NCBI GenBank assembly: GCA_016205145.1 | Contig: JACQJH010000002.1 | Coordinates: 570,001 to 602,000, forward strand | Reading direction: 5' to 3' | DNA length: 32,000 bases | From: Candidatus Iainarchaeum sp. | GTDB taxonomy: Archaea > Iainarchaeota > Iainarchaeia > Iainarchaeales > JACQJH01 | In this document: piece after piece, positions 1-32,000 of the stretch | Position numbering within the stretch: position 1 is the first letter of the stretch | Layout of the letters: each line of letters starts with the position of its first letter | The notes under the pieces: generated by a model | Seen by the model: the letters and a program-made list of their open reading frames with translations, nothing else | What the model was told of the DNA's origin: nothing | Database searches by the model: none | Translations under genes and position numbers: made by a program

Positions 1-2
1 CC

Positions 3-1058
3 TCGTCGTATCTTGACATCCGCGAAAGGCTGAAGGTCGCGGAGTTCATTTCGGAAATCGCTGAAAGCGGAAAGTCTGTCATGGTTGTCGAGCACGATCT
101 TATCATCATGGATTTCCTGACGGATTTCGTGCATTTGATGTACGGCGCGCCGGGCGTTTACGGAATGCTGTCGCAGATCAAGAATTCGCGCGAGGGCATA
201 AACGATTACCTTGAAGGTTACAGCCGCGAGGAAAACTACAGGTTTCGCGACAAGCCCATAAAGTTTGACGTGAAGGGCGCCAAGGAAATGAAAAGGCTTG
301 AACTGCTCGCCGAATGGCCGGAGCTGGAAAAAAGGCTTGACGGGTTTGAATTGAAGGTCGAGGCGAACCGCATCAACAAAAACGAAGTTGTTGGAGTGTT
401 GGGGCCGAACGGCATCGGAAAAAGCACTTTTGCGAAAATGCTTGTCTCGGAAATAAGGCCGGACAACACCGGGCTTGATGTGAAGCGGACCATTTCGTAC
501 AAGCCGCAGTACATTGCGATGGAATCGGATAAGACCGTGCTGGAGCTCTTCAAGGAAAACGGCGCCGAAATATCTGATCCGGACATAAAGAGCACCATCA
601 CCTCCCCTTTGGGCGTCGACGAACTCCTGGAAAAAAGCGTTTCAACGCTTTCAGGCGGGGAAATGCAGCGCGTTGCCATTGCATTGTGCCTTGCAAGAAA
701 ATCCGATTTGATTCTGATGGACGAGCCTTCCGCGCACCTGGACATCGAGCAGAGGCTGAACGTTGCAAAGGTAATAAGGAACATTGTCGAGGGAAAAGGC
801 GTTGCCGCGCTCATCATAGACCACGATCTTCTGTTCCTGGACTACATTTCCGACAGGCTCATGGTTTTTTCCGGCGAACCATCGAAGAAGGGCCTTTGCC
901 AGGGGCCGTTTCCGATGGAGAAGGGCATGAATCTTTTGCTCAAGGAGCTTGACATTACTCTCAGAAGGGATGAAAGGACGAAAAGGCCGCGCATCAACAA
1001 GCGCGATTCGGTCAAGGACAGGGAGCAGAAGAAAAGCGGAAAATACTATTATGAGTGA
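3..1058 (+). CDS. abce1: ABCE1/RLI-type ribosome-recycling ABC ATPase, C-terminal part (5' end outside window)
   Basis: Frame 3 is open from nt 3; SSYLDIRERLKVAEF precedes the listed ORF 81..1058. Second ABC cassette has Walker A GPNGIGKS, signature LSGGEMQR and Walker B LILMDEPSAHLD, followed by a basic C-terminal tail. Confidence 0.9.
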   Translation, partial: SSYLDIRERLKVAEFISEIAESGKSVMVVEHDLIIMDFLTDFVHLMYGAPGVYGMLSQIKNSREGINDYLEGYSREENYRFRDKPIKFDVKGAKEMKRLELLAEWPELEKRLDGFELKVEANRINKNEVVGVLGPNGIGKSTFAKMLVSEIRPDNTGLDVKRTISYKPQYIAMESDKTVLELFKENGAEISDPDIKSTITSPLGVDELLEKSVSTLSGGEMQRVAIALCLARKSDLILMDEPSAHLDIEQRLNVAKVIRNIVEGKGVAALIIDHDLLFLDYISDRLMVFSGEPSKKGLCQGPFPMEKGMNLLLKELDITLRRDERTKRPRINKRDSVKDREQKKSGKYYYE

Positions 1059-1087
1059 AATGGTTCGGCGACGGAAAGTGAATTTGA

Positions 1088-2128
1088 ATGAAAGTCCTGA
1101 AAGCAGACCAGAAGCTCGGATTGCTTGAAATCGTGCCGGAAGTGCCTGACGATTTGTGGCATCTTGAACGGATAATCGAGAAAGGCGACGTTGTTTCCGG
1201 CGAAACCGACCGCAAGATAAAGGGAAACGAGGGCGAGCAGGCAAAGCGCGTAAAGCTTTTTGTTGAACTGGAAGTCGAAGGCGCCGAATTCCACAAATTT
1301 TCCGGCCTGCTGAGGGTCAACGGCACAATTGTTGCCGGAAAGCCCGAGGAATTCATAGAACAGAAAGCGCACCAGAGCCTGGACCTTGAGCTTGGAAAAA
1401 AAATTTCCGTGAAAAAGAAGAGCCTCAAGGCATATCAGCTTGAACGCCTCAAAAAGGCGCAGAAGGCCACGCGCGGAAGCGTCCTGCTGGTTGTATTGGA
1501 CGATGAAAGCGCAAGCTTTGCCGTGCTCAAGGAATTTTCACTTGAGGAGAAAGCTTCCATACGCGGAAGCAGGAAAGGCAAACAGCTTGAAGGCGAGGAA
1601 GGCGAAGAAGCCTTTTTCTCGGAGATACTTGAAAAGGCAAAGCAGTCCGGCCTTGAAAAAATCGTGTTCGCCGGCCCGGGCTTCACAAAGGACAAGCTGA
1701 AGGCGTTTCTTGCAGGAAAAGGCGAACTGAAGCCGACGCATTTTTTTGAGCCCTCCAACAGCGTTGGAAGGACCGGCCTCAACGAGCTTCTGAAAAGCGA
1801 CGCATTGCAGAAAATCGTGCAGGAAATGCAGGTTTTGAAGGACGCAAGGCTGCTGGAAAAGATTCTCGCGGAACTCGGAAAGAACAGCGGCATGGCCTGC
1901 TACGGCCTGAAGGAAATAAGCGGGGCGGTTGATGCCGGAGCGGTTGAAATTCTTCTCGTCTCCGACAAAATGCTTCTTTCAAACAGGGAGAAGGCAGAAG
2001 CGCTCATGGACAAGGCGGAAAAAAGCAGGTCCGAAGCGCACATTGTGAGTTCGGAAACCGAAGCCGGGAAAAAGCTGGACTCTTTCGGCGGAAGCCTGGC
2101 ATTGCTGCGCTACAGGCTGAACTATTGA
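1088..2128 (+). CDS. pelA: Pelota (aPelota/Dom34) ribosome-rescue factor
   Basis: 346 aa. N-terminus MKVLKADQKLGLLEIVPEVPDDLWHLERII is typical of archaeal Pelota, with an eRF1-like C-terminal domain. Starts 30 nt after the ABCE1 stop. Confidence 0.9.
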   Translation: MKVLKADQKLGLLEIVPEVPDDLWHLERIIEKGDVVSGETDRKIKGNEGEQAKRVKLFVELEVEGAEFHKFSGLLRVNGTIVAGKPEEFIEQKAHQSLDLELGKKISVKKKSLKAYQLERLKKAQKATRGSVLLVVLDDESASFAVLKEFSLEEKASIRGSRKGKQLEGEEGEEAFFSEILEKAKQSGLEKIVFAGPGFTKDKLKAFLAGKGELKPTHFFEPSNSVGRTGLNELLKSDALQKIVQEMQVLKDARLLEKILAELGKNSGMACYGLKEISGAVDAGAVEILLVSDKMLLSNREKAEALMDKAEKSRSEAHIVSSETEAGKKLDSFGGSLALLRYRLNY

Positions 2129-2166
2129 ATATTGAAGGCAGATCGGAAAAAACCAGGCGAAAAAAG

Positions 2167-2526
2167 TCAGTCCGCCCTGAACTCAAGCCATTCAACGTTT
2201 CCCGATTCGACGAGGTCTTTGATGCGCTTTTGCTCCAGGCTCAGCTGCGAGGAAGCCGCCTTGAATTCCACAAAAACAATCCTGTCGTCAAGGAATGCTA
2301 TGCCGTCAACCGGCTGGCCGAGAAACCTGAATTTCGAAGCGTCGTATGGAAATTTTTCCGACAATGGAATCCACTGCTCGGACAGCATTCCGTAGCGCAC
2401 GGATTGCGAGCCCTTCTCGAAGGCAAGCCTTGAAACCCGCTGTTCAAGTTCCTGCGAGCGCCTGAAAAAAAGGAACGTGGCAACCGCAAGCACGATGGCC
2501 AGGACTGCAAGGAAAACTTCAAGCAT
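2167..2526 (-). CDS. Membrane-anchored endonuclease related to archaeal Holliday junction resolvase (COG4741-like)
   Basis: 119 aa with an N-terminal TM helix and a short coiled coil. The core FLGQPVDGIAFLDDRIVFVEFKAASSQLSLEQKRIKDLVESGNVEW matches the D..(E/V)EFK PD-(D/E)xK pattern of this family. Confidence 0.7.
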   Translation of the reverse strand: MLEVFLAVLAIVLAVATFLFFRRSQELEQRVSRLAFEKGSQSVRYGMLSEQWIPLSEKFPYDASKFRFLGQPVDGIAFLDDRIVFVEFKAASSQLSLEQKRIKDLVESGNVEWLEFRAD

Positions 2527-2593
2527 GCAGAAAATTAGGGCGGCGCGGTTAATAATTTTTTAGTAGGCAGATGCCGGCCCAACCCGAAAACAT

Positions 2594-2902
2594 TCATGTC
2601 AGGCGCATGCCCTGCTTTGCCTTCGAATACTTTGCAAGCAAATCCGAGCCAAGCACGGAGCAGACAAAAAAGACCTTGTTTGAGAGGGCGAGCCTTTCCG
2701 CAAGGCCTGCGCTGGCAAGCGAGCCGATAATCTGTTCCAGGTCATCAGGGTCGATTTCCGGAAAGCTTGACTGGAGATCAAAAATGGTTTTGGCGTTGCC
2801 TTCAATGAGTTTCAGGATGCGCAGGTGCAGCACGGATTTCGAGAAGACCGCCACCTCCGGGTGTTCCTCCAAAAAAAGGATGAACTCCTTTTCCGCGTCC
2901 AT
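2594..2902 (-). CDS. Small winged-helix (ArsR/MarR-like) DNA-binding protein, hypothetical
   Basis: Only the C-terminal part of listed ORF 2594..3223 looks protein-like (ILKLIEGNAKTIFDLQSSFPEIDPDDLEQIIGSLASAGLAERL). Start is ATG 2902 (MDAEKEF) or ATG 2956 (MKQFAP); the remaining upstream part of the ORF is antisense to elp3. Confidence 0.5.
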   Translation of the reverse strand: MDAEKEFILFLEEHPEVAVFSKSVLHLRILKLIEGNAKTIFDLQSSFPEIDPDDLEQIIGSLASAGLAERLALSNKVFFVCSVLGSDLLAKYSKAKQGMRLT

Positions 2903-2954
2903 GCAAAAGATAGGTGCGGCAAATATTTTAAGGTTTGCCGGGGCAAATTGTTTC

Positions 2955-4673
2955 ATGGACAGGAAACGGCTCGCCGCGCTTGTGGCCGAGAGCATAGACT
3001 CCGGCTCAGTCTCCACCAGGGACGGAATCAACCGCCTGAAAGCCAGGCTGGGCAAAAAAAGCCTCAAAGAACTGCCAAGCAACCCGGACCTCCTGGCTTT
3101 GGTTGAAAAGCCCAGCGTTAAGGCAAGGCAACTTCTCGGCGCAAAGCCGACCAGGACCATTTCAGGGGTTGCGGCTGTCGCAATAATGACAAGGCCGAAG
3201 GACTGCGCGCATGGCACGTGCATTTTCTGCCCAGGCGGGGAGAACAGCTTTTTCGGAAACGTGCCAAAAAGCTACACCGGAAACGAACCCGCGACAATGA
3301 GGGCAATTGCAAACAGCTTCGACCCATACCTGCAGGTGAAAAGCAGGCTGATGCAATACGTTTTGACCGGCCACAGCCCGCAGAAAATCGAACTCATCGT
3401 CATGGGCGGAACATTCCCAAGCTTTGATTGGAATTACCAGAAAGGCTTTGTTGCAGGCGCGTTCAGGGCAATGAACGATTTTTCCAGGGAATTTTTTTCG
3501 CATGGAAAGCTGGAATTTGAAAAAGCCGTGCAGGCGCAGGGCAAAAAAATTGCTGCGCCCGAAAATACCGGCACCGGCCTTGAAGCAGAAAAAGAGGACA
3601 ACGAGCATGCGAATGTGAAATGCGTTGCGCTCTGCATTGAAACAAAGCCGGACTGGTGCATGGAACCGCACATAGACCGGATGCTTGAACTTGGCACTAC
3701 GCGGGTCGAACTCGGCGTACAGAGCCTTGACGACAAGGTTTTGAAATTTGCGAACCGCGGCCACACTGCCAGGGAAAGCGTGGAAGCCACGCGGCTGTTG
3801 AAGGATTCCGGCCTCAAGGTTACGTATCACATGATGCCGGGCCTGCCCCTGTCAAGCCGCGAAAATGACCTCGCCGATTTCCGCGAACTGTTCGAAAACC
3901 CGGATTTCCGGCCGGATGCGCTGAAAATTTATCCGTGCATGGTCATGCCTGGAACTCCGCTTGAAAGGCTGTGGAAGGAAGGAAAATTCACGCCGCTTTC
4001 AAATGAGGATGCCGCGGAAATAATCGCGGAGGGAAAGCGCTTTGTTCCGAAATGGTGCCGCATCCAGCGGATTCAGCGTGACATTCCAAGCAAGCTTGCG
4101 GTTGCCGGAAAATTCGACAACAACCTGAGGCAGGTCGTCGAAAAGAAAACGCGCGAAAAGGCAATTGAATGCCAGTGCATTCGTTGCAGGGAAATCGGCT
4201 TGAAGGCGAGGGACGGGAAAATCGACGAAGAAAAACTCAAACCGGAAATCGTTATTGAAGAATACGAGGCAAGCAACGGAAAAGAATTCTTCATTTCATT
4301 CGAGGACGAAAAGCAGAGCGCATTGCTCGGCTTTTGCAGGCTCAGGCTTCCGTCCAGGCCGTTCAGGAAGGAACTTCAGGGCGAAACCGCGGTTGTAAGG
4401 GAACTGCACGTTTTCGGAAAAGCCGCGGCATTGGGGGAAACCAACGAAGGCGGGGTACAGCACCACGGAATAGGCAAGGCCCTGCTTGCGAAAGCGGAGG
4501 AAATCGCTTTCGATGAATCCGGCAAAAAAAGGCTGTGCGTGATTTCAGGGATTGGAGCGCGCGAATACTATTACCGGCTCGGATACGAAAAACTCGGCGC
4601 GTTTGTTGTCAAGGATTCTGCTGGCCGCACGCTAATTCAAGACAAAAGCGACAGCACTGAATTCAGCAGGTAA
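2955..4673 (+). CDS. elp3: Elp3-type radical SAM / GNAT tRNA uridine(34) modification enzyme
   Basis: KPTRTISGVAAVAIMT followed by radical-SAM cluster CAHGTCIFCPGG, then a C-terminal acetyltransferase domain (VRELHVFG...QHHGIGKALL). Start chosen at MDRKRL (ATG 2955) because the first 128 codons of listed ORF 2571..4673 are antisense to the neighbouring gene. Confidence 0.9.
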   Translation: MDRKRLAALVAESIDSGSVSTRDGINRLKARLGKKSLKELPSNPDLLALVEKPSVKARQLLGAKPTRTISGVAAVAIMTRPKDCAHGTCIFCPGGENSFFGNVPKSYTGNEPATMRAIANSFDPYLQVKSRLMQYVLTGHSPQKIELIVMGGTFPSFDWNYQKGFVAGAFRAMNDFSREFFSHGKLEFEKAVQAQGKKIAAPENTGTGLEAEKEDNEHANVKCVALCIETKPDWCMEPHIDRMLELGTTRVELGVQSLDDKVLKFANRGHTARESVEATRLLKDSGLKVTYHMMPGLPLSSRENDLADFRELFENPDFRPDALKIYPCMVMPGTPLERLWKEGKFTPLSNEDAAEIIAEGKRFVPKWCRIQRIQRDIPSKLAVAGKFDNNLRQVVEKKTREKAIECQCIRCREIGLKARDGKIDEEKLKPEIVIEEYEASNGKEFFISFEDEKQSALLGFCRLRLPSRPFRKELQGETAVVRELHVFGKAAALGETNEGGVQHHGIGKALLAKAEEIAFDESGKKRLCVISGIGAREYYYRLGYEKLGAFVVKDSAGRTLIQDKSDSTEFSR

Positions 4674-5416
4674 GGCGAAATCATTGTCGGCGAAAAGAAC
4701 GGGAACCCGAACAATGGGGCGGAAAACTTGCTCTGCAAGGTGGAAGAAACCGACAGGTTGGACTGGAATTCCTTCTGCGAGCCGTTCAGCCCGGATTTTA
4801 CCATGAACCTGAAATTCCTTTCGCCGTAAGTCCTCGGCAGAACCTCAAGCGAGAGTTCCCTTGACTGCTTCGGCCCGATTTCAAGCTTTTGCGGTTTGAG
4901 CCAATAGCTTGGAAGCGTTGAAAAAACCGAAACATTGTGCGAGGCAATCGACTCGTTGACCGCTACAAGCCGGTATGAAAGCTTTTCGCCTACGACCGCC
5001 TTGCGGTTGAGGTCCCTTATGCTTATAGTGAGCAGGCTGCGCCGGACAAAAAATTTCGCGGTGAAAGGCATTGAGTCCTGCGTGGAATGCATCTCGAAGC
5101 CTATCAGCTGGGTGCTTTCCGGCGCGTCCGCGGGCACCAGGAGCTTTGCGGAAATGGCGTCCGCATTGGAACCCGGCAAAAAACCCCAGCCGTCAGGCAG
5201 GGTTGCATCGTCAACAGCAATGCTTTCCCAGCCGAAGCCCTCGCCCGACTTCTTTTTGAAAAACAGTTCGGCTGTTTCGCCCGGCGCAATGCTGCCGATT
5301 TCGGCGATGCTGCCAGCACCAATGGTTTTCTCGGCGGGGCTCACAAGGTATGCCGCGGCGAAAACGTCAGAGCCCAGCATCAAAAGGATTCCGAGCAAAA
5401 TTAGCTTTTTTAACAT
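4637..5416 (-). CDS. Secreted/surface protein, hypothetical
   Basis: Signal-peptide-like N-terminus MLKKLILLGILLMLGSDVFAAA, a beta-rich body and a hydrophobic C-terminus. ATG at 5416; the listed start 5425 is TTG. The 3' end overlaps the elp3 3' end by 37 nt (convergent). Confidence 0.6.
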   Translation of the reverse strand: MLKKLILLGILLMLGSDVFAAAYLVSPAEKTIGAGSIAEIGSIAPGETAELFFKKKSGEGFGWESIAVDDATLPDGWGFLPGSNADAISAKLLVPADAPESTQLIGFEMHSTQDSMPFTAKFFVRRSLLTISIRDLNRKAVVGEKLSYRLVAVNESIASHNVSVFSTLPSYWLKPQKLEIGPKQSRELSLEVLPRTYGERNFRFMVKSGLNGSQKEFQSNLSVSSTLQSKFSAPLFGFPFFSPTMISPYLLNSVLSLLS

Positions 5417-5464
5417 TGCCACCAAGTATAGTTGTTTGAAAAGAAGAATTTAAAGGTTATTCGC

Positions 5465-6115
5465 ATGCGGATCCTGGCCTTGTCGGACGTGCACCAGCGC
5501 ACTCAAAACCTGAAGGCTTTGCTGGAAAAAGCCGGAAAAGGCTTTGACGCCGTGATTGTGGCGGGAGACCTGACAAACTACGGCGAAAAAAGGCACGCGG
5601 AAGAGGTTCTGGGCCTGCTTGCCGGCCATGAAAACGTTTTTGCGGTTCCCGGAAACCTTGACACCTTGCAGGTCATTGATGCCATAACAGGAAACAAAAT
5701 GCAGTTGCACGCCAAAAAGGCGAAAATTGCGGGCGTTGCGTTCGTGGGCTTCGGCGGCGGAAAGGCATTCGAAGTGGGCGAGGTTCTTTTCACTGAAGAA
5801 GAGATTTTTGGCGCGCTTGAAAAACTCTGCAAAGGCGAAAAAAATTTTGTGCTCGTGACGCACCTGCCGCCGTTGGGAACCGCCCTTGACCTGACCGCAG
5901 GCGGAAAACACATAGGCTCTTCGGCGGTAAGGAAAATAATCGAAAAATTCCAGCCTGCCCTGCAACTGTGCGGCCACTGCCACGAGGCCGGCGGAAAAAC
6001 CGAAACAATCGGGAAAACATTGTGCGTGAACGTCGCGGCTGTCAAGGAAGGCCAGGCAACCGCGATCGAATTGCCCAAGATTGGACTGCCAAAAACCGAA
6101 AGGATAACAATCTGA
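5465..6115 (+). CDS. Calcineurin-like metallophosphoesterase
   Basis: Metallophosphoesterase motifs in order: LSDVHQ, AGDLTNYG, PGNLD, THLPP, GHCHE. Start taken at MRILALSDVH. Confidence 0.8.
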   Translation: MRILALSDVHQRTQNLKALLEKAGKGFDAVIVAGDLTNYGEKRHAEEVLGLLAGHENVFAVPGNLDTLQVIDAITGNKMQLHAKKAKIAGVAFVGFGGGKAFEVGEVLFTEEEIFGALEKLCKGEKNFVLVTHLPPLGTALDLTAGGKHIGSSAVRKIIEKFQPALQLCGHCHEAGGKTETIGKTLCVNVAAVKEGQATAIELPKIGLPKTERITI

Positions 6116-6733
6116 ATGCGGGTTTGGATGGAAGTGACGGAAATGCAGGAAAACGCGCGTTTTGCAATGGTGAAAAGGCATCACGCCCAAACCTTCGCCA
6201 AGGCGCTCGGTGAAGGGAAAATGGATTTGCAGATGGTTTCTCTGTGCAGGTTTGTCGCGAAGACAAAAAACTTTTTCACTTCAAGCTGCTGTTCCGGGAG
6301 GATTGTCCTGCTCGAAATGCCCGAAAACGGGAAAAAATGCGAAACCGATTTCCACAGGAAATGGCATGGAAGGGTTTCCTTCAAGGAACTGTGGGATGGC
6401 GTCATGGAACAAACAGCGGGAGAACTGTGGTTCAAGCTTGACGGGTTCATACTGCACATCGGAACGGATTCGCTTGAAAACGCCCGCACAATCCTTTCCG
6501 TGATGAAGCTGGCCGGAGTCAAGCGCGGCGGCATAATGGTTGCAAAGCAGGGGAAATTCATTGTCGAAATGCAGGGCACTGAAAGCATGAGCTTTCCCGT
6601 CAAGTCGGAAAACGAAATAATCGTTGAAAAGGCTTTCATGAAAAGGATTCTCGCAAAAGCCAACAAAAAGCTCGCTAAAAATTATGCGAAGCTGAAAGCC
6701 TTCGAAAAAGCGTGCAGGAAAAACCTGAAATGA
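6116..6733 (+). CDS. taw3: tRNA wyosine-derivative methyltransferase Taw3/TYW3
   Basis: The diagnostic TYW3 motif FFTSSCCSGRIVLL is present. The ATG directly abuts the upstream stop (TGAATG). Confidence 0.75.
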   Translation: MRVWMEVTEMQENARFAMVKRHHAQTFAKALGEGKMDLQMVSLCRFVAKTKNFFTSSCCSGRIVLLEMPENGKKCETDFHRKWHGRVSFKELWDGVMEQTAGELWFKLDGFILHIGTDSLENARTILSVMKLAGVKRGGIMVAKQGKFIVEMQGTESMSFPVKSENEIIVEKAFMKRILAKANKKLAKNYAKLKAFEKACRKNLK

Positions 6734-6766
6734 CAGGAAACGCACCCTTTGTGCTTGTGGTTTGGC

Positions 6767-7297
6767 ATGTCTGAAACGAAACGCGTTTTTTTCGCTGTCG
6801 GCATTCCTCCGGAAATCAGGGAAAAAATCGCCCGGGATTTACTGCAGGGACTGCCGCAGGGCGTGAAGCCCGTCAAAAAGGAGAACCTGCATTTCACCCT
6901 TGTTTTCGTTGGCGGCTGGCCTTCTGAAAGGACTCCGGAACTGGTTGAAGCCGGAAAAAAGGTTTCAGGAAAGGCGTTTGGCGCGGAAATTTCAGGCATC
7001 GGGCAGTTCCATTCACGCGTCCTGTGGATCGGCATTGCGAAAGGCGCGGAAGAAATGGAGGTTATTGCCGGGCAAATCGGGAAAGCCCTCGGCCTGCCCG
7101 AACAAAAGTTCAGCGCGCACCTGACAATCGCAAGGAACAAATCCTTGGGGCAAAAGGAGTTCGCAGGCATTGCGGAAAGTCTGGGCGTGAAAAAGTTTTC
7201 CGAAAAATTCCGCGTCCAGGGCTTCGAACTCATGGAATCTGAGCTTTTGCCGGACGGCCCGGAATACAAAGCCCTGCATTCGTTCAGCTTTGCCTGA
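6767..7297 (+). CDS. thpR: RNA 2',3'-cyclic phosphodiesterase / 2'-5' RNA ligase family (ThpR/LigT)
   Basis: Two H-x-T-x motifs (HFTLVF and HLTIAR) with typical 2H-phosphoesterase spacing. Start at MSETKRVFFAV. Confidence 0.85.
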   Translation: MSETKRVFFAVGIPPEIREKIARDLLQGLPQGVKPVKKENLHFTLVFVGGWPSERTPELVEAGKKVSGKAFGAEISGIGQFHSRVLWIGIAKGAEEMEVIAGQIGKALGLPEQKFSAHLTIARNKSLGQKEFAGIAESLGVKKFSEKFRVQGFELMESELLPDGPEYKALHSFSFA

Positions 7298-8831
7298 TGT
7301 GCTCGAAAACCTTTTTGAGGATTTCTTCCGGCTCGGTGTAGTATTGCTGGATGAAGCGCTGCACCGCATAATAGTCGGCCACGCCCGTTTCAATGAGCCA
7401 CTCGATTATTTTCTGCCTGACAAGCATTTCCTGCTTGACCTCGTTTTTTGACTTGAAGGTTTTTTCCGCCAGGACTTCGACCATCCTGCTCGGCACGTCC
7501 GTCCTTTCCAGGGCATCGGATTTGCGGTCGTACTCGAAAACATTGCTCAAGAGCACCTGGTCCTGCATCCGGGATATTTCGGATATCGCCTTGACGCGCC
7601 TTATGACCCCGACTTTCGGGTTGAAGAACTTTTCAGTCACTATTGCCAAATCGAGCAGGGGCAGCATGGCCGCAGGCACGTTCATTGGCGGCGACTTGAG
7701 GCGGAGCATCATTTCCTTGGCGGAATTTGAATGCACTGTTCCAAGAATGCCCTTATGGCCTGTGTCCATTGCAACGAAAAGCGTCTGCGCCTCTTCCCCT
7801 CTCACTTCCCCAACAATGAGCCTGTCCGGGCGCATCCTGAGCGAATTCTTGAGCAGGTCATCCATTGACACTCCGGGGGTTTTTCCTATCGCGGGCCTTG
7901 CCTCCAACTGCACCCAGTTGTCCCGCTCGCCCAGGGAAATTTCAAGCGTGTCCTCGATTGAAATGATGCGGTCATTGAGCCGTATGAAGGAAGCCATGAC
8001 GTTCAAGAGCGTTGTCTTTCCGCTCGAAGCGCCGCCCGTGACAAGGATGTTCATGGGCTCGATTGAAAGGCCTTCCGCCAGCGCCCAGATGAATGCCGCT
8101 GCCTCCGCCGACACAGTATTGCTTTTGACAAGGTCGACCACGGACAAGGGAATGAACGAGAATTTTCTCACTGTCAGGGAATGGCCTGCCGGGGAGACCT
8201 GGCTGAAGGTCGCGTTCGCCCTGCTCCCGTCAGGAAGCCGTGCGTCAAGCAATGGATTCGCTTCGTCAAATTGCTTGCCCGCAGAAACGGAAATCCTGCG
8301 GATGAGCGAAAAAAGTTCGGACTGCGAAAAAGATATATCGGACGTGCACATTCCATACTGCTTGTGGAAAATGAAAACGTTTCTGGAAAAACCGTTCACC
8401 ATGATTTCCTCGATCATGGGGTCGGACATGAAAACCGAAATCTTGCCCAATCCCAGGGACAATCCGAAAACGTTGGCCGCGAAAAAATCCGGGTCCTTCA
8501 CGAACGCGAATTCGCGGAGAAAATCGGCAAGCATCTGCCTTGCTGTTGAAAGCTCCTCTTCCGGAACAAGGGATTCGACTGCGTTGGCCGCTTCCACCTG
8601 CTGGACAACGCGCTTCAGCTTTTCGGACTGCTGCTTTGACAATTGCATTCCCGCATAACCTGAAATGTCTGCGGTGCGCGAAAAGACTTTTGCGAGAAAG
8701 CCCGCGAAATCGGATTCTTTCGCCGAAAAGCCGGGGTCAAAGGAATATTTGCTGTAAGGATATCCCCGGGCAATGGAAACATTGCCTTCGGCGAAGCGCT
8801 TTGGCACCGGCACCGGAATCAGAACCACCAA
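7284..8831 (-). CDS. Type II/IV secretion-family ATPase (archaeal type IV pilus / archaellum FlaI-PilB-like)
   Basis: Walker A GGASSGKTTLLN, Asp box SIEDTLE, Walker B RPDRLIVGEVRG and His box GHKGILGTVHSN. The start codon is TTG 8831 or GTG 8828. Confidence 0.85.
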   Translation of the reverse strand: MVVLIPVPVPKRFAEGNVSIARGYPYSKYSFDPGFSAKESDFAGFLAKVFSRTADISGYAGMQLSKQQSEKLKRVVQQVEAANAVESLVPEEELSTARQMLADFLREFAFVKDPDFFAANVFGLSLGLGKISVFMSDPMIEEIMVNGFSRNVFIFHKQYGMCTSDISFSQSELFSLIRRISVSAGKQFDEANPLLDARLPDGSRANATFSQVSPAGHSLTVRKFSFIPLSVVDLVKSNTVSAEAAAFIWALAEGLSIEPMNILVTGGASSGKTTLLNVMASFIRLNDRIISIEDTLEISLGERDNWVQLEARPAIGKTPGVSMDDLLKNSLRMRPDRLIVGEVRGEEAQTLFVAMDTGHKGILGTVHSNSAKEMMLRLKSPPMNVPAAMLPLLDLAIVTEKFFNPKVGVIRRVKAISEISRMQDQVLLSNVFEYDRKSDALERTDVPSRMVEVLAEKTFKSKNEVKQEMLVRQKIIEWLIETGVADYYAVQRFIQQYYTEPEEILKKVFEHIRQS

Positions 8832-8851
8832 CTATATATTGTTGTTAACTA

Positions 8852-8864
8852 TATAAAATAGTTG
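8852..8864. promoter_or_regulatory. TATA-like elements in the divergent ATPase / cca intergenic region
   Basis: The 44-nt spacer reads actatatattgttgttaactatataaaatag. It holds two A/T boxes about 15-35 nt from the two divergent start codons. Confidence 0.35.
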
Positions 8865-8875
8865 GCGGTTTTGGA

Positions 8876-10252
8876 ATGGAAATGGAAAAGATTTTCAGGA
8901 AAATCCTTGCAAAAGTGAAGCCCGGGCCTGGAGAAATAGCGAAAGAGACTGCCTTTGCGGAAGGCTTAGTTGACAGCATAATGAAAATGCCGGGCAAACA
9001 TTTGAGGGCCGAGATTGTCGGCTCATTCGCAAGGCAAACCCATTTGCGCGGCGACAATGACATCGACATTTTCGTTATTTTCCCCCAGGCGGTCGGGCGC
9101 GCGGATTTCGAAGCCGAAGGACTGCGCATAGGCAAAGCCGTGTTCGGAAAAAACAGGTGGGTTGAAGCCTATTCCGAGCACCCTTACATCAGGGGCAGCA
9201 TCAGCGGCTTTGACGTTGAAATCGTTCCAAGCTATGACATAGGCGAAGGCCAAAGCATTGTCAGCTCTGTTGACAGGAGCCCATTGCACAACCGCTTCCT
9301 CAGGGGAAAGCTCTCGGAACAGCAGAAGGACGAGGTCAGGCTGTTAAGGCAGTTTCTCAAGGGAATCGGCTGCTATGGCGCGGACATAAAGGCAAGCTCG
9401 GTTCCAGGCTACGTGACCGAACTGCTCATTCTCAAATTCGGCTCGTTCAGGGAATTCCTCAGGAATGCCTCGGAATGGCGCGAAGTCGAAGTCATCGACC
9501 TTGCAACGCACCTTGACGAAAACGCCGCCATAAAAAAATTCGGCCACCATTTCATTGTCGTCGACCCGATTGACAAAAACAGGAACGTTGCCGCGGCACT
9601 GTCAAAAAACCAGTACTGCAGGATAATCGCGGCAAGCAGGGCGTTCCTTGAAAAGCCGTCCGGAAAATTCTTTTACCCGGAAAAAACCAGGGCGTGGAGC
9701 GTTGAAAAGCTGAGGAAAAAGCTTTCGGAAATAGAGCTTGTCGCGCTGAAGCTGCCGTACCCTGAAAAAGCCCTGCCGGACGTGGTTTACGGCCAGGCCA
9801 AAAGATTCGGCAGGAAAACCGCCAACGGCCTTGAAATGCACGATTTCAGGATTTACAGGCACTCCGAATGGAGCGACGAAAAAAAACAGGCCATAATCGT
9901 TTTCGAACTGGAAAACCTGCAAATCCAGAAAACAAAAATCCATGCCGGCCCGCCAGTGACGAACGCGCCTGACAGCAAAAGGTTTCTGGCGGAGCACAGG
10001 AACTGCACTGCCGGCCCGAGAATAGTTGACGGCCGGTGGGTAGTCGAAAAAAAACGCGAATTCCACGACGCAAGAAGCCTGCTCAAAAAAATCTGTTCGG
10101 ATTCGGCCAAAACCGAAAAGCCGCCGCTCAAAAAAGCATTGCAGAAAGCCGCAATCGAAAGCGAGGAGAAGCTCGTGCAGACTTTCAGGAAAAGCCCGGG
10201 CTTCGCGGAATTCCTCACGGAATGGCTGGAAGGAAAAGAGAAATTCCTCTAA
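8876..10252 (+). CDS. cca: Archaeal class I CCA-adding tRNA nucleotidyltransferase
   Basis: VGSFARQTHLRGDNDIDIFVIFP nucleotidyltransferase motif; length and the SVDRSPLHNRFL region are typical of archaeal Cca. Confidence 0.9.
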   Translation: MEMEKIFRKILAKVKPGPGEIAKETAFAEGLVDSIMKMPGKHLRAEIVGSFARQTHLRGDNDIDIFVIFPQAVGRADFEAEGLRIGKAVFGKNRWVEAYSEHPYIRGSISGFDVEIVPSYDIGEGQSIVSSVDRSPLHNRFLRGKLSEQQKDEVRLLRQFLKGIGCYGADIKASSVPGYVTELLILKFGSFREFLRNASEWREVEVIDLATHLDENAAIKKFGHHFIVVDPIDKNRNVAAALSKNQYCRIIAASRAFLEKPSGKFFYPEKTRAWSVEKLRKKLSEIELVALKLPYPEKALPDVVYGQAKRFGRKTANGLEMHDFRIYRHSEWSDEKKQAIIVFELENLQIQKTKIHAGPPVTNAPDSKRFLAEHRNCTAGPRIVDGRWVVEKKREFHDARSLLKKICSDSAKTEKPPLKKALQKAAIESEEKLVQTFRKSPGFAEFLTEWLEGKEKFL

Positions 10253-10312
10253 GCCAAAAAGCAAAACAAAGAGCGAAGAAAAAAATCAGGCTGCCTGCGT
10301 GGCAAAATGGCG

Positions 10313-10576
10313 TTAGATTAAAGTCGCCGATTCCGTTTCAACTTCGCTTACACCGCTGATGTCCCGGATTTCCTGTTCAAGCTTGTCCATCAGGCCCTCG
10401 CTTTTATCCGGAATCTTGATGCCGATCCTGAAAACCGACAGGCCGAACGCGACAGGCTCTTTCCTGACTTCCTGCACCACGCCGGTCTTGACTCCTTTCA
10501 GGCCTGCCTCGACCTTGTCCGAGTCCTCAGGGCTTTCAGGGAAAACCTTGAAAACAACCATCACATTGCTGCCCAT
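10313..10576 (-). CDS. ef1b: Translation elongation factor aEF-1 beta
   Basis: 87 aa (VMVVFKVFPESPEDSDKVEAGLK...EPVAFGLSVFRIGIKIPD...VSEVETESATLI). Size and pattern match aEF-1beta. Confidence 0.9.
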   Translation of the reverse strand: MGSNVMVVFKVFPESPEDSDKVEAGLKGVKTGVVQEVRKEPVAFGLSVFRIGIKIPDKSEGLMDKLEQEIRDISGVSEVETESATLI

Positions 10577-10585
10577 AAAAACCGC

Positions 10586-10744
10586 CTATGGTCCGACAAA
10601 GCCGCAGGAAGGGCAAACGTAAGGCTTGGCTGTCTGCCTTGAATGCAACGAGCGCACAATCCTTTCCTTCGAGCAGGCCGGGCACTTGAACTCTATGAAG
10701 TCGATTGTGACTTCCCTGTTGCTTGTCATGCAAACCTTCATCAT
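10586..10744 (-). CDS. Zn-ribbon RNA-binding protein (COG2888-like) conserved upstream of aEF-1beta
   Basis: 52 aa (MMKVCMTSNREVTIDFIEFKCPACSKERIVRSLHSRQTAKPYVCPSCGFVGP) with CPAC...CPSC, in the classic position just upstream of ef1b. The longer listed ORF 10586..11122 runs through a tRNA gene. Confidence 0.8.
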   Translation of the reverse strand: MMKVCMTSNREVTIDFIEFKCPACSKERIVRSLHSRQTAKPYVCPSCGFVGP

Positions 10745-10833
10745 TCCACGTCCGTCAAAAGTTAATAATAAAACTCTGCTCCACGCAATAATTAAAAAGC
10801 AAACCTCTGGCTTGCCAAAGCACGCCAGAACAA

Positions 10834-10988
10834 GGGCCTGTAGTCTAACGGACAGGACGGCCGGCTTCGGACCGCTGCCCTTTTCTTTTTCTTCGCAAGA
10901 AAAAGAAAAAGTGCAGGGCGCCCAAAAAGAAAGAAACGGGCAAACGGGAAGAGACCGGCTGATGGGGGTTCGAATCCCTCCGGGCCCG
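10834..10988 (+). tRNA. tRNA-Arg (anticodon TCG) with 83-nt intron at 37/38
   Basis: Acceptor GGGCCTG/CGGGCCC, D stem GTCT/GGAC, anticodon stem GCCGG/CCGGC, loop CTTCGGA, T arm GGGGG-TTCGAAT-CCCTC, discriminator G. Intron is 10871..10953. BHB: central helix CTTC/GAAG flanked by 3-nt bulges GGA and AGA, outer helix CCG/CGG. Confidence 0.85.
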
Positions 10989-11121
10989 CTTTCGCGCGGG
11001 CGAAACGAAACCAAGGCGTCTTGCTTTTGCAAGACGCCGGGTAGGTATAAACATAAGTAGTGTTCCGCGAAGCGCGAACACCACGCACGGGGTTTGCAAG
11101 GGGCGAAAGCCCCTGCGTGCA
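10989..11121 (+). repeat. Hairpin cassette between two copies of the tRNA-Arg 3' end
   Basis: Contains GCCCGC-TTTCGC-GCGGGC (overlapping the tRNA end), gaaaccaagg, GGCGTCTTGC-tttt-GCAAGACGCC, GTGTTC(C)GCG-aag-CGCGAACAC, and ggggtttgcaaggggcgaaagcccctgcgtgc. The module order parallels the elements at 19239-19420 and 28616-28748. Confidence 0.6.
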
Positions 11122-11138
11122 AATCCCTCCGGGCCCGA
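11088..11138 (+). other. tRNA 3'-half-like segment (second copy of aatccctccgggcccg)
   Basis: The 16-mer at 10973-10988 recurs exactly at 11122-11137. Removing the 25-nt hairpin 11095-11119 would give CGGGG-TTCAAAT-CCCTC-CGGGCCC-G, a near-canonical T arm plus acceptor strand. Confidence 0.5.
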
Positions 11139-11139
11139 A

Positions 11140-11194
11140 CCGGCGGTTTCGTCCGCCGGGTCCGACGATGGGTACACCGCTGCGCGCTGTACCC
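11140..11194 (+). repeat. TTTCGT-loop hairpin plus GGGTACA/TGTACCC hairpin (trailer module)
   Basis: CCGGCGG-TTTCGT-CCGCCGG at 11140-11159, then GGGTACA...TGTACCC at 11170-11194. The loop of the second hairpin holds cgctgcgcgctgt, which also occurs at 15628-15640. Confidence 0.6.
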
Positions 11195-11251
11195 TTCTGC
11201 TTTATTTTCGGTATTAACTGTTTCAGGGCGTGCGACGCCTAAAGCCCCCGC

Positions 11252-11259
11252 TTTTTAAG
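11252..11259 (+). promoter_or_regulatory. TATA-like box upstream of rad50
   Basis: tttttaag lies about 25 nt upstream of ATG 11282. This is consistent with a leaderless or short-leader archaeal transcript. Confidence 0.4.
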
Positions 11260-11281
11260 TTTTTTTGGCACATTCTTGTTT

Positions 11282-13348
11282 ATGATTAAGCGCGTCCTGC
11301 TTGAAAACTGGAAAACGCATTCCAGGAGCGAACTGTTTTTCGGCCAGGGCACGAACGTGCTTGTAGGCAGGATGGGCGCCGGCAAAACGAGCGTGATGGA
11401 CGCAATCTGCTTTGCCTTGTTCGGAACATTTCCCTCATTGAACTCGCGCAGGGTTTCGCTTGACGAGGTTGTAATGAACAAGCCCAACCAGATGGACTTC
11501 TGCAGGGTTGAAATGGACTTCGATTATGCAGGAAAAAGCTTTGCCGTCGAAAGGACGATAAATTTCGGGAAAAAGGCGAATGAGGCTAAATTGTTCTGCG
11601 CGGGAAAGCTTGTTGCCGGGCCGAGCGTTTCAGACGTGACCAAAAGAATCGAGGACACGATTGAACTGGATTTCGAGCTGTTTTCAAGGGCCGTCTACTC
11701 CGAGCAGAATGAACTGGACTTTTTTTTGAGGATGTCGCCTGCGCAGAGAAAGGCGAAATTCGACGAGCTTTTGGACCTGGAAAAATACGAGAATGCGCGG
11801 GCGGCGGCTTCGACCGCCTCAAGCAGGCTCAAGGCGCAGGCCAAGGACCGGCAGAGAGTAGTGGAAAAAATCGGGCAGGACGCGACCAAGGCCGACCTTG
11901 AAAGCCTCAGGAAACGGCTTGGCGAAAAAGCCGGGTTGGAGGAAAAGTATCTGGCGGAAAAGCTTTCGAAGGAATCCGAACTCGAAAAGGCGGAAAAACT
12001 TCTAGTGGAACTTGAAAAATCCGAGGCCGAGGCAAGGCAATTGAATGAGAGCCTCATCAGGGCCGTTGCCGGCCTGGAAGAGGCGAGAAAGGGAATTGAG
12101 CGCGCGAGGAAAATGCTTGCGGGCAGGAATGCCGGGGAAATCCGGAAAATCCTTGGCGAAAAAGAGGCCGTTGCGAAAGACATCGACGAAAAGGAAATTC
12201 CGGAACTTGAATCGGAGCTGAAGAACAGGTTCAACGAATCCAATGCGGTTTTCAGGAAAAGCGAGCTGTGCAGGTCGAAGATTTCCGATCTGAAAAAAAA
12301 GTCGGAAAGGCTGGCGGGGCTTGAAGCGGTCTGCCCAACGTGTTACAGGGAACTTTCGGACGGGGACCGGAAAAGCGTCATAGGCGCAAACGAAAGCGAA
12401 AAAGCCTCGCTTGAAAAGGAGCTTGCCGCGCTCGCGGGAGAGCTTGAAAAAAGCGAGGGCCGCAAAAACAAGGCCGAGGAAAATGCGAGGGCCGCAATGA
12501 AAAGGCTTTCCCTGGAAAAAGACGGAATCCGGGAAACTAAAACCCTGCTTGCCGAAGCGCTTGAACTGGAAAAAAAGGAAGCTGACTCCAGGAGTATGGA
12601 GGAAAAGGCTTCAGAATTCCGAAAGCTTGTTTCCGGACAAAAATTTTCCCCCGAAGACCTGAAGGCCGCGAGAAAAAAGGCGGGCGACTGCGATTCCGCG
12701 CTTAAGGTGATAGGCAAGGGCATTGAAAGCAACCGCGAGCTCATGAAAACCATTGAAGCTGCAATCGAAAAGGCGGAAGCCACATTGCAGGTTGCGGAAA
12801 GCATGAAACAGGAAATAGTCTCGCTTGAAAATGCGTCGCGTGATTTGTCGGTTTTTGTCAACGCGCTTTCGTCGGCGCAGGCGGAATTGAGGCAGACAAT
12901 GATTGAAAGCGTCAACGAGGCCCTCGCGGATATCTGGCCCAGGGTTTACCCTTACCGTGATTATGTCGGGGCAAGGCTTGAAATCGTGGATGGAAACTAT
13001 GAACTGAAGGCAAGGCATTTTTCCGGCGCTTGGACAAGGATTGACGGCATACTTTCCGGGGGGGAGAGAAGCTCGGCCGCAATCTGCGTAAGAATAGCGT
13101 TCTCTCTTGTCCTCACGCAGAATCTCGGCATCATAATCCTTGACGAGCCCACGCACAACCTCGACTCAAGCGCGGTTGAGGCCCTTACAACAATGCTGAA
13201 AACGCATCTGCCCCGGCTTGTCGGGCAGGTTTTCATCATCACACATGACAAGGAAATGGAGAAAGCGGCTTCCTCATCGCTCTATCAGCTGGACCGCGAA
13301 AAAGACTGCGCTGAAGCCACAAAAATAATTTCAGCTGAAACGCAATAG
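11282..13348 (+). CDS. rad50: Rad50-type SMC ATPase (short coiled-coil arms)
   Basis: Walker A GRMGAGKTS, long heptad-rich middle, CPTC zinc hook at 12332-12343, signature LSGGERSS, Walker B IIILDEPTHNLD. ATG at 11282; the listed start 11276 is TTG. Confidence 0.85.
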   Translation: MIKRVLLENWKTHSRSELFFGQGTNVLVGRMGAGKTSVMDAICFALFGTFPSLNSRRVSLDEVVMNKPNQMDFCRVEMDFDYAGKSFAVERTINFGKKANEAKLFCAGKLVAGPSVSDVTKRIEDTIELDFELFSRAVYSEQNELDFFLRMSPAQRKAKFDELLDLEKYENARAAASTASSRLKAQAKDRQRVVEKIGQDATKADLESLRKRLGEKAGLEEKYLAEKLSKESELEKAEKLLVELEKSEAEARQLNESLIRAVAGLEEARKGIERARKMLAGRNAGEIRKILGEKEAVAKDIDEKEIPELESELKNRFNESNAVFRKSELCRSKISDLKKKSERLAGLEAVCPTCYRELSDGDRKSVIGANESEKASLEKELAALAGELEKSEGRKNKAEENARAAMKRLSLEKDGIRETKTLLAEALELEKKEADSRSMEEKASEFRKLVSGQKFSPEDLKAARKKAGDCDSALKVIGKGIESNRELMKTIEAAIEKAEATLQVAESMKQEIVSLENASRDLSVFVNALSSAQAELRQTMIESVNEALADIWPRVYPYRDYVGARLEIVDGNYELKARHFSGAWTRIDGILSGGERSSAAICVRIAFSLVLTQNLGIIILDEPTHNLDSSAVEALTTMLKTHLPRLVGQVFIITHDKEMEKAASSSLYQLDREKDCAEATKIISAETQ

Positions 13349-13377
13349 GAAGCAATGGAAGGATTCTAAAAAAAGGT

Positions 13378-13608
13378 TCAGGCCGCAACTGCCTTGGCCG
13401 CCGCAAGCTTTTTCTCTTCCTTTGATTTTCTTGCAAGGCCCCTTGTTATGAAGCCCGCAATCGTGTTCCTGCTGACCTGCGGAAGCCCGAAATCAAGGCC
13501 GTCGATTGCCAGCTTGTTTTTCTCAAAATCGGCGCCGAAGAGGGCAGGATACTCGTTGAGCAATACCTTTGCCTTGAATTTGAGTGCCTTTGGAACAGCT
13601 TTTCCCAT
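13378..13608 (-). CDS. rps17e: Ribosomal protein S17e (eS17)
   Basis: MGKAVPKALKFKAKVLLNEYPALFGADFEKNKLAID...SRNTIAGFITR matches the eS17 N-terminal pattern. ATG at 13608. Confidence 0.8.
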   Translation of the reverse strand: MGKAVPKALKFKAKVLLNEYPALFGADFEKNKLAIDGLDFGLPQVSRNTIAGFITRGLARKSKEEKKLAAAKAVAA

Positions 13609-13619
13609 CAAAAATCGCC

Positions 13620-13826
13620 TCAGTTGATTTCAATCTTTTTTATCTGGCCGTCAGGGTATTTTCTCAAAACCGCCAGCGGAATTACCCTGCGGTTGAACTC
13701 TTCAATCGCAATGTCCTCCATCCTGAGCACTTTTGCAGGCTTGACGAGCGGCGGTGCGCCGAGCGAAAGCTGAAGGGTGCGAGCGCCGATTATTCTCGCG
13801 GTTTCAAACCGTGTAAGCTTTTCCAT
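13620..13826 (-). CDS. rpoK: DNA-directed RNA polymerase subunit K (Rpo6)
   Basis: The 68-aa C-terminal part of listed ORF 13620..13958 reads MEKLTRFETARIIGARTLQLSLGAPPLV, the RpoK/omega signature. Confidence 0.85.
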   Translation of the reverse strand: MEKLTRFETARIIGARTLQLSLGAPPLVKPAKVLRMEDIAIEEFNRRVIPLAVLRKYPDGQIKKIEIN

Positions 13827-13964
13827 CAAAAAACACCAAAAAAAGCAGGTGCAGAGAAGGGTTTGGAGAAAAACTCCAATCAAACATCTTGCAGGCAAAG
13901 GATTAAAAAGCTGTCTCAGGCGTGCCTCATGCTGTCGGTGGTTTGGGTTTTCAGGCACTCTTGC

Positions 13965-15452
13965 TCAGGCGAGAATCCTGACTTTGGGCTGCGGGATTTT
14001 TTGGTTCGCAGAGAAATCCTTTGCCAGGAAAAAACCGGAGTGGCCTCCGACAAATGCCTTTGACCTGCCGAGGACCGTGCGTTCCCCCTTTTCTGATGAA
14101 AACGCCTCAAACTTTGCCAGAACGGTTTCCTGCACGCCGAGCAGGGCGCGCATTATCTGCGGGGAAAAAAATTTCGCGTTATGCCATGCAAGGTACCTTG
14201 GCACTGCATCGGCCAGCGAGATTGCGGCCTCTGAAAAGGACCTGAAAAAAACGAGTCTCGGATTGGTCGTGTGAAGGAAGTCCCCGATTTTGGATTGCCG
14301 CTTTTGTTCGGCAAACGCAAGCCTTCCGGCTTCAGCCGCCTTTTCCTGCAGGCCTGCAATCTCGGCGCCCGCAAAAGAGCCGCGCTTCAGGCAGAACCAT
14401 TCAAGCATTGCATTGTTTTCCGGCAGGATGCGGCCGGCACCCGATGCGTTAAGTGTTTTCGCGTCTTCAAGCGGCAGCATTTCCCTTTGCCCGAAAAAAA
14501 ACGGCCCGGCTTCCGGCGCGGAGAGGAAAAATTCGCGCATCCGCTTTTCCCTGCTTTCCCTGAAAGGCGCTTTTTCGTGGAATGCGCTTGCAAACGACCT
14601 GGAAAACGGCTGGAAGAAAAAGGCGTTTGACAGGAACTCGGTTTCGGCAAAAGAGCTTGGCAGGACATTGCGGTCGGAAAATGATTCCGGCCTGCAGCAG
14701 CCGCAGTTCAGGGTTTCAAAGCCGATGTTGAAAAACGACCGGTGGAAAAAAGCAGGCCACACCGAGGAAAAATCAAGCTCTGAACCCGGACCGCCGTTAT
14801 GGGCAAAGCCATTTTTTGGCAACGCAGACCTGTCATGCGGAAAACTCTCGAACGCAAACCCGTTTGAAAACAAGGCATTTTCAACAAAGGTTTCCGCCAA
14901 AAGCTGGCTTGTTTCAGGCAGGCTTTCAAGGGGCACCCTTAGAAGGCTTGAAAATGCCATTTTCCTGCAAAGCGCCTCGGCAAGACCGTCACCGGCGGAG
15001 AGAAGGCCTTGAATCGTTGCTGAAACCGGTTCGGAAAACATCGGCAGGCTTGCCTCCGGAAACTCCGTCGGCAGGCTTTCAAGGGACTCCATTGCGAATG
15101 CCCGGAAAAAAGCCCAGTTTTTTTCAAGCAAAAACTGCCGCTCCGGGCCGATTACGATTGGCTTGTAGCCAAGCGAGGATTCGATTAGAGCGGAAGCCTG
15201 CTCTAAGCCGGAAAAATCCGAAAAGCTTATTTCGTTTGAAAACTCCCTTTCCTTTACCGAAAAATTCTGGATGCTCAGGACCGACAGCAGGCTTTTGAGC
15301 AGCTCCGGCGAAAACCTTTTTGGGACAAGGATTTTCGGAAAAAACCTGAAGCGCCTGGAAAAACGCTCGTTGCCGCGCCTGAACTCGGCGAAGATTTCAC
15401 GCTTTTGGCCGGCGTACGCTGCGCCGGACAGGAAGGCACTGTCGGAAGGCAT
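13965..15452 (-). CDS. Reduced, probably catalytically inactive family B DNA polymerase-like protein
   Basis: N-terminus REIFAEFRRGNERFSRRFRFFPKILVP resembles the PolB N-terminal domain. ELDFSSVWPAFFHRSFFNIGFETLNCGC (nt 14691-14780) aligns with motif A (LDFxSLYPSIIxxHNxSPDTLNxxGC). TVLGRSKAFV sits where xVxYxDTDGxxA (motif C) should be. GFFLAKDF sits where GFFVTKKRY should be. Exonuclease and thumb regions are absent. ATG at 15452; the listed start 15470 is TTG. Confidence 0.55.
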   Translation of the reverse strand: MPSDSAFLSGAAYAGQKREIFAEFRRGNERFSRRFRFFPKILVPKRFSPELLKSLLSVLSIQNFSVKEREFSNEISFSDFSGLEQASALIESSLGYKPIVIGPERQFLLEKNWAFFRAFAMESLESLPTEFPEASLPMFSEPVSATIQGLLSAGDGLAEALCRKMAFSSLLRVPLESLPETSQLLAETFVENALFSNGFAFESFPHDRSALPKNGFAHNGGPGSELDFSSVWPAFFHRSFFNIGFETLNCGCCRPESFSDRNVLPSSFAETEFLSNAFFFQPFSRSFASAFHEKAPFRESREKRMREFFLSAPEAGPFFFGQREMLPLEDAKTLNASGAGRILPENNAMLEWFCLKRGSFAGAEIAGLQEKAAEAGRLAFAEQKRQSKIGDFLHTTNPRLVFFRSFSEAAISLADAVPRYLAWHNAKFFSPQIMRALLGVQETVLAKFEAFSSEKGERTVLGRSKAFVGGHSGFFLAKDFSANQKIPQPKVRILA

Positions 15453-15470
15453 GAAAGAGATTTGGTTCAA

Positions 15471-15675
15471 GGCGCTTTTAAGTTTCTTCGGAGGAGAGTG
15501 CGCTTCCCCTGACCGCCGTCATCGCCCGGCGGGTACGTTTTGTGGCATCCGCGCTGTTGCGGGATGCCACGCATGCTTTGCGGGGTTTGCAAGGGGTGCA
15601 ACCCCTGCACTCGCTTTGCTCGCATAGCGCTGCGCGCTGTTGCGCGATGGTTCGACGTGGCCTGAACTACGGCGC
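15471..15675. repeat. 205-nt non-coding block made of GC-rich hairpin modules
   Basis: Contains CCGCCG-tcatcgc-CGGCGG at 15513-15533, the 29-nt hairpin GTGGCATCCGCGCTGTTGCGGGATGCCAC at 15542-15570, ggggtttgcaaggggtgcaacccctgcac, ctcgctttgctc, and cgctgcgcgctgt. Each of these has a counterpart near a tRNA gene elsewhere in the window. Confidence 0.6.
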
Positions 15676-16347
15676 CTACACCAGCGTCGAAACAAACAGC
15701 ATCGTGACGCCGATTGCGGCTGTGATTGTCGTAACGATCAGCGAGTCGACGTCAAGCCGGCCCTGGAACTTCACTATCAGGAAAAAAAGCGCTGCCGAAG
15801 AAAAAATTATTCCGCCAAGAATGAGAAGGTATGAAATGAGCTTGTTCCTTGAACCGACGCCGCGCAGTTTCATTTCGTCTATGTCCTGCTGGGTGTTTGC
15901 GACGACCTCGCCGAGGTCGTTGAGCTTGTTGCGCACCTTGTCGCTCAGCTCGGTCGTCTTCATCGCGGTTTCCTCTATTTTCTGCCTGAAATTGTCGTTT
16001 TCCCTTTTCGTTTCCAGCCTGAGCTTTTCGATTTCTTCCTGCGCAGACTTCTGGACCTTTGAAAACGATTTCCCGCCCTGTTCCTCGGACTTTTCCTCGA
16101 CCGCCCTTGAAATGAAATCCTTCTGGTTTTCCAGTTCGTCGCGCACAATGCGCGAAATTTCGCCTTTCAGCAATGCAAAAGTGTCGGCCTGGCCGAGGAG
16201 CAGGAGCCTTTTCGCCTTTTCCGGTTCCACGCCAAGCTGCCTGAGCGTAGAAATTATCTTTTCCTCCGGCTCGTTCGCCTCGACCATTTCCTGGATTATG
16301 GCGATTATGCTGGCTTCCCTGTCGGTTTTCGGCTTTTTTTCGGGCAT
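15676..16347 (-). CDS. Coiled-coil protein with two C-terminal TM helices, hypothetical
   Basis: 223 aa, charged and heptad-rich in the middle, with C-terminus LISYLLILGGIIFSSAALFFLIV...LIVTTITAAIGVTMLFVSTLV. Its start overlaps the upstream gene stop (TAATG). Confidence 0.6.
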   Translation of the reverse strand: MPEKKPKTDREASIIAIIQEMVEANEPEEKIISTLRQLGVEPEKAKRLLLLGQADTFALLKGEISRIVRDELENQKDFISRAVEEKSEEQGGKSFSKVQKSAQEEIEKLRLETKRENDNFRQKIEETAMKTTELSDKVRNKLNDLGEVVANTQQDIDEMKLRGVGSRNKLISYLLILGGIIFSSAALFFLIVKFQGRLDVDSLIVTTITAAIGVTMLFVSTLV

Positions 16348-16991
16348 TACTCGGTCACGTTTATAGTGCGCTTGAACGATTCACTAACATTCTCTGCATT
16401 GAGGTTAAAAAAGATTTCGAAGGCCCCCGCCTTTTTCGGCGTGAACAAAAAATCAGTTGAAACGCAGTCGCCGGCATTGAAATCCAGAACCTGCGTTCTT
16501 TGGCCGGCTTCAACCGCGGTCTCGTCGAACGACTCCGAAATGGAAATTGTTTTCGGCAGAGCGCCCTTCCTGCAGACGTCCACGACTATTTTGGCCTTGC
16601 CGCCCACAAAAAAAAGCGATTGCTGCTGGACCTTGTAGGAAATGTTCACTGCAGGGGTTTCAAAAAAAACGTCAGTGGAAGCCTCGGCATGGAACGGCGC
16701 GCTGGCAATTATAGTGACGGTGCCCAAAAAGCCTTCCAGCAGTATTTCTTCCTTCTGCCCTGGCTCAAGCACCGCAATCTTTTTCAACAGCGTTCCATCG
16801 GAAGCCGCAACCGAAACGCCGCGGATGGAATGGCCGCTTGTGTTGGCAACCGCCACAAACTTTTCATTCCCGGCGCCGGAAACCGAAATGGAGAGGCCGG
16901 GAGTGAAAAAAATAAGGAAAACGAGTATTGCGCCGAAAATCGCCAATACCACGAGAAAAAACAATGCATTCTGCTTTTTGCCTGACAGCAT
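16347..16991 (-). CDS. N-terminally anchored extracellular beta-rich protein, hypothetical
   Basis: MLSGKKQNALFFLVVLAIFGAILVFLIFF anchor followed by a beta-sandwich-like sequence. ATG at 16991; the listed start 17006 is TTG. Confidence 0.55.
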   Translation of the reverse strand: MLSGKKQNALFFLVVLAIFGAILVFLIFFTPGLSISVSGAGNEKFVAVANTSGHSIRGVSVAASDGTLLKKIAVLEPGQKEEILLEGFLGTVTIIASAPFHAEASTDVFFETPAVNISYKVQQQSLFFVGGKAKIVVDVCRKGALPKTISISESFDETAVEAGQRTQVLDFNAGDCVSTDFLFTPKKAGAFEIFFNLNAENVSESFKRTINVTE

Positions 16992-17021
16992 CAAAACCAG
17001 AAACAATTACGCTTCTTCCCT

Positions 17022-17777
17022 TTAAAACCTTATTTTGCCCGACTGCCACTGCATTACCAGAAACTTTGCCGCCGCAACAGAGTCGGGCCTGCCGCCGGAA
17101 AGCAGAAAGCCCTTTTTCAGGGCAAACGCCTCAAGCAATGCCTCGGCATCCGTGCCCTGCAGGCCGAAACTTTTTTCAAAAAAATCCGGCCGGGATGAAA
17201 CAATAAATTCTGCAAGCTGCACTCCCGCGGTTTCGGGATCGGAAAGCTGTTCCGCGGTTTTCGCGTTCACGAGCATGAGCCTGAACTCGTCGTTTTCGTC
17301 GAACGGGATTGTGCCGGGCGAATCAAACAGCAGCAGGTTTTTCGAGACGCGGACAAGCCTTTCGCCGCGCGTGAAACCGGCTTTTTTGGAAGTGCCGGCA
17401 ACCCTCCTGCCGACCAGAATGTTGATAAGCGAACTCTTGCCGGTGTTCGGGTAGCCGACGACAGCGCACACGCACCGCTTTTTTTCAGCCAGGGCGAAAA
17501 GCCTGTTCCTGAGCAGGGAGATACCCTGCCGCTTTTTCGCGGAAACGAAAAAAGTTTCCGCTTCCTGTGACAGGAGTTTTTTCTGCGCTTCCGCATGGCG
17601 CTTCGAGGCAAAGTCGGATTTATTTATCACGAACAAAAGCCTTTTGCCGGAAGCCCGCACTTTTTCCTCGAGGTCCCTGTTCCGTGTCAGTTCCGGAAAC
17701 CTTGCATCCAAAACTTCGAGAATTATGTCTGACGATTCGACAACCTTTGAAAGCCTCGCAAAAAAGCCGCCCTTCAT
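17022..17777 (-). CDS. Circularly permuted ribosome-biogenesis GTPase (YlqF/RbgA-MJ1464 family)
   Basis: G4 NKSD precedes G1 GYPNTGKSS and G3 DSPG, the permuted order of this family. ATG at 17777. Confidence 0.8.
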   Translation of the reverse strand: MKGGFFARLSKVVESSDIILEVLDARFPELTRNRDLEEKVRASGKRLLFVINKSDFASKRHAEAQKKLLSQEAETFFVSAKKRQGISLLRNRLFALAEKKRCVCAVVGYPNTGKSSLINILVGRRVAGTSKKAGFTRGERLVRVSKNLLLFDSPGTIPFDENDEFRLMLVNAKTAEQLSDPETAGVQLAEFIVSSRPDFFEKSFGLQGTDAEALLEAFALKKGFLLSGGRPDSVAAAKFLVMQWQSGKIRF

Positions 17778-17837
17778 AAAAAAACCCGCCGGCAAAAAAC
17801 ACTCAATGCAACCATCAGCAAAATTAAGATATCCTGC

Positions 17838-18191
17838 TCAGAGTAGTTTCAGGCTCGAAGTGAACCTGTCGATTTCGGAATCCGGAGCCGGGCCGATTGC
17901 AATGCACGTCGCTTCCCCCGCTTCAATCTGCGTCCTTCCCGCATCCTTTATCAGCGCGCACGGCAAAAGCTTTTTCGCGGACTCGAACAGCTCAAGCAGT
18001 TCATTTCTGCTTCCAACTTTGAGCACGACCTTCGCCTGGCCGGAAGCCTTCCACTCCTCGACCCAGCCCGGCTTTTTTGCCGAAGTTTTTTCGACTGCCT
18101 CAAGGCTTGCGTGCGCTACTTGGGCACAAGTTTTCCCGACACCAAGTTTCAAATCTTTTCTTACAACAATTGCCTGTTTATATTCAGTCAA
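17838..18191 (-). CDS. pth2: Archaeal-type peptidyl-tRNA hydrolase (Pth2)
   Basis: 117 aa (KQAIVVRKDLKLGVGKTCAQVAHASL...DAGRTQIEAGEATCIAIGP). The TTG start at 18191 lies inside the 3' end of the upstream endonuclease gene. Confidence 0.9.
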   Translation of the reverse strand: MTEYKQAIVVRKDLKLGVGKTCAQVAHASLEAVEKTSAKKPGWVEEWKASGQAKVVLKVGSRNELLELFESAKKLLPCALIKDAGRTQIEAGEATCIAIGPAPDSEIDRFTSSLKLL

Positions 18192-19110
18192 TTTTTTCGC
18201 CCCTTTTTCTTAAATGGTCTTTGAACCGCAAATATTTCCTATCTAAACATAAGCCATTACAATTTTTATACATCCATCTGCAAAGAATGCGTGCATTATC
18301 ACCGTAAAATTCAATTTGCCACGTTCTGTCTGACGACATTTTCACATTACTTGTTCTTATTTTAATAATTTTAACCATTGTTTCCTTTAAATCTTTAATA
18401 AATTTTTCATTGCCAACAATCTTTATTTTGATTGTGTTTGGTTGGTTGAAATGAATACTTCCGTCCCCATCAAAATAACCTCTTACAAAATTAGCGAGGT
18501 ATTTTTGGGGAATTTTTGGCAGCCTTATTTTTTTTGCTTTTTTTGGCCCACACCCAAGAGCTATTAAATCGGAACACATTTTTTTGCTATGCACTGAGAA
18601 GCTCAGGTAATCTCCGTGAATTTTTATTCCATGGTTACTTTTTAGGGCTTTTTTAATTTTTTCCACGATTTTTAAGTCTTTTTTATTTAGGTGCAGGCGA
18701 AATGTTCTTTTGTCAGCGGTGACATTTCCATCGCTAAACATCCAACCCAAAACATATGCAGATTCGCGAGTCCAGACGGAAAAGAAACTTTCGTCGACTT
18801 TGTTATATCTTTTTCTAATTGGCCTCGATATTCTCAATTTGTGTGCTTTATGATACACTGAAGATTTGGTTCTTCTAGGAAATAATATGTGTATGTTGTT
18901 TTTTCCGGCGTAGTGTTCCTTCAGCATCTGAAGTTCTTTTTGTGCCCAGAAAAGACGGGGCGTTGTCAACCCAAATGCATGGAGCTTTCGCTGAATTGTG
19001 GTTTTGCTCACATTATTTTCTTTCGCTATTTCCAAGTAATTCTTGTGTTTAAGCTGCTCTTCCAAATATTCTTTTGAATTATAAAATTTCACAATAAGAT
19101 ACTGTGTCAA
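18184..19110 (-). CDS. Free-standing LAGLIDADG homing endonuclease with N-terminal HTH region
   Basis: Two LAGLIDADG motifs (YVLGWMFSDGNV and FVRGYFDGDGSI). N-terminal HTH-like YLEIAKENNVSKTTIQRKLHAFGL. Lys/Ile/Asn-rich composition. Confidence 0.85.
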   Translation of the reverse strand: MTQYLIVKFYNSKEYLEEQLKHKNYLEIAKENNVSKTTIQRKLHAFGLTTPRLFWAQKELQMLKEHYAGKNNIHILFPRRTKSSVYHKAHKLRISRPIRKRYNKVDESFFSVWTRESAYVLGWMFSDGNVTADKRTFRLHLNKKDLKIVEKIKKALKSNHGIKIHGDYLSFSVHSKKMCSDLIALGCGPKKAKKIRLPKIPQKYLANFVRGYFDGDGSIHFNQPNTIKIKIVGNEKFIKDLKETMVKIIKIRTSNVKMSSDRTWQIEFYGDNARILCRWMYKNCNGLCLDRKYLRFKDHLRKRGEKID

Positions 19111-19238
19111 TCAGTTTAAACTATGGTATAATCTTTCCTTTACCCAAAATTGAAGCCCGGGATAATAATGTCTAAGCCGCAGTTTAAAAACCTGCATTTG
19201 TGCATGGCGGAATCGTCAAACACGAAAAAAGAATGAGA
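18184..19238 (-). mobile_element. AT-rich island carrying the homing endonuclease
   Basis: Hand counts of five 60-nt lines inside give 18-47% G+C (about one third on average), against more than 50% in flanking lines. The island is bounded by pth2 and by the hairpin element starting at 19239. Confidence 0.5.
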
Positions 19239-19420
19239 TTACTCGGCCTTTCACAACAGTGATGCCCCAGAATCCAAAGATTCTGGGCACGTCGCAAAAT
19301 CCAAGATTTTGCAACGAAGGCCTTAGTTTCGGACCCGGCGTTGCGAGCAACGCGAGCCAGCGGCACTTTACGTGCCGCGCGCACCAGACGGGCGTGACGT
19401 CTCGGCGGACGAAACCGCCG
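19239..19420 (-). repeat. Composite hairpin element (longest copy of the family)
   Basis: Read on the minus strand: CGGCGG-TTTCGT-CCGCCG, agacgtcacgcccgtct, CGGCAC-gtaaa-GTGCCG, GCGTTGC-tc-GCAACGC, then an 88-nt two-hairpin module (19248-19335), then gccgagtaa. Confidence 0.7.
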
Positions 19421-19422
19421 GC

Positions 19423-19893
19423 TTAAGCCACGTTCGGCTGCGCTTCGGCTTCGGTTGACAGCTGCTGGATTACCGGCCGCATGATTTCTGAATCGTCTTC
19501 CGCGGCAGGCTGGTCTGAAGCCTGTTCTGATTCGGCTTCAGCCGGTTCCGGCTGCTCGAAGCCTGGCTGTACGCCTTTCAGGCGCAAAGTCTTTGTGATG
19601 CCATTCGAACCCCACAAATAAGTGAAAGAAGTGCCCTCGTTTTTTGTTATCCAAACGCGCCTGTTGCCCGGATGTTCGTGGCCTTTCAAAGTCAGAAGGT
19701 TGCTGAATTCAACCAGCGCCTTTGAATCGTCAAGCTTTACAAGAGTGAAAACTGACGGCGACCCGTCTACTCCCGGCAAAAGTTCGCCGAAAGCCTTGCC
19801 CTGCTCGACTTCGACCTCGTTCTCGTCAACCTTCTTGTCGAAAGGCGGGCTCCACCTGCTCTGCACGTTCCTAAGCTCAAAAATCGCTTTCAT
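19423..19893 (-). CDS. Hypothetical protein with beta-rich N-domain and acidic disordered C-terminal tail
   Basis: 156 aa with C-terminus EQPEPAEAESEQASDQPAAEDDSEIM. No motif recognised. Divergent from nurA. Confidence 0.55.
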   Translation of the reverse strand: MKAIFELRNVQSRWSPPFDKKVDENEVEVEQGKAFGELLPGVDGSPSVFTLVKLDDSKALVEFSNLLTLKGHEHPGNRRVWITKNEGTSFTYLWGSNGITKTLRLKGVQPGFEQPEPAEAESEQASDQPAAEDDSEIMRPVIQQLSTEAEAQPNVA

Positions 19894-20035
19894 GATCTCA
19901 CCAAAAAAAGTTGTAAGAAGATAAGTCGTTTCTGGTTAAAAATCTTTGTCTGGAAAAACCGGTTTGCCGGCCAAGCATTTCACGGGAAACCCGCCTGCCC
20001 AGCATTTTAAAGCAGTTTTTCCCATTGTTTTGCCG

Positions 20036-21139
20036 ATGACAATCAATTCGGTTATCGACGAGGCCGTTTCCGGCATACATGCAATGGATGCAAGGCGGAA
20101 AATCTTTTCAGAAAAGCTGCTGCTTTTGAAGGATGAAGACCTTGCCCCGCTGAACGACAGGGAATTGCTCGAAGACAGGCTCATCCTTCCGGTGCGCAAT
20201 GCGCAGGCGTTTTCGAAAAAGGTTGCGGGCGTGGATTCGGGGTTTGCGGACAAGCGCCTGTTCTCGTTCGACCTGATTCTTGTGCGCGCGGTCGCGGTCT
20301 GCTTTGCATATGACAACGGAAAGCTCGCTTCCGCGCAATATTTGCCAAATTATTTTTCTTTTCCGACGCCGTTGCTGAACAATGCCGCGCTGGACAACGA
20401 CGAGTTCCAGGTCAGCAGGTCGTTGCAGAGGCTGCTCGAGGAAGTGAGGCTTGCGAAAAGGGCGATTGCGGAATTCAGGCCGGACTATTGTTTTCTGGAT
20501 GGCAGCGTGATTCCGCAGTACGTCGAGTCTCGGCAGGACTCGCAGGTGAAGGCATTTTACCATGAAACCCTGGCGGAGTTCCAGCAGTTGTATTCCGAAG
20601 CAGAGAAAGCGGGCTGCCAGATTGTCGGCTGCGTCGAGGACAGCCGCGGCAGCCAGCTGCGCACAATCCTGCAGAAAAGCGTCCTGCCGAAAGTGCCGGT
20701 GTGCAATCCCGCTCTGCTGGATGAAACATATGATTCCGTGCTATTGGATTACCTTTTGAAAAAAGGCGAGCGGAGCTTTGCATTCAATTATTCGGCGCAC
20801 GCAAAAGAGCACCCCATCCTGAAGGATTTCGACGAGAAGTGGGCGAAGCAGGTGCACGTTTTTTACCTGAAGCCTGTTGACTTCGACAGGCCGCTGAGAG
20901 TGGAGTTCTTGTCGAACAAAAAAGGGCCTGAATTCGCAGGGCACGTTGATGAGATTGCGCAGGCCGTGCGCTTCCTCTCCGGCTTCCACAAGGAATACGC
21001 TTATCCAAGCGTCCTGATAGAAGCCGATTTCAGGGCGCGCCTGAACAACGCTGAAATCGAAACCGTTTACGAAAAAATCGTGGACAAGCTCAGCAGGCAC
21101 TTGAAACTCAGGCTGAGAAGGAACAGCAGGCCATTTTGA
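20036..21139 (+). CDS. nurA: NurA 5'-3' nuclease
   Basis: VAGVDSGF and CFLDGSVIPQ acidic motifs, suitable size, and position upstream of herA. ATG at 20036 (MTINSVIDEA); the listed start 19946 is TTG. Confidence 0.7.
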   Translation: MTINSVIDEAVSGIHAMDARRKIFSEKLLLLKDEDLAPLNDRELLEDRLILPVRNAQAFSKKVAGVDSGFADKRLFSFDLILVRAVAVCFAYDNGKLASAQYLPNYFSFPTPLLNNAALDNDEFQVSRSLQRLLEEVRLAKRAIAEFRPDYCFLDGSVIPQYVESRQDSQVKAFYHETLAEFQQLYSEAEKAGCQIVGCVEDSRGSQLRTILQKSVLPKVPVCNPALLDETYDSVLLDYLLKKGERSFAFNYSAHAKEHPILKDFDEKWAKQVHVFYLKPVDFDRPLRVEFLSNKKGPEFAGHVDEIAQAVRFLSGFHKEYAYPSVLIEADFRARLNNAEIETVYEKIVDKLSRHLKLRLRRNSRPF

Positions 21140-21437
21140 CAAAGTGATAAAAATGCCGAACAGAATACACCAAACTCAGCCGCGGAGAAGAGTGGAAAGC
21201 CTGCGGAGAAGCGCGTCAAGGTTTTCCAGAAACCTTGCCAATGTTCCGCCGGAAAAAAGGGCGGCAGTGACAAAAAGATATTGGAAAAACAAGGAAAGCG
21301 GGCAGTGAAAATGCGCGGTAAAAACAACTGGTTTCGTGCGGCCGGCATGGGTTGCGCTTTATGGCAACGAGGATTTTATTAAACGTTTCAGGGAAAAGTT
21401 GAAAGGAAAAGCAAAATCGGAAAAGAAGTGAAAAAGC

Positions 21438-22979
21438 GTGGCTGATGAAAGGGAAATCGGAACCGTGATTTCAAGCTTTGAGGGCCCGTCGCCTAACCTT
21501 GTCGATTTTGTCGTCACGCACGGAATCGTGCATCGCGGCCAGTTTGTCGAACTCGATTACAGCGAAGGAACGATGGTCTGCCTTGTCAACGACGTGATAA
21601 AGACAAACCGCTATTTCGAGCGAGCCGACTCGGTCAAGGAATTTGAAAGCTCGGGCACGAAAATGCTTGAACAGTTTCCGATCGGGGAATGGGAATACCT
21701 TCTCGCAAAGACACGGCCATTGGGGGTTTTCGCGGACGGAATGATCAAAAGGCCGAGTTATCCGCCAAGCCCAGGCACTAAAGTCAGGATTTCTGACAGG
21801 GAAAATCTCAAAAAATTCCTCGGGTTTGATTTGCAGTCCGGCCTTGAAATCGGTTCGGTGGAATACCACGACCTGCCCGTCAAGCTGAATCTGAGCGGCC
21901 TCCTCAAAAAGCACCTTGCTGTTTTGGCCATGAGCGGCAGCGGCAAGTCGTATGGTGTTTCCGTCCTGCTCGAGGAACTGCTTTCGCGCAAAAAAGAATT
22001 CGGCCGCATCGCGACAATCGTCATGGACCCGCACGGCGAATACAGCTCGTTTGCCGAGCCCGTGAAAGAAAAGGGCTTTGAGGATTTTTCCTCAGTGACC
22101 AGGCTTGTGAAAGCCAGGAACATCCAGATTGGCGTGCCGAGGCTGGACGTGAACCTGATTTCAGGAATCATTCCCGGTTTGAGCCACGCGCAAAAACGCG
22201 ACCTTGGAAGGGTTTTGTCCCAGCTCAAGCAGGAAATGCGCGATGGCCTCGGCCCATTCGACCTTGCAATGGTGCGCTTGAAAATTGCCAGGGACAGTGA
22301 AATAAAGGAAGCCACGAAAGCCGCACTCGTAGGCTGGGTTGACGGTTTGGAAGATTTGCATCTTTTCGGCAAAACCGACAATCCCGGAGTGGCAGAGCTT
22401 GCCAAACCCGGAACGCTTACAATCGTTGACCTGTCAGACATTGTTGACCTGAAAAAAAAGCAGGTCATTGTCGGCTATTTTGCGAGAAAGCTTTTCCACG
22501 AAAGGCGCGAAAAAGCCATTCCGCCGTTTTTGTTCATTCTGGAAGAAGCGCACCAATTCTGTCCGGAAAAGGCTTCGGAGGAAAAGGCTGTAGCGCGCGG
22601 CATCATCCGAACCATTGCACGCGAAGGAAGGAAATTCGGCGCTTCGCTGTGCCTGATTTCGCAGAGGCCCGTGCAATTGGACACTACCACGCTGTCGCAG
22701 TGCAACACTCACATAATTTTGCGCATAACCAACCCATATGATTTGAAGCACATCGGCGAAACCTCCGAGGGCATCGACGCCAGAACCCAGTCAATGATTT
22801 CCTCTCTCAGGGTCGGTGAAGGGATTATCGTCGGCGAAGCAGTCAGCTTTCCGGTTTTCTTCAAGTTCCGGAAACGCAGGAGCGCGCCAAGCCGGCACGA
22901 GTTTTCATTGGAGCAGGCCGCAATCGACTTTGAAAACAGCGAAGGCAAAAACCGCGAGGAAGCGGAAAGCTTTTTGTAA
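21438..22979 (+). CDS. herA: HerA bipolar DNA helicase / FtsK-HerA superfamily ATPase
   Basis: N-terminal barrel EIGTVISSFEGPSPNLVDFVV, Walker A AMSGSGKSYGVS, Walker B LFILEEAHQF, and arginine-finger region LISQRP. GTG start at 21438. Confidence 0.9.
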   Translation: MADEREIGTVISSFEGPSPNLVDFVVTHGIVHRGQFVELDYSEGTMVCLVNDVIKTNRYFERADSVKEFESSGTKMLEQFPIGEWEYLLAKTRPLGVFADGMIKRPSYPPSPGTKVRISDRENLKKFLGFDLQSGLEIGSVEYHDLPVKLNLSGLLKKHLAVLAMSGSGKSYGVSVLLEELLSRKKEFGRIATIVMDPHGEYSSFAEPVKEKGFEDFSSVTRLVKARNIQIGVPRLDVNLISGIIPGLSHAQKRDLGRVLSQLKQEMRDGLGPFDLAMVRLKIARDSEIKEATKAALVGWVDGLEDLHLFGKTDNPGVAELAKPGTLTIVDLSDIVDLKKKQVIVGYFARKLFHERREKAIPPFLFILEEAHQFCPEKASEEKAVARGIIRTIAREGRKFGASLCLISQRPVQLDTTTLSQCNTHIILRITNPYDLKHIGETSEGIDARTQSMISSLRVGEGIIVGEAVSFPVFFKFRKRRSAPSRHEFSLEQAAIDFENSEGKNREEAESFL

Positions 22980-22984
22980 AAAAA

Positions 22985-23084
22985 AAGAGTAAGCTTACTC
23001 GGCGTTGCGAGCAACGCGAGCCAGCGGCACTTTACGTGCCGCACGCACTAGACGGGCGTGACGTCTCGGCGGACGAAACCGCCG
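22985..23084 (-). repeat. Hairpin element, short copy (lacks the two-hairpin module)
   Basis: 23000-23084 matches 19336-19420 at 83 of 85 positions. It is preceded by the palindrome GAGTAAGCTTACTC. Confidence 0.75.
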
Positions 23085-23086
23085 CC

Positions 23087-23122
23087 GGGAAAACTTTTGA
23101 TAAAAGTTTTATCAAAAGTCAC
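23087..23122. repeat. 36-nt AT-rich palindromic motif downstream of tRNA-Gly(GCC)
   Basis: gggaaaaCTTTTGATAAAAgTTTTATCAAAAGtcac. Its reverse complement recurs at 30833-30868 with 35 of 36 identical. Confidence 0.75.
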
Positions 23123-23187
23123 CCGGCCGGCAGAGGGGCTGAGCCTTGCGAAGCCCCTCAACGTCGCACCAACCGGGCGATGACGGT

Positions 23188-23345
23188 TGCGACCACCGGG
23201 AGTCGAACCCGGACCTGAACCTGATTGCAGCCCTGCGCCTCCAAAAAAGAAAATTTTTTTCTTTTGTGGGAAAACACCTTTTTCTTTTTCAAAAAAGAAA
23301 AAGGGCCCTGGCAAGGTCCAATCCTAACCGCTAGACCATGGTCGC
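23188..23345 (-). tRNA. tRNA-Gly (anticodon GCC) with 86-nt intron at 37/38
   Basis: Acceptor GCGACCA/TGGTCGC, D stem GTCT/GGAT, anticodon stem GGACC/GGTTC, spliced loop TTGCCAA, T arm CCGGG-TTCGACT-CCCGG, discriminator A. Intron is 23223..23308. BHB: central helix TTGC/GCAA, bulges CAG and TCA, outer helix GGCCC/GGGCT. Confidence 0.8.
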
Positions 23346-23353
23346 TTGCAGGA

Positions 23354-25081
23354 TTACTTTTTTGAAATCAAGCCTTTTAAAACAATCCCCAAAGCTATTA
23401 GGACCGCGATTCCGCCCGCAAGCATCAGCGTTTCATCTGAAACAATGCCTTTCAGGTTCGGAAGGCTTGAAACGCTTATTATGCCACCCGGGCTGTTCCC
23501 GCCCTGCAGGCTATTGCCGCCTTGCTCCGGCGTTTCGGGCTTTTCCTGCGGGGGCGGCGCGATTGTTTCCTGCAAAATTATCTCCTTTGAGTACTCAAGG
23601 CCGTTTCCCGCAACTGAAACTTCGAACCGCTTTGTCTGCGGCAATGGCAGGCGCATGGAAAACGTTTTTTCTGCCAGGCCTGGAACGGTTTCGGGTTGCG
23701 GCGATTCAAGCAGGCCCGGAATTGCGATTGAAACCGGCTCGTCCGCCGTTCCCTTGTTTGCAACGGAAATGTTCAGGTAAAGGACGCCGGATTTTACGAT
23801 CGGGATCACCTGTGTTACCTGGAGCTTCTGGCCTTCAGGGCCTGAGCCTGGAAAGACCTTGAGGCTGCGCGTTATTTCGCTGCCCGTGGAAAAAATCTTG
23901 AATTCGCCTTCAAGGTACTGGTTTTCCTGCAACGGGGTGTCGGTGCGCAGCTTCCATTCCACTGTTTTGGTTTCATTCGGCTTGAATGAAAGGGTCTGGC
24001 TTTTCTTTTCGGTTTCAAAGTCTTTTGGCAGGACAAGTTCCAATGGAACGATGTTATAGGTTGAAAGCAGGTTTGTGACCTGTGCCTGCAATGTTGTCCA
24101 TTCTCCGGTGTCCATTTCAAGGCCGGGAACCTCGACGCCGAGAACGTTTTCAAACCGCTTTATGCTGTTGACCTTGACGTCGATGGTTTTTTCCCCGAGA
24201 CTGACCTTTGCGGTTTCCGGGAACGAGATTCTGTCAGCCGCCTCGCTCGGATCGGAAAAAACGCCCATTGTTATGTGTGTGCCGTCGACCAAGCCGACTT
24301 CGCCGTAAGTCGAGTCGACCTGCACCCAGCCCGCGCTTGGACTGAAAACCTCGTTCCACGCATGGTTGGCCCATTTTGCGGCGGAATAGGAAACGCCGAC
24401 CGCAAACCTTGTGGGAATGTTTCTTGCGCGCAGCATCCCCGCCGACAAGGTTGCGAACTCGTCGCACACGCCGCGCCTTGATTCAAGGACCTGCAAAGTA
24501 GAATAGGTTTCAGGATAGTAGGCCCAGTCGTAGGTAACGTAATTGTGCGCCCAGTCCGCTATGTCCTTGACTGTTTCAATCCACGAATTTGAGTTGAAGT
24601 CGTTGAATGCGATTGTCCTTACGGCGGAGTCGTTCGATTCGACGTGTTGCGTCGGCTGAACGAATTCCGGATAGCGGCTTATTGGCAGGCCCAAATCATA
24701 GTCGCTGAGGCCGGAAATGTTTGCCTGCGTTTCAATGTTCGCCTTAATCGAATAGGAAAAGCCGCCTGTTTCGTAAAGCTCGAAAACCGCGAACCTGTTC
24801 CCGTACTTGTCATTCTCATATGTCGGGTAAACCCTGTTGCCGTTGATTTCCACGAATTCCTGTATGCTGTTAATCGACTGGTGCCCGGATTCCGAGAACG
24901 TGAGCAGTTTCACTATGACTTTTCCGTTCTGCGGCAGGCTGCCGGCAACAGAGCCGTTTGCGCTGATTGAAACGTCGGCATTCACGCCTTGAATGTTAGT
25001 CGGAAAATCGCCTATTTCCTGCGCAGACAATGCAGGAAGCAGGGCAAAAACCGCAAGCAGTAAAAAGGCCGTTTTTTGCAT
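23354..25081 (-). CDS. Secreted transglutaminase-like cysteine protease-fold protein with C-terminal membrane anchor
   Basis: Signal peptide MQKTAFLLLAVFALLPALSA. Core RRGVCDEFATL...HAWNEV...VDSTYG carries the Cys-His-Asp triad pattern. C-terminal TM GGIAVLIALGIVLKGLISKK. Confidence 0.75.
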   Translation of the reverse strand: MQKTAFLLLAVFALLPALSAQEIGDFPTNIQGVNADVSISANGSVAGSLPQNGKVIVKLLTFSESGHQSINSIQEFVEINGNRVYPTYENDKYGNRFAVFELYETGGFSYSIKANIETQANISGLSDYDLGLPISRYPEFVQPTQHVESNDSAVRTIAFNDFNSNSWIETVKDIADWAHNYVTYDWAYYPETYSTLQVLESRRGVCDEFATLSAGMLRARNIPTRFAVGVSYSAAKWANHAWNEVFSPSAGWVQVDSTYGEVGLVDGTHITMGVFSDPSEAADRISFPETAKVSLGEKTIDVKVNSIKRFENVLGVEVPGLEMDTGEWTTLQAQVTNLLSTYNIVPLELVLPKDFETEKKSQTLSFKPNETKTVEWKLRTDTPLQENQYLEGEFKIFSTGSEITRSLKVFPGSGPEGQKLQVTQVIPIVKSGVLYLNISVANKGTADEPVSIAIPGLLESPQPETVPGLAEKTFSMRLPLPQTKRFEVSVAGNGLEYSKEIILQETIAPPPQEKPETPEQGGNSLQGGNSPGGIISVSSLPNLKGIVSDETLMLAGGIAVLIALGIVLKGLISKK

Positions 25082-25144
25082 GGGAAAGAATAGGCACTGC
25101 AGGTTAATAATTTTTTTTGCAGAAAAAAAGAGCGTTGCGGGGGG

Positions 25145-25303
25145 CTACTTTCTCAGGATTCTGGATTCAATGCCCTCGTTTGCCGCCTTGTACTTTTCAA
25201 TCGACTCGACCGCATCCTTAAGCCACATGGAGTTGCGGATGCTTTTTTCGCCTTCAAGGCGGTGTTTCAATTCAGCGATTATTTCGTCAAGCTGGAGGCG
25301 CAT
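25145..25303 (-). CDS. Possible 52-aa helical protein downstream of hjc
   Basis: My own translation of the minus strand: MRLQLDEIIAELKHRLEGEKSIRNSMWLKDAVESIEKYKAANEGIESRILRK. It is below the ORF-track size cut-off, reads more plausibly than the overlapping plus-strand ORF 24993..25319, and has no known motif. Confidence 0.35.
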   Translation of the reverse strand: MRLQLDEIIAELKHRLEGEKSIRNSMWLKDAVESIEKYKAANEGIESRILRK

Positions 25304-25366
25304 AAAAAAACCGTTTTAAAAAAACCTTTCTGACAGATTTTTCCCTGAATGGTTTTAAAAACAGAA

Positions 25367-25768
25367 TCAAAGAGTCGCCTGGGCTCCCGCGACAATCGTC
25401 AATGGCAGGCCGGATTTCATGGCCTTCACAAGCGAAATCGAGTGCGCTTTCTGGCTCCTGTTGAACTGCTCCGGCTTCAAAAACTTCCAGCCCTTGTGCG
25501 GAATCTTCCAGCCCACGAAAAAGTCCGTGCCCGCCCGCTCGGACCAGGAGGCAAGCTCCGCCATCTGCTGGTTGGAAATGTTCAGGTAATTGCCCTTCCA
25601 GGCCTTGCACTCTATGGCAAGCTGTTTTCCGGGCCTCAGGGCAACTATGTCTGGCGCTGGAAGGCTGGATTTGCCCGATCCGGCTATCCTGACGACAGAA
25701 AAACCCAGGGCATAGAAAAGCTGGTTGAGTTCGCGTTCGGCGCTAGCACCCTTGTCATACCTCGCCAT
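25367..25768 (-). CDS. hjc: Holliday junction resolvase Hjc
   Basis: KGASAERELNQLFYALGFSVVRIAGSG...PDIVAL...LAIECK is the Hjc catalytic pattern (E...PD...ExK). Confidence 0.9.
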   Translation of the reverse strand: MARYDKGASAERELNQLFYALGFSVVRIAGSGKSSLPAPDIVALRPGKQLAIECKAWKGNYLNISNQQMAELASWSERAGTDFFVGWKIPHKGWKFLKPEQFNRSQKAHSISLVKAMKSGLPLTIVAGAQATL

Positions 25769-25884
25769 TTTCAGCCCCGGTAAACATTAATAAGCCTTCA
25801 CATTTATAAGTGTTTTAGAATTTCATAAGCGGTGCCGGAATCGGGCCTTTTTTGGCTTGGATTTTGCACTTTTTTGGAAGCTTG

Positions 25885-26157
25885 ATGGTTGAAAATTTTG
25901 TTTTGAAAATAAGGGTTGTCCCGAACGCGGAAAAATTCGCGGTCGGGGACTTTGACCCCTGGACCGGCGCGCTCAAAGTTTGGGCTGCAGCCCCTCCTGA
26001 CAAAGGAAAGGCAAACGCCGAAATCGTAAAAGAACTTGAAAAATTTTTTGAAGCAAAGGCAACAATTGTAAGCGGGGAAAAAGCCAGGACAAAAGAAATC
26101 CTCATCGAAAAACCGAAGGATTTTGTCCTCGCAAGGCTCGCGAACTTCCAAAAATAG
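25885..26157 (+). CDS. DUF167 / YggU (UPF0235) family protein
   Basis: LKIRVVPNAEKFAV...GALKVWAAAPPDKGKANAEIVKELEKFF...IVSGEKARTKEILI matches the YggU pattern. Start at MVENF (ATG 25885). Confidence 0.75.
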   Translation: MVENFVLKIRVVPNAEKFAVGDFDPWTGALKVWAAAPPDKGKANAEIVKELEKFFEAKATIVSGEKARTKEILIEKPKDFVLARLANFQK

Positions 26158-26224
26158 GCAATGCAAATTCCAGGAATTTGCCTGATTCTAGCGGCCGAAA
26201 AAAATTGACGGAAGTGGTTTGCAA

Positions 26225-27631
26225 ATGGCAAAAACTTACATAAACAACGTAAAGTACATGATAAAGGCCAAGTTTGAGATAAACGGCGTCGTGGACAAGC
26301 ATGACATCATCGGCGCGGTTTTCGGCCAGTCCGAAGGCCTTATCGGCGACGACCTCGATTTGAGGGAACTGCAGAAGAACGGCAAAATCGGCAGGATTGA
26401 AATCAACAGCACCACTGTTGAAGGAAAAACCGCCGGCGAACTTTTTGTTCCAAGCTCGATGGACATGGTCAAGACAAGCATCCTTGCGGCCGCAATTGAA
26501 ACTGTTGAAAAGGTCGGCCCCTGGGAGTCGAAATTCGAGATTCTCACGATTGACGACACTCGCAGCGCGAAACGCAAGGAAATAATCGAAAGGTCGAAGG
26601 AACTGCTGAAAAAGCTGAACATGACATTACCGCAGGCGCAGGAGCTCGCGGAAGAGATAAAGGAGGACGTCTGGGCAGCCGACATAGTTTCTTACGGCAC
26701 GGACAACCTTTCAGCCGGCCCCGACATTGACAGTTCAAACGAAATAATCCTGGTCGAAGGCAGGGCGGATGTCCTGAATCTTTTGCGCAACCAGGTGAGA
26801 AACGTGATTGCGGTCGAAGGCTCCACAGTAAGCCCGACAATAATAGAGCTGTGCTCGAAAAAAAGCATCACGGTTTTCTTTGACGGCGACCGGGGCGGGC
26901 TGTTGAACCTGAGAAGGCTCCAGCAGTCGGCGAAAGTCGACTTTGTCGCAAAGGCGCCGGAAGGCAAGGAAGTCGAAGAGCTCACGAGAAAGGAAATCGT
27001 CATGGCGCTCCGCAAAAAAATTCCGATAAGCGAAATGAACCTCGGTCCAGAGCAGCCTTCAACAGGCTTTGAGGAAAGGTCCTTTGACAGGCCAATGCGC
27101 TCCGACATGCATGGCGGCATGAGAAGCAGGGGTCCTGGAAGGTTTTCACCGCGCCCACAGCACGGGCCGAGAACAGGCGGCTTCGGCGGAAGACCTCCGT
27201 TTGAGCCGAGGCAGGGCTTCGGCGGAAGGCCAAGCAGGTTTTCCTCACGCCCACAGAGAGGCGGCGGAAGGCCGGGCGCGCCGAGAATGAGAATGTCTTT
27301 CTCGCGCACAACCGAAGCGCCCGAGAAAAGGGAAATACCGGCAAACCTGCCGCCGGAAGCGGCGGAATTCTCCGATGCAATGCGCGAAATAAAGGATTCC
27401 TTGAAGGCAAGGCTCCTGGACTCGCAGAAAAACGCGATCGCGGAAGTGCCTGTAAGGGATTTGCTGAAGACAATCAAATCCGAAAAGGGCATTGACACGG
27501 TCATTTTCGACGGTGTCGTGACCAAAAGGCTTGTTGACGAGGCAGTGAAAAGCGGGGTCAAAACCATTGTCGGCGTTAAAAAGGGCAGCGTTCCGGAAAC
27601 ACCGGAAATCAAAATCATAACGCTGTCTTAA
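26225..27631 (+). CDS. dnaG: Archaeal DnaG (Toprim; exosome-associated primase homologue) with RG-rich insert
   Basis: N-terminus YMIKAKFEINGVVDKHDIIGAVFGQSEGLIGDDLDLRELQKNGKIGRIEI is typical of archaeal DnaG. Toprim region EIILVEGRADVLNL...FFDGDRGG. RG/P-rich low-complexity stretch at about nt 27085-27300. Confidence 0.85.
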   Translation: MAKTYINNVKYMIKAKFEINGVVDKHDIIGAVFGQSEGLIGDDLDLRELQKNGKIGRIEINSTTVEGKTAGELFVPSSMDMVKTSILAAAIETVEKVGPWESKFEILTIDDTRSAKRKEIIERSKELLKKLNMTLPQAQELAEEIKEDVWAADIVSYGTDNLSAGPDIDSSNEIILVEGRADVLNLLRNQVRNVIAVEGSTVSPTIIELCSKKSITVFFDGDRGGLLNLRRLQQSAKVDFVAKAPEGKEVEELTRKEIVMALRKKIPISEMNLGPEQPSTGFEERSFDRPMRSDMHGGMRSRGPGRFSPRPQHGPRTGGFGGRPPFEPRQGFGGRPSRFSSRPQRGGGRPGAPRMRMSFSRTTEAPEKREIPANLPPEAAEFSDAMREIKDSLKARLLDSQKNAIAEVPVRDLLKTIKSEKGIDTVIFDGVVTKRLVDEAVKSGVKTIVGVKKGSVPETPEIKIITLS

Positions 27632-27679
27632 AAAAAACGGCAAAGGTTTTCAAAAAAAAAGATTGAAAAAAAATAGGTT

Positions 27680-27703
27680 GGGCGGATTTTCCGCCCCTTT
27701 TTC
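27680..27703. terminator. Hairpin plus T-tract between convergent genes
   Basis: GGGCGG-atttt-CCGCCC followed by ctttttc, with A-tracts on the other side. It sits between the dnaG stop (27631) and the stop of the minus-strand gene (27704). Confidence 0.4.
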
Positions 27704-28126
27704 TTATTTTCTTTTTTTCGGCCACTCGCGCTTTTTAACGTCGCGCAAGTCAGCGACAGTTTCTTCAATCGGAATTGTCAGGCTGCCTGTGCGGTAAAGC
27801 AGGAGGCCAAGGATTACCGCCGCGCCCCAGAACAAGAGGTTTGCAATCGGCCCCAAAAAGATTTCAAGCAATTGCCTGGTCGTTATTTCGCCTGCACCGG
27901 GCTTCAAGTGGATGCCGGTTATCTTGTAAATGCTGTCCTGGCACTCCAAAACCGTTTCCTTTGTCGTCGCCTTGTCAATGCAGTCCTTTGTCACGTCCCA
28001 GGAATCGAACATTACAGCCGTTGCCCTGAAAAACATCAGGACCGCGGCAAACAGTATGAATGCGCCAATAAGTTTCGGCAGGTGCACGTCCCTGCCGCCA
28101 AATCTCAACAAAATAACCCGCTTCAT
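27704..28126 (-). CDS. Two-TM membrane protein, hypothetical
   Basis: 140 aa with hydrophobic segments LIGAFILFAAVLMFF and ANLLFWGAAVILGLLLY, two Cys in the loop and a basic C-terminus. Confidence 0.55.
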   Translation of the reverse strand: MKRVILLRFGGRDVHLPKLIGAFILFAAVLMFFRATAVMFDSWDVTKDCIDKATTKETVLECQDSIYKITGIHLKPGAGEITTRQLLEIFLGPIANLLFWGAAVILGLLLYRTGSLTIPIEETVADLRDVKKREWPKKRK

Positions 28127-28174
28127 AAAATAACACTCCGCCGGTCAGAAAACCTAAATAATAAACGCTTTCAG

Positions 28175-28182
28175 TATTTAAA
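28175..28182 (+). promoter_or_regulatory. TATA-like box upstream of ORF 28205
   Basis: tatttaaa ends 23 nt upstream of ATG 28205. Confidence 0.35.
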
Positions 28183-28204
28183 CTTTTGTTGCCCAAACTT
28201 CATC

Positions 28205-28489
28205 ATGCCACGGCACAGTGCGCGCGAAATGGAACGCAGGACCGGATGGGAGTTCAAAAGGGACGGATTCAACCTGCGCCAAGAGGCAGACAAGGAGACT
28301 CACAGAACCGGCGCCCTGCATTATGCGAGGGGCCGTGCTTTGGAAGCCTACACCATTTACAAGCGCGCTTTCGGCGTTCCCGAAATGATTCCGGACAGGC
28401 AAAAAGATTTCATCGGCATAGTCGAAAGCCGCGACGGGAAGAGAAAAACGTATTGGTATATCGACCGGCGCGGGCAAAACAGCGAATGA
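28205..28489 (+). CDS. Hypothetical 94-aa basic protein
   Basis: The ATG-initiated C-terminal part of listed ORF 27872..28489 reads MPRHSAREMERRTGWEFKRDGFNLRQ...TYWYIDRRGQNSE. It is more protein-like than the antisense ORF 28178..28504 and has a TATA-like box upstream. Confidence 0.45.
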   Translation: MPRHSAREMERRTGWEFKRDGFNLRQEADKETHRTGALHYARGRALEAYTIYKRAFGVPEMIPDRQKDFIGIVESRDGKRKTYWYIDRRGQNSE

Positions 28490-28507
28490 TGAAATGCCCT
28501 GCAAGCG

Positions 28508-28518
28508 CTTTTAATAAC
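28508..28518 (+). promoter_or_regulatory. TATA-like box upstream of tRNA-Val
   Basis: cttttaataac lies about 25-35 nt upstream of tRNA position 1 (28543). Confidence 0.4.
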
Positions 28519-28542
28519 CTTTTTCCCGAAAAAATCGTTTGA

Positions 28543-28615
28543 GGGCCCGTGGTCCAGCGGTTACGACGACGCCTTTACAAGGCGTAAGTCGGCGGTTCGA
28601 TCCCGCCCGGGCCCA
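28543..28615 (+). tRNA. tRNA-Val (anticodon TAC), intron-less
   Basis: Acceptor GGGCCCG/CGGGCCC, anticodon stem ACGCC/GGCGT, loop TTTACAA, T arm GGCGG-TTCGATC-CCGCC, discriminator A. No encoded CCA. Confidence 0.9.
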
Positions 28616-28748
28616 AGCAGCCGATTTCGTCCGCAGCCGTCACGTCCGGCGGGTACGAACCAAGGCTTATCATGGCAAAATCGCGATTTTGCCATGTGCC
28701 CGGAATCTTGGGATTCCGGTGCATGCTGCTGCAATAAGCCGAGTAAGC
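28616..28748 (+). repeat. Hairpin element directly abutting the tRNA-Val 3' end
   Basis: ccgatttcgtccgc, ccgtcacgtccggcgggtacg, then gaaccaagg, hairpin CATGGCAAAATC/GATTTTGCCATG (28671-28696), hairpin TGCCCGGAATC/GATTCCGG(T)GCA (28697-28723), and gccgagtaagc. Colinear with the minus strand of 19239-19420. Confidence 0.7.
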
Positions 28749-28809
28749 AGTACCAAAAATTAGATTGCAAGAGGCCGAAGCCCCCCCCATTGCATTTGAA
28801 ACAAACCGC

Positions 28810-29814
28810 TTATCTTTTTCTTGCAGGCGTTTTCTGCGCCGGGCGGCTGTATCTTCTGGGCGCCGGCCTTGCGGGCCTGTCTGAAATAGGCTCTATTTTC
28901 CATGCGGGCTGCCGGACTGCCTGCTGAGCATTTCTTGGCGGGGAAAGTTCCCTGTAAATGCCGACGTGAAAGAATGTTTCGATGAGAATCTGTGCGGGCA
29001 GGACAATTAGGCCGGCGATTGTGGATAATGCCATTGTTGCGAGCATTGCATTGATGGAAGCCGGGCTGGCATACATGAAGCCGGCAGGCGCCTTTGCGAC
29101 CAGGTCAAGGACGAATGCCGCAACGAACAGCGGCACGAAAACTATTATGCCGGAAATTAAAATGTTGAGGACGTTGCCCCGTGTAATTTTCCACGACTGC
29201 TTAAGCGAGGACATTATGCCGGCGTTGGTTTCAAAAAAAATCGGCACCGCCACTGAAAGCCTGTATGAATTGTAAATTATTACTGCAACGTAAACCAGGA
29301 GGCCCACAAACCCGGTTATTATCATGAGAGTTGCGATCAGGCCGGCTGTTTTCGCAAAAATTATTCCCGCGACAAACAGCACCAGGGAGACGCCCAGAAT
29401 AGCCAGGAGCTTGGGCTTGAAAAGCGAAAAAAGCGCCACAAAACCCTCCGCAATCGAGAGCAGCAAAAACCTGAGAACCTTTGACTTGGAAACAATGTCA
29501 TGCCGGTAACCGGCTTTTGACATGCCGAAAACCACTGCCTTGGCCTGGATGAAAAACATCAGGGCAATATATGCAATGTAGATTATGATGCCGCCGACGA
29601 TGATTGCCGGCAATGCGGACAAAAATCCTGCCGTGGCACTGAGGGCGTCGCCCGAAAGCAGCGACATTACCGCGGGACCCGCCGCAAGGAAAATGAGGCC
29701 GCCCAAAAGGGTGTAAAACGCCAGTGCCAGGCAGATTGTTGCGGCAAAAAACTTCACGCTGCGCTTTTCTTTCAGCCAGCTGTAGGAAAACTTCAAAACC
29801 TGTTCGAACTGCAT
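28810..29814 (-). CDS. Polytopic membrane protein with basic Pro/Arg-rich C-terminal tail, hypothetical
   Basis: 334 aa with at least 6 hydrophobic segments. Tail reads PRNAQQAVRQPAWKIEPISDRPARPAPRRYSRPAQKTPARKR. Confidence 0.6.
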   Translation of the reverse strand: MQFEQVLKFSYSWLKEKRSVKFFAATICLALAFYTLLGGLIFLAAGPAVMSLLSGDALSATAGFLSALPAIIVGGIIIYIAYIALMFFIQAKAVVFGMSKAGYRHDIVSKSKVLRFLLLSIAEGFVALFSLFKPKLLAILGVSLVLFVAGIIFAKTAGLIATLMIITGFVGLLVYVAVIIYNSYRLSVAVPIFFETNAGIMSSLKQSWKITRGNVLNILISGIIVFVPLFVAAFVLDLVAKAPAGFMYASPASINAMLATMALSTIAGLIVLPAQILIETFFHVGIYRELSPPRNAQQAVRQPAWKIEPISDRPARPAPRRYSRPAQKTPARKR

Positions 29815-29847
29815 TCTCGGGTCACCGTCAAAAGAAGCGGTTAAGTA

Positions 29848-30588
29848 TTATTTAATCTTAATCTTTGCCGAAATTTTTTTCCAGACCTCATCCGACACTT
29901 CTGCAATGGACTTGATTTTCTTGCCGGACTCCATGCAGTCCACTACGAGCCAGTTTTCCTTTTCAGCAAGGCGCAGGTAAATCCTGCGGACGCGCTCCAT
30001 GTACGAAAAGTTCAGTTCATGCAAGTCCTTTTTCTTGTCCTTCATCAGCTTCCTCGACATAGAAGCCGGAACGTCAAGCAGTACAGTGAGGTCGGGCTTG
30101 GGAAACCTGCCTTCCACGTTTTTCGCCCATTCAATGAATTCCGCCTGCTTTTTTTCGTCAGTGTACTTTGCGCTCTGGTACGCGAGGTTCGAGGCCACAA
30201 ACCTGTCCAGGACGACCATTTTTCCCGCTTCGAGTTCCTTGCGGATTTTTGCGGACGCGGAATACTTGTCAATAGAGTAAAGCATCATGCACACTTCCGG
30301 CGCCATCCTGTAAGGGTTGCCGAAGCCGCCATTAAGGTATTTTGAAATCAGCGAGCCGAAAAATGTCTTGTAGCGCGGAAACGCCATGAAAACGCCTGGA
30401 ACGTTTTTTTTGCGCAGGCGCCTGAAAAAAAGCCTCGACTGCGAGGACTTCCCCGAACCGTCAATTCCCTCGAAAACTATGAGTTTGCCCTTCAAAACCA
30501 GCCACCGGAACGGGAAGATAACTGACAAAGAGGTTAATAAAATTTTCCGCCGAAAAAGTTGTTGGCGTTCCGGCTGGCTGGGTTCCAT
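29848..30588 (-). CDS. tmk: Thymidylate kinase
   Basis: P-loop FEGIDGSGKS, DRF motif and lid region. ATG 30588 gives an atypical 31-aa N-terminal extension. TTG 30495 (KGKLIVFEGIDGSGKS), with ttttattaa about 45 nt upstream, is the more typical start. Confidence 0.8.
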   Translation of the reverse strand: MEPSQPERQQLFRRKILLTSLSVIFPFRWLVLKGKLIVFEGIDGSGKSSQSRLFFRRLRKKNVPGVFMAFPRYKTFFGSLISKYLNGGFGNPYRMAPEVCMMLYSIDKYSASAKIRKELEAGKMVVLDRFVASNLAYQSAKYTDEKKQAEFIEWAKNVEGRFPKPDLTVLLDVPASMSRKLMKDKKKDLHELNFSYMERVRRIYLRLAEKENWLVVDCMESGKKIKSIAEVSDEVWKKISAKIKIK

Positions 30589-30632
30589 CAGAACCTACAC
30601 CGGCCGGAAAGCGTTCCGAGCGAAGCGAGGCA

Positions 30633-30686
30633 GCCCGATGAAGCGAAGCGAATCGGGCGTCGGACTCGGCGGACGAAATCGCCGAG
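30633..30686 (+). repeat. Two GC hairpins forming the 5' flank of tRNA-Gly(TCC)
   Basis: GCCCGAT-gaagcgaagcga-ATCGGGC at 30633-30658 and CTCGGCG-gacgaaat-CGCCGAG at 30665-30686. The second is the reverse-orientation version of the TTTCGT-loop hairpin, and its last base is tRNA position 1. Confidence 0.65.
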
Positions 30687-30796
30687 CGCCTGTAGCGTAG
30701 TGGTAGCGTTCGACCCTTCCAAAACTTTTTTAGAAAAAAAGTTTGCAAAAAAGTCGAGGTGAGGTCGCGGCCCGGGTTCGACTCCCGGCGGGCGCA
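30686..30796 (+). tRNA. tRNA-Gly (anticodon TCC) with 40-nt intron at 37/38
   Basis: Acceptor GCGCCTG/CGGGCGC, D stem GCGT/GCGT (wobbles), anticodon stem CGACC/GGTCG, spliced loop CTTCCAA, T arm CCGGG-TTCGACT-CCCGG, discriminator A. Intron is 30722..30761, with central helix CTTC/GAGG and 3' bulge TGA. The 5' side is less regular, so this is a relaxed BHB. Confidence 0.8.
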
Positions 30797-30798
30797 TT

Positions 30799-30825
30799 GG
30801 CCCATCGAGCAAAGCGAGATGGGCC
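30799..30825 (+). repeat. Trailer hairpin of tRNA-Gly(TCC)
   Basis: GGCCCATC-gagcaaagcga-GATGGGCC. The loop 12-mer gagcaaagcgag is the reverse complement of 15610-15621. Confidence 0.55.
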
Positions 30826-30832
30826 TATTGCC

Positions 30833-30868
30833 GTGAATTTTGATAAAACTTTTATCAAAAGTTTTCCC
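30833..30868. repeat. 36-nt AT-rich palindromic motif downstream of tRNA-Gly(TCC)
   Basis: gtgaaTTTTGATAAAAcTTTTATCAAAAgttttccc, the reverse complement of 23087-23122 at 35 of 36 positions. It may double as the TATA region for rnp4 (ATG 30897). Confidence 0.75.
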
Positions 30869-30896
30869 GACGGGCGCAACTAAAAAATTGGTTCTG

Positions 30897-31229
30897 ATGG
30901 CTTCGAAGAAATTGTCCGTGCAAAAAATCGCGTTGGAGCGCATTTACCGCCTGTTCGAGCTGGCGGAAAAGGAACTGGAAAAGCCTTCCGGCGGAAGGTC
31001 GAAAAGGTATGTGCAACTGGCATTGAAAATCCGGGACAGGAACAGGGCAAGGCTGCCGGTTGAATTGAAGGCAAGGTTCTGCAAAAAATGCAAGGCATTT
31101 CTGATGCCGGGAAAAAACTGCACTGTGCGGGTTTCAGGAAAAATGGTTGTTGTTTCATGCCTCGGCTGTGGTAGCATAAAAAAGATGGGCGCCAAGGAAA
31201 AGAAGGCAAAAGTGGTGGAACGGAGTTGA
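30897..31229 (+). CDS. rnp4: RNase P protein component 4 (Rpp21/Rnp4)
   Basis: IALERIYRLFELAEKE helical N-domain, then Zn ribbon FCKKCKAFL...VSCLGCGS. Start at MASKKL (ATG 30897). Confidence 0.85.
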   Translation: MASKKLSVQKIALERIYRLFELAEKELEKPSGGRSKRYVQLALKIRDRNRARLPVELKARFCKKCKAFLMPGKNCTVRVSGKMVVVSCLGCGSIKKMGAKEKKAKVVERS

Positions 31230-31241
31230 AAGTGGTTTTGT

Positions 31242-31505
31242 ATGGCGGGCAAAAAAGCGGGCAATGAACTGAAGGCGGAAATGCAGATCGGGAAGAACGG
31301 CATTTCCAAGGCGCTTGTCGAAGAGCTGAAAGCACGGCTTGCGAAAAGGCGTTTTGTCAAGGTCAAGGTCCTGGCGGCGCTCAAGGCAAACAGGAAGCTC
31401 CTGGCGGAAAAGATTGCCTTGGAAGTGAATGCAAGCGTCGAGGAAGTCAAGGGCAGCACTGTCGTGTTCCACGCGCATGCAAGGGAAGAGGGCAGGGGCC
31501 GTTGA
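31242..31505 (+). CDS. YhbY/CRM-domain RNA-binding protein
   Basis: 87 aa. LKAEMQIGKNGISKALVEELKARLAKRRFVKVKVL matches the CRS1-YhbY pattern. Confidence 0.75.
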   Translation: MAGKKAGNELKAEMQIGKNGISKALVEELKARLAKRRFVKVKVLAALKANRKLLAEKIALEVNASVEEVKGSTVVFHAHAREEGRGR

Positions 31506-31511
31506 GCATAA

Positions 31512-31566
31512 GTGGTGCCGCAACAGCGGCACCACCAAGGGGGCGTGCGAGGGGCGTCAGCCCTGC
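31512..31566 (+). repeat. Hairpin module after the yhbY stop
   Basis: GTGGTGCCGC-aaca-GCGGCACCAC followed by caagggggcgtgcgaggggcgtcagccctgc. This is the same design (CGC-AACA-GCG apex, then a CAAGGGG...CCCTGC unit) as 15542-15610 on the opposite strand. Confidence 0.55.
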
Positions 31567-31685
31567 TAACAAAGCTTTTTAAAGGTTTTATCCGAGAGAA
31601 ACGTATAATCGGCTTCTAATTTTGGAAGCTTCGGGCAATGCCCGTAAAGCAAATGCTTCGAAAGAAGCGAAAATGGTGATGATTT

Positions 31686-32000
31686 TTGGGAGTCTTTGAT
31701 GTTCCGGCCGGAAGGCTGATAGAGGAAGTTGCCAAGTCCTTGAAGGAAAACAATTACCCTAAACCGGAGTGGACGGAGTTCGTCAAGACCGGCATGAACA
31801 GGGAGAGGGCGCCTGACAGCCCCGACTGGTGGTATTACAGGAGCGCTTCCGTATTGTACAGGATTTTCAAGGAAGGCAACCTCGGAACAGGAAGACTGCG
31901 CACTTATTACGGCGGAAGGAAAAACCGCGGCGTGAAGCCGGAACACGTTTACAAGGCTTCGGGCAAGATTATCCGCTCCACATTGCAGGAGCTTGAAAAG
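31686..32000 (+). CDS. rps19e: Ribosomal protein S19e (eS19), 3' end outside window
   Basis: My own translation: (M)GVFDVPAGRLIEEVAKSLKENNYPKPEWTEFVKTGMNRERAPDSPDWWYYRSASVLYRIF...YYGGRKNRGVKPEH...LQELEK. In-frame TGA at 31680-31682, so the start is TTG 31686. The ORF runs off the window and is therefore absent from the ORF track. Confidence 0.85.
   Translation, partial: MGVFDVPAGRLIEEVAKSLKENNYPKPEWTEFVKTGMNRERAPDSPDWWYYRSASVLYRIFKEGNLGTGRLRTYYGGRKNRGVKPEHVYKASGKIIRSTLQELEK

Follow-up and report, generated by a model that had tools for sequence, protein, structure and literature searches.

The tRNA-Arg(TCG) gene described here is followed, 133 nt downstream, by a second copy of its own 3' end, and this copy is a dead partial tRNA gene fragment beside an intact gene. 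The duplication is real and non-random, and the spacer that carries it is a mosaic of palindromic modules resident in the genome. As to its origin, our tentative preference goes to an attR-like scar of recombination at the T loop/3' end of the tRNA gene, later remodelled by turnover of the modules. This is an ordinary kind of feature, already known, in an unusual setting. The window, i.e. the whole 32-kb stretch of DNA that was analysed (from a 637-kb contig), belongs to an uncultured DPANN archaeon, kin to the Iainarchaeota/Diapherotrites: among reference genomes, the nearest homologues of its Rad50-like ATPase show 35-57% identity and belong to MAGs, several of which bear the name Candidatus Iainarchaeum, and the other homologues retrieved by protein searches are labelled Diapherotrites.

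An intact tRNA-Arg gene and a partial second copy of its 3' end

The features of the locus are collected in Table 1. The first copy of the repeat had been said in an earlier note on this DNA to complete a canonical tRNA-Arg(TCG), and this proved correct. The gene matches Rfam RF00005 with 47.1 bits (gathering score 29); ARAGORN, with introns allowed (-i), returns tRNA-Arg(tcg) with i(38,83), i.e. an 83-nt intron; and the intron has a canonical bulge-helix-bulge (BHB) motif, CGGCCGG-CUUC-[gga]-CCG...CGG-GAAG-[aga]-CCGGCUG. The latter was located with a purpose-written BHB finder, which recovered canonical introns at 10871-10953 in the window and at 3039-3126 in the related locus L030. The BHB motif and the Rfam and ARAGORN calls taken together therefore mean that copy 1 completes a normal tRNA-Arg gene: copy 1 alone suffices for a normal tRNA, and the gene at 10834-10988 is functional.

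The 16-mer AATCCCTCCGGGCCCG was found, as reported in that note, on the + strand at both places (copies 1 and 2) and, when up to two mismatches were allowed, nowhere else in the window. Its chance expectation is 0.05 matches, and two or more matches were obtained in 0 of 100 shuffles. The sequence upstream of copy 2 also reads as described in the note, with CGGGGTT (11088-11094), the 25-mer TGCAAGGGGCGAAAGCCCCTGCGTG (11095-11119) and CAAAT (11120-11124). Deletion of the 25-mer does recreate the expected near-complete T arm: the resulting sequence, CGGGGTTCAAATCCCTCCGGGCCCG, is identical to the last 25 nt of tRNA-Arg at 23 of 25 positions, with a T loop UUCAAAU versus UUCGAAU in copy 1. Copy 2 reaches tRNA positions ~49-73 only, i.e. 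a pseudo T arm, the acceptor 3' strand and the discriminator; the exact repeat starts in the T loop and stops exactly at the discriminator.

An assembly artefact was considered and ruled out. Three independent Logan assemblies (SRR12113383, -84 and -85) show 0 mismatches to the window over the common stretches; two of them (L027 and L028) span the duplication (10973-11137) and the third (L029) starts at 11170. The duplication is not an artefact because independent assemblies agree base for base and two of them span the region.

Table 1. Features of the tRNA-Arg(TCG) locus and of related loci in the window
Feature	Position	Strand	Remarks
T2SSE ATPase	7284-8831	-	
CCA-adding enzyme	8876-10252	+	
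aEF-1beta	10313-10576	-	
Small zinc-ribbon protein	10586-10744	-	
tRNA-Arg(TCG) gene	10834-10988	+	exon 1 10834-10870, intron 10871-10953, exon 2 10954-10988; followed by the hairpin spacer, then Rad50
Copy 1 of the 16-mer	10973-10988	+	T-loop end, T-stem 3' strand, acceptor 3' strand and discriminator G of the real tRNA
Module U	10984-11045	+	P'-type hairpin GCCCGC-TTTCGC-GCGGGC (10984-11001), linker, hairpin Q, tail
Linker of module U, GAAACGAAACCAAG	11002-11015	+	linker motif CGAAACCAAGG
Hairpin Q	11015-11038	+	perfect, 10 bp
Tail of module U, GGGTAGG	11039-11045	+	tail motif CCGGGTAGG
AT-rich spacer TATAAACATAAGTA	11046-11059	+	inside the cassette
Hairpin H3, GTGTTCCGCG-AAG-CGCGAACAC	11060-11081	+	
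Extended pseudo-copy	11088-11094 + 11120-11137	+	23/25 versus the last 25 nt of tRNA-Arg
Long hairpin M, GGGGUUUGCA-AGGGGC-GAAA-GCCCCU-(GCG bulge)-UGCAAAUCCC	11089-11127	+	minimum-free-energy fold and centroid
Copy 2 of the 16-mer	11122-11137	+	partial, non-functional tRNA-Arg 3' fragment
P hairpin CCGGCGG-TTTCGT-CCGCCGG	11140-11159	+	after copy 2
Hairpin R (GGGTACA...TGTACCC) and T-rich run TTCTGCTTTATTTTC	11170-11209	+	
Rad50-family ATPase gene and TATA-like GCTTTTTAAG	11250-13348	+	ATG 11282; Pfam SMC_N, Rad50_zn_hook
S17e, Rpb6, then a 495-aa protein	after the Rad50 gene	- (all three)	
Paralogous array in another spacer	15513-15609	+	P'-type hairpin 15513-15532, hairpin 15542-15570, M-like unit CGGGGTTTGCAAGGGGTGCAACCCCTGCA 15581-15609
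tRNA-Gly(TCC)	30686-30796	+	3' end CCCGGCGGGCGCA 30784-30796; downstream copy CCCGACGGGCGCA 30866-30878

Hairpin modules of the spacer

The 133-nt cassette between the copies consists largely of hairpins that recur elsewhere, and the P hairpin beyond copy 2 recurs as well. The linker-hairpin-tail unit of module U is also found in L030 (7578-7630, in another spacer) and in the tRNA-Gly(TCC) trailer of L341/L344; among the three copies 5 of the 10 stem pairs are compensatory (both sides changed) and pairing is 100%. H3, CACGCA and the next hairpin form a composite that recurs at 15542-15609. Hairpin M, interrupted by one GCG bulge only, has the pseudo T stem as its base and includes the 25-mer. 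The relative of the 25-nt unit that the note had placed outside any tRNA is real and lies at 15581-15609; it shares with the 25-mer the 16-mer CGGGGTTTGCAAGGGG, then CCCCTGC, and it includes CGGGGTT, the supposed ‘T-stem 5' half’, which is thus present at 15581 with no tRNA fragment there. Since CGGGGTT travels with the hairpin to 15581, the ‘split T arm’ could in part belong to the module itself.

The P module (CGGCGG-TTTCGT-CCGCCG) recurs at 19403-19421, 23067-23084 and 30658-30684, always on the - strand, and a variant is found on the + strand at ~28618-28633, after tRNA-Val. Larger linker-hairpin versions, with a three-way junction, are present at ~19170-19335 (-) and 28660-28745 (+). The array at 15523-15577 has a 55-nt copy, 85% identical, at a different locus in L341. 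An 85-nt repeat joins 19336-19420 to 23000-23084 (97.6% identity), and part of it lies, in opposite orientation, in the tRNA-Arg trailer of the L031 type (see below). Its copy at 19336-19420 is a nested module insertion, flanked by a short CGCCG repeat. In module U the 5' arm of the P'-type hairpin is the tRNA-Arg's own 3' end; a hairpin armed in the same manner is seen after tRNA-Gly(GCC), at ~23150-23195 on the - strand.

The tRNA-Arg trailer folds far better than its shuffles (z = -6.4). Comparison of the cassette with Rfam gave no RNA family, either at gathering thresholds or at E<=5, and inspection of the trailer for a C/D-box or H/ACA RNA revealed none of the box motifs. Hairpin R and its T-rich run are probably the end of the tRNA transcription unit, with a putative role as terminator. 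On the right, the variable spacer is bordered by a conserved flank, the Rad50 gene with its promoter block, the latter being kept in L030. Not one of these module motifs is present in 26 more distant Iainarchaeota loci.

To sum up their properties, the modules are short imperfect palindromes, multi-copy, intergenic, present in both orientations, arranged as mosaics and different from one lineage to the next, as are REP/BIME sequences. Nothing in the cassette is demonstrably foreign, because its modules are resident and also occupy non-tRNA loci. We concluded that the cassette is a mosaic of lineage-specific, fast-evolving, REP/BIME-like palindromic modules and not foreign DNA.

The locus in related genomes

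Three lineages only, the window included, were found in databases by protein searches, and a single metagenome scan returned the L031 contig only. L030 has a Rad50 92% identical to that of the window; the gene order is conserved, and so is the tRNA, whose intron measures 88 nt. Alignment with the window fails between the discriminator and the Rad50 promoter, although the flanks are ~95% identical. The L031 type (76-82% identical, three identical contigs) has an intronless tRNA-Arg. The spacer is 257 nt long in the window (with the exact copy 2), 135 nt in L030 and 93 nt in the L031 type (without any copy).

After its single exact 16-mer L030 reads AACCGCGG, where the window reads AACCGGCGG after copy 2. 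A decayed pseudo-copy, GGGGGTT-[25 nt]-CGAATCCCCCGAGCCGGC, lies nine bases farther along in L030; it is split after T55 and matches at 18 of 25 positions. The bases that border the tRNA end are of two kinds: CTTTCGCGCG comes after the tRNA in the window (copy 1) and in L031, and AACCG after copy 2 of the window and after the L030 tRNA. The split pattern GGGGTT-N(1-60)-CRAATCCC gave three matches in 422 kb of the phylum: two are the tRNA-Arg trailers of the window and of L030, and the third is a chance match in coding sequence. The tRNA end is not repeated downstream at any of 26 distant Iainarchaeota loci, and in near and distant relatives (29 tRNA loci) tRNA-Arg(TCG) is never followed by a tandem tRNA.

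A simple presence/absence of the cassette in relatives had been put forward as favouring an integration scar. It was seen only in part: L031 has a single copy, and L030 has no exact second copy but a decayed one. Given these mixed states there is therefore no clean presence/absence: the spacer has been rebuilt in each lineage, and the tRNA-end fragments are of differing ages. The tRNA end was also considered as an inversion breakpoint and rejected, since the Rad50-S17e-Rpb6 inversion that distinguishes the window from L031 breaks at two promoter-like GCTTTTTAA instead.

Copies of other tRNA ends

The last 13 nt of tRNA-Gly(TCC) are repeated 69 nt downstream (12/13), and this copy ends at the discriminator. 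Between gene and copy are a hairpin and an AT palindrome. The copy sits just upstream of the Rpr2 gene (ATG 30897) and is likely to be in its promoter, because the gene start follows. It is kept in L341-L345 with a different single mismatch, always after AAAACTTTTATCAAAAGTTTT and before the start of the Rpr2 gene, while its distance from the tRNA changes from 69 nt in the window to ~130 nt in the relatives.

A further case is L036, an IMG/VR contig with a terminase gene, where the tRNA is followed by 57 nt and then by an exact 21-nt copy of its end. There, a 4-nt insertion comes after the two T's of the T loop, a position that is the same as in the window. All four repeats stop exactly at the discriminator, and in the three pseudo-copies of Arg type (window, L030 and L036) the interruption is at the identical T-loop position. 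In both the window and L036, copy 2 is paired with an inverted partial copy just upstream.

Intron and split-tRNA readings

Two of the explanations offered in the earlier note, a second, non-canonical T-loop intron with the true 3' end at 11137 and an orphan 3' tRNA half, did not survive. Both readings fail because the borders of the 25-mer lack a BHB and because neither a D arm nor an anticodon arm lies upstream. The BHB finder gave nothing at 11094/11095 and 11119/11120, nor at the borders of a hypothetical 149-nt insert in the T loop (at 10971/10972), and no relaxed motif was seen at the borders either; copy 1, moreover, already completes the tRNA. Joining of exons across the 25-mer would yield a T arm and an acceptor 3' strand only, not a cloverleaf. 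Upstream of copy 2 there is no D or anticodon arm, anticodon stem or variable region, only more hairpins, and Rfam gives no tRNA match at copy 2 at E<=5. The acceptor 3' strand of copy 2 can pair only with the palindromic CGGGCCCG in copy 1, a segment that departs as part of the mature tRNA. No complementary 5'-half partner was found in the window; copy 2, a fragment of positions ~49-73 devoid of the upstream arms, does not have the makings of a split-tRNA 3' half. For annotation, the tRNA-Arg(TCG) call should include the 83-nt intron and place the 3' end at 10988, and copy 2 should be flagged as a tRNA gene fragment, neither intron nor split gene.

Search for a mobile element

Searches of the 32-kb window with Pfam, NCBIfam and PHROGs revealed no integrase, casposase/Cas1 or transposase; there was no integrase match among its unannotated ORFs and no RAYT/IS200-IS605-type transposase. 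The 133-nt cassette contains no credible ORF. No attP-like junction was found in the IMG/VR, phage and plasmid collections: the 16-mer matched 7 IMG/VR loci, all of them lacking the junction, and phage and plasmid BLAST gave no match. Scans with the M, P and linker motifs for a free element returned chance matches or terminator hairpins of bacterial phages only. Next to the copies (10989... and ...11121) there are no terminal inverted repeats; the sole inverted match, CTTTCGC/GCGAAAG, is internal on the right side.

Origin of the duplication

In the reading that we tentatively prefer, DNA would have recombined at the T loop/3' end of the tRNA-Arg gene, where many tyrosine integrases cross over. 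This would have produced a complete tRNA on the attL side and a displaced 3' fragment on the attR side, and the DNA once present between the copies would since have been lost or replaced by fast-turnover hairpin modules. The 25-nt hairpin, whose place is precisely the 7-nt T loop where strands are presumed to be exchanged, would then be a later insertion or footprint and not an RNA intron. Both the action of a site-specific recombinase and the order of events are what we infer from the arrangement of the locus.

An attR-like scar is ranked first because T-loop-type tyrosine integrases leave just such a block, extending from the T arm as far as the 3' end. The exact repeat goes from the T loop to the discriminator, and the 25-nt block at 23/25 has the extent of the experimentally defined 26-nt T-loop att core of mycobacteriophage Ms6, i.e. 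T arm and acceptor 3' strand (PMC1762012). Partial copies beside complete tRNA genes are a documented and common outcome of element integration in archaea, with rearrangements, as exemplified in Thermococcaceae (PMC9897764). Also in line with a scar are the variation of the spacer among three lineages despite ~95% identical flanks, the near restriction of the split T-arm pattern to two tRNA-Arg trailers, the like geometry of L036, the conserved tRNA-Gly(TCC) copy, which ends at the discriminator too, and the sufficiency of copy 1 for a normal tRNA. On the other side of the balance, merely 133 nt with no coding capacity separate the copies, the window has no integrase, casposase or transposase, no attP was found, the cassette is made of resident modules that also occupy non-tRNA loci, a canonical attR would have an uninterrupted T arm, CGGGGTT and the hairpin also stand together at 15581, away from any tRNA fragment, and the flanks conflict, with CTTTCGCGCG for the window and L031 tRNAs versus AACCG for copy 2 of the window and the L030 tRNA. 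Of the att-like repeats left by an integrative element that had been proposed initially, the scar is therefore retained, on account of the T loop-to-discriminator repeat and of relatives that differ, and the element, with no integrase, body or attP and a filling of resident modules, is putative. The main rival is a local duplication independent of any recombinase, in which the tRNA trailer is a hot spot where dispersed modules were copied in by replication template switching or microhomology-mediated repair, the 16-nt repeat being a by-product. We consider it possible but somewhat less probable. Template switches would be favoured by the palindrome in which the tRNA ends (CGGGCCCG) and by the abundance of hairpins; every part of the cassette also occurs at other, non-orthologous loci, in either orientation; the insertion at 19336-19420 is nested between CGCCG repeats; the hairpins armed by a tRNA 3' end (10984-11001 and tRNA-Gly(GCC)) resemble fold-back copies; in the window and L036, copy 2 has an inverted partial copy upstream; and no recombinase was found in the window. 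It leaves unexplained, however, both the common T-arm start and discriminator end of the tRNA-Arg, tRNA-Gly(TCC) and L036 copies and the identical point of T-loop interruption in the window, L030 and L036, and an exact repeat of 16 nt is long for microhomology.

The other explanations are all improbable, to slightly different degrees. A target-site duplication of casposon type, or by a miniature derivative, where the 16-nt repeat results from fill-in after staggered cleavage at the tRNA 3' end and the cassette is the decayed or miniature element, is unlikely: casposons do enter the 3'-distal part of tRNA genes, with duplications of 14 nt (up to 35 nt) and solo-TIR remnants (PMC4779613), and direct repeats of 13, 16 and 21 nt all stop at the tRNA end, but these lengths vary between cases, unlike a fixed duplication, no terminal inverted repeats adjoin the copies and the window has no Cas1 or other transposase. 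A shade less probable still is a functional RNA element, i.e. an alternative 3' part of the tRNA, a shared split-tRNA 3' half or a tRNA-like signal for processing of the trailer. The perfect identity of copy 2 (16/16) amid surroundings that cannot be aligned between close relatives, the equal 25-nt spacing of the split pseudo T arm in L030, the stability of the trailer fold and the retention of the tRNA-Gly(TCC) copy across lineages would suit it. They are set against the lack of a BHB at the required borders by a finder that recovers canonical introns, the absence of D and anticodon arms upstream and of any Rfam match, an acceptor 3' strand that pairs only with the end of copy 1, which departs with the mature tRNA, and the decay of the L030 copy (18/25) and its absence from L031; the promoter position of the tRNA-Gly copy, ahead of Rpr2, would be enough by itself to explain its conservation. 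Very improbable, finally, is a decayed former tandem tRNA-Arg gene, of another isoacceptor with the T loop TTCAAAT: tRNA-Arg(TCT)-type genes of other archaea (L033) end in precisely CAAATCCCTCCGGGCCCG, but a tandem tRNA behind tRNA-Arg(TCG) is absent from all relatives (29 tRNA loci), and traces of D and anticodon arms are likewise missing upstream of copy 2.

Comparison with known systems

The locus resembles the attL/attR partial tRNAs of tyrosine-integrase systems in its complete tRNA followed by a downstream direct repeat, from T arm to discriminator, and in its location at a rearrangement-prone spot that varies between relatives. It differs from them by its length (133 nt), by the lack of integrase, body and attP, by the 25-nt hairpin in the pseudo T arm and by its filling of resident repeats. 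CIMEs, a concept from Streptococcus, are cis-mobilizable or decayed att-flanked remnants without recombination genes, and those described are bacterial and kilobases long; they share with our case the att-like direct repeats and the lack of a recombinase, whereas here there are 133 nt of hairpins whose mobility is putative. As in bacterial REP/BIME sequences (PMC3733652, PMC3184786), the modules are short GC-rich imperfect palindromes assembled in mosaics near the 3' ends of genes, intergenic, in both orientations and variable between close strains. In contrast with REP/BIME, the host is a DPANN archaeon, single-stranded linkers (CGAAACYAAGG ... CCGRGTAAG) surround covarying helices, the link to copies of tRNA 3' ends is no REP feature and the window has no RAYT-type transposase. 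Casposons (PMC4779613) likewise give direct repeats of ~14-16 nt from the 3'-distal part of tRNA genes and gene-less remnants (solo TIRs), but here TIRs and Cas1 are lacking and the repeat length is variable. Non-canonical archaeal introns and split tRNAs (PMC4090602) are comparable by the insert in a T-loop-like sequence and by host tRNAs with long introns, and different in that here there is no BHB, no tRNA body and a complete gene is present.

The small DPANN genome thus carries a fast-evolving family of structured palindromic repeats. A broader proposal, which we regard as rather unlikely, is that hairpin cassettes and split pseudo T arms together represent an active, lineage-specific family of miniature non-autonomous palindromic elements of Iainarchaeota-related DPANN archaea, inserting or being mobilised at the T loop/3' end of tRNA genes and duplicating the tRNA tail; it would be REP/BIME-like, possibly with structured trailer RNAs, and would exist alongside the mobile tRNA introns of ~85-94 nt that these genomes also contain. 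If the repeats were mobile, biology of the REP/BIME type would be extended to archaea with reduced genomes, and the repeats would be a tractable marker for strain-level dynamics in groundwater communities. The tRNA genes of the lineage are hot spots for duplication of their 3' end, turnover of their trailer and gain or loss of introns; the long tRNA introns are themselves apparently mobile.

Patchy long introns in tRNA genes

The coordinates of the features discussed here are collected in the table. The long introns (83-94 nt) found at the canonical position have in common a core of the form CTGCCCTTTTCTTTTTCTT...AAGAAAAAGAAA...GCCCAAAAAGAAA, seen in the tRNA-Arg(TCG) genes of both the window and the relative L030, and in the tRNA-Gly(TCC) of the related loci L341-343. 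The intron of tRNA-Gly(GCC) is similar in style; this gene gave no Rfam match at either threshold used, ARAGORN with introns being its sole detector. The Arg intron is missing from the tRNA-Arg of the L031-type lineage (76-82% identical), and the tRNA-Gly(TCC) of the window and of the related locus L344 carries a different, 40-nt intron instead of the long type. Such a patchy distribution in the sequences suggests recent gain, loss or transfer of introns between tRNA genes.

Features of the window and of related loci
Feature	Sequence	Position	Strand	Basis or remark
tRNA-Arg(TCG) long intron, common core	window	10871-10953		
tRNA-Arg(TCG) long intron, common core	L030	3039-3126		
Locus of tRNA-Gly(TCC) with long intron, common core (L341-343)	L341	1586-1750	-	
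tRNA-Gly(GCC)	window	23188-23345	-	ARAGORN, introns allowed; intron ~86 nt
Intron-containing tRNA and 3'-end copy	L036	680-790	-	IMGVR_UViG_3300009285_002298, viral contig with terminase
Rad50 homologue	window	11282-13348		
LAGLIDADG-type endonuclease ORF	window	18184-19110	-	Pfam; PHROG 4645, E=2e-49
NurA homologue	window	19946-21139		
HerA homologue	window	21438-22979		

Copies of tRNA 3' ends

The 3' end of tRNA-Gly(TCC) (30784-30796) is repeated, with 12 of 13 positions identical, at 30866-30878, directly upstream of the gene for the RNase P protein Rpr2; the copy has a TATA-like AT palindrome on one side and the Rpr2 ATG (30897) on the other, and is kept in the related loci L341-L345 with differing single mismatches. 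The trailer of tRNA-Gly(GCC) opens with a hairpin, one arm of which is that tRNA's own 3' end. On the viral contig L036, an exact 21-nt repeat of the tRNA 3' end is located 57 nt downstream of the tRNA, and the spacer contains an inverted T-loop/T-stem copy (GGGATTTGA) that pairs with this repeat.

Dispersed hairpin repeats and assembly breaks

An 85-nt repeat with four small hairpins occurs at 19336-19420 and 23000-23084 (97.6% identity). One copy follows the stop codon of a protein gene, and the other lies within the tRNA-Gly(GCC) trailer, with a terminal hairpin plus T9; a 46-nt piece (89%) is found in opposite orientation inside the tRNA-Arg trailer of the L031-type lineage. A near-perfect AT-rich palindrome (TTTTGATAAAAC TTTTATCAAAA) is likewise present in two spacers (23093-23119 and 30838-30862), with flanks 97% identical over 37 nt and, at one of the two sites, a T-stem-like CCGGG...CCCGG border; the palindrome may act as promoter or terminator, or may represent a TIR pair. 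All three Logan contigs end at position 15568, within a palindrome (15542-15570) with a perfect 11-bp stem. Short-read assembly evidently breaks at the hairpin modules, and spacers of this kind will therefore be under-represented in MAGs.

Gene order and a putative homing endonuclease

The Rad50-S17e-Rpb6 block (11250-13960) is in the opposite orientation in the L031-type lineage (L031 1244-3900), with the inversion breakpoints at the two mutually facing, promoter-like GCTTTTTAA sequences. With the CCA enzyme and Rad50 as reference, the orientation of tRNA-Arg and aEF-1beta is reversed in more distant relatives. The Rad50, NurA and HerA homologues of the window do not share an operon, and no Mre11 gene adjoins Rad50 there. 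The LAGLIDADG-type ORF, probably a mobile gene for a homing endonuclease, lies beside a module-rich spacer in a low-GC patch (38%, compared with about 52% elsewhere).

Follow-up and report, generated by a model that had tools for sequence, protein, structure and literature searches.

The window analysed here is a stretch of 32,000 nt, C2:570001-602000, from an archaeal genome (G000) of 1.25 Mb that comprises two contigs (C1 and C2) and has a G+C content of 51%. Across the whole window, no Rfam family was matched at the gathering score except three tRNAs, tRNA-Val, tRNA-Gly(TCC), and tRNA-Arg(TCG), and ARAGORN reported tRNA-Val only. A fourth gene, tRNA-Gly(GCC), was missed by both programs and was recovered using a purpose-made scan for a T-arm with a matching acceptor stem, which also added six other intron-bearing tRNAs and brought the genome total to 43. 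Standard tRNA finders missed 8 of these 43 tRNAs (long-intron tRNAs). The tRNA genes of the window are as follows.

10834-10988, plus strand: tRNA-Arg(TCG) with a long intron (>80 nt); Rfam RF00005, 47.1 bits; its last 5 nt are the 5' arm of the next head
23188-23345, minus strand: tRNA-Gly(GCC) with a long intron; acceptor/T-arm scan
28543-28615, plus strand: tRNA-Val(TAC); ARAGORN and Rfam
30686-30796, plus strand: tRNA-Gly(TCC) with an intron of ~40 nt; Rfam

The tRNA introns have a repeat of their own. Oligopyrimidine/oligopurine hairpins of the form CTTTTTCTTT...AAAGAAAAAG are confined in G000 to tRNA introns (14/14 hits, both strands counted); they occur in seven intron-bearing tRNAs genome-wide and lie at 10871-10953 and 23223-23308 in the window. 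Similar hairpins are dispersed intergenic repeats in three other genomes (G029, G077, and G062). Elsewhere on the same contig, a candidate tRNA with a 325-nt span (C2:336244-336568) has CCA in its anticodon region (Trp) and contains, in reverse, an alternative form of the hairpin described below (C2:336526, minus strand); this span implies a putative very long intron holding an element. ORFs of 98-178 codons on both strands cross tRNA-Arg and the repeat array behind it (window 10586-11177). GC-rich repeats generate spurious ORFs of this kind over tRNA flanks, and a gene caller could annotate them.

The first-pass annotation of this DNA had described a GC-rich hairpin that recurs at six sites abutting tRNA ends. 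This hairpin is the conserved head of a short (~60-130 nt), non-coding, modular repeat family. The head consists of a covarying 5-7 bp stem and a UUYCGN loop that can pair with CGR(AA) 3-4 nt downstream, and it is followed by a second covarying hairpin of one of several interchangeable types. Genome-wide, 45 hairpins carry the loop TTTCG[T/C]; their arms differ from copy to copy and are always complementary, and a fixed linker and a second hairpin of one of four kinds follow. An alternative head form has a 5-bp stem and a loop of 7-8 nt, for example, UCACGCC or UCAUCGCC. A head covariance model (R1) returned 109 genome hits at E<=1, with E values down to 1e-8, and our census, which includes the alternative form, stands at ~125 heads in G000. 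Head types are found in many combinations with second-hairpin types (a, b, c, and d), indicating that the modules reassort. The copies and related features of the window are listed below.

10984-11010, plus strand: head, variant form; stem GCCCGC/GCGGGC, loop UUUCGC, linker GAAA, then the loop-pairing CGAAA (pseudoknot)
11015-11047, plus strand: second hairpin, b-type (10 bp), with the conserved tail GGGUAGGUA; fold z = -5.4 for 10984-11047
11089-11121, plus strand: third module, H3; GGGG...CCCCU hairpin within a UUUGCA/UGCAAA stem; 29 genome copies
11122-11137, plus strand: exact 16-nt direct repeat of the tRNA-Arg 3' end (10973-10988), flanking a 133-nt insert (10989-11121)
11140-11165, plus strand: head; 7-bp stem CCGGCGG/CCGCCGG, loop UUUCGU, linker GUC, CGA; begins 2 nt past the dead tRNA-Arg tail
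11170-11209, plus strand: second hairpin, a-type (GGGUACA...UGUACCC), tail UUCUGC, T-rich run; z = -3.2
15514-15537, plus strand: alternative head; stem CGCCG/CGGCG, 8-nt loop UCAUCGCC (includes a recurring 14-mer), linker GGUA-CG
19336-19420, minus strand: cassette of head, alternative head, and two hairpins; the head lies 2 nt past the stop of ORF 19423-19893
23000-23084, minus strand: near-identical second copy of the 19336-19420 cassette; distal array module behind tRNA-Gly(GCC)
23118-23189, minus strand: alternative head (CAACCG-UCAUCGCC-CGGUUG) and c-type hairpin, starting from the tRNA-Gly(GCC) discriminator
28620-28749, plus strand: degenerate head remnant (28620-28634), alternative head (28635-28661), and b-type hairpin with a nested two-hairpin insertion
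30589-30686, minus strand: reverse-orientation element; its head (30665-30686) overlaps position 1 of tRNA-Gly(TCC) by 1 nt
30797-30878, plus strand: 68-nt insert of a second family (GC hairpin and AT-rich palindrome), then a 14-nt repeat (30865-30878, 1 mismatch) of the tRNA-Gly 3' end (30783-30796)

An 18-mer core of the hairpin is present exactly at 11141-11158 (plus strand), 19403-19420 (minus strand), and 23067-23084 (minus strand), and with one mismatch at 30667-30684 (minus strand). These four core matches at 0-1 mismatch compare with 0.04 expected in the window, an expectation that was calculated for <=3 mismatches. The variant GCCCGC-TTTCGC-GCGGGC at 10984-11001 overlaps the last 5 nt of tRNA-Arg(TCG). 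The coordinates first reported for the six hairpin sites are confirmed, with the qualification that the site at 28620-28634 is merely a degenerate remnant (5-bp stem, one C-C mismatch); the intact head behind tRNA-Val is the variant at 28635-28661. The reversed head said to be fused to position 1 of tRNA-Gly(TCC) is indeed there. Two of the six sites had been wrongly taken to abut tRNAs. The hairpin at 19403-19420 adjoins no tRNA and instead follows a 156-aa ORF (19423-19893, minus strand), and that at 23067-23084 lies 104 nt from tRNA-Gly(GCC), as module three of an array. Likewise, the 14-mer at 15516-15529 (plus strand) and 23173-23186 (minus strand), which had been read as a second conserved piece following the hairpin, is actually the loop and 3' arm of the alternative head form.

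Both helices of the repeat bear the marks of a conserved fold. In an alignment of 58 head sequences, 5 of the 6 stem pairs showed double-sided changes; picking the seeds for perfect stems makes the percentage of pairing in this alignment circular but does not affect the diversity of pair types. Detection of the b-type second hairpin relied solely on its unpaired flanks, and this hairpin therefore provides an unbiased demonstration of selection for the fold: across 47 copies, 98.5% of positions are paired over 10 bp, and 6 of the 10 pairs have double-sided changes. The unpaired motifs are invariant, and in the head, the invariant positions are those of the loop and the linker.

These two invariant parts are complementary to each other. 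The loop UUUCG can pair with CGAAA located 3-4 nt past the stem, with an invariant core of 3 bp (U-C-G/C-G-A). Heads with the loop UUCCG carry a CGGAA linker in G000, such that the U->C change in the loop is matched by an A->G change in the linker, and the same compensatory change recurs in G029 and G077. As for alternative heads, the C or U that follows CG in the loop is matched, in nearly all copies, by the G or A that precedes CG in the linker. One position flanking the loop-linker core was paired in 74 of 86 distinct heads, compared with 58.5 in permuted sets (0/5000 permutations reached 74). Pairing at the remaining flanking positions was not significant in these 86 heads, and in the a, c, and d types, the outer pairs fail and the helix is limited to 3 bp. 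Collectively, these comparisons suggest that the head loop and linker likely form a small H-type pseudoknot, either in RNA or in a DNA strand.

Several other descriptions of the repeat were rejected. Mimicry of a T-arm (GGUUCGAAACC) does not accommodate the variation of the linker (with sequences such as GUGCCGA and GGAGCGA), and the pseudoknot is favoured by the linker's A-to-G change, which has its counterpart in the loop. Punctuation of RNase P cleavage by a tRNA-like pseudoknot was set aside by reasoning alone, since H-type geometry would move the cut from the 5' foot of the stem into the loop. On inspection, the K-turn consensus did not fit the sequences conserved on either side of the second hairpin. 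A generic detector (perfect stem, CG loop, and one pseudoknot pair) gave 536 hits in the real sequence and 556 in the reversed sequence, and was replaced by loop-specific lists and the covariance model.

The distal parts of the repeat differ among types. As for the layout of an intrinsic terminator, in which a T-run directly follows a hairpin, tails of the a-type run into a T-rich stretch, and those of the b-type do not. The c-type tail (CUGCCGGCCGGGUGAC) has complementarity to both the 3' arm and the loop of the alternative head (window 23100-23189, minus strand), with the result that the minimum-energy fold swaps the head hairpin for a long closing helix; this predicted helix could represent either another conformation of the unit or a terminal inverted repeat that is imperfect. 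Partial complementarity between tail and head is seen in c-type copies only, and in most copies terminal inverted repeats are not evident. The H3 module (29 copies) consists of GGGG, UUGCA, and then an AGGGG-loop-CCCCU hairpin with a GCG bulge. It often lies behind a-type or b-type units and is usually preceded by ATTAAA...TTTC, and it might carry its own promoter-like box.

The heads are placed with precision at the ends of tRNA genes. Twenty-seven of the 125 heads start between -5 and +3 nt from a tRNA boundary, compared with 0.35 expected under random placement in non-coding DNA (~77-fold, P ~1e-42). The motif is thus commoner beside tRNAs genome-wide, as the first-pass annotation had supposed, and the link with tRNA ends holds. 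Of the docked heads, 22 lie in sense past the discriminator at tRNA 3' ends (22 of the 43 tRNAs), and 5 are reversed at tRNA 5' ends, each exactly 1 nt from position 1. The most frequent start is 0-3 nt past the discriminator, and on both sides of the tRNA gene, the commonest spacing from the end of the acceptor helix is a single nucleotide. When only the heads within 300 nt of a tRNA are considered (n = 41), 27 abut it versus 0.6 expected.

Docking extends to other gene boundaries. Twelve heads, including the one at 19403-19420, start within -2 to +2 nt of a same-strand ORF stop codon (2.5 expected, P ~9e-6), and one copy begins at the start of the intron, beside the anticodon loop, of a second tRNA-Gly(TCC) gene (C1:450506-450685). 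Among the copies that come first in an array, 80% follow the 3' end of a gene in sense (40 versus 10). Regular in-frame insertion into genes was rejected: most of the 30 heads located "inside" crude ORFs are near the ends of over-long ORF calls, and one case is real. We also rejected the idea that the 5' arm of the head is copied from the target at insertion, which holds at the two tRNA-Arg genes only; the same stems elsewhere have unrelated flanks. Two tRNA-Ala isoacceptor genes (C1:486088-486160 and C1:606521-606593) each have a reversed c-type element on the 5' side and an ACGCGC-headed b-type element on the 3' side, and the head types and second-hairpin stems differ between the two genes. 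This arrangement points either to duplication of the whole unit followed by compensated divergence or to conversion between copies.

The position of the elements relative to transcription signals bears on whether they are transcribed with the tRNAs. The first T-run downstream lies at a median of 186 nt (minimum 44) for head-docked tRNAs, compared with a median of 40 nt for the others, and falls behind the whole array. The nearest TATA-like box upstream is at least 114 nt away from tRNAs with a reversed 5' head, compared with ~39 nt for other tRNAs. Because the elements lie between a tRNA gene and its own T-run or TATA signals, they should belong to the primary transcripts, and docked heads are probably inside pre-tRNAs, as judged from the layout of these signals. 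Genes for both processing enzymes are present: RNase Z at C2:508514-509410 (347.7 bits) and the RNA of RNase P at C1:598632-598912 (121.7 bits). These endonucleases act through recognition of the tRNA body; structured flanks, even a stem that shares 5 nt with the acceptor end, can therefore be tolerated without having to be a requirement.

Five inserts, drawn from the knotted-head family and the second family, are flanked by direct target repeats of 14-20 nt. At tRNA-Arg(TCG), the 133-nt insert (10989-11121) lies between exact 16-nt repeats (10973-10988 and 11122-11137). At tRNA-Arg(TCT), on the other contig, the same element type is bracketed by that gene's own, different 3' end (15/16 nt). 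Each repeat matches its own tRNA from end to end, which excludes an integrase att site, one arm of which would come from the element. At both genes, an older head that was formerly docked at the tRNA end lies beyond the outer repeat; the newer insert between the tRNA and this older head indicates that each new copy comes in next to the tRNA and displaces its predecessors outward. Another of the five inserts lies in a protein gene at C1:74156-74226, where a head and c-type hairpin with a perfect 20-nt flanking repeat sit in the last codons of an opposite-strand ORF, whose nine-residue tail has been replaced by ten element-encoded residues.

The duplications at four tRNAs measure 14, ~15, 16, and 16 nt, and that at the protein gene measures 20 nt. 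The tRNA repeats span positions 58-60 to 73, which constitute the continuous 3' strand of the acceptor/T-arm helix, and have no CCA, indicating that they were copied from DNA and not from mature tRNA. Clear target duplications accompany only ~5 of the 125 copies, and a loose flanking-repeat scan of the heads detected no enrichment (8% versus 11% at random positions). The second element family, 68-69 nt in length, combines a GC hairpin (GGCCCAUC...GAUGGGCC type) with the AT-rich palindrome TTTTGATAAAACTTTTATCAAAA and is found at window 30797-30864, window 23095-23125, C2:460162-460230, and C1:450444-450505 (minus strand). It lies directly behind tRNA-Gly(TCC) and tRNA-Ser (C2:460161), and 14-15 nt of the tRNA end are repeated after it. 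Its sequence is unrelated to the knotted element, and its docking site and duplication length are the same.

We then compared 40 relatives, each representing a different family of the same order and sharing ~65-70% gene identity with G000. Head hits at E<=0.01 numbered 84 in G000, 30 in G029, 9 in G032, 6 in G011, 5 in G034, and 0-2 in the others. In a phylum sample, 22 of 151 genomes had a hit at E<=1e-4; the distribution is patchy, the hits cluster in a small number of families, and at this threshold none came from three families that were each sampled with 12-15 genomes. Docking recurs in the genomes that carry the heads. Of the 30 heads of G029, 9 lie against tRNA ends, 6 of them on the 3' side and 3, in reverse, on the 5' side, and G011 has 3 docked heads and 1 at an intron start. 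The stem sequences of G029 differ from those of G000, and the loop, linker, and docking are alike. One locus of G029 (C1:199799-200000, L072) holds three perfect tandem 85-nt units, each with a head, an a-like hairpin, and a third hairpin, which suggests that the knotted-head family can also amplify in tandem.

Our comparison of occupied and empty sites covered distant tRNA-Val orthologues and the congeneric pair G029 and G077. In four relatives, the tRNA-Val orthologue carries no element, and its flank goes straight into other sequence, with a T-run in two cases. At the tRNA-Trp locus of G029 and G077, the flanks are 87-93% identical, and a head is docked at the same site in both genomes. The stem and the loop-linker helix differ between the two by compensating changes, the second hairpin is entirely different, and G077 has ~1.2 kb of extra DNA, absent from G029, that ends in a reversed element. 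The locus shows turnover of the element, and gain or loss, within a short time.

Among candidate mobilising enzymes, reverse transcriptase (PF00078) had no match in G000, G029, G032, G011, or G034. Y1 transposase (PF01797) had no match in G000; among the element-bearing genomes, solely G034 has one, so that it is absent from 4 of the 5 genomes with at least 5 head copies. In G000, TnpB-type nucleases gave nothing beyond sub-threshold hits. The single Cas1 (PF01867) hit in G000 is sub-threshold (12.6 bits) and meaningless, arising from a Toprim protein of 470 aa encoded in the window (26219-27631; PF13662, E = 1.9e-7). Across the 41 genomes, neither reverse transcriptase, Y1 transposase, nor Cas1 co-occurs with the element. 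Therefore, the REP/RAYT, SINE/TPRT, and casposase models each fail their defining test, though features are shared with all three. Two tyrosine recombinase genes are present in G000, one of them (C1:505011-505475) next to a tRNA cluster.

We favour the explanation, to which we give somewhat better than even chances, that the knotted repeat is a structure-dependent, non-autonomous insertion element with gene ends as its targets, and that it is transcribed as part of pre-tRNA flanks. Taken together, the pattern agrees better with an insertion element, which is reasonably probable, than with a dedicated processing signal, which is rather less so. Insertion would involve staggered cuts at the gene end and at a point 14-20 bp within the gene, which would rebuild the gene end and let the gene survive. 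Elements lodged between a tRNA and its displaced promoter or T-run would form long structured leaders and trailers, to be removed by RNase P and RNase Z. Covariation of the stems may reflect selection on the fold by the mobilising machinery or turnover through conversion between copies. Judging from the searches above, the mobilising enzyme is not a recognisable reverse transcriptase, Y1 transposase, TnpB, or Cas1 in G000.

The strongest competitor, which we consider unlikely although credible, is essentially the idea of the first-pass annotation: an RNA module selected by the host, in which the second hairpin, together with the knotted head, would mark or shield the 3' ends of RNAs behind tRNAs and mRNAs, for instance by blocking 3'-5' exonucleases, aiding processing or termination, or serving as a protein-binding platform. 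Strong structural covariation and exact docking are equally expected of such a module. It would account for the predominance of sense copies behind gene 3' ends, for head starts 0-3 nt past a discriminator or stop codon, for the location of elements upstream of the first T-run and the T-run of a-type tails, and for the covariation of both helices and part of the pseudoknot beside invariant unpaired motifs. At both tRNA-Arg genes, moreover, the 3' arm of the head matches a 5' arm supplied by the tRNA, and architecture and docking are maintained across families of the order. However, just 22 of the 43 tRNAs and ~1% of protein genes carry the module, it was not detected in most of the related genomes searched, and their tRNA-Val orthologues do without it. 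A host module has no place for reverse docking at tRNA 5' ends or for a copy inserted in the coding 3' end of an ORF; stacked arrays and target duplications are marks left by insertion; and with RNase Z and RNase P present, no such aid is needed. What stands of the proposed pre-tRNA processing role is the link to tRNA ends and the probable presence of the elements in precursors. A dedicated role is not supported, given that the same head occurs at protein-gene stops, reversed at tRNA 5' ends, in a tRNA intron, in a coding 3' end, and in stacked arrays with 14-20 nt duplications, and that it turns over between congeners.

The insertion-element explanation has a bolder form, which we regard as speculative and rather doubtful: that these repeats represent a new class of archaeal mobile element with structure-guided insertion. 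The enzyme would be an unrecognised one, or host nucleases would act on tRNA:DNA hybrids or extruded tRNA-gene structures, nicking exactly at mature-tRNA boundaries, and the element might be partly domesticated as a pre-tRNA flank structure. In structure-guided insertion, the head would be joined, on the head strand, ~1 nt past the acceptor helix of a cloverleaf, whether that of the sense tRNA or of its antisense image; the head junction would correspond to the RNase Z cut position, and joining could occur at an intron boundary too. At least two unrelated cargo families have their tRNA site and duplication length in common, and G000 yielded no known transposase family.

A further alternative, that the repeats are scars of site-specific recombination (leftover attL/attR junctions and fragments of integrase-type elements that use tRNA 3' ends), is in our view very improbable. 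The direct repeats of tRNA 3' ends extend into the T-loop and resemble att cores, and one of the two tyrosine recombinase genes is beside a tRNA cluster; yet the tRNA-Arg repeats copy their own tRNA entirely, where an att site would have an element-derived arm, and the inserts are merely 68-133 nt. The same heads are also present at ~100 non-tRNA sites, one of which has the 20-nt repeat inside an ORF, and the head is a covarying folded unit rather than decaying debris. Finally, chance recurrence of GC-rich palindromes or an artefact of composition, for which the loose detector speaks with its similar yield in reversed and real sequence, is refuted by the strong over-representation of specific loops, the matches in the window (6 versus 0.04 expected), the E values of the covariance model, and the docking statistics, in agreement with the original judgement that the recurrence is not chance.

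If the insertion-element explanation is correct, a streamlined DPANN archaeon expresses half of its tRNA genes with leaders or trailers that are long, folded, and parasitic, and endonucleolytic tRNA maturation creates safe landing sites for selfish DNA. An undescribed archaeal insertion mechanism would be indicated by the exact docking, by the duplications of 14-20 nt with which the gene end is restored, and by the absence of a known transposase. With tRNA introns, leaders, and trailers as its entry points, such a mechanism would also bear on how archaeal tRNA introns are gained.

No description of a knotted hairpin repeat family was found in those portions of the literature that our search covered, and the repeat shares traits with several known systems. 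Like REP/BIME (REPIN) sequences, it consists of short, extragenic, GC-rich hairpins in many copies, which form mosaic arrays (125 heads; a, b, c, d, and H3 modules), often lie behind genes, and are co-transcribed. Unlike REPs, which are mobilised by RAYT, it has no RAYT in G000, has a pseudoknot-forming loop, docks exactly at tRNA termini, and has long target duplications, which REPs lack. The GTAG/CGTC foot, a REP feature, is not conserved in the knotted repeat, where variation affects the stem and the two alignment columns that precede it on the 5' side.

With SINEs and TPRT retroposons, the repeat has in common its small, structured, non-coding form, variable long target duplications, and lineage-specific bursts. 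It differs in that genomes with at least 5 copies lack a reverse transcriptase, in that it has no A/T-rich 3' tail, and in that the tRNA tails duplicated beside it have no CCA. Rickettsia palindromic elements (RPE) and prokaryotic MITEs are likewise selfish hairpin repeats of reduced genomes that can sit in coding ends. MITE duplications are typically 2-10 bp, whereas those of the knotted element are 14-20 nt; no related IS transposase was found, terminal inverted repeats are not evident in most copies, and the preference for tRNA termini is strong.

The head itself may resemble pseudoknotted tRNA-like structures such as the TYMV 3' end, in that its 6-7 bp stem and 3-6 bp loop-linker helix could form one stack of ~12 bp. 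In b-type copies, the loop-linker helix is followed by A-CCA or A-CUA (CUA in 16/47). In contrast to the TYMV structure, CCA is not conserved, lies internally and not at the 3' terminus, and is absent from the a, c, and d types.

In target choice, there is a parallel with casposons. The casposon of Aciduliprofundum boonei, with its Cas1 casposase, integrates at the 3' end of tRNA-Pro with a 15-bp duplication (PMC5137440). The likeness extends to insertion at tRNA 3' ends, duplications of 14-16 bp, a T-loop at the inner edge of the target, and arrays formed by repeated insertion. However, the knotted elements are non-coding and only ~70-130 nt long, with no Cas1 in G000 and no correlation with Cas1 across the relatives. 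One of their duplications, at a protein gene, measures 20 bp. The register also differs: the casposon duplication overlaps the tRNA by 5 bp, whereas that of the knotted element lies wholly inside the tRNA.

Follow-up and report, generated by a model that had tools for sequence, protein, structure and literature searches.

The 32,000-nucleotide stretch of DNA analysed here (the window) contains an uninterrupted open reading frame (ORF) on the minus strand, followed by the genes for rpoK and ribosomal protein S17e and by a convergent Rad50 gene; the genes for NurA and HerA lie further away on the other strand (Table 1). Counted from a TTG codon, the ORF specifies 501 aa, and counted from the ATG at 15452 it specifies 495 aa. 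The ATG agrees with the N termini of relatives and is probably the start. An earlier reading of this DNA from its letters alone (the sequence-only reading) had described an intact ORF for a reduced and catalytically degenerate family B DNA polymerase (PolB), and every peptide string that it quoted is present in the ORF. The window is archaeal and its close relatives are Iainarchaeota MAGs; two tRNA matches in it greatly exceed the 71-position model in length, which would fit introns.

Table 1 Features of the half-size PolB gene and of its neighbours in the window
Feature	Positions	Strand	Basis or remark
Whole ORF	13965–15470	-	TTG at 15470, ATG at 15452; stop codon 13965–13967
N-terminal alpha/beta domain (residues 8–120), with near-invariant FFP and PERQFLL..W..F	15111–15449	-	AF2 secondary-structure order and Foldseek alignment span; without sequence-level support
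Linker (residues 121–148), low confidence, at the site of the exonuclease domain of normal PolBs	15027–15110	-	pLDDT <50 for residues 121–134; alignment offset
Helical segment (residues 149–203), aligned to the post-exonuclease/palm-entry helices of PolB	14862–15026	-	Profile and hhalign alignments
Motif A region (residues 229–255, ELDFSS...NIGFETLN)	14706–14786	-	D233 is the equivalent of the motif A Asp
Cysteine triad CGCC (C256, C258, C259)	14694–14705	-	Invariant in 71/71 members
Insertion of about 100 aa (residues 260–359), absent from ordinary PolBs	14394–14693	-	hhalign gap, regional conservation, sub-model pLDDT 90.9
Candidate GINS B-domain-like core of the insertion (residues 314–350, GPF..G....PL.DA..L)	14421–14531	-	Sub-threshold sequence and structure matches
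Fourth invariant cysteine (C360, within W.C.K.ES), at the fingers-helix entry	14391–14393	-	Family alignment
Fingers-equivalent helices (residues 361–436); motif B position at residues 411–427	14163–14390	-	Without K...N..YG; least conserved region
C-terminal palm segment (residues 437–501)	13968–14162	-	Motif C position TVLGRSKAFVG at 14046–14078, without acidic residues
rpoK (Rpb6-like, 68 aa)	13620–13826	-	138 bp downstream; conserved neighbour
Ribosomal protein S17e	13378–13611	-	Conserved neighbour
Rad50 with zinc hook	11276–13348	+	Convergent; conserved neighbour; Mre11 not beside it
NurA nuclease	19946–21139	+	Upstream with HerA in most relatives; displaced here by an inversion
HerA helicase	21438–22979	+	Immediately upstream of the family gene in most relatives

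A single-copy gene in a syntenic region of Iainarchaeota genomes

An indexed search returned eight full-length relatives of the encoded protein at 30–38% identity and one at 92%, all of them unnamed or called 'hypothetical protein' and all from Diapherotrites MAGs. An exhaustive HMMER search enlarged this family to at least 152 representative clusters at the 50% identity level; the full-length members in this set are nearly all about 490–530 aa long, and none has the size of a normal PolB. When one genome of each species was scanned with a pattern from a motif-selected subset of the family (broader alignments being insufficiently conserved), the gene turned up in 74 genomes, with one locus per genome. 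These genomes are almost always labelled Candidatus Iainarchaeum or Diapherotrites (Iainarchaeota, DPANN). Neither Pfam nor NCBIfam holds a model that covers the family.

The half-size gene is under strong purifying selection. Between the window gene and its 92%-identical relative (L079), which have 90.5% nucleotide identity and equal length, we found dS = 0.36, dN = 0.038 and dN/dS = 0.106. The frameshifts by which, according to the sequence-only reading, a decaying pseudogene of a normal PolB would be recognized are absent. The half-normal length and degenerate motifs of the protein, together with LAGLIDADG elements and an inversion nearby, might still suggest a pseudogene, or else the remnant of a mobile-element or viral PolB. 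Both ideas are effectively refuted by the dN/dS value, by the uniform length of about 500 aa over the clusters of the family and by the single-copy occurrence at a conserved chromosomal position in 74 genomes. An origin as a remnant is further opposed by searches with defence models, which gave no match, and with phage models, in which only one relative (P0002) was matched, at its motif A, by PHROG 262 'DNA polymerase' (E = 4.4e-4); the GC content of the ORF also resembles that of its surroundings.

In most of the 74 genomes, the gene order is NurA, HerA, the half-size PolB gene, rpoK, S17e and convergent Rad50. In the window, NurA and HerA are 4.5–7.5 kb away and on the other strand because the block from two unknown ORFs to HerA is inverted; rpoK, S17e and Rad50 are still adjacent. 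In a divergent subgroup, the genes that adjoin it are those for Alba, L44e and a cysteine desulfurase, and HerA is 3–5 kb away. This arrangement could mean that the protein is a dedicated accessory of HerA–NurA/Rad50 double-strand-break resection, in which its task would be to bind DNA ends or to link HerA with Rad50. Classical archaeal operons have the order herA-mre11-rad50-nurA, and the half-size PolB gene occupies the position that Mre11 has in them. HerA stays within 3–6 kb even at rearranged loci, and no Mre11-type gene was found among the Pfam-annotated neighbours, in which the only nearby phosphoesterase is YfcE-like. However, synteny throughout the lineage extends over about 20 kb and takes in PTH2, a GTPase and the CCA enzyme, so the linkage is non-specific and that to HerA is only suggestive. 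The intergenic gaps between HerA and the half-size gene (about 90–120 bp), the broken adjacency in the window and the lack of a nuclease domain in the protein also argue against a resection accessory, and Mre11 could lie elsewhere in Iainarchaeota genomes. On balance, we consider such an accessory plausible but rather unlikely. The adjacency to rpoK, which the sequence-only reading mentioned, along with the half size and the uninterrupted frame, in suggesting a structural or regulatory role, is real and conserved, but it is part of the same long syntenic block and says little about function. The window and the fetched flanks contained no PolB or PolD gene, and a pattern screen of the fetched Iainarchaeota loci found no PolB.

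Homology to family B polymerases and loss of domains and catalytic motifs

Searched on its own, the window protein matched nothing in Pfam, NCBIfam or PDB with the cutoff relaxed to E ≤ 10, and family consensus sequences did not match DNA_pol_B in Pfam; the Pfam search for PolB domains that the sequence-only reading had proposed as a check was thus negative. The silence of the single sequence could mean that the resemblance to PolB is a coincidence, by chance or at the level of the fold, in an unrelated family. This view is effectively refuted by the agreement of four independent methods on PolB, with colinear motif registers. A profile of nine family sequences matched the PolB of P. calidifontis in PDB (5mdn_A; E = 6.8e-6) over two colinear stretches, one at motif A and one from motif B to motif C, followed by E. 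coli Pol II and Pol epsilon at E of about 0.6, and a profile of 71 family sequences left this picture unchanged. When an AF2 model of the window protein (pLDDT 75, pTM 0.59) was compared with PDB by Foldseek, which the sequence-only reading had also proposed, the best 50 matches were all B-family polymerases (best E = 1.6e-8; 113 matches below 1e-3). In a Foldseek search of viral models, the named matches among the best 50 were all DNA polymerases, almost all of them B-family. The family alignment matched 13 PolB polymerase-domain fragments in hhalign with E = 1.4e-4, and 30 diverse full-length PolBs with 94.9% probability and E = 4.6e-8 over 375 columns. These 30 PolBs were drawn from metagenome loci, as a homologue search seeded by PolB fragments gave only sequences of up to 326 aa. 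In the family, the palm core with its motif A strand–helix, the fingers helices and the hairpin of motif C keep the colinear order of a PolB. Consistent with the resemblance noticed in the sequence-only reading, the window protein is a genuine, extremely divergent homologue of family B polymerases, of about half the normal size, and a conserved 'hypothetical' core gene of Iainarchaeota gains a name.

The alignment to full-length PolBs reveals which parts of the polymerase have been lost. Family residues from about 165 to 255 correspond to the post-exonuclease helices and motif A of PolB (LDFSS...NIGFET against LDFxSMYP...NxxPDT), residues 256–359 have no PolB counterpart, residues 360–436 correspond to the fingers (WFC.KKESFLS.E against KFRK.PPGFYKE.L) and residues 437–501 to the C-terminal palm, with YGDTDSLFV opposite TVLG-RSKAFV. 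Because the alignment ends at about PolB column 620 of 800, where the protein stops short of the KxY strand, this strand and the whole thumb are absent. Likewise, family residue 165 or thereabouts aligns to PolB residue 355 or so, and about 190 residues are therefore missing upstream of the palm. This is the size of the exonuclease domain, and one compact alpha/beta domain of about 120 aa is left before the palm. The sequence-only reading had claimed the loss of both the thumb and an exonuclease domain of about 200 aa, and in both respects the alignment bears it out. By contrast, the segment GFFLAKDF, which it had read as KxY-like, aligns to the helix right after the motif C hairpin.

The remaining N-terminal domain is plausibly the N-terminal domain of PolB. 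In the AF2 model, it is composed of four strands, a helix, two strands and two further helices, and its size, its order of strands and helices and the positions of FFP and PERQFLL..W all fit the PolB domain. No significant match was obtained to the exonuclease region of PolB, nor did the N-terminal 128 residues alone find anything significant in PDB or in the profile of 30 full-length PolBs; one weak alignment of an N-terminal sub-profile to the Exo II region (NWSYFD against N..FD) was at chance level (E = 0.43). The N-terminal landmarks proposed in the sequence-only reading, which paired FFP with F.PY and PERQFLL with RYLID, thus gain no statistical support from these 128 residues.

We examined the catalytic motifs across the family in two sets of 71 members, one unfiltered and one derived from genomes. 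The motif A aspartate (D233) is kept in the window protein and in 56/71 members of the unfiltered set, the others having N, S, E, R or Y, and in 51/71 members of the genome-derived set; altogether it is replaced, by N, Q, K, S, R, Y or T, in 20–28% of members, and the SLYPS of motif A (DxxSLYPS) is not conserved. Position 252 is acidic (E or D) in 69/71 members. At the position of motif B (KxxxNSxYG; residues 411–427), there is no conserved K, N or YG family-wide, and at the position of motif C (YxDTD) no acidic residue is conserved family-wide in the 71-member sets. The sequence-only reading had called motif B unrecognizable and had inferred from TVLGRSKAFV that the motif C aspartate pair is lost; both statements turn out to be true of the whole family, and its description of a catalytically degenerate PolB holds, with motifs B and C gone and the motif A aspartate partly lost.

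Could the protein still be an active polymerase or primase with a non-canonical active site, as has been proposed for PolB2 and shown for piPolB, in which motif C is incomplete? The retention of D233 in the window protein and in 56 of the 71 unfiltered members, together with the nearly constant acidic residue at position 252, would be consistent with this idea, and activity has been reported for PolBs that miss one motif C aspartate (PMC7544198). However, in this family motif C is devoid of conserved acids, motif B is absent, the thumb and the primer-binding KxY strand are missing and D233 is replaced in a sizeable minority of members. Moreover, the fingers and the C-terminal palm are the least conserved regions of the protein: the share of near-invariant columns is 0% in the fingers and 2% in the C-terminal palm, compared with 11% in both the motif A region and the N-terminal domain and 15% in a module that consists of four cysteines and an insertion. 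We consider residual polymerase or primase activity highly improbable. By this pattern of conservation, selection has moved off the polymerase active site and onto the inserted domain that the four cysteines clamp.

The four-cysteine site and the insertion

The cysteine/insertion module, which had escaped the sequence-only reading, is the best-conserved part of the family. Directly behind the motif A extension come three cysteines, then an insertion of about 100 aa and, at the fingers-helix entry, a fourth cysteine. Each of the four (C256, C258, C259 and C360) occurs without exception in the unfiltered set (71/71 members). In the genome-derived set, in which the first three cysteines belonged to the selection filter, C360, W358, G322 and P323 are each present in 71/71 members. 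We infer that the four cysteines form a putative metal site (Zn or Fe–S) that would staple the base of the inserted domain.

Eukaryotic Pol epsilon's catalytic core has a P-domain with a CysX [4Fe-4S] site (PMC6582351, PMC9581978). As in Pol epsilon, a palm insertion of about 90–100 aa at the same point is clamped at its base by four cysteines, of which three lie just behind the motif A extension and one at the fingers entry. C360 is in register with C747 of human Pol epsilon (ICQRENSF against WFC.KKESF), which we take to be a CysX ligand, in an alignment that is marginal (E 0.17–0.66). The spacing of the cysteines differs, with CxCC in the half-size family and Cx2Cx8C in Pol epsilon, and Pol epsilon, unlike the half-size protein, is an active, full-size enzyme. 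We also tried the Pol epsilon P-domain as an identity for the insertion itself. A sub-profile of the insertion had no Pol epsilon match and the best 50 Foldseek matches of its sub-model included no Pol epsilon chain, and we rejected this candidate; the parallel in the position of the cysteine site remains.

The matches of the insertion point instead to GINS. Its sub-model (pLDDT 90.9) had as its first Foldseek match the Gins51 C-terminal domain (Gins51C; 5ghr_D, probability 0.93, TMt 0.68, E = 0.32), with later matches to Sso, human and Tko GINS and to CMG complexes; about 20 of the best 50 matches were GINS, all with E ≥ 0.3. The only replication-related match of the sub-profile was Psf2, over GPF..G....PL..A..L (E = 1). 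In Pfam, PSF2_N was matched by 6/34 members (best E = 0.0012) and Gins51_C by one (E = 0.009), and the family consensus reached E = 0.028 with PSF2_N, at 14.9 bits against a cutoff of 27. Every one of these signals is under its significance threshold. Because weak signals from three independent methods concur, we nevertheless regard it as likely that the insertion carries a module like the GINS B-domain. The predicted core of a beta-hairpin, a helix and a strand resembles that of the B-domain (the Gins51 C-terminal and Psf2 N-terminal domains), with a weak sequence match. The half-size protein differs from GINS in having no A-domain and in carrying the module inside a polymerase palm rather than at the terminus of a GINS subunit.

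A possible adaptor role and comparison with known polymerases

Taken together, these data make it fairly probable, in our judgement, that the protein is a non-catalytic, PolB-derived adaptor or scaffold with a four-cysteine metal site and a GINS-B-like insertion, found throughout Iainarchaeota. It has lost the exonuclease domain, thumb and polymerase active site of a PolB and keeps the palm core, the fingers helices and, probably, the N-terminal domain. The dead polymerase body could then serve as a rigid frame, in which the four-cysteine metal site would tie both ends of the inserted domain, and a partner from replication or repair may dock on the metal-stapled B-like module. GINS B-domains are protein-docking modules with the archaeal partners GAN/RecJ and the N terminus of the PolD subunit DP1 (PMC9023282). 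Candidate partners of the half-size protein would accordingly include a RecJ/GAN/Cdc45-type nuclease and the DP1 N terminus, as bound by GINS B-domains elsewhere, as well as the neighbouring HerA–NurA–Rad50 end-resection proteins. Against this reading count the sub-threshold scores of every GINS signal, the persistence of the motif A aspartate in the majority of members, the window protein included, the lack of a statistically supported match for the N-terminal domain and the adjacency to HerA, which is weak evidence in a syntenic region and is broken in the window and in the divergent subgroup.

Non-catalytic PolB modules have a precedent (PMC7544198). The C-terminal module of Pol epsilon (PolEpsilonC) has an inactive PolB fold with a structural, CMG-binding role (PMC7544198), and the half-size protein is like it in having a PolB fold without catalysis, a likeness that lies in the general PolB fold. 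PolEpsilonC is, unlike the half-size protein, fused to an active polymerase, much larger and bound to the B-subunit through CysA/CysB. It is possible, but in our view doubtful, that the half-size protein is a previously unrecognized replisome or fork-repair adaptor, in the form of a free-standing dead PolB scaffold whose palm holds a GINS B-domain stapled by a metal cluster. If so, one small archaeal protein would unite two hallmarks of Pol epsilon, a palm insertion with a four-cysteine cluster at its base and a dead PolB module for docking to the CMG/GINS hub. The P-domain with CysX is found in Pol epsilon orthologues and in no other PolBs (Kazlauskas et al., PMC7544198), and the four-cysteine site, if it binds Fe–S, would be the first CysX-like site beyond these orthologues. 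The half-size protein adds a candidate component to the DPANN replication and repair machinery, and its small and tractable size would suit the study of a metal site at a palm-insertion base without catalysis.

An inactivated archaeal group, PolB2/Dpo2, was reportedly described by Rogozin in 2008. Similar to PolB2/Dpo2 (Makarova 2014, PMC4104785; Kazlauskas 2020, PMC7544198), the half-size protein is an archaeal PolB homologue that has disrupted catalytic motifs, is conserved in its lineage and presumably acts in repair or replication without bulk synthesis. PolB2 is near full length, with exonuclease and polymerase domains, a thumb and one motif C aspartate, in line with the remark in the sequence-only reading that inactivated archaeal PolBs keep nearly their full length. 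By contrast, the half-size protein, at about 500 aa, has no exonuclease domain, thumb or motif C acid and has the insertion clamped by four cysteines. We know of no described inactivated polymerase homologue from archaea that does not retain the full set of domains. Surveys of PolBs (PMC7544198, PMC4104785) and the literature that we searched contained no PolB derivative of about 500 aa that lacks both the exonuclease domain and the thumb, and no PolB with a GINS-like insertion clamped by four cysteines. The half-size family illustrates that a PolB can lose its exonuclease domain, thumb and active site and still be under strong selection. The gene linkages differ as well: the PolB2 gene goes with arCOG07300 and with an inactivated RadA (PMC4104785), whereas the half-size gene, with no RadA-like gene in the annotated loci, has NurA, HerA, rpoK, S17e and Rad50 as its neighbours.

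Rearranged gene order around the PolB-like gene

Compared with the common Iainarchaeota order (loci L001, L004, L030 and others), the window is inverted from about 15676 to 22979. The inverted block holds two unknown ORFs, then a GTPase and PTH2, and reaches as far as NurA–HerA; owing to this inversion, HerA lies apart from the PolB-like gene. The window appears to share the arrangement with L079, the locus of the relative whose PolB-like protein is 92% identical. The two adjoining ORFs matched nothing in Pfam or NCBIfam and are conserved and syntenic across several Iainarchaeota loci. Because their termini look hydrophobic, their products may be membrane proteins. The archaeal DnaG-type primase gene lies about 11 kb from the PolB-like gene.

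Features of the window
Feature	Position	Strand	Remark
YfcE-like metallophosphoesterase	5432-6115		227 aa
tRNA match (Rfam)	10834-10988	+	155 nt vs 71-position model
Rad50	11276-13348	+	zinc hook
Unknown ORF	15676-16347	-	223 aa
Unknown ORF	16347-17006	-	219 aa
LAGLIDADG ORF	18184-19110	-	308 aa; inside low-GC stretch 18001-19000 (GC 0.38)
DnaG-type primase, archaeal	26219-27631	+	NCBIfam equivalog, E=1.7e-136
tRNA match (Rfam)	30686-30796	+	111 nt vs 71-position model

LAGLIDADG sequences and inteins

HerA is about 320 aa longer in some relatives (851 aa in L002 and L003; 834-857 aa in L042, L043 and L048). This extra length, together with a faint LAGLIDADG match in the 851-aa proteins, suggests that the longer HerA carries an intein. 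In the window, the LAGLIDADG ORF occupies the position of NifU and cysteine desulfurase in relatives, and neither gene is evident there; the NifU of L004 itself contains a LAGLIDADG intein. In NCBIfam, the ORF matched only the intein portions of the DP2 and IF-2 models, and it may be a homing endonuclease, free-standing or degenerate.

Rad50, tRNAs and contig labels

No Mre11 gene adjoins Rad50 in the window or in the annotated relatives (L001, L002 and L004), and the sole metallophosphoesterase near Rad50 is YfcE-like. The two tRNA matches, neither of which was found by ARAGORN, are probably intron-containing archaeal tRNAs. Two loci with the PolB-like gene lie on contigs labelled Candidatus Falkowbacteria (L009, JAFCBY010000044.1) and Thaumarchaeota (L069). 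Both contigs show the HerA–PolB-like–RpoK–S17e–Rad50 synteny typical of Iainarchaeota and thus are probably mis-binned or mislabelled.

Follow-up and report, generated by a model that had tools for sequence, protein, structure and literature searches.

Two near-identical copies of an intergenic repeat

Does near-identity between two stretches of noncoding DNA reflect recent copying, or selection that has held both in place? This question is raised by the stretch of DNA analyzed here (32,000 nt, hereafter the window), in which a first-pass annotation had pointed to an 85-nt repeat with two mismatches. Two explanations had been offered, recent copying of a small mobile or recombining element and strong selection on a structured RNA. 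A repeat search recovered this sequence as the inner part of a longer direct repeat of 88 nt, with copies that lie 3664 nt apart, are 97% identical, and differ at repeat positions 3, 47, and 53 (Table 1). Self-BLAST of the repeat aligned 85 nt at 97.6% identity (E = 1e-37). Both copies are intergenic, as had been stated: copy 1 is 2 nt past the stop codon of a 156-aa ORF, and copy 2 lies between the convergent herA (stop at 22979) and tRNA-Gly(GCC), ~100 nt beyond the tRNA 3' end and without overlapping it. The 88-mer is not a novel stand-alone RNA; it is a REP/BIME-type element in a DPANN archaeon. It is probably a composite member of a lineage-specific, modular family of REP/BIME-like hairpin cassettes, and was recently copied, possibly by recombination.

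An archaeal host is indicated by genes for HerA, NurA, Rad50, CCA-adding enzyme, TYW3, Rpp21, and PTH2 within the window, and by tRNA introns of 40-86 nt. The best HerA matches were 65-70% identical, several of them to organisms named Candidatus Diapherotrites or Iainarchaeum. Because these matches are no closer, the window derives from a DPANN archaeon without a close sequenced representative. Judged by its gene content, the DNA is that of a Diapherotrites/Iainarchaeota-like organism.

The repeat could have arisen as an assembly duplication, a concern that had been raised for it. This was ruled out by the three differences between the copies, by an independent assembly, and by synteny in a close relative. 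Logan contig L001 (run SRR12113384) is 100% identical to window positions 19391-23029. Its ends correspond to repeat position 59 in copy 1 and position 33 in copy 2, exactly where 31-mers lose uniqueness. In addition, adjacency of the two copy 1 flanks is confirmed in the close relative L065. The same contig ends, copy differences, and synteny led us to reject a 3.66-kb circle.

Homology between the two loci runs past the reported ends of the repeat. After a 97-nt indel, GCCGAGTAATCTCATTC followed by T6 (19247-19225, minus) matches GCCGAGTAAGCTTACTC followed by T9 (23003-22978, minus), such that both copies finish with GCCGAGTAA(G/T)C and an oligo-T run. The additional segment of copy 1 contains, in order, AACTAAGGC, a hairpin formed by GCAAAATC/GATTTTGC, a hairpin formed by GTGCCCAGAATC/GATTCTGGGGCAT, the end motif GCCGAGTAATC, and the T6 run. 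As copy 2 does not have the 97-nt segment, the two visible copies need not be related as direct donor and recipient. On its other side, copy 2 is abutted by an AT-rich palindrome, the second copy of which is downstream of tRNA-Gly(TCC). T4 runs are present on either strand of this palindrome, which could terminate transcription in both directions.

Table 1. Coordinates of the repeat copies, related cassettes, and adjoining features in the window
Feature	Position	Strand	Composition or context
Cassette A	11140..11224	+	D2, tag GGTCCGACG, hairpin GGGTACA/TGTACCC, oligo-T
Cassette B, D1-led	15513..15610	+	Inversion junction; CCGCCG/CGGCGG, GTACG, hairpin GTGGCATCC/GGATGCCAC, GGGGTTTGCAAGGGG module
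Extension of copy 1 cassette	19225..19332	minus	Homologue of tRNA-Val trailer; missing from copy 2 as 97-nt indel
Copy 1 of 88-nt element	19333..19420	minus	D2, D1-like + GGTGCG, two further hairpins
156-aa ORF	19423-19893	minus	Stop 2 nt from copy 1
Copy 2 end	22978..23003	minus	Motif GCCGAGTAAGC, small hairpin GAGTAAGCTTACTC, T9 run; overlaps herA stop codon
Copy 2 of 88-nt element	22997..23084	minus	Distal downstream region of tRNA-Gly(GCC), convergent with herA
AT-rich palindrome, 41 nt	23082..23122		Abuts copy 2; 95% identical second copy at 30833-30873
D1-led cassette directly after tRNA-Gly(GCC)	23129..23189	minus	CAACCG/CGGTTG, tag GGTGCGACG, hairpin GAGGGGCT/AGCCCCTC, TGCC
tRNA-Gly(GCC) with 86-nt intron	23188..23345	minus	
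tRNA-Val 3' trailer	28616..28760	+	Degenerate D2 then D1, as ordered in the 88-mer
Third full-length member, diverged	30600..30685	minus	D2 abuts tRNA-Gly(TCC) 5' end; arms CCCGAT/ATCGGG; conserved CTGCCTCGCTTCGCTCGGAACGC

Hairpin modules and their arrangement

Folding of the 88-mer confirmed all three hairpins recognized by the first-pass annotation and revealed a fourth, AGACG/CGTCT, that it had missed. Also missed was the informative strand, which is the minus strand. Read in this direction, copy 1 is composed of D2 (CGGCGG/CCGCCG), a D1-like hairpin (AGACG/CGTCT) with GGTGCG, GCGGCAC/GTGCCGC, and GCGTTG/CAACGC. Folds of the 88-mer alone gave modest z-scores of -1.2 to -2.7; the extended units are strongly structured by prediction (z = -5.9 and -6.6).

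The window contains four instances of the terminal hairpin CGGCGGACGAAACCGCCG, where 0.07 would be expected by chance. Beyond the two copies, it is found at 30667-30684, 1 nt upstream of tRNA-Gly(TCC), and in inverted orientation at 11141-11158. The inverted instance is preceded, at a distance of 3 nt, by a 21-nt duplicate of the 3' end of tRNA-Arg, and cassette A likewise starts 3 nt past this duplicate. We considered whether the tRNA-like 3' end at 11117-11137 could belong to a split or permuted tRNA. It has no T-arm pairing and was therefore treated as a duplicate remnant.

Comparison of tRNA flanks identified a shared unit, here called the D module. It consists of a 5-7 bp hairpin with the loop TTTCGT (D2) or TCAYCGYC (D1), together with the unpaired tag GGTSCGACG (reverse complement CGTCGSACC). 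An HMM of the module found nine instances in the 32-kb window, all intergenic. The stems of D modules vary by compensatory changes (CGGCGG/CCGCCG, CCGCCG/CGGCGG, CAACCG/CGGTTG, AGACG/CGTCT, AAGCGG/CCGCTT, and AGCCGG/CCGGCT). After the tag comes a second hairpin, with arms that are unrelated among units yet always pair. Ten of the eleven units folded individually adopted two hairpins and an unpaired tag; in the remaining one, the tRNA-Val trailer, pairing of the D region is different. Covariation was read from these per-unit folds and from stem tables. The covariation term from RNAalifold on a MAFFT alignment of five units was uninformative, because MAFFT leaves the variable central hairpins out of register. 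A functional RNA motif would account for covarying stems around a conserved loop and tag just as well as a REP-like repeat would.

The first-pass annotation had also missed that the repeat has further relatives: a third, diverged copy is present in the window, and the repeat belongs to a modular family tied to tRNA flanks. The 88-mer aligns end to end with window positions 30685-30600 and with contig L057 from a related archaeon. All three share the D2 hairpin, the tag region, a central hairpin that covaries (GCGGCAC/GTGCCGC, CCCGAT/ATCGGG, and ACTATGC/GCATAGT, respectively), and a conserved CTGSCTCGCKTYGCTCGSAASGC. The first 40 nt of the 88-mer (minus strand) and the 97-nt extension of copy 1 both match the tRNA-Val trailer, which continues after D1 with the two hairpins of that extension and a GCCGAGTAAGC end. 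Other members of the family are only ~65-85% identical. The third hairpin of the 88-mer is not kept as a hairpin in the diverged members, which counts against a REP-like reading.

Across these units, the cassette layout is a D hairpin, an unpaired tag, a variable second hairpin, and often GCCGAGTAAGC with oligo-T. Distal oligo-T runs were found in copy 1 (T6, 19230-19225, minus), copy 2 (T9, 22986-22978, minus), cassette A (CTTTATTTTCGG), and the L065 cassette (CTGCTTTTTTCG). The runs of copies 1 and 2 have the five or more T residues at the 3' end of the unit that are taken to mark archaeal oligo-T terminators, so their use as terminators is predicted. No terminal T-run is present in the tRNA-Val, L058, and 30600-30685 units or in the D1 unit directly after tRNA-Gly(GCC), a second feature that sits uneasily with a REP-like reading.

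Four cassettes are co-oriented with an upstream gene and end in oligo-T: cassette A, which follows tRNA-Arg; copy 1, which follows the 156-aa gene; copy 2, distal to tRNA-Gly(GCC); and the L065 cassette. Because of these four ends, and because copy 1 stands between a stop codon and a promoter, we propose that the minus strand of the 88-mer may be transcribed as part of a trailer or 3' UTR. More generally, transcripts of an upstream gene would run into a co-oriented cassette, which would form a structured 3' trailer or 3' UTR with its end at the oligo-T run. They could thereby serve as terminator-proximal, exonuclease-resistant ends, as has been proposed for REP/BIME sequences.

Association with tRNA genes

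Most of the cassettes lie at a tRNA gene end, their D hairpin turned towards the tRNA, but they also occur directly downstream of a protein gene. In five of seven tRNA-flanking cases, counting the duplicated tRNA-Arg 3' end, the D hairpin faces the tRNA end from within 0-4 nt, on either side. The two exceptions are the intact D1 of tRNA-Val and the 3' D1 of the L058 tRNA-His, each ~18-20 nt out; L058 also carries a module 3-4 nt upstream of its tRNA-His. So tight and polar an association with tRNA ends is atypical of REPs, and a tRNA-specific function or targeting is possible.

Lineage restriction and a cassette swap at the copy 1 site

A JGI scan was performed with a degenerate 27-nt pattern that spans all four terminal-hairpin sites, among contigs that do not include the organism of the window. 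It returned two contigs of related archaea, L057 and L058. Two further contigs, L065 and L066, were found through a 97% identical LAGLIDADG protein; they are short and come from other metagenomes. D modules are present in all four. The family has members in three other metagenomes. Among L051-L055 and L059-L064, relatives at 60-70% HerA identity (~190 kb), no strict D-type module was found; the tRNA-Arg trailer of L051/L052 contains a very weak D-HMM site (E = 4.2). The orthologous tRNA-Arg trailers of these relatives are short and AT-rich. Since distant relatives have no modules and such trailers, we conclude that the family is lineage-specific and that it is no ancient tRNA signal.

L065 and L066 share 90-95% nucleotide identity with window positions 17497-20414, as well as the gene order nurA, 156-aa gene, LAGLIDADG, pth2. 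Between the stop codon of the 156-aa gene and the pth2 promoter, however, they hold a different cassette of ~80 nt in place of the 88-mer. This cassette is composed of D2 with two compensatory stem changes, the tag, a hairpin, and CTGCTTTTTTCG, and it is 83% identical to the tRNA-Arg trailer cassette of the window (cassette A, 11144-11224). At the copy 1 site, the cassette of each lineage is therefore closer to a paralogue elsewhere than to its positional orthologue. From the sequences compared, such a pattern is what ectopic conversion or mobile cassettes would be expected to leave, unlike a conserved RNA gene.

Because the orthologous site holds a different cassette, the gain or swap of copy 1 was a recent event, and the 97% identity between the copies dates from after two lineages that now differ by 5-10% had separated. 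Of the two original suggestions, recent copying of a small mobile or recombining element is thus the best explanation. The other, strong selection on a novel structured RNA, is not supported, given the missing 88-mer at the orthologous site and family members that are only ~65-85% identical. The copying would have been intragenomic and would postdate the split from the 90-95% identical relative. Its route may have been transposition, or else ectopic gene conversion or recombination for which the shared D2 hairpin and the end motif with its T-run served as anchors. Recombination on D2 and the end motif could likewise spread or homogenize cassettes.

The copy 1 site is also close to an intact two-motif LAGLIDADG ORF (~220 nt from copy 1 and ~115 nt from the end of the extended cassette). 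This ORF behaves as a mobile insertion in the 5' end of pth2, as indicated by its sporadic distribution, its low GC content, and a pth2 5' remnant upstream. The pth2 promoter, TTTTTAAA, lies at ~19188, which is 33 nt before the ATG of the pth2 remnant in L065, so copy 1 is exactly between a stop codon and the next promoter. Copy 1 is outside the endonuclease insertion itself, because the pth2 promoter and the pth2 5' remnant separate it from the LAGLIDADG ORF.

D modules at the junctions of a 7.5-kb inversion

Seven relatives (L051, L053, L059, L061, L062, L063, and L068) share the gene order [Toprim, Hjc]-[222-aa gene ... GTPase, pth2 ... nurA, herA]-[~500-aa gene, rpb6, rad50]. Relative to all seven, the middle block of the window (~15.7-23.0 kb) is inverted, an inversion of 7.5 kb. 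D1 modules are present at both junctions in inverted orientation (15516-15537 and 23165-23186), and copy 2 is at the herA-side junction. Over 42 nt, the part of cassette B that now follows the 15.5-kb module shares 90% identity with a true tRNA trailer of L058. This match suggests that the sequence of cassette B was probably the original trailer of tRNA-Gly(GCC). The same modules that build the cassettes would thus have served as substrates for the inversion, and the junction sequences suggest that D modules act as recombination substrates.

Searches for known families, further copies, and coding capacity

The first-pass annotation had recognized no known RNA family in the repeat, and Rfam agrees: at the gathering threshold, three tRNAs and nothing else were identified in the whole window. 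At E <= 10, the best matches to the two copies were RtT (16.4 bits; threshold 45) and MH_s10 (23.2 bits; threshold 81), and the tRNA-Arg flank returned tRNAs and sub-threshold noise only. Four sub-patterns of 19-27 nt gave no exact match in GTDB (one 19-mer), JGI (one 27-nt pattern), or IMG/VR. Nor did five patterns scanned against IMG/VR, or BLAST searches of phage and plasmid collections, yield anything relevant.

Matches to bare hairpins were not relevant. A 19-mer of hairpin 2, scanned against GTDB genomes that do not include the organism itself, gave 18 loci, all unrelated. Eleven of these are a bacterial REP-like hairpin from two Vulcanimicrobiota MAGs (ten contigs and one), the 19-mer being common by chance. 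The 31 bare-hairpin matches in IMG/VR were largely a recurring phage coding sequence, with the remainder scattered in unrelated contexts. A protein-coding reading was likewise set aside. Two frames are open through both copies, but their translations are Arg-rich and without credible starts. In one minus-strand frame both internal substitutions are silent; it has no start and is an Arg-rich hairpin translation. Four peptides from open frames of the repeat had no matches among 5.8 billion proteins. Pfam scans of 30 ORFs of the 32-kb window detected no transposase or RAYT (IS200/IS605-like Y1 transposase) domain, so that a partner enzyme of the kind known for REPs is missing from the window.

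Alternative explanations

The position of the cassettes invites tRNA-centered accounts, and a tRNA-specific targeting or processing role for the D cassettes seems to us unlikely or, at best, rather unlikely. The more favorable estimate applies to the proposal that they are small archaeal elements of a new kind that target tRNA ends and are swapped whole by an unknown recombinase or transposase, or else that leader-trailer pairing frees promoterless tRNAs of DPANN archaea from long transcripts. Discrete units that run from D hairpin to oligo-T, with fixed polarity at tRNA boundaries and an occasional position after a stop codon, are what such targeting would look like. If cassettes are swappable whole between loci, the recombinase or transposase would be structure-specific. 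We consider it unlikely that the cassettes are functional pre-tRNA flank signals, in which inverted D modules on the two sides of a tRNA would pair through their tags (CGUCGGACC with GGUSCGACG), giving a stem of leader and trailer that directs excision of the tRNA or insulates it. On this view, the 88-mer would be a displaced or duplicated piece of flank held similar by gene conversion. Placement of D hairpins within 0-4 nt of tRNA ends on both sides and covariation of the D stems agree with such signals, but copy 1 and cassette B adjoin no tRNA, and the cassette at one site differs among close relatives. The leader and trailer tags of the L058 tRNA-His form a 10/11-bp outer helix in the minimum-free-energy fold, although the z-score of this precursor fold is just -1.25. 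An upstream module is found at two tRNAs, Gly(TCC) and L058 His; both are without a TATA-like box within ~30 nt and must therefore be cut from longer transcripts. No such module precedes tRNA-Gly(GCC), tRNA-Val, or tRNA-Arg, the promoters of which are AT-rich and ordinary. Genes for tRNA processing are numerous nearby, with Rpp21 directly after tRNA-Gly(TCC), but no bulge-helix-bulge motif was seen. Finally, orthologous tRNA-Arg trailers in L061, L062, and L063 are entirely without modules, as is the equivalent tRNA of L059 (ARAGORN "SeC(tca)").

The remaining accounts concern the repeat itself. That the 88-mer is an independent small structured RNA gene, with two paralogues under purifying selection, is quite unlikely. 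Its four stable hairpins, an A/T-rich stretch upstream (plus strand), and a T-run downstream (minus strand) are features of such a gene, which could be new given that no known family matches. However, the 88-mer is missing at the orthologous copy 1 site in both L065 and L066, and nothing promoter-like precedes copy 1 on the minus strand, the ORF stop being 2 nt away. All three substitutions between the copies fall in unpaired linkers, but this is expected by chance in ~9% of cases. The z-scores of the 88-mer alone are modest, hairpin 1 is not kept in diverged members, and the sub-pattern scans and phage and plasmid searches were empty. Very unlikely is the installation of copy 1 by double-strand-break repair linked to the LAGLIDADG homing endonuclease, through co-conversion of flanks or an ectopic repair template. 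The intact ORF nearby, its behavior as a mobile insertion in pth2, and the variable cassette at exactly this site would suit it. Against it, the endonuclease cassette is 95-97% identical in the window and L065 and, being common to both, predates the cassette swap, and D modules are missing from the homologous endonuclease loci of L067 and L068. Such repair would in any case trigger the repeat-family explanation and not replace it. Highly improbable, in our judgment, is a reading of the repeats as att-like termini of an integrated or excisable segment of 3.66 kb, or as traces left by tRNA-targeting integrative elements. The repeats are direct, one adjoins a tRNA gene, the 21-nt tRNA-Arg 3' duplicate attests to integration-like or duplication events at tRNA flanks, and the Logan contig is exactly one repeat-to-repeat unit. 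Yet the cargo would be the 156-aa gene, nurA, and herA, core genes with conserved synteny in all relatives, with no integrase among them. Moreover, the repeat lies past the tRNA 3' end and does not overlap it, the L065 chromosome is continuous through the copy 1 site without the repeat, and the ends of the Logan contig do not overlap each other.

Significance and comparison with known systems

To our knowledge, almost nothing is known of noncoding DNA in DPANN genomes, which are very small and compact. In the window, the cassettes make up most of the DNA that flanks tRNA genes, differ between near-identical strains, and sit at inversion junctions. Our data suggest that REP-like repeats are active drivers of rearrangement in reduced genomes and probably shape transcript 3' ends. 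For annotation, they caution that near-identical intergenic repeats in MAGs should not be taken as new RNA genes. The cassettes also explain why short-read assemblies break at such sites. If their polarity at tRNA ends reflects a targeting or processing mechanism, the cassettes would offer an entry point to tRNA gene expression in uncultured organisms.

Pneumococcal BOX elements (boxA-boxB-boxC) and enterobacterial BIMEs are modular repeats. Like them, the cassettes combine a small set of modules in variable ways, fold stably, and are probably co-transcribed with their neighbors. The set comprises D2, D1, the central hairpin, the GGGGTTTGCAAGGGG module, the GCAAAATC and GTGCCC hairpins, and the GCCGAGTAAGC end. 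Unlike BOX and BIME elements, the cassettes prefer tRNA flanks, belong to another domain of hosts, and consist of unrelated module sequences. Their small size, noncoding and structured nature, dispersal, and variable presence among close relatives resemble MITEs, including archaeal ones. Unlike MITEs, they have no target-site duplication (flanks ending ..GGACC versus ..TTACT on one side and beginning GCTTAA versus CCGGGA on the other), terminal inverted similarity is weak (~10/13 nt, CGGCGTTGCG... versus ...CGAAACCGCCG), and no related transposase end is known. The conserved synteny of the cargo and the ~100 nt that separate the repeat from the tRNA also differ from an att-bounded integrated element.

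Two systems are comparable in their relation to stable RNA genes. RtT RNA, from the trailer of the E. coli tyrT operon (RF00391), is likewise a repeated structured sequence in a tRNA 3' trailer, and it was the sole Rfam model to match copy 1 (E = 1.1, at the sub-threshold score given above). The match spans two generic hairpins only, RtT is bacterial, and there is no homology. Archaeal rRNA and tRNA processing stems with bulge-helix-bulge motifs (PMC4090602, PMC7714728) are pairable inverted flanks of a stable RNA gene, as seen for the L058 tRNA-His. In contrast to such stems, no bulge-helix-bulge was recognized here, most tRNAs are flanked on one side, and modules also occur away from tRNAs.

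For CGTC-tagged REPs, which are transcribed and can occur as dimers, a position downstream of an ORF is the rule, and a dedicated transposase is lacking (Di Nocera et al. 2013, PMC3733652). The cassettes likewise have no adjacent transposase. Members of this REP superfamily bear a conserved unpaired tetranucleotide, GTAG or CGTC, at one end, to which the unpaired tag of the cassettes (CGTCGSACC as reverse complement) may correspond. The reverse complement of the tag starts with CGTC in six of the nine window modules and in L057, L058, and L065, a resemblance that is possibly coincidental. CGTC REPs have an 8-9 bp stem that opens with A/T pairs, a 4-5 nt loop, and a CCA tail (PMC3733652), whereas the cassettes have GC-rich stems of 5-7 bp without A/T first pairs, loops of 6-8 nt, and no CCA tail. 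Because the stem, loop, and tail differ in this way, we do not assign the cassettes to the bacterial CGTC REPs. Their tag is also distinct from the REP tetranucleotide, being 9 nt long and placed between two hairpins, and they depart from bacterial REPs in their archaeal (DPANN) host, strong polar association with tRNA ends, and absence of sequence homology.

With REP and BIME sequences as a broader class, the cassettes have much in common. A hairpin of 18-22 nt with a 9-nt tag places each D module within the 20-40 bp of an extragenic imperfect palindrome that defines a REP. The cassettes are short, GC-rich, imperfect palindromes of intergenic DNA. They occur in either orientation and as mosaic clusters, their usual place being downstream of a gene or between two convergent ones, and they share with REPs and BIMEs compensatory stem changes, lineage-specific presence, and involvement in rearrangement.

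Homing endonucleases and gene order

The LAGLIDADG ORF of the window overlaps the start of pth2; it behaves like a homing endonuclease of the free-standing type that has inserted in the 5' end of that gene. Its GC content is 38%, against 52% for the host. Just upstream lies an N-terminal coding remnant of pth2, which in the closely related contig L065 encodes MDFKQAIVVR and in the window has suffered a 23-nt deletion. When the locus was compared among relatives, the ORF was absent from L051, L053, L054, L059, L061, and L062, present in the close relatives L065 and L066, and represented in L067 and L068 by homologues of 58-61% identity at the same position as in the window. In these last two, the GC content of the homologue was again below that of the host.

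Homing endonucleases appear to be common across the clade. Several relatives encode HerA homologues of ~850 aa (P0006, P0040, P0042, P0048, P0064, and P0078); in P0006, P0042, P0048, and P0078 the annotation assigns the additional stretch to a LAGLIDADG_3 domain, as would fit an intein. The HerA encoded by the window has no intein. LAGLIDADG inteins are also present in NifU of L051 and L054.

Gene order in this region has also changed. A block of ~7.5 kb, with the 223-aa gene at one end and herA at the other, has the opposite orientation in the window to that in seven relatives, and D-type modules (a short hairpin plus an unpaired tag) lie at both junctions. The gene neighboring the transglutaminase gene is tRNA-Val in L067 and tRNA-Gly(GCC) in the window, a second case of rearrangement in the flank of a tRNA gene. 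In close and in more distant relatives, an insertion of two genes resembling a toxin-antitoxin pair separates nurA from the homologue of the 156-aa gene; this insertion is missing from the window.

Coordinates of features (window positions unless a contig is named)
Feature	Position	Strand	Details
tRNA-Arg	10834-10989		83-nt intron
tRNA-Arg 3' end	10968-10988		21 nt
Copy of tRNA-Arg 3' end	11117-11137		19/21 identical
Inversion junction regions	15470-15680; 22980-23350		D-type hairpin modules at both, in inverted orientation
LAGLIDADG ORF	18184-19110	minus	Two motifs, both intact
pth2 N-terminal remnant	19133-19165
AT-rich palindrome (GGGAAAACTTTTGATAAAAGTTTTATCAAAAGT...)	23082-23122; 30833-30873		41 nt, two copies, 95% identity
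tRNA-Gly(GCC)	23188-23345		86-nt intron
AT-rich box TTAATAAAATTTT	about 30527-30545
tmk start to tRNA-Gly(TCC)	30588-30686		97 nt
tRNA-Gly(TCC)	30686-30796		40-nt intron
Rpp21	30840-31229		RNase P subunit
Two-gene insertion	L065 438-986; L068 4733-5399		DUF2283 + 78-aa or 107-aa ORF

tRNA genes and their flanks

Three of the four tRNA genes in the window contain long introns, at the canonical position or adjoining it (ARAGORN: intron starts 37-38), and AT-rich palindromes such as CTTTTTCTTTTTTGAAAAAGAAAAAG occur inside these introns. Default ARAGORN detected tRNA-Val alone in the window, and tRNA-Gly(GCC) was missed by Rfam at the gathering threshold.

The 3' end of tRNA-Arg recurs 128 nt farther downstream, and the array of hairpins bracketed in this way contains the GGGGTTTGCAAGGGG module. 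The duplicate represents either the footprint of an integration-type event or the leftover of a tandem tRNA copy. Each tRNA-Gly gene is followed downstream by one copy of the 41-nt palindrome. This palindrome has T4 runs on both strands and may serve to terminate transcription in both directions or to bind a protein.

The interval from the start of tmk, as annotated, to tRNA-Gly(TCC) contains no TATA-like box. The nearest AT-rich box falls within the 5' end of tmk in its present annotation, so the start of this gene has probably been misplaced, and tRNA-Gly(TCC) would have a leader of ~115 nt. Rpp21 directly follows this tRNA gene.

Comparison with a bacterial REP family

The genome scan with the 19-mer of hairpin 2, part of the 88-nt direct repeat, led to loci L033-L049 in the Vulcanimicrobiota MAGs JAFANK01 and JAFAKE01. 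This exact 19-mer is contained in a REP-like hairpin, GGGGCGGCACTTTACGTGCCGCCC, which occurs on at least 10 contigs of one bacterial MAG and often follows ATGTAGGG. The match is by chance: the bacterial hairpin represents an abundant GTAG-type REP family, unrelated to the archaeal repeat.

Follow-up and report, generated by a model that had tools for sequence, protein, structure and literature searches.

The window analysed here, a stretch of 32,000 nucleotides from a DPANN (Iainarchaeota/Diapherotrites-like) archaeon, contains two closely matching hairpin elements, one of which is longer than the other by 88 nt at positions 19248-19335. The question raised by this locus is whether the additional segment is a structured RNA with a function of its own or a copy of something that moves. 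The earlier note on this DNA proposed either a functional structured RNA or a MITE-like element; its discrete, dispersed module with compensatory pairing is upheld by our analysis, and of its two interpretations the MITE-like one fits better and a dedicated RNA less well. We consider it probable that the 88 nt are a copy of a small, non-autonomous, dispersed palindromic DNA element, for which we propose hairpin-dependent spread at the DNA level.

The window encodes Rad50, NurA, HerA, a DnaG-type primase, a CCA-adding enzyme, aRF1 and Rpp21. For HerA the best matches, at 65-70% identity, belong to 'Candidatus Diapherotrites/Iainarchaeum' MAGs, with which gene order is also shared. Intron-containing tRNA genes are located at 10834-10988, 30686-30796 and about 23133-23345 (the last on the minus strand), and perfect hairpins of at least 8 bp cluster within the tRNA introns and on either side of tRNAs and a few genes. 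The sole mobile-type gene of the window is a LAGLIDADG ORF, free-standing and situated in an island of low G+C beside the 19.3-kb element. The contigs found to carry window genes were short Logan contigs only, and these break inside the 88-nt repeats.

The two paralogous host elements, c19 and c23, are multi-hairpin elements on the minus strand. That of c19 (19333-19420) starts 3 nt past the stop codon of a gene encoding a 156-aa protein (19423-19893), and its first part is the A hairpin, CGGCGGUUUCGUCCGCCG. The c23 element (22981-23084) has a T-run at its end and is located in the trailer of the minus-strand intron-containing tRNA gene. Identity between them is 97% over 88 nt on one flank (19333-19420 versus 22997-23084) and 85% on the other, which consists of GCCGAGTAA and the T-run (19225-19250 versus 22981-23006), and the two are clearly recent paralogues. 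On the plus strand c19 reads ttactcggc (19239-19247), then 88 nt, then cggcgttgcg, whereas the corresponding c23 sequence, cttactcggcgttgcg, is unbroken; on the minus strand the empty site lies between GCAACGCCG and AGTAAG at about 22999-23003. The 88-nt insert bordered by CGGC that had been described here is therefore an exact indel between host elements. Because CGGC (GCCG on the transcribed strand) stands at both borders, the junction is ambiguous within 4 nt, and this GCCG is the only direct repeat there. The event may have been an insertion or, equally, a slippage deletion between the GCCG repeats; either way it involves a complete module, composed of a frame and, within it, a hairpin dyad.

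Read on the minus strand, the 88-nt segment (104 bits with the model CM R1 over 19237-19336) comprises the linker GGTCCGAAACTAAGG, the 5' arm of a closing stem P1 (19317-19322), three hairpins and the 3' arm of P1. H1 (19290-19316) is CGUUGCAAAAUC-UUG-GAUUUUGCGACG, with 12 bp including one U-G; H2 (19263-19289) is UGCCCAGAAUC-UUUG-GAUUCUG(G)GGCA, with 11 bp and one bulged base in the 3' arm; and H3 (UCAC-UGUU-GUGA) shares positions 19245-19262 with the P1 3' arm (AAGGCC). A second full module, c28, is present on the plus strand at 28651-28748 (CM R1, 106 bits), directly after tRNA-Val (28543-28615) and in its trailer, with P1 formed by 28664-28670 and 28734-28740, H1 at 28671-28696, H2 at 28697-28723 and H3 at 28724-28733. 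Positions 28647-28746 align with 19340-19239 at 76.7% identity over 103 columns (E 5.6e-15), bearing out the homologue in opposite genomic orientation that had been noticed behind tRNA-Val; the flanks outside the shared module are unrelated.

The predicted fold of both copies consists of P1, a 12-bp H1, an 11-bp H2 and an H3 of 3-4 bp, with H1 and H2 each 26-28 nt in size, and the two hairpins form as they had been drawn. Compared with shuffled sequences, the whole c19 element has a folding z of -4.9 and c28 of -3.1. The compensatory changes named in the earlier note are likewise present (A-U to G-C in H2; G-C to A-U and U-G to G-C at the base of H1), together with one that it did not name, C-G to U-A in P1. 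Sense and antisense folds are about equally stable, except in c19, where they differ by 5 kcal/mol. Rfam searches of the window matched tRNAs alone, both at the gathering score and at E<=1, and those of the metagenome loci gave no match over the elements. A tRNA-like cloverleaf was rejected since the arms are 11-12 bp long and neither ARAGORN nor Rfam reported a tRNA match; a K-turn, C/D-box or H/ACA-box RNA was rejected because none of these features is present.

Further copies were recovered by scanning metagenomes with a pattern made of H1 and the junction, 21 bases of which were fixed. The scan returned 51 loci, mostly chance matches in coding DNA, among which are three distinct clear homologues: L199, 93.5% identical to c28; L192 (the same sequence as L195), 88% identical to c19; and L160 (the same sequence as L207). 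Their contigs have about 51% G+C, as does the window. Apart from the module, these contigs have nothing in common with the window or with each other by blastn and tblastx. The window holds two full copies, and three more are found in about 12 kb of related contigs.

Pairing is conserved in the five-copy alignment. In total, 95.7% of cells pair, versus 89.6 +/- 1.4 in shuffles, and 7 of 33 pairs are changed on both sides (12 cells). The covariation score was reached by none of 500 shuffles, and sliding the partners by 1-3 columns left at most two pairs changed on both sides. RNAalifold, with no structure supplied, recovered P1, H1 and H2 with seven compensated pairs. Compensatory changes thus keep the pairing, as had been proposed, and the similarity extends beyond a segmental duplication of two loci, the outcome that the earlier note had named as refuting it, given three more copies at unrelated loci and the recurrence of the two hairpins in an archaeal 105-nt element described below.

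The consensus of H1 is GCAAAAUC-loop-GAUUUUGC and that of H2 is UGCCCRGAAUC-loop-GAUUCYG-N-GGCA. At the apex, 8 bp of H1 and 5-8 bp of H2 are invariant in the five copies while the basal pairs covary, although among the three metagenome copies the invariance of the bases fixed in the pattern arises partly by construction. The loops vary, being UUG, GC, CGC or UCG in H1 and UUUG, UUGG or UUCG in H2. All five copies have the bulge in the 3' arm of H2 at a fixed position, with the identities G, U, G, C and A. In c19 and L192, H1 has a U-G pair at its base that gives the sense strand a slight advantage; such a bias is expected of RNA and also of single-stranded DNA.

Other searches were less productive. 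The flank-anchored pattern GGGTNCGAAN{2,3}AAGGCN{55,85}GCCGAGTAA had no matches in the genome-contig and metagenome-contig collections, nor did the H1-junction pattern in viral contigs; an 18-mer gave chance matches alone in viral contigs, and the phage and plasmid collections contained no match to the module. A 20-mer of the A hairpin had 120 single matches in genome contigs, and among the matches listed almost all are bacterial and one is from a haloarchaeon. No match was obtained when six-frame translations of c19 and c28 were concatenated as a protein query for this GC-rich family, and BLAST of the window elements against relatives at about 69% HerA identity revealed nothing convincing. 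A supposed palindrome match in L154 is merely AT-rich sequence.

The smallest unit seen both present and absent is the dyad of H1 and H2, about 54 nt, rather than the 88 nt, since it is present in or absent from the loops of two unrelated host hairpins. When frames are aligned, c28, L199 and L192 resemble positions 11001-11046 of the window (c11) and 3094-3139 of L160 (L160-A). All have an upstream hairpin with a UUUCGN loop, a linker CGAAACYAAGG, and a hairpin followed by G(A/G)GUA(A/G)G; within this last hairpin c28, L199 and L192 contain about 55 extra nt, corresponding to H1-H2, which c11 and L160-A do not. The empty frame c11, on the plus strand, reads CGAAACCAAGG, then the hairpin GGCGUCUUGC-UUUU-GCAAGACGCC, then GGGUAGG. 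It scored 16.7 bits with CM R1 with its interior deleted, and its hairpin is homologous to the one hosting the dyad in c28, L199 and L192. The dyad of c19 is similarly nested in the loop of the frame hairpin, with CGAAACYAAGG before it and GAGUAAG after it. The host in L160 is a different hairpin, GAGGGUUU..AAACCCUC, and the window has an empty homologue of it, GAGGGGCU..AGCCCCUC, on the minus strand at 23133-23159 in the trailer of the minus-strand tRNA. There are thus three comparisons of filled and empty sites: c19 with c23, c28/L199/L192 with c11 and L160-A, and the L160 host hairpin with 23133-23159. The region at 11003-11082 had previously been presented as a third, diverged version of the module. 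The shared linker, a single hairpin and the G(G/A)GTAGG tail are indeed there, but in place of a diverged dyad there is an empty host frame, and the second hairpin (11060-11082) belongs to a different module common to 31507-31573.

The frame sits in a mosaic of hairpin modules that fill the tRNA trailers and 3' UTRs of the window genome, and the contexts of the five copies are heterogeneous. c19 occupies the 3' UTR of the 156-aa gene, up to a T-run; c28 is in the tRNA-Val trailer, with no T-run ahead of the module; and the L160 copy falls between two tRNA-Pro genes, in a spacer of 335 nt. Each of these three probably lies within a transcript, in the sense direction. L192 is flanked by divergent genes, and the position of the TATA-like box near it suits the opposite gene best; L199 abuts the end of a convergent gene. 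Neither is obviously transcribed in sense. At loci syntenic with the window, the orthologous trailers of tRNA-Arg(TCG) are without modules in four of five relatives (L209, L210, L211 and L212). In the sole exception, L156, an A-like hairpin is followed by a two-hairpin pair, ATGGCAUAC-GAA-GUAUGCCAU GUGC..GCAC, which has the c28 H1 base and the GUGC junction in common. As most of these trailers lack them, the modules are lineage-specific additions and not a conserved part of the tRNA transcript. An integrase att remnant was considered for these sites and rejected, as the shared blocks are too short and are common to different tRNAs.

The dyad is also found in a second family of elements. Seven of the 51 pattern matches, five of them distinct, derive from AT-rich contigs of 32-41% G+C, one of which carries an archaeal SRP RNA; the host taxonomy of this family is assigned from gene content. 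Here the element is a 105-nt array of four hairpins, the third and fourth of which correspond to H1 and H2. Copies are 87-98% identical between contigs, and the array has compensatory changes of its own, such as AUCC/GGAU to AUGC/GCAU in L168. A protein search, and not the DNA pattern, led to the copy in L213. The last hairpin of this copy, GUGCCCAGAAAAUCUUUGAUUUUCUCGGGCA, agrees with c19 H2 in 26 of 32 aligned columns and departs from it by two further base pairs, which lengthen both arms of the stem, and by single bases in the loop and at the bulge; judging by this resemblance we take the two hairpins to be homologous. MAFFT misplaced the gaps for H2 across the families and in the empty/filled proC pair described next, and the junctions were read by eye.

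The 105-nt array lies in frame inside proC (L176) and inside a gene for an M17 aminopeptidase (L167). Searching with the encoded peptide revealed nine proteins (proC, a membrane protein, a presenilin-like protease, NAD kinase, a nucleotidyltransferase and DUF365), all with ..SKIKDFAVQKIQxFS.. or a frame-shifted variant, and in all at least seven unrelated protein families contain an in-frame copy. The proC proteins are 83-86% identical in full alignment, with an insert of 35 residues in P0122 and P0130 that is absent from P0131 and P0132, and the latter two fall in the 90%-identity cluster of the insert-bearing P0121/P0130. At the DNA level, the empty proC of L215 and the filled one of L176 differ by a 105-nt insert with no obvious target duplication; the left flanks of the 105-nt copies are T-rich and not identical, albeit over few sites. 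This proC pair directly demonstrates a polymorphic insertion, at the level of DNA, of an element with the same dyad at its core. An insert of a similar kind is found in L210, a relative of the window with 65% identical HerA, where CM R1 gives a match of 29.9 bits (E 6e-6). Three GCAAAANC-type hairpins interrupt a conserved 500-aa protein, adding about 33 residues that are absent from four orthologues, and one of them, CCUUGCAAAACC-AAG-GGUUUUGCGAGG, is almost c19 H1 but has U-A replaced by C-G, a compensatory change, at its tip. The window copies are non-coding, unlike the 105-nt relative and the L210 insert.

These observations are most likely explained by a selfish, MITE-like element and less well by a dedicated functional RNA. 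We prefer this explanation because the contexts are heterogeneous (3' UTR, tRNA trailer, inter-tRNA spacer, divergent genes, convergent neighbour), because both strands fold about equally well, because apical stems are invariant while loops vary and the H2 bulge is conserved in position, because four of five orthologous tRNA-Arg trailers lack modules, because related elements occur in frame in coding genes with an insertion polymorphism in proC, and because the dyad is dispersed and nests in hairpin loops. Several points count against it. No transposase, integrase, PF01797-type or other candidate mobilising gene is present among the window ORFs; no target-site duplication extends past the 4-nt GCCG, and the 88-nt difference may equally be a deletion; the U-G pair in c19 and L192 favours one strand; the CM R1 search of the 32-kb window found no full copy beyond c19 and c28; and movement is directly evident for the 105-nt relative rather than for the GC-rich family itself. 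The sense orientation of c19, c28 and L160 inside a likely transcript also weighs against it to the extent that it makes an RNA-level role of resident copies possible, for example in 3'-end protection or processing, although such a role is compatible with a mobile origin. The case for an RNA goes further, however, if the module is a cis-acting or sRNA domain, a four-way junction of P1, H1, H2 and H3 selected as RNA and serving, for instance, as a platform for 3'-end protection or processing or as a protein-binding sRNA, its presence and absence reflecting modular evolution. Such a domain would be in keeping with pairing maintained by compensatory changes, with the three copies that follow a gene or tRNA in sense and precede the next T-run or tRNA, with the tolerance of U-G on the sense strand only (c19 and L192), and with the complementarity, seen in all six frames, between the UUUCG loop of the upstream hairpin and the CGAAAC linker. 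TATA-like boxes found some 30 nt ahead of the linker in L199 and L192 point the same way, but L192 is between divergent genes and its box is most plausibly the opposite gene's promoter, while the L199 module adjoins the end of a convergent gene. We regard the RNA domain as unlikely, since no Rfam family was matched, the loops vary on invariant apical stems, the antisense folds about as well as the sense, the relatives' orthologous trailers are without the module, and the dyad is carried into coding sequences.

The invariant apical 5-8 bp, alike between H1 and H2 with the loops varying as spacers would, might alternatively suggest that the two are adjacent palindromic operators in double-stranded DNA (AAAATC/GATTTT and GAATC/GATTC), both half-sites being read by the same dimeric protein, which would maintain the symmetry, and the L192 copy between divergent promoters is suitably placed. 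This is very unlikely, however, as the compensatory changes lie 9-12 bp from the dyad centre and so beyond a normal operator, a bulge held at a constant place on one side would make no sense in duplex DNA, and copies behind genes and inside ORFs are where no regulation is expected. We find it extremely unlikely that the module is instead an RNA-level mobile or intron-like insert that the archaeal splicing endonuclease would cut out of tRNA precursors or mRNAs at a bulge-helix-bulge. Introns abound in the tRNA genes of this genome, the element is found in tRNA precursors and its relatives interrupt ORFs, but inspection of the predicted structures shows a continuous closing stem and no 3-nt bulge/4-bp helix/3-nt bulge at the borders of c19 and c28; moreover, the ORF inserts, of 105 nt in proC and about 33 aa in L210, are stop-free, and in one of them an internal compensation preserves the reading frame, which indicates translation rather than splicing. 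Plain segmental duplication or chance similarity of two window loci is hardly credible. There are only two full copies in 32 kb, and c19 and c23 clearly are recent paralogues, yet the c19/c28 match has an E of 5.6e-15 despite unrelated flanks, and the three further copies in unrelated contexts and the dyad in a different host hairpin refute it.

If the selfish element is the correct reading, it would spread at the DNA level, with hairpins forming on one strand of a single-stranded nucleic acid. The closest analogy would be a hairpin-recognising HUH/Y1 enzyme of the sort that acts on REP/RAYT and IS200/IS605 elements, and template switching at hairpins is an alternative route. Pairing would then be selected through the element's own propagation via a single-stranded hairpin intermediate, and a copy behind a gene or tRNA would be transcribed passively and may incidentally stabilise 3' ends. 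Hairpin-dependent spread would account for the invariant apical 8 bp, free loops and compensatory basal pairs, for the extrahelical H2 base that is kept in position and not in identity, for the landing of the dyad in the loops of other hairpins, and for the lack of a clear target-site duplication. The window copies themselves would have been dispersed in this manner, with the 88 nt of c19 possibly one such arrival.

Among known systems, REP, BIME and REPIN elements of Proteobacteria, mobilised by RAYT (Y1/HUH) transposases, are similar in several respects. They too are short imperfect palindromes with conserved stems, free loops and a stem bulge or mismatch; they form dyads or arrays in mosaics with short motifs, lie mostly behind genes, are transcribed passively and keep their hairpin potential. 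H1 and H2 both conform to the description of a REP as a 20-40-nt imperfect palindrome with a conserved stem. To our knowledge, REPs are known from bacteria only. The module differs from them in that no RAYT/Y1 gene is present among the window ORFs, in that it is without a GTAG-like conserved 5' tetranucleotide (GUGC precedes H2), in that its hairpins are tandem and not inverted, and in that its relatives enter ORFs in frame, which REPs typically do not. BOX elements of Streptococcus pneumoniae (boxA-boxB(n)-boxC) are likewise modular and intergenic, with a variable number of hairpin units and a stable RNA structure, but are bacterial and unrelated in sequence, and nesting within the loops of further hairpins is not characteristic of them.

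Rickettsia palindromic elements (RPEs) are palindromic repeats of about 100-150 nt with stable hairpins, found in intergenic regions and in frame in unrelated protein genes, to which they add a peptide segment (PMC10969869). The 105-nt relative and the L210 insert are like them in lying in frame within protein genes. In-frame insertion in several unrelated genes is seen for the 105-nt relative, together with allelic presence and absence in proC, and for the L210 insert; the window copies, unlike RPEs, are outside ORFs. There is no sequence relationship, the hosts are archaea, and the module is an array of short hairpins whereas an RPE is one long palindrome. Archaeal non-autonomous elements are represented by the IS200/IS605-derived PATEs of Haloquadratum and the Sulfolobus MITEs SM1-4. 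PATEs have hairpins near both ends and insert without target-site duplication beside a short motif, using single-stranded DNA. The module is much smaller (54-105 nt) than either kind, and no parent IS or TnpA was identified in the window. Its few sites establish no conserved tetranucleotide of the kind that serves as the PATE target, and its hairpins favour one strand via G-U/G-T. Sulfolobus MITEs have terminal inverted repeats, which the module does not; of the classical MITE features, the terminal inverted repeats might be represented in the frame by P1 (6-7 bp).

A review of prokaryotic MITEs lists archaeal examples only from Sulfolobus, Halobacterium, Haloquadratum and Desulfurococcus, and treats in-frame palindromic elements as a peculiarity of Rickettsia (PMC10969869). 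In the literature on archaea and DPANN we found no report of in-frame palindromic elements. The best reading of the module is thus a REP/BIME- or RPE-like mobile palindromic element that is new for DPANN archaea. More tentatively, it could be the GC-rich member of an undescribed superfamily of DPANN hairpin-array mobile elements (GCAAAAYC-loop-GRUUUUGC) that occupy tRNA trailers, hairpin loops and, in frame, genes; this would be an archaeal counterpart of RPEs with hairpin-dependent movement, some copies of which may have been co-opted as trailer or 3'-UTR structures.

DPANN archaea, with their very small genomes, are regarded as poor in repetitive and selfish DNA. If the interpretation is correct, it would point to a hairpin-directed mobilisation activity not yet known, and filled and empty sites would provide strain-level markers. 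Such elements would also give rise to artefacts of gene calling and assembly, with contigs breaking at the repeats and spurious N-terminal extensions called across them. For the organisms themselves, they would be an added source of protein insertions, and the spread of hairpins would explain the mosaic, fast-evolving tRNA flanks of these genomes.

The short host hairpins whose loops may carry the H1-H2 dyad (frames) stand in a recurrent relationship to the DNA before them. Upstream of every frame is a hairpin with a UUUCGN loop, and this loop is complementary over 4–7 nt to the CGAAAC linker that directly precedes the frame. The sites are 19403–19420 with 19321–19331, 28620–28663 and 10985–11016 in the window, and others are found in L192, L199 and L160, metagenome loci with dyad copies. 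In three of the six copies the final base of the loop covaries with the linker. With this complementarity, an alternative helix or a pseudoknot can form.

Repeats of tRNA 3′ ends enclose two of the hairpin blocks. The last 15 nt of tRNA-Arg (ATCCCTCCGGGCCCG) recur 149 nt downstream (10974–11137), enclosing a 134-nt block of hairpin modules in which an empty frame, one without the dyad, comes first. The same layout is seen behind tRNA-Pro(TGG) at 3061–3205 of L160, where the repeat is the 3′ end of tRNA-Pro(TGG) itself. In both places the repeats look like a tRNA-specific long target duplication or att-like scar.

Further modules occur in tRNA flanks and intergenic DNA. A 41-nt AT-rich palindrome, GTGA.TTTTGATAAAACTTTTATCAAAAGTTTTCCCG.CGG, stands behind two different tRNA genes (23082–23122 and 30833–30873, 95% match) and is one more of the modules that make up the trailer mosaic. 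Two other shared hairpin modules (11052–11123 with 31507–31573, and 11088–11116 with 15581–15608) are intergenic, each with its own compensatory differences; the partner sites are a region beyond 31.5 kb and what is probably the 5′ leader of a gene near 15.65 kb. In the 5′ leader that precedes the tRNA at 30686 (30611–30684), the host-element hairpin has the opposite orientation and the loop ACGAAA. This leader resembles the tRNA-Pro(GGG) leader of L160 (TCCGAGCG..GCGAGGCAG), and hairpin modules can therefore lie on either strand relative to transcription. Three different tRNA genes have introns with similar polypyrimidine/polypurine hairpins, such as TTTTCTTTTTCTT-CGC-AAGAAAAAGAAAA (10881–10909, 23245–23304 and 30722–30744), and this similarity suggests that the introns belong to one family. 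The tRNA at about 23133–23345, on the minus strand, was missed by ARAGORN and Rfam alike.

The insert-bearing host element c19 (19333–19420) and its empty paralogue c23 (22997–23084) form 88-nt direct repeats that are 97% identical and bracket a 156-aa gene, NurA and HerA. Both ends of the public Logan contig L001 fall within these repeats, so assemblies break there. Directly past the T-run that terminates the c19 element begins a low-G+C island (18000–19230; G+C 0.38 versus about 0.52) containing a free-standing LAGLIDADG endonuclease ORF (18184–19110, minus strand); it looks like a separate foreign insertion. LAGLIDADG-containing inteins are present in relatives' HerA (P0006, P0040, P0042, P0048), unlike that of the window, and in relatives' NifU (L154 3769–5247, L156 3937–5466).

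Related elements also lie inside protein genes. Across the loci L176 5521–5633, L167 5338–5447, L213 8292–8396 and L214 291–390 and the proteins P0121–P0132, a 105-nt four-hairpin element is seen in frame within at least seven unrelated archaeal protein families; some proC alleles have it and others lack it. All coding copies read antisense to the module's sense strand, the encoded peptide is Lys-rich and amphipathic, and in one copy internal indels keep the reading frame open. In L210, a relative of the window organism, a three-hairpin insert of the GCAAAANC type (16040–16140) contributes some 33 residues to a conserved protein of 500 aa encoded downstream of HerA, and four orthologues are without this insert. 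In a second relative, L156, the annotated start of a 2-thiouridine desulfurase-like gene crosses a hairpin pair (17265–17330; MAYEVCHVLALLGSHLKGGW...). Comparison with L210 suggests that a later ATG is the true start, so that spurious N-terminal extensions arise from such elements.
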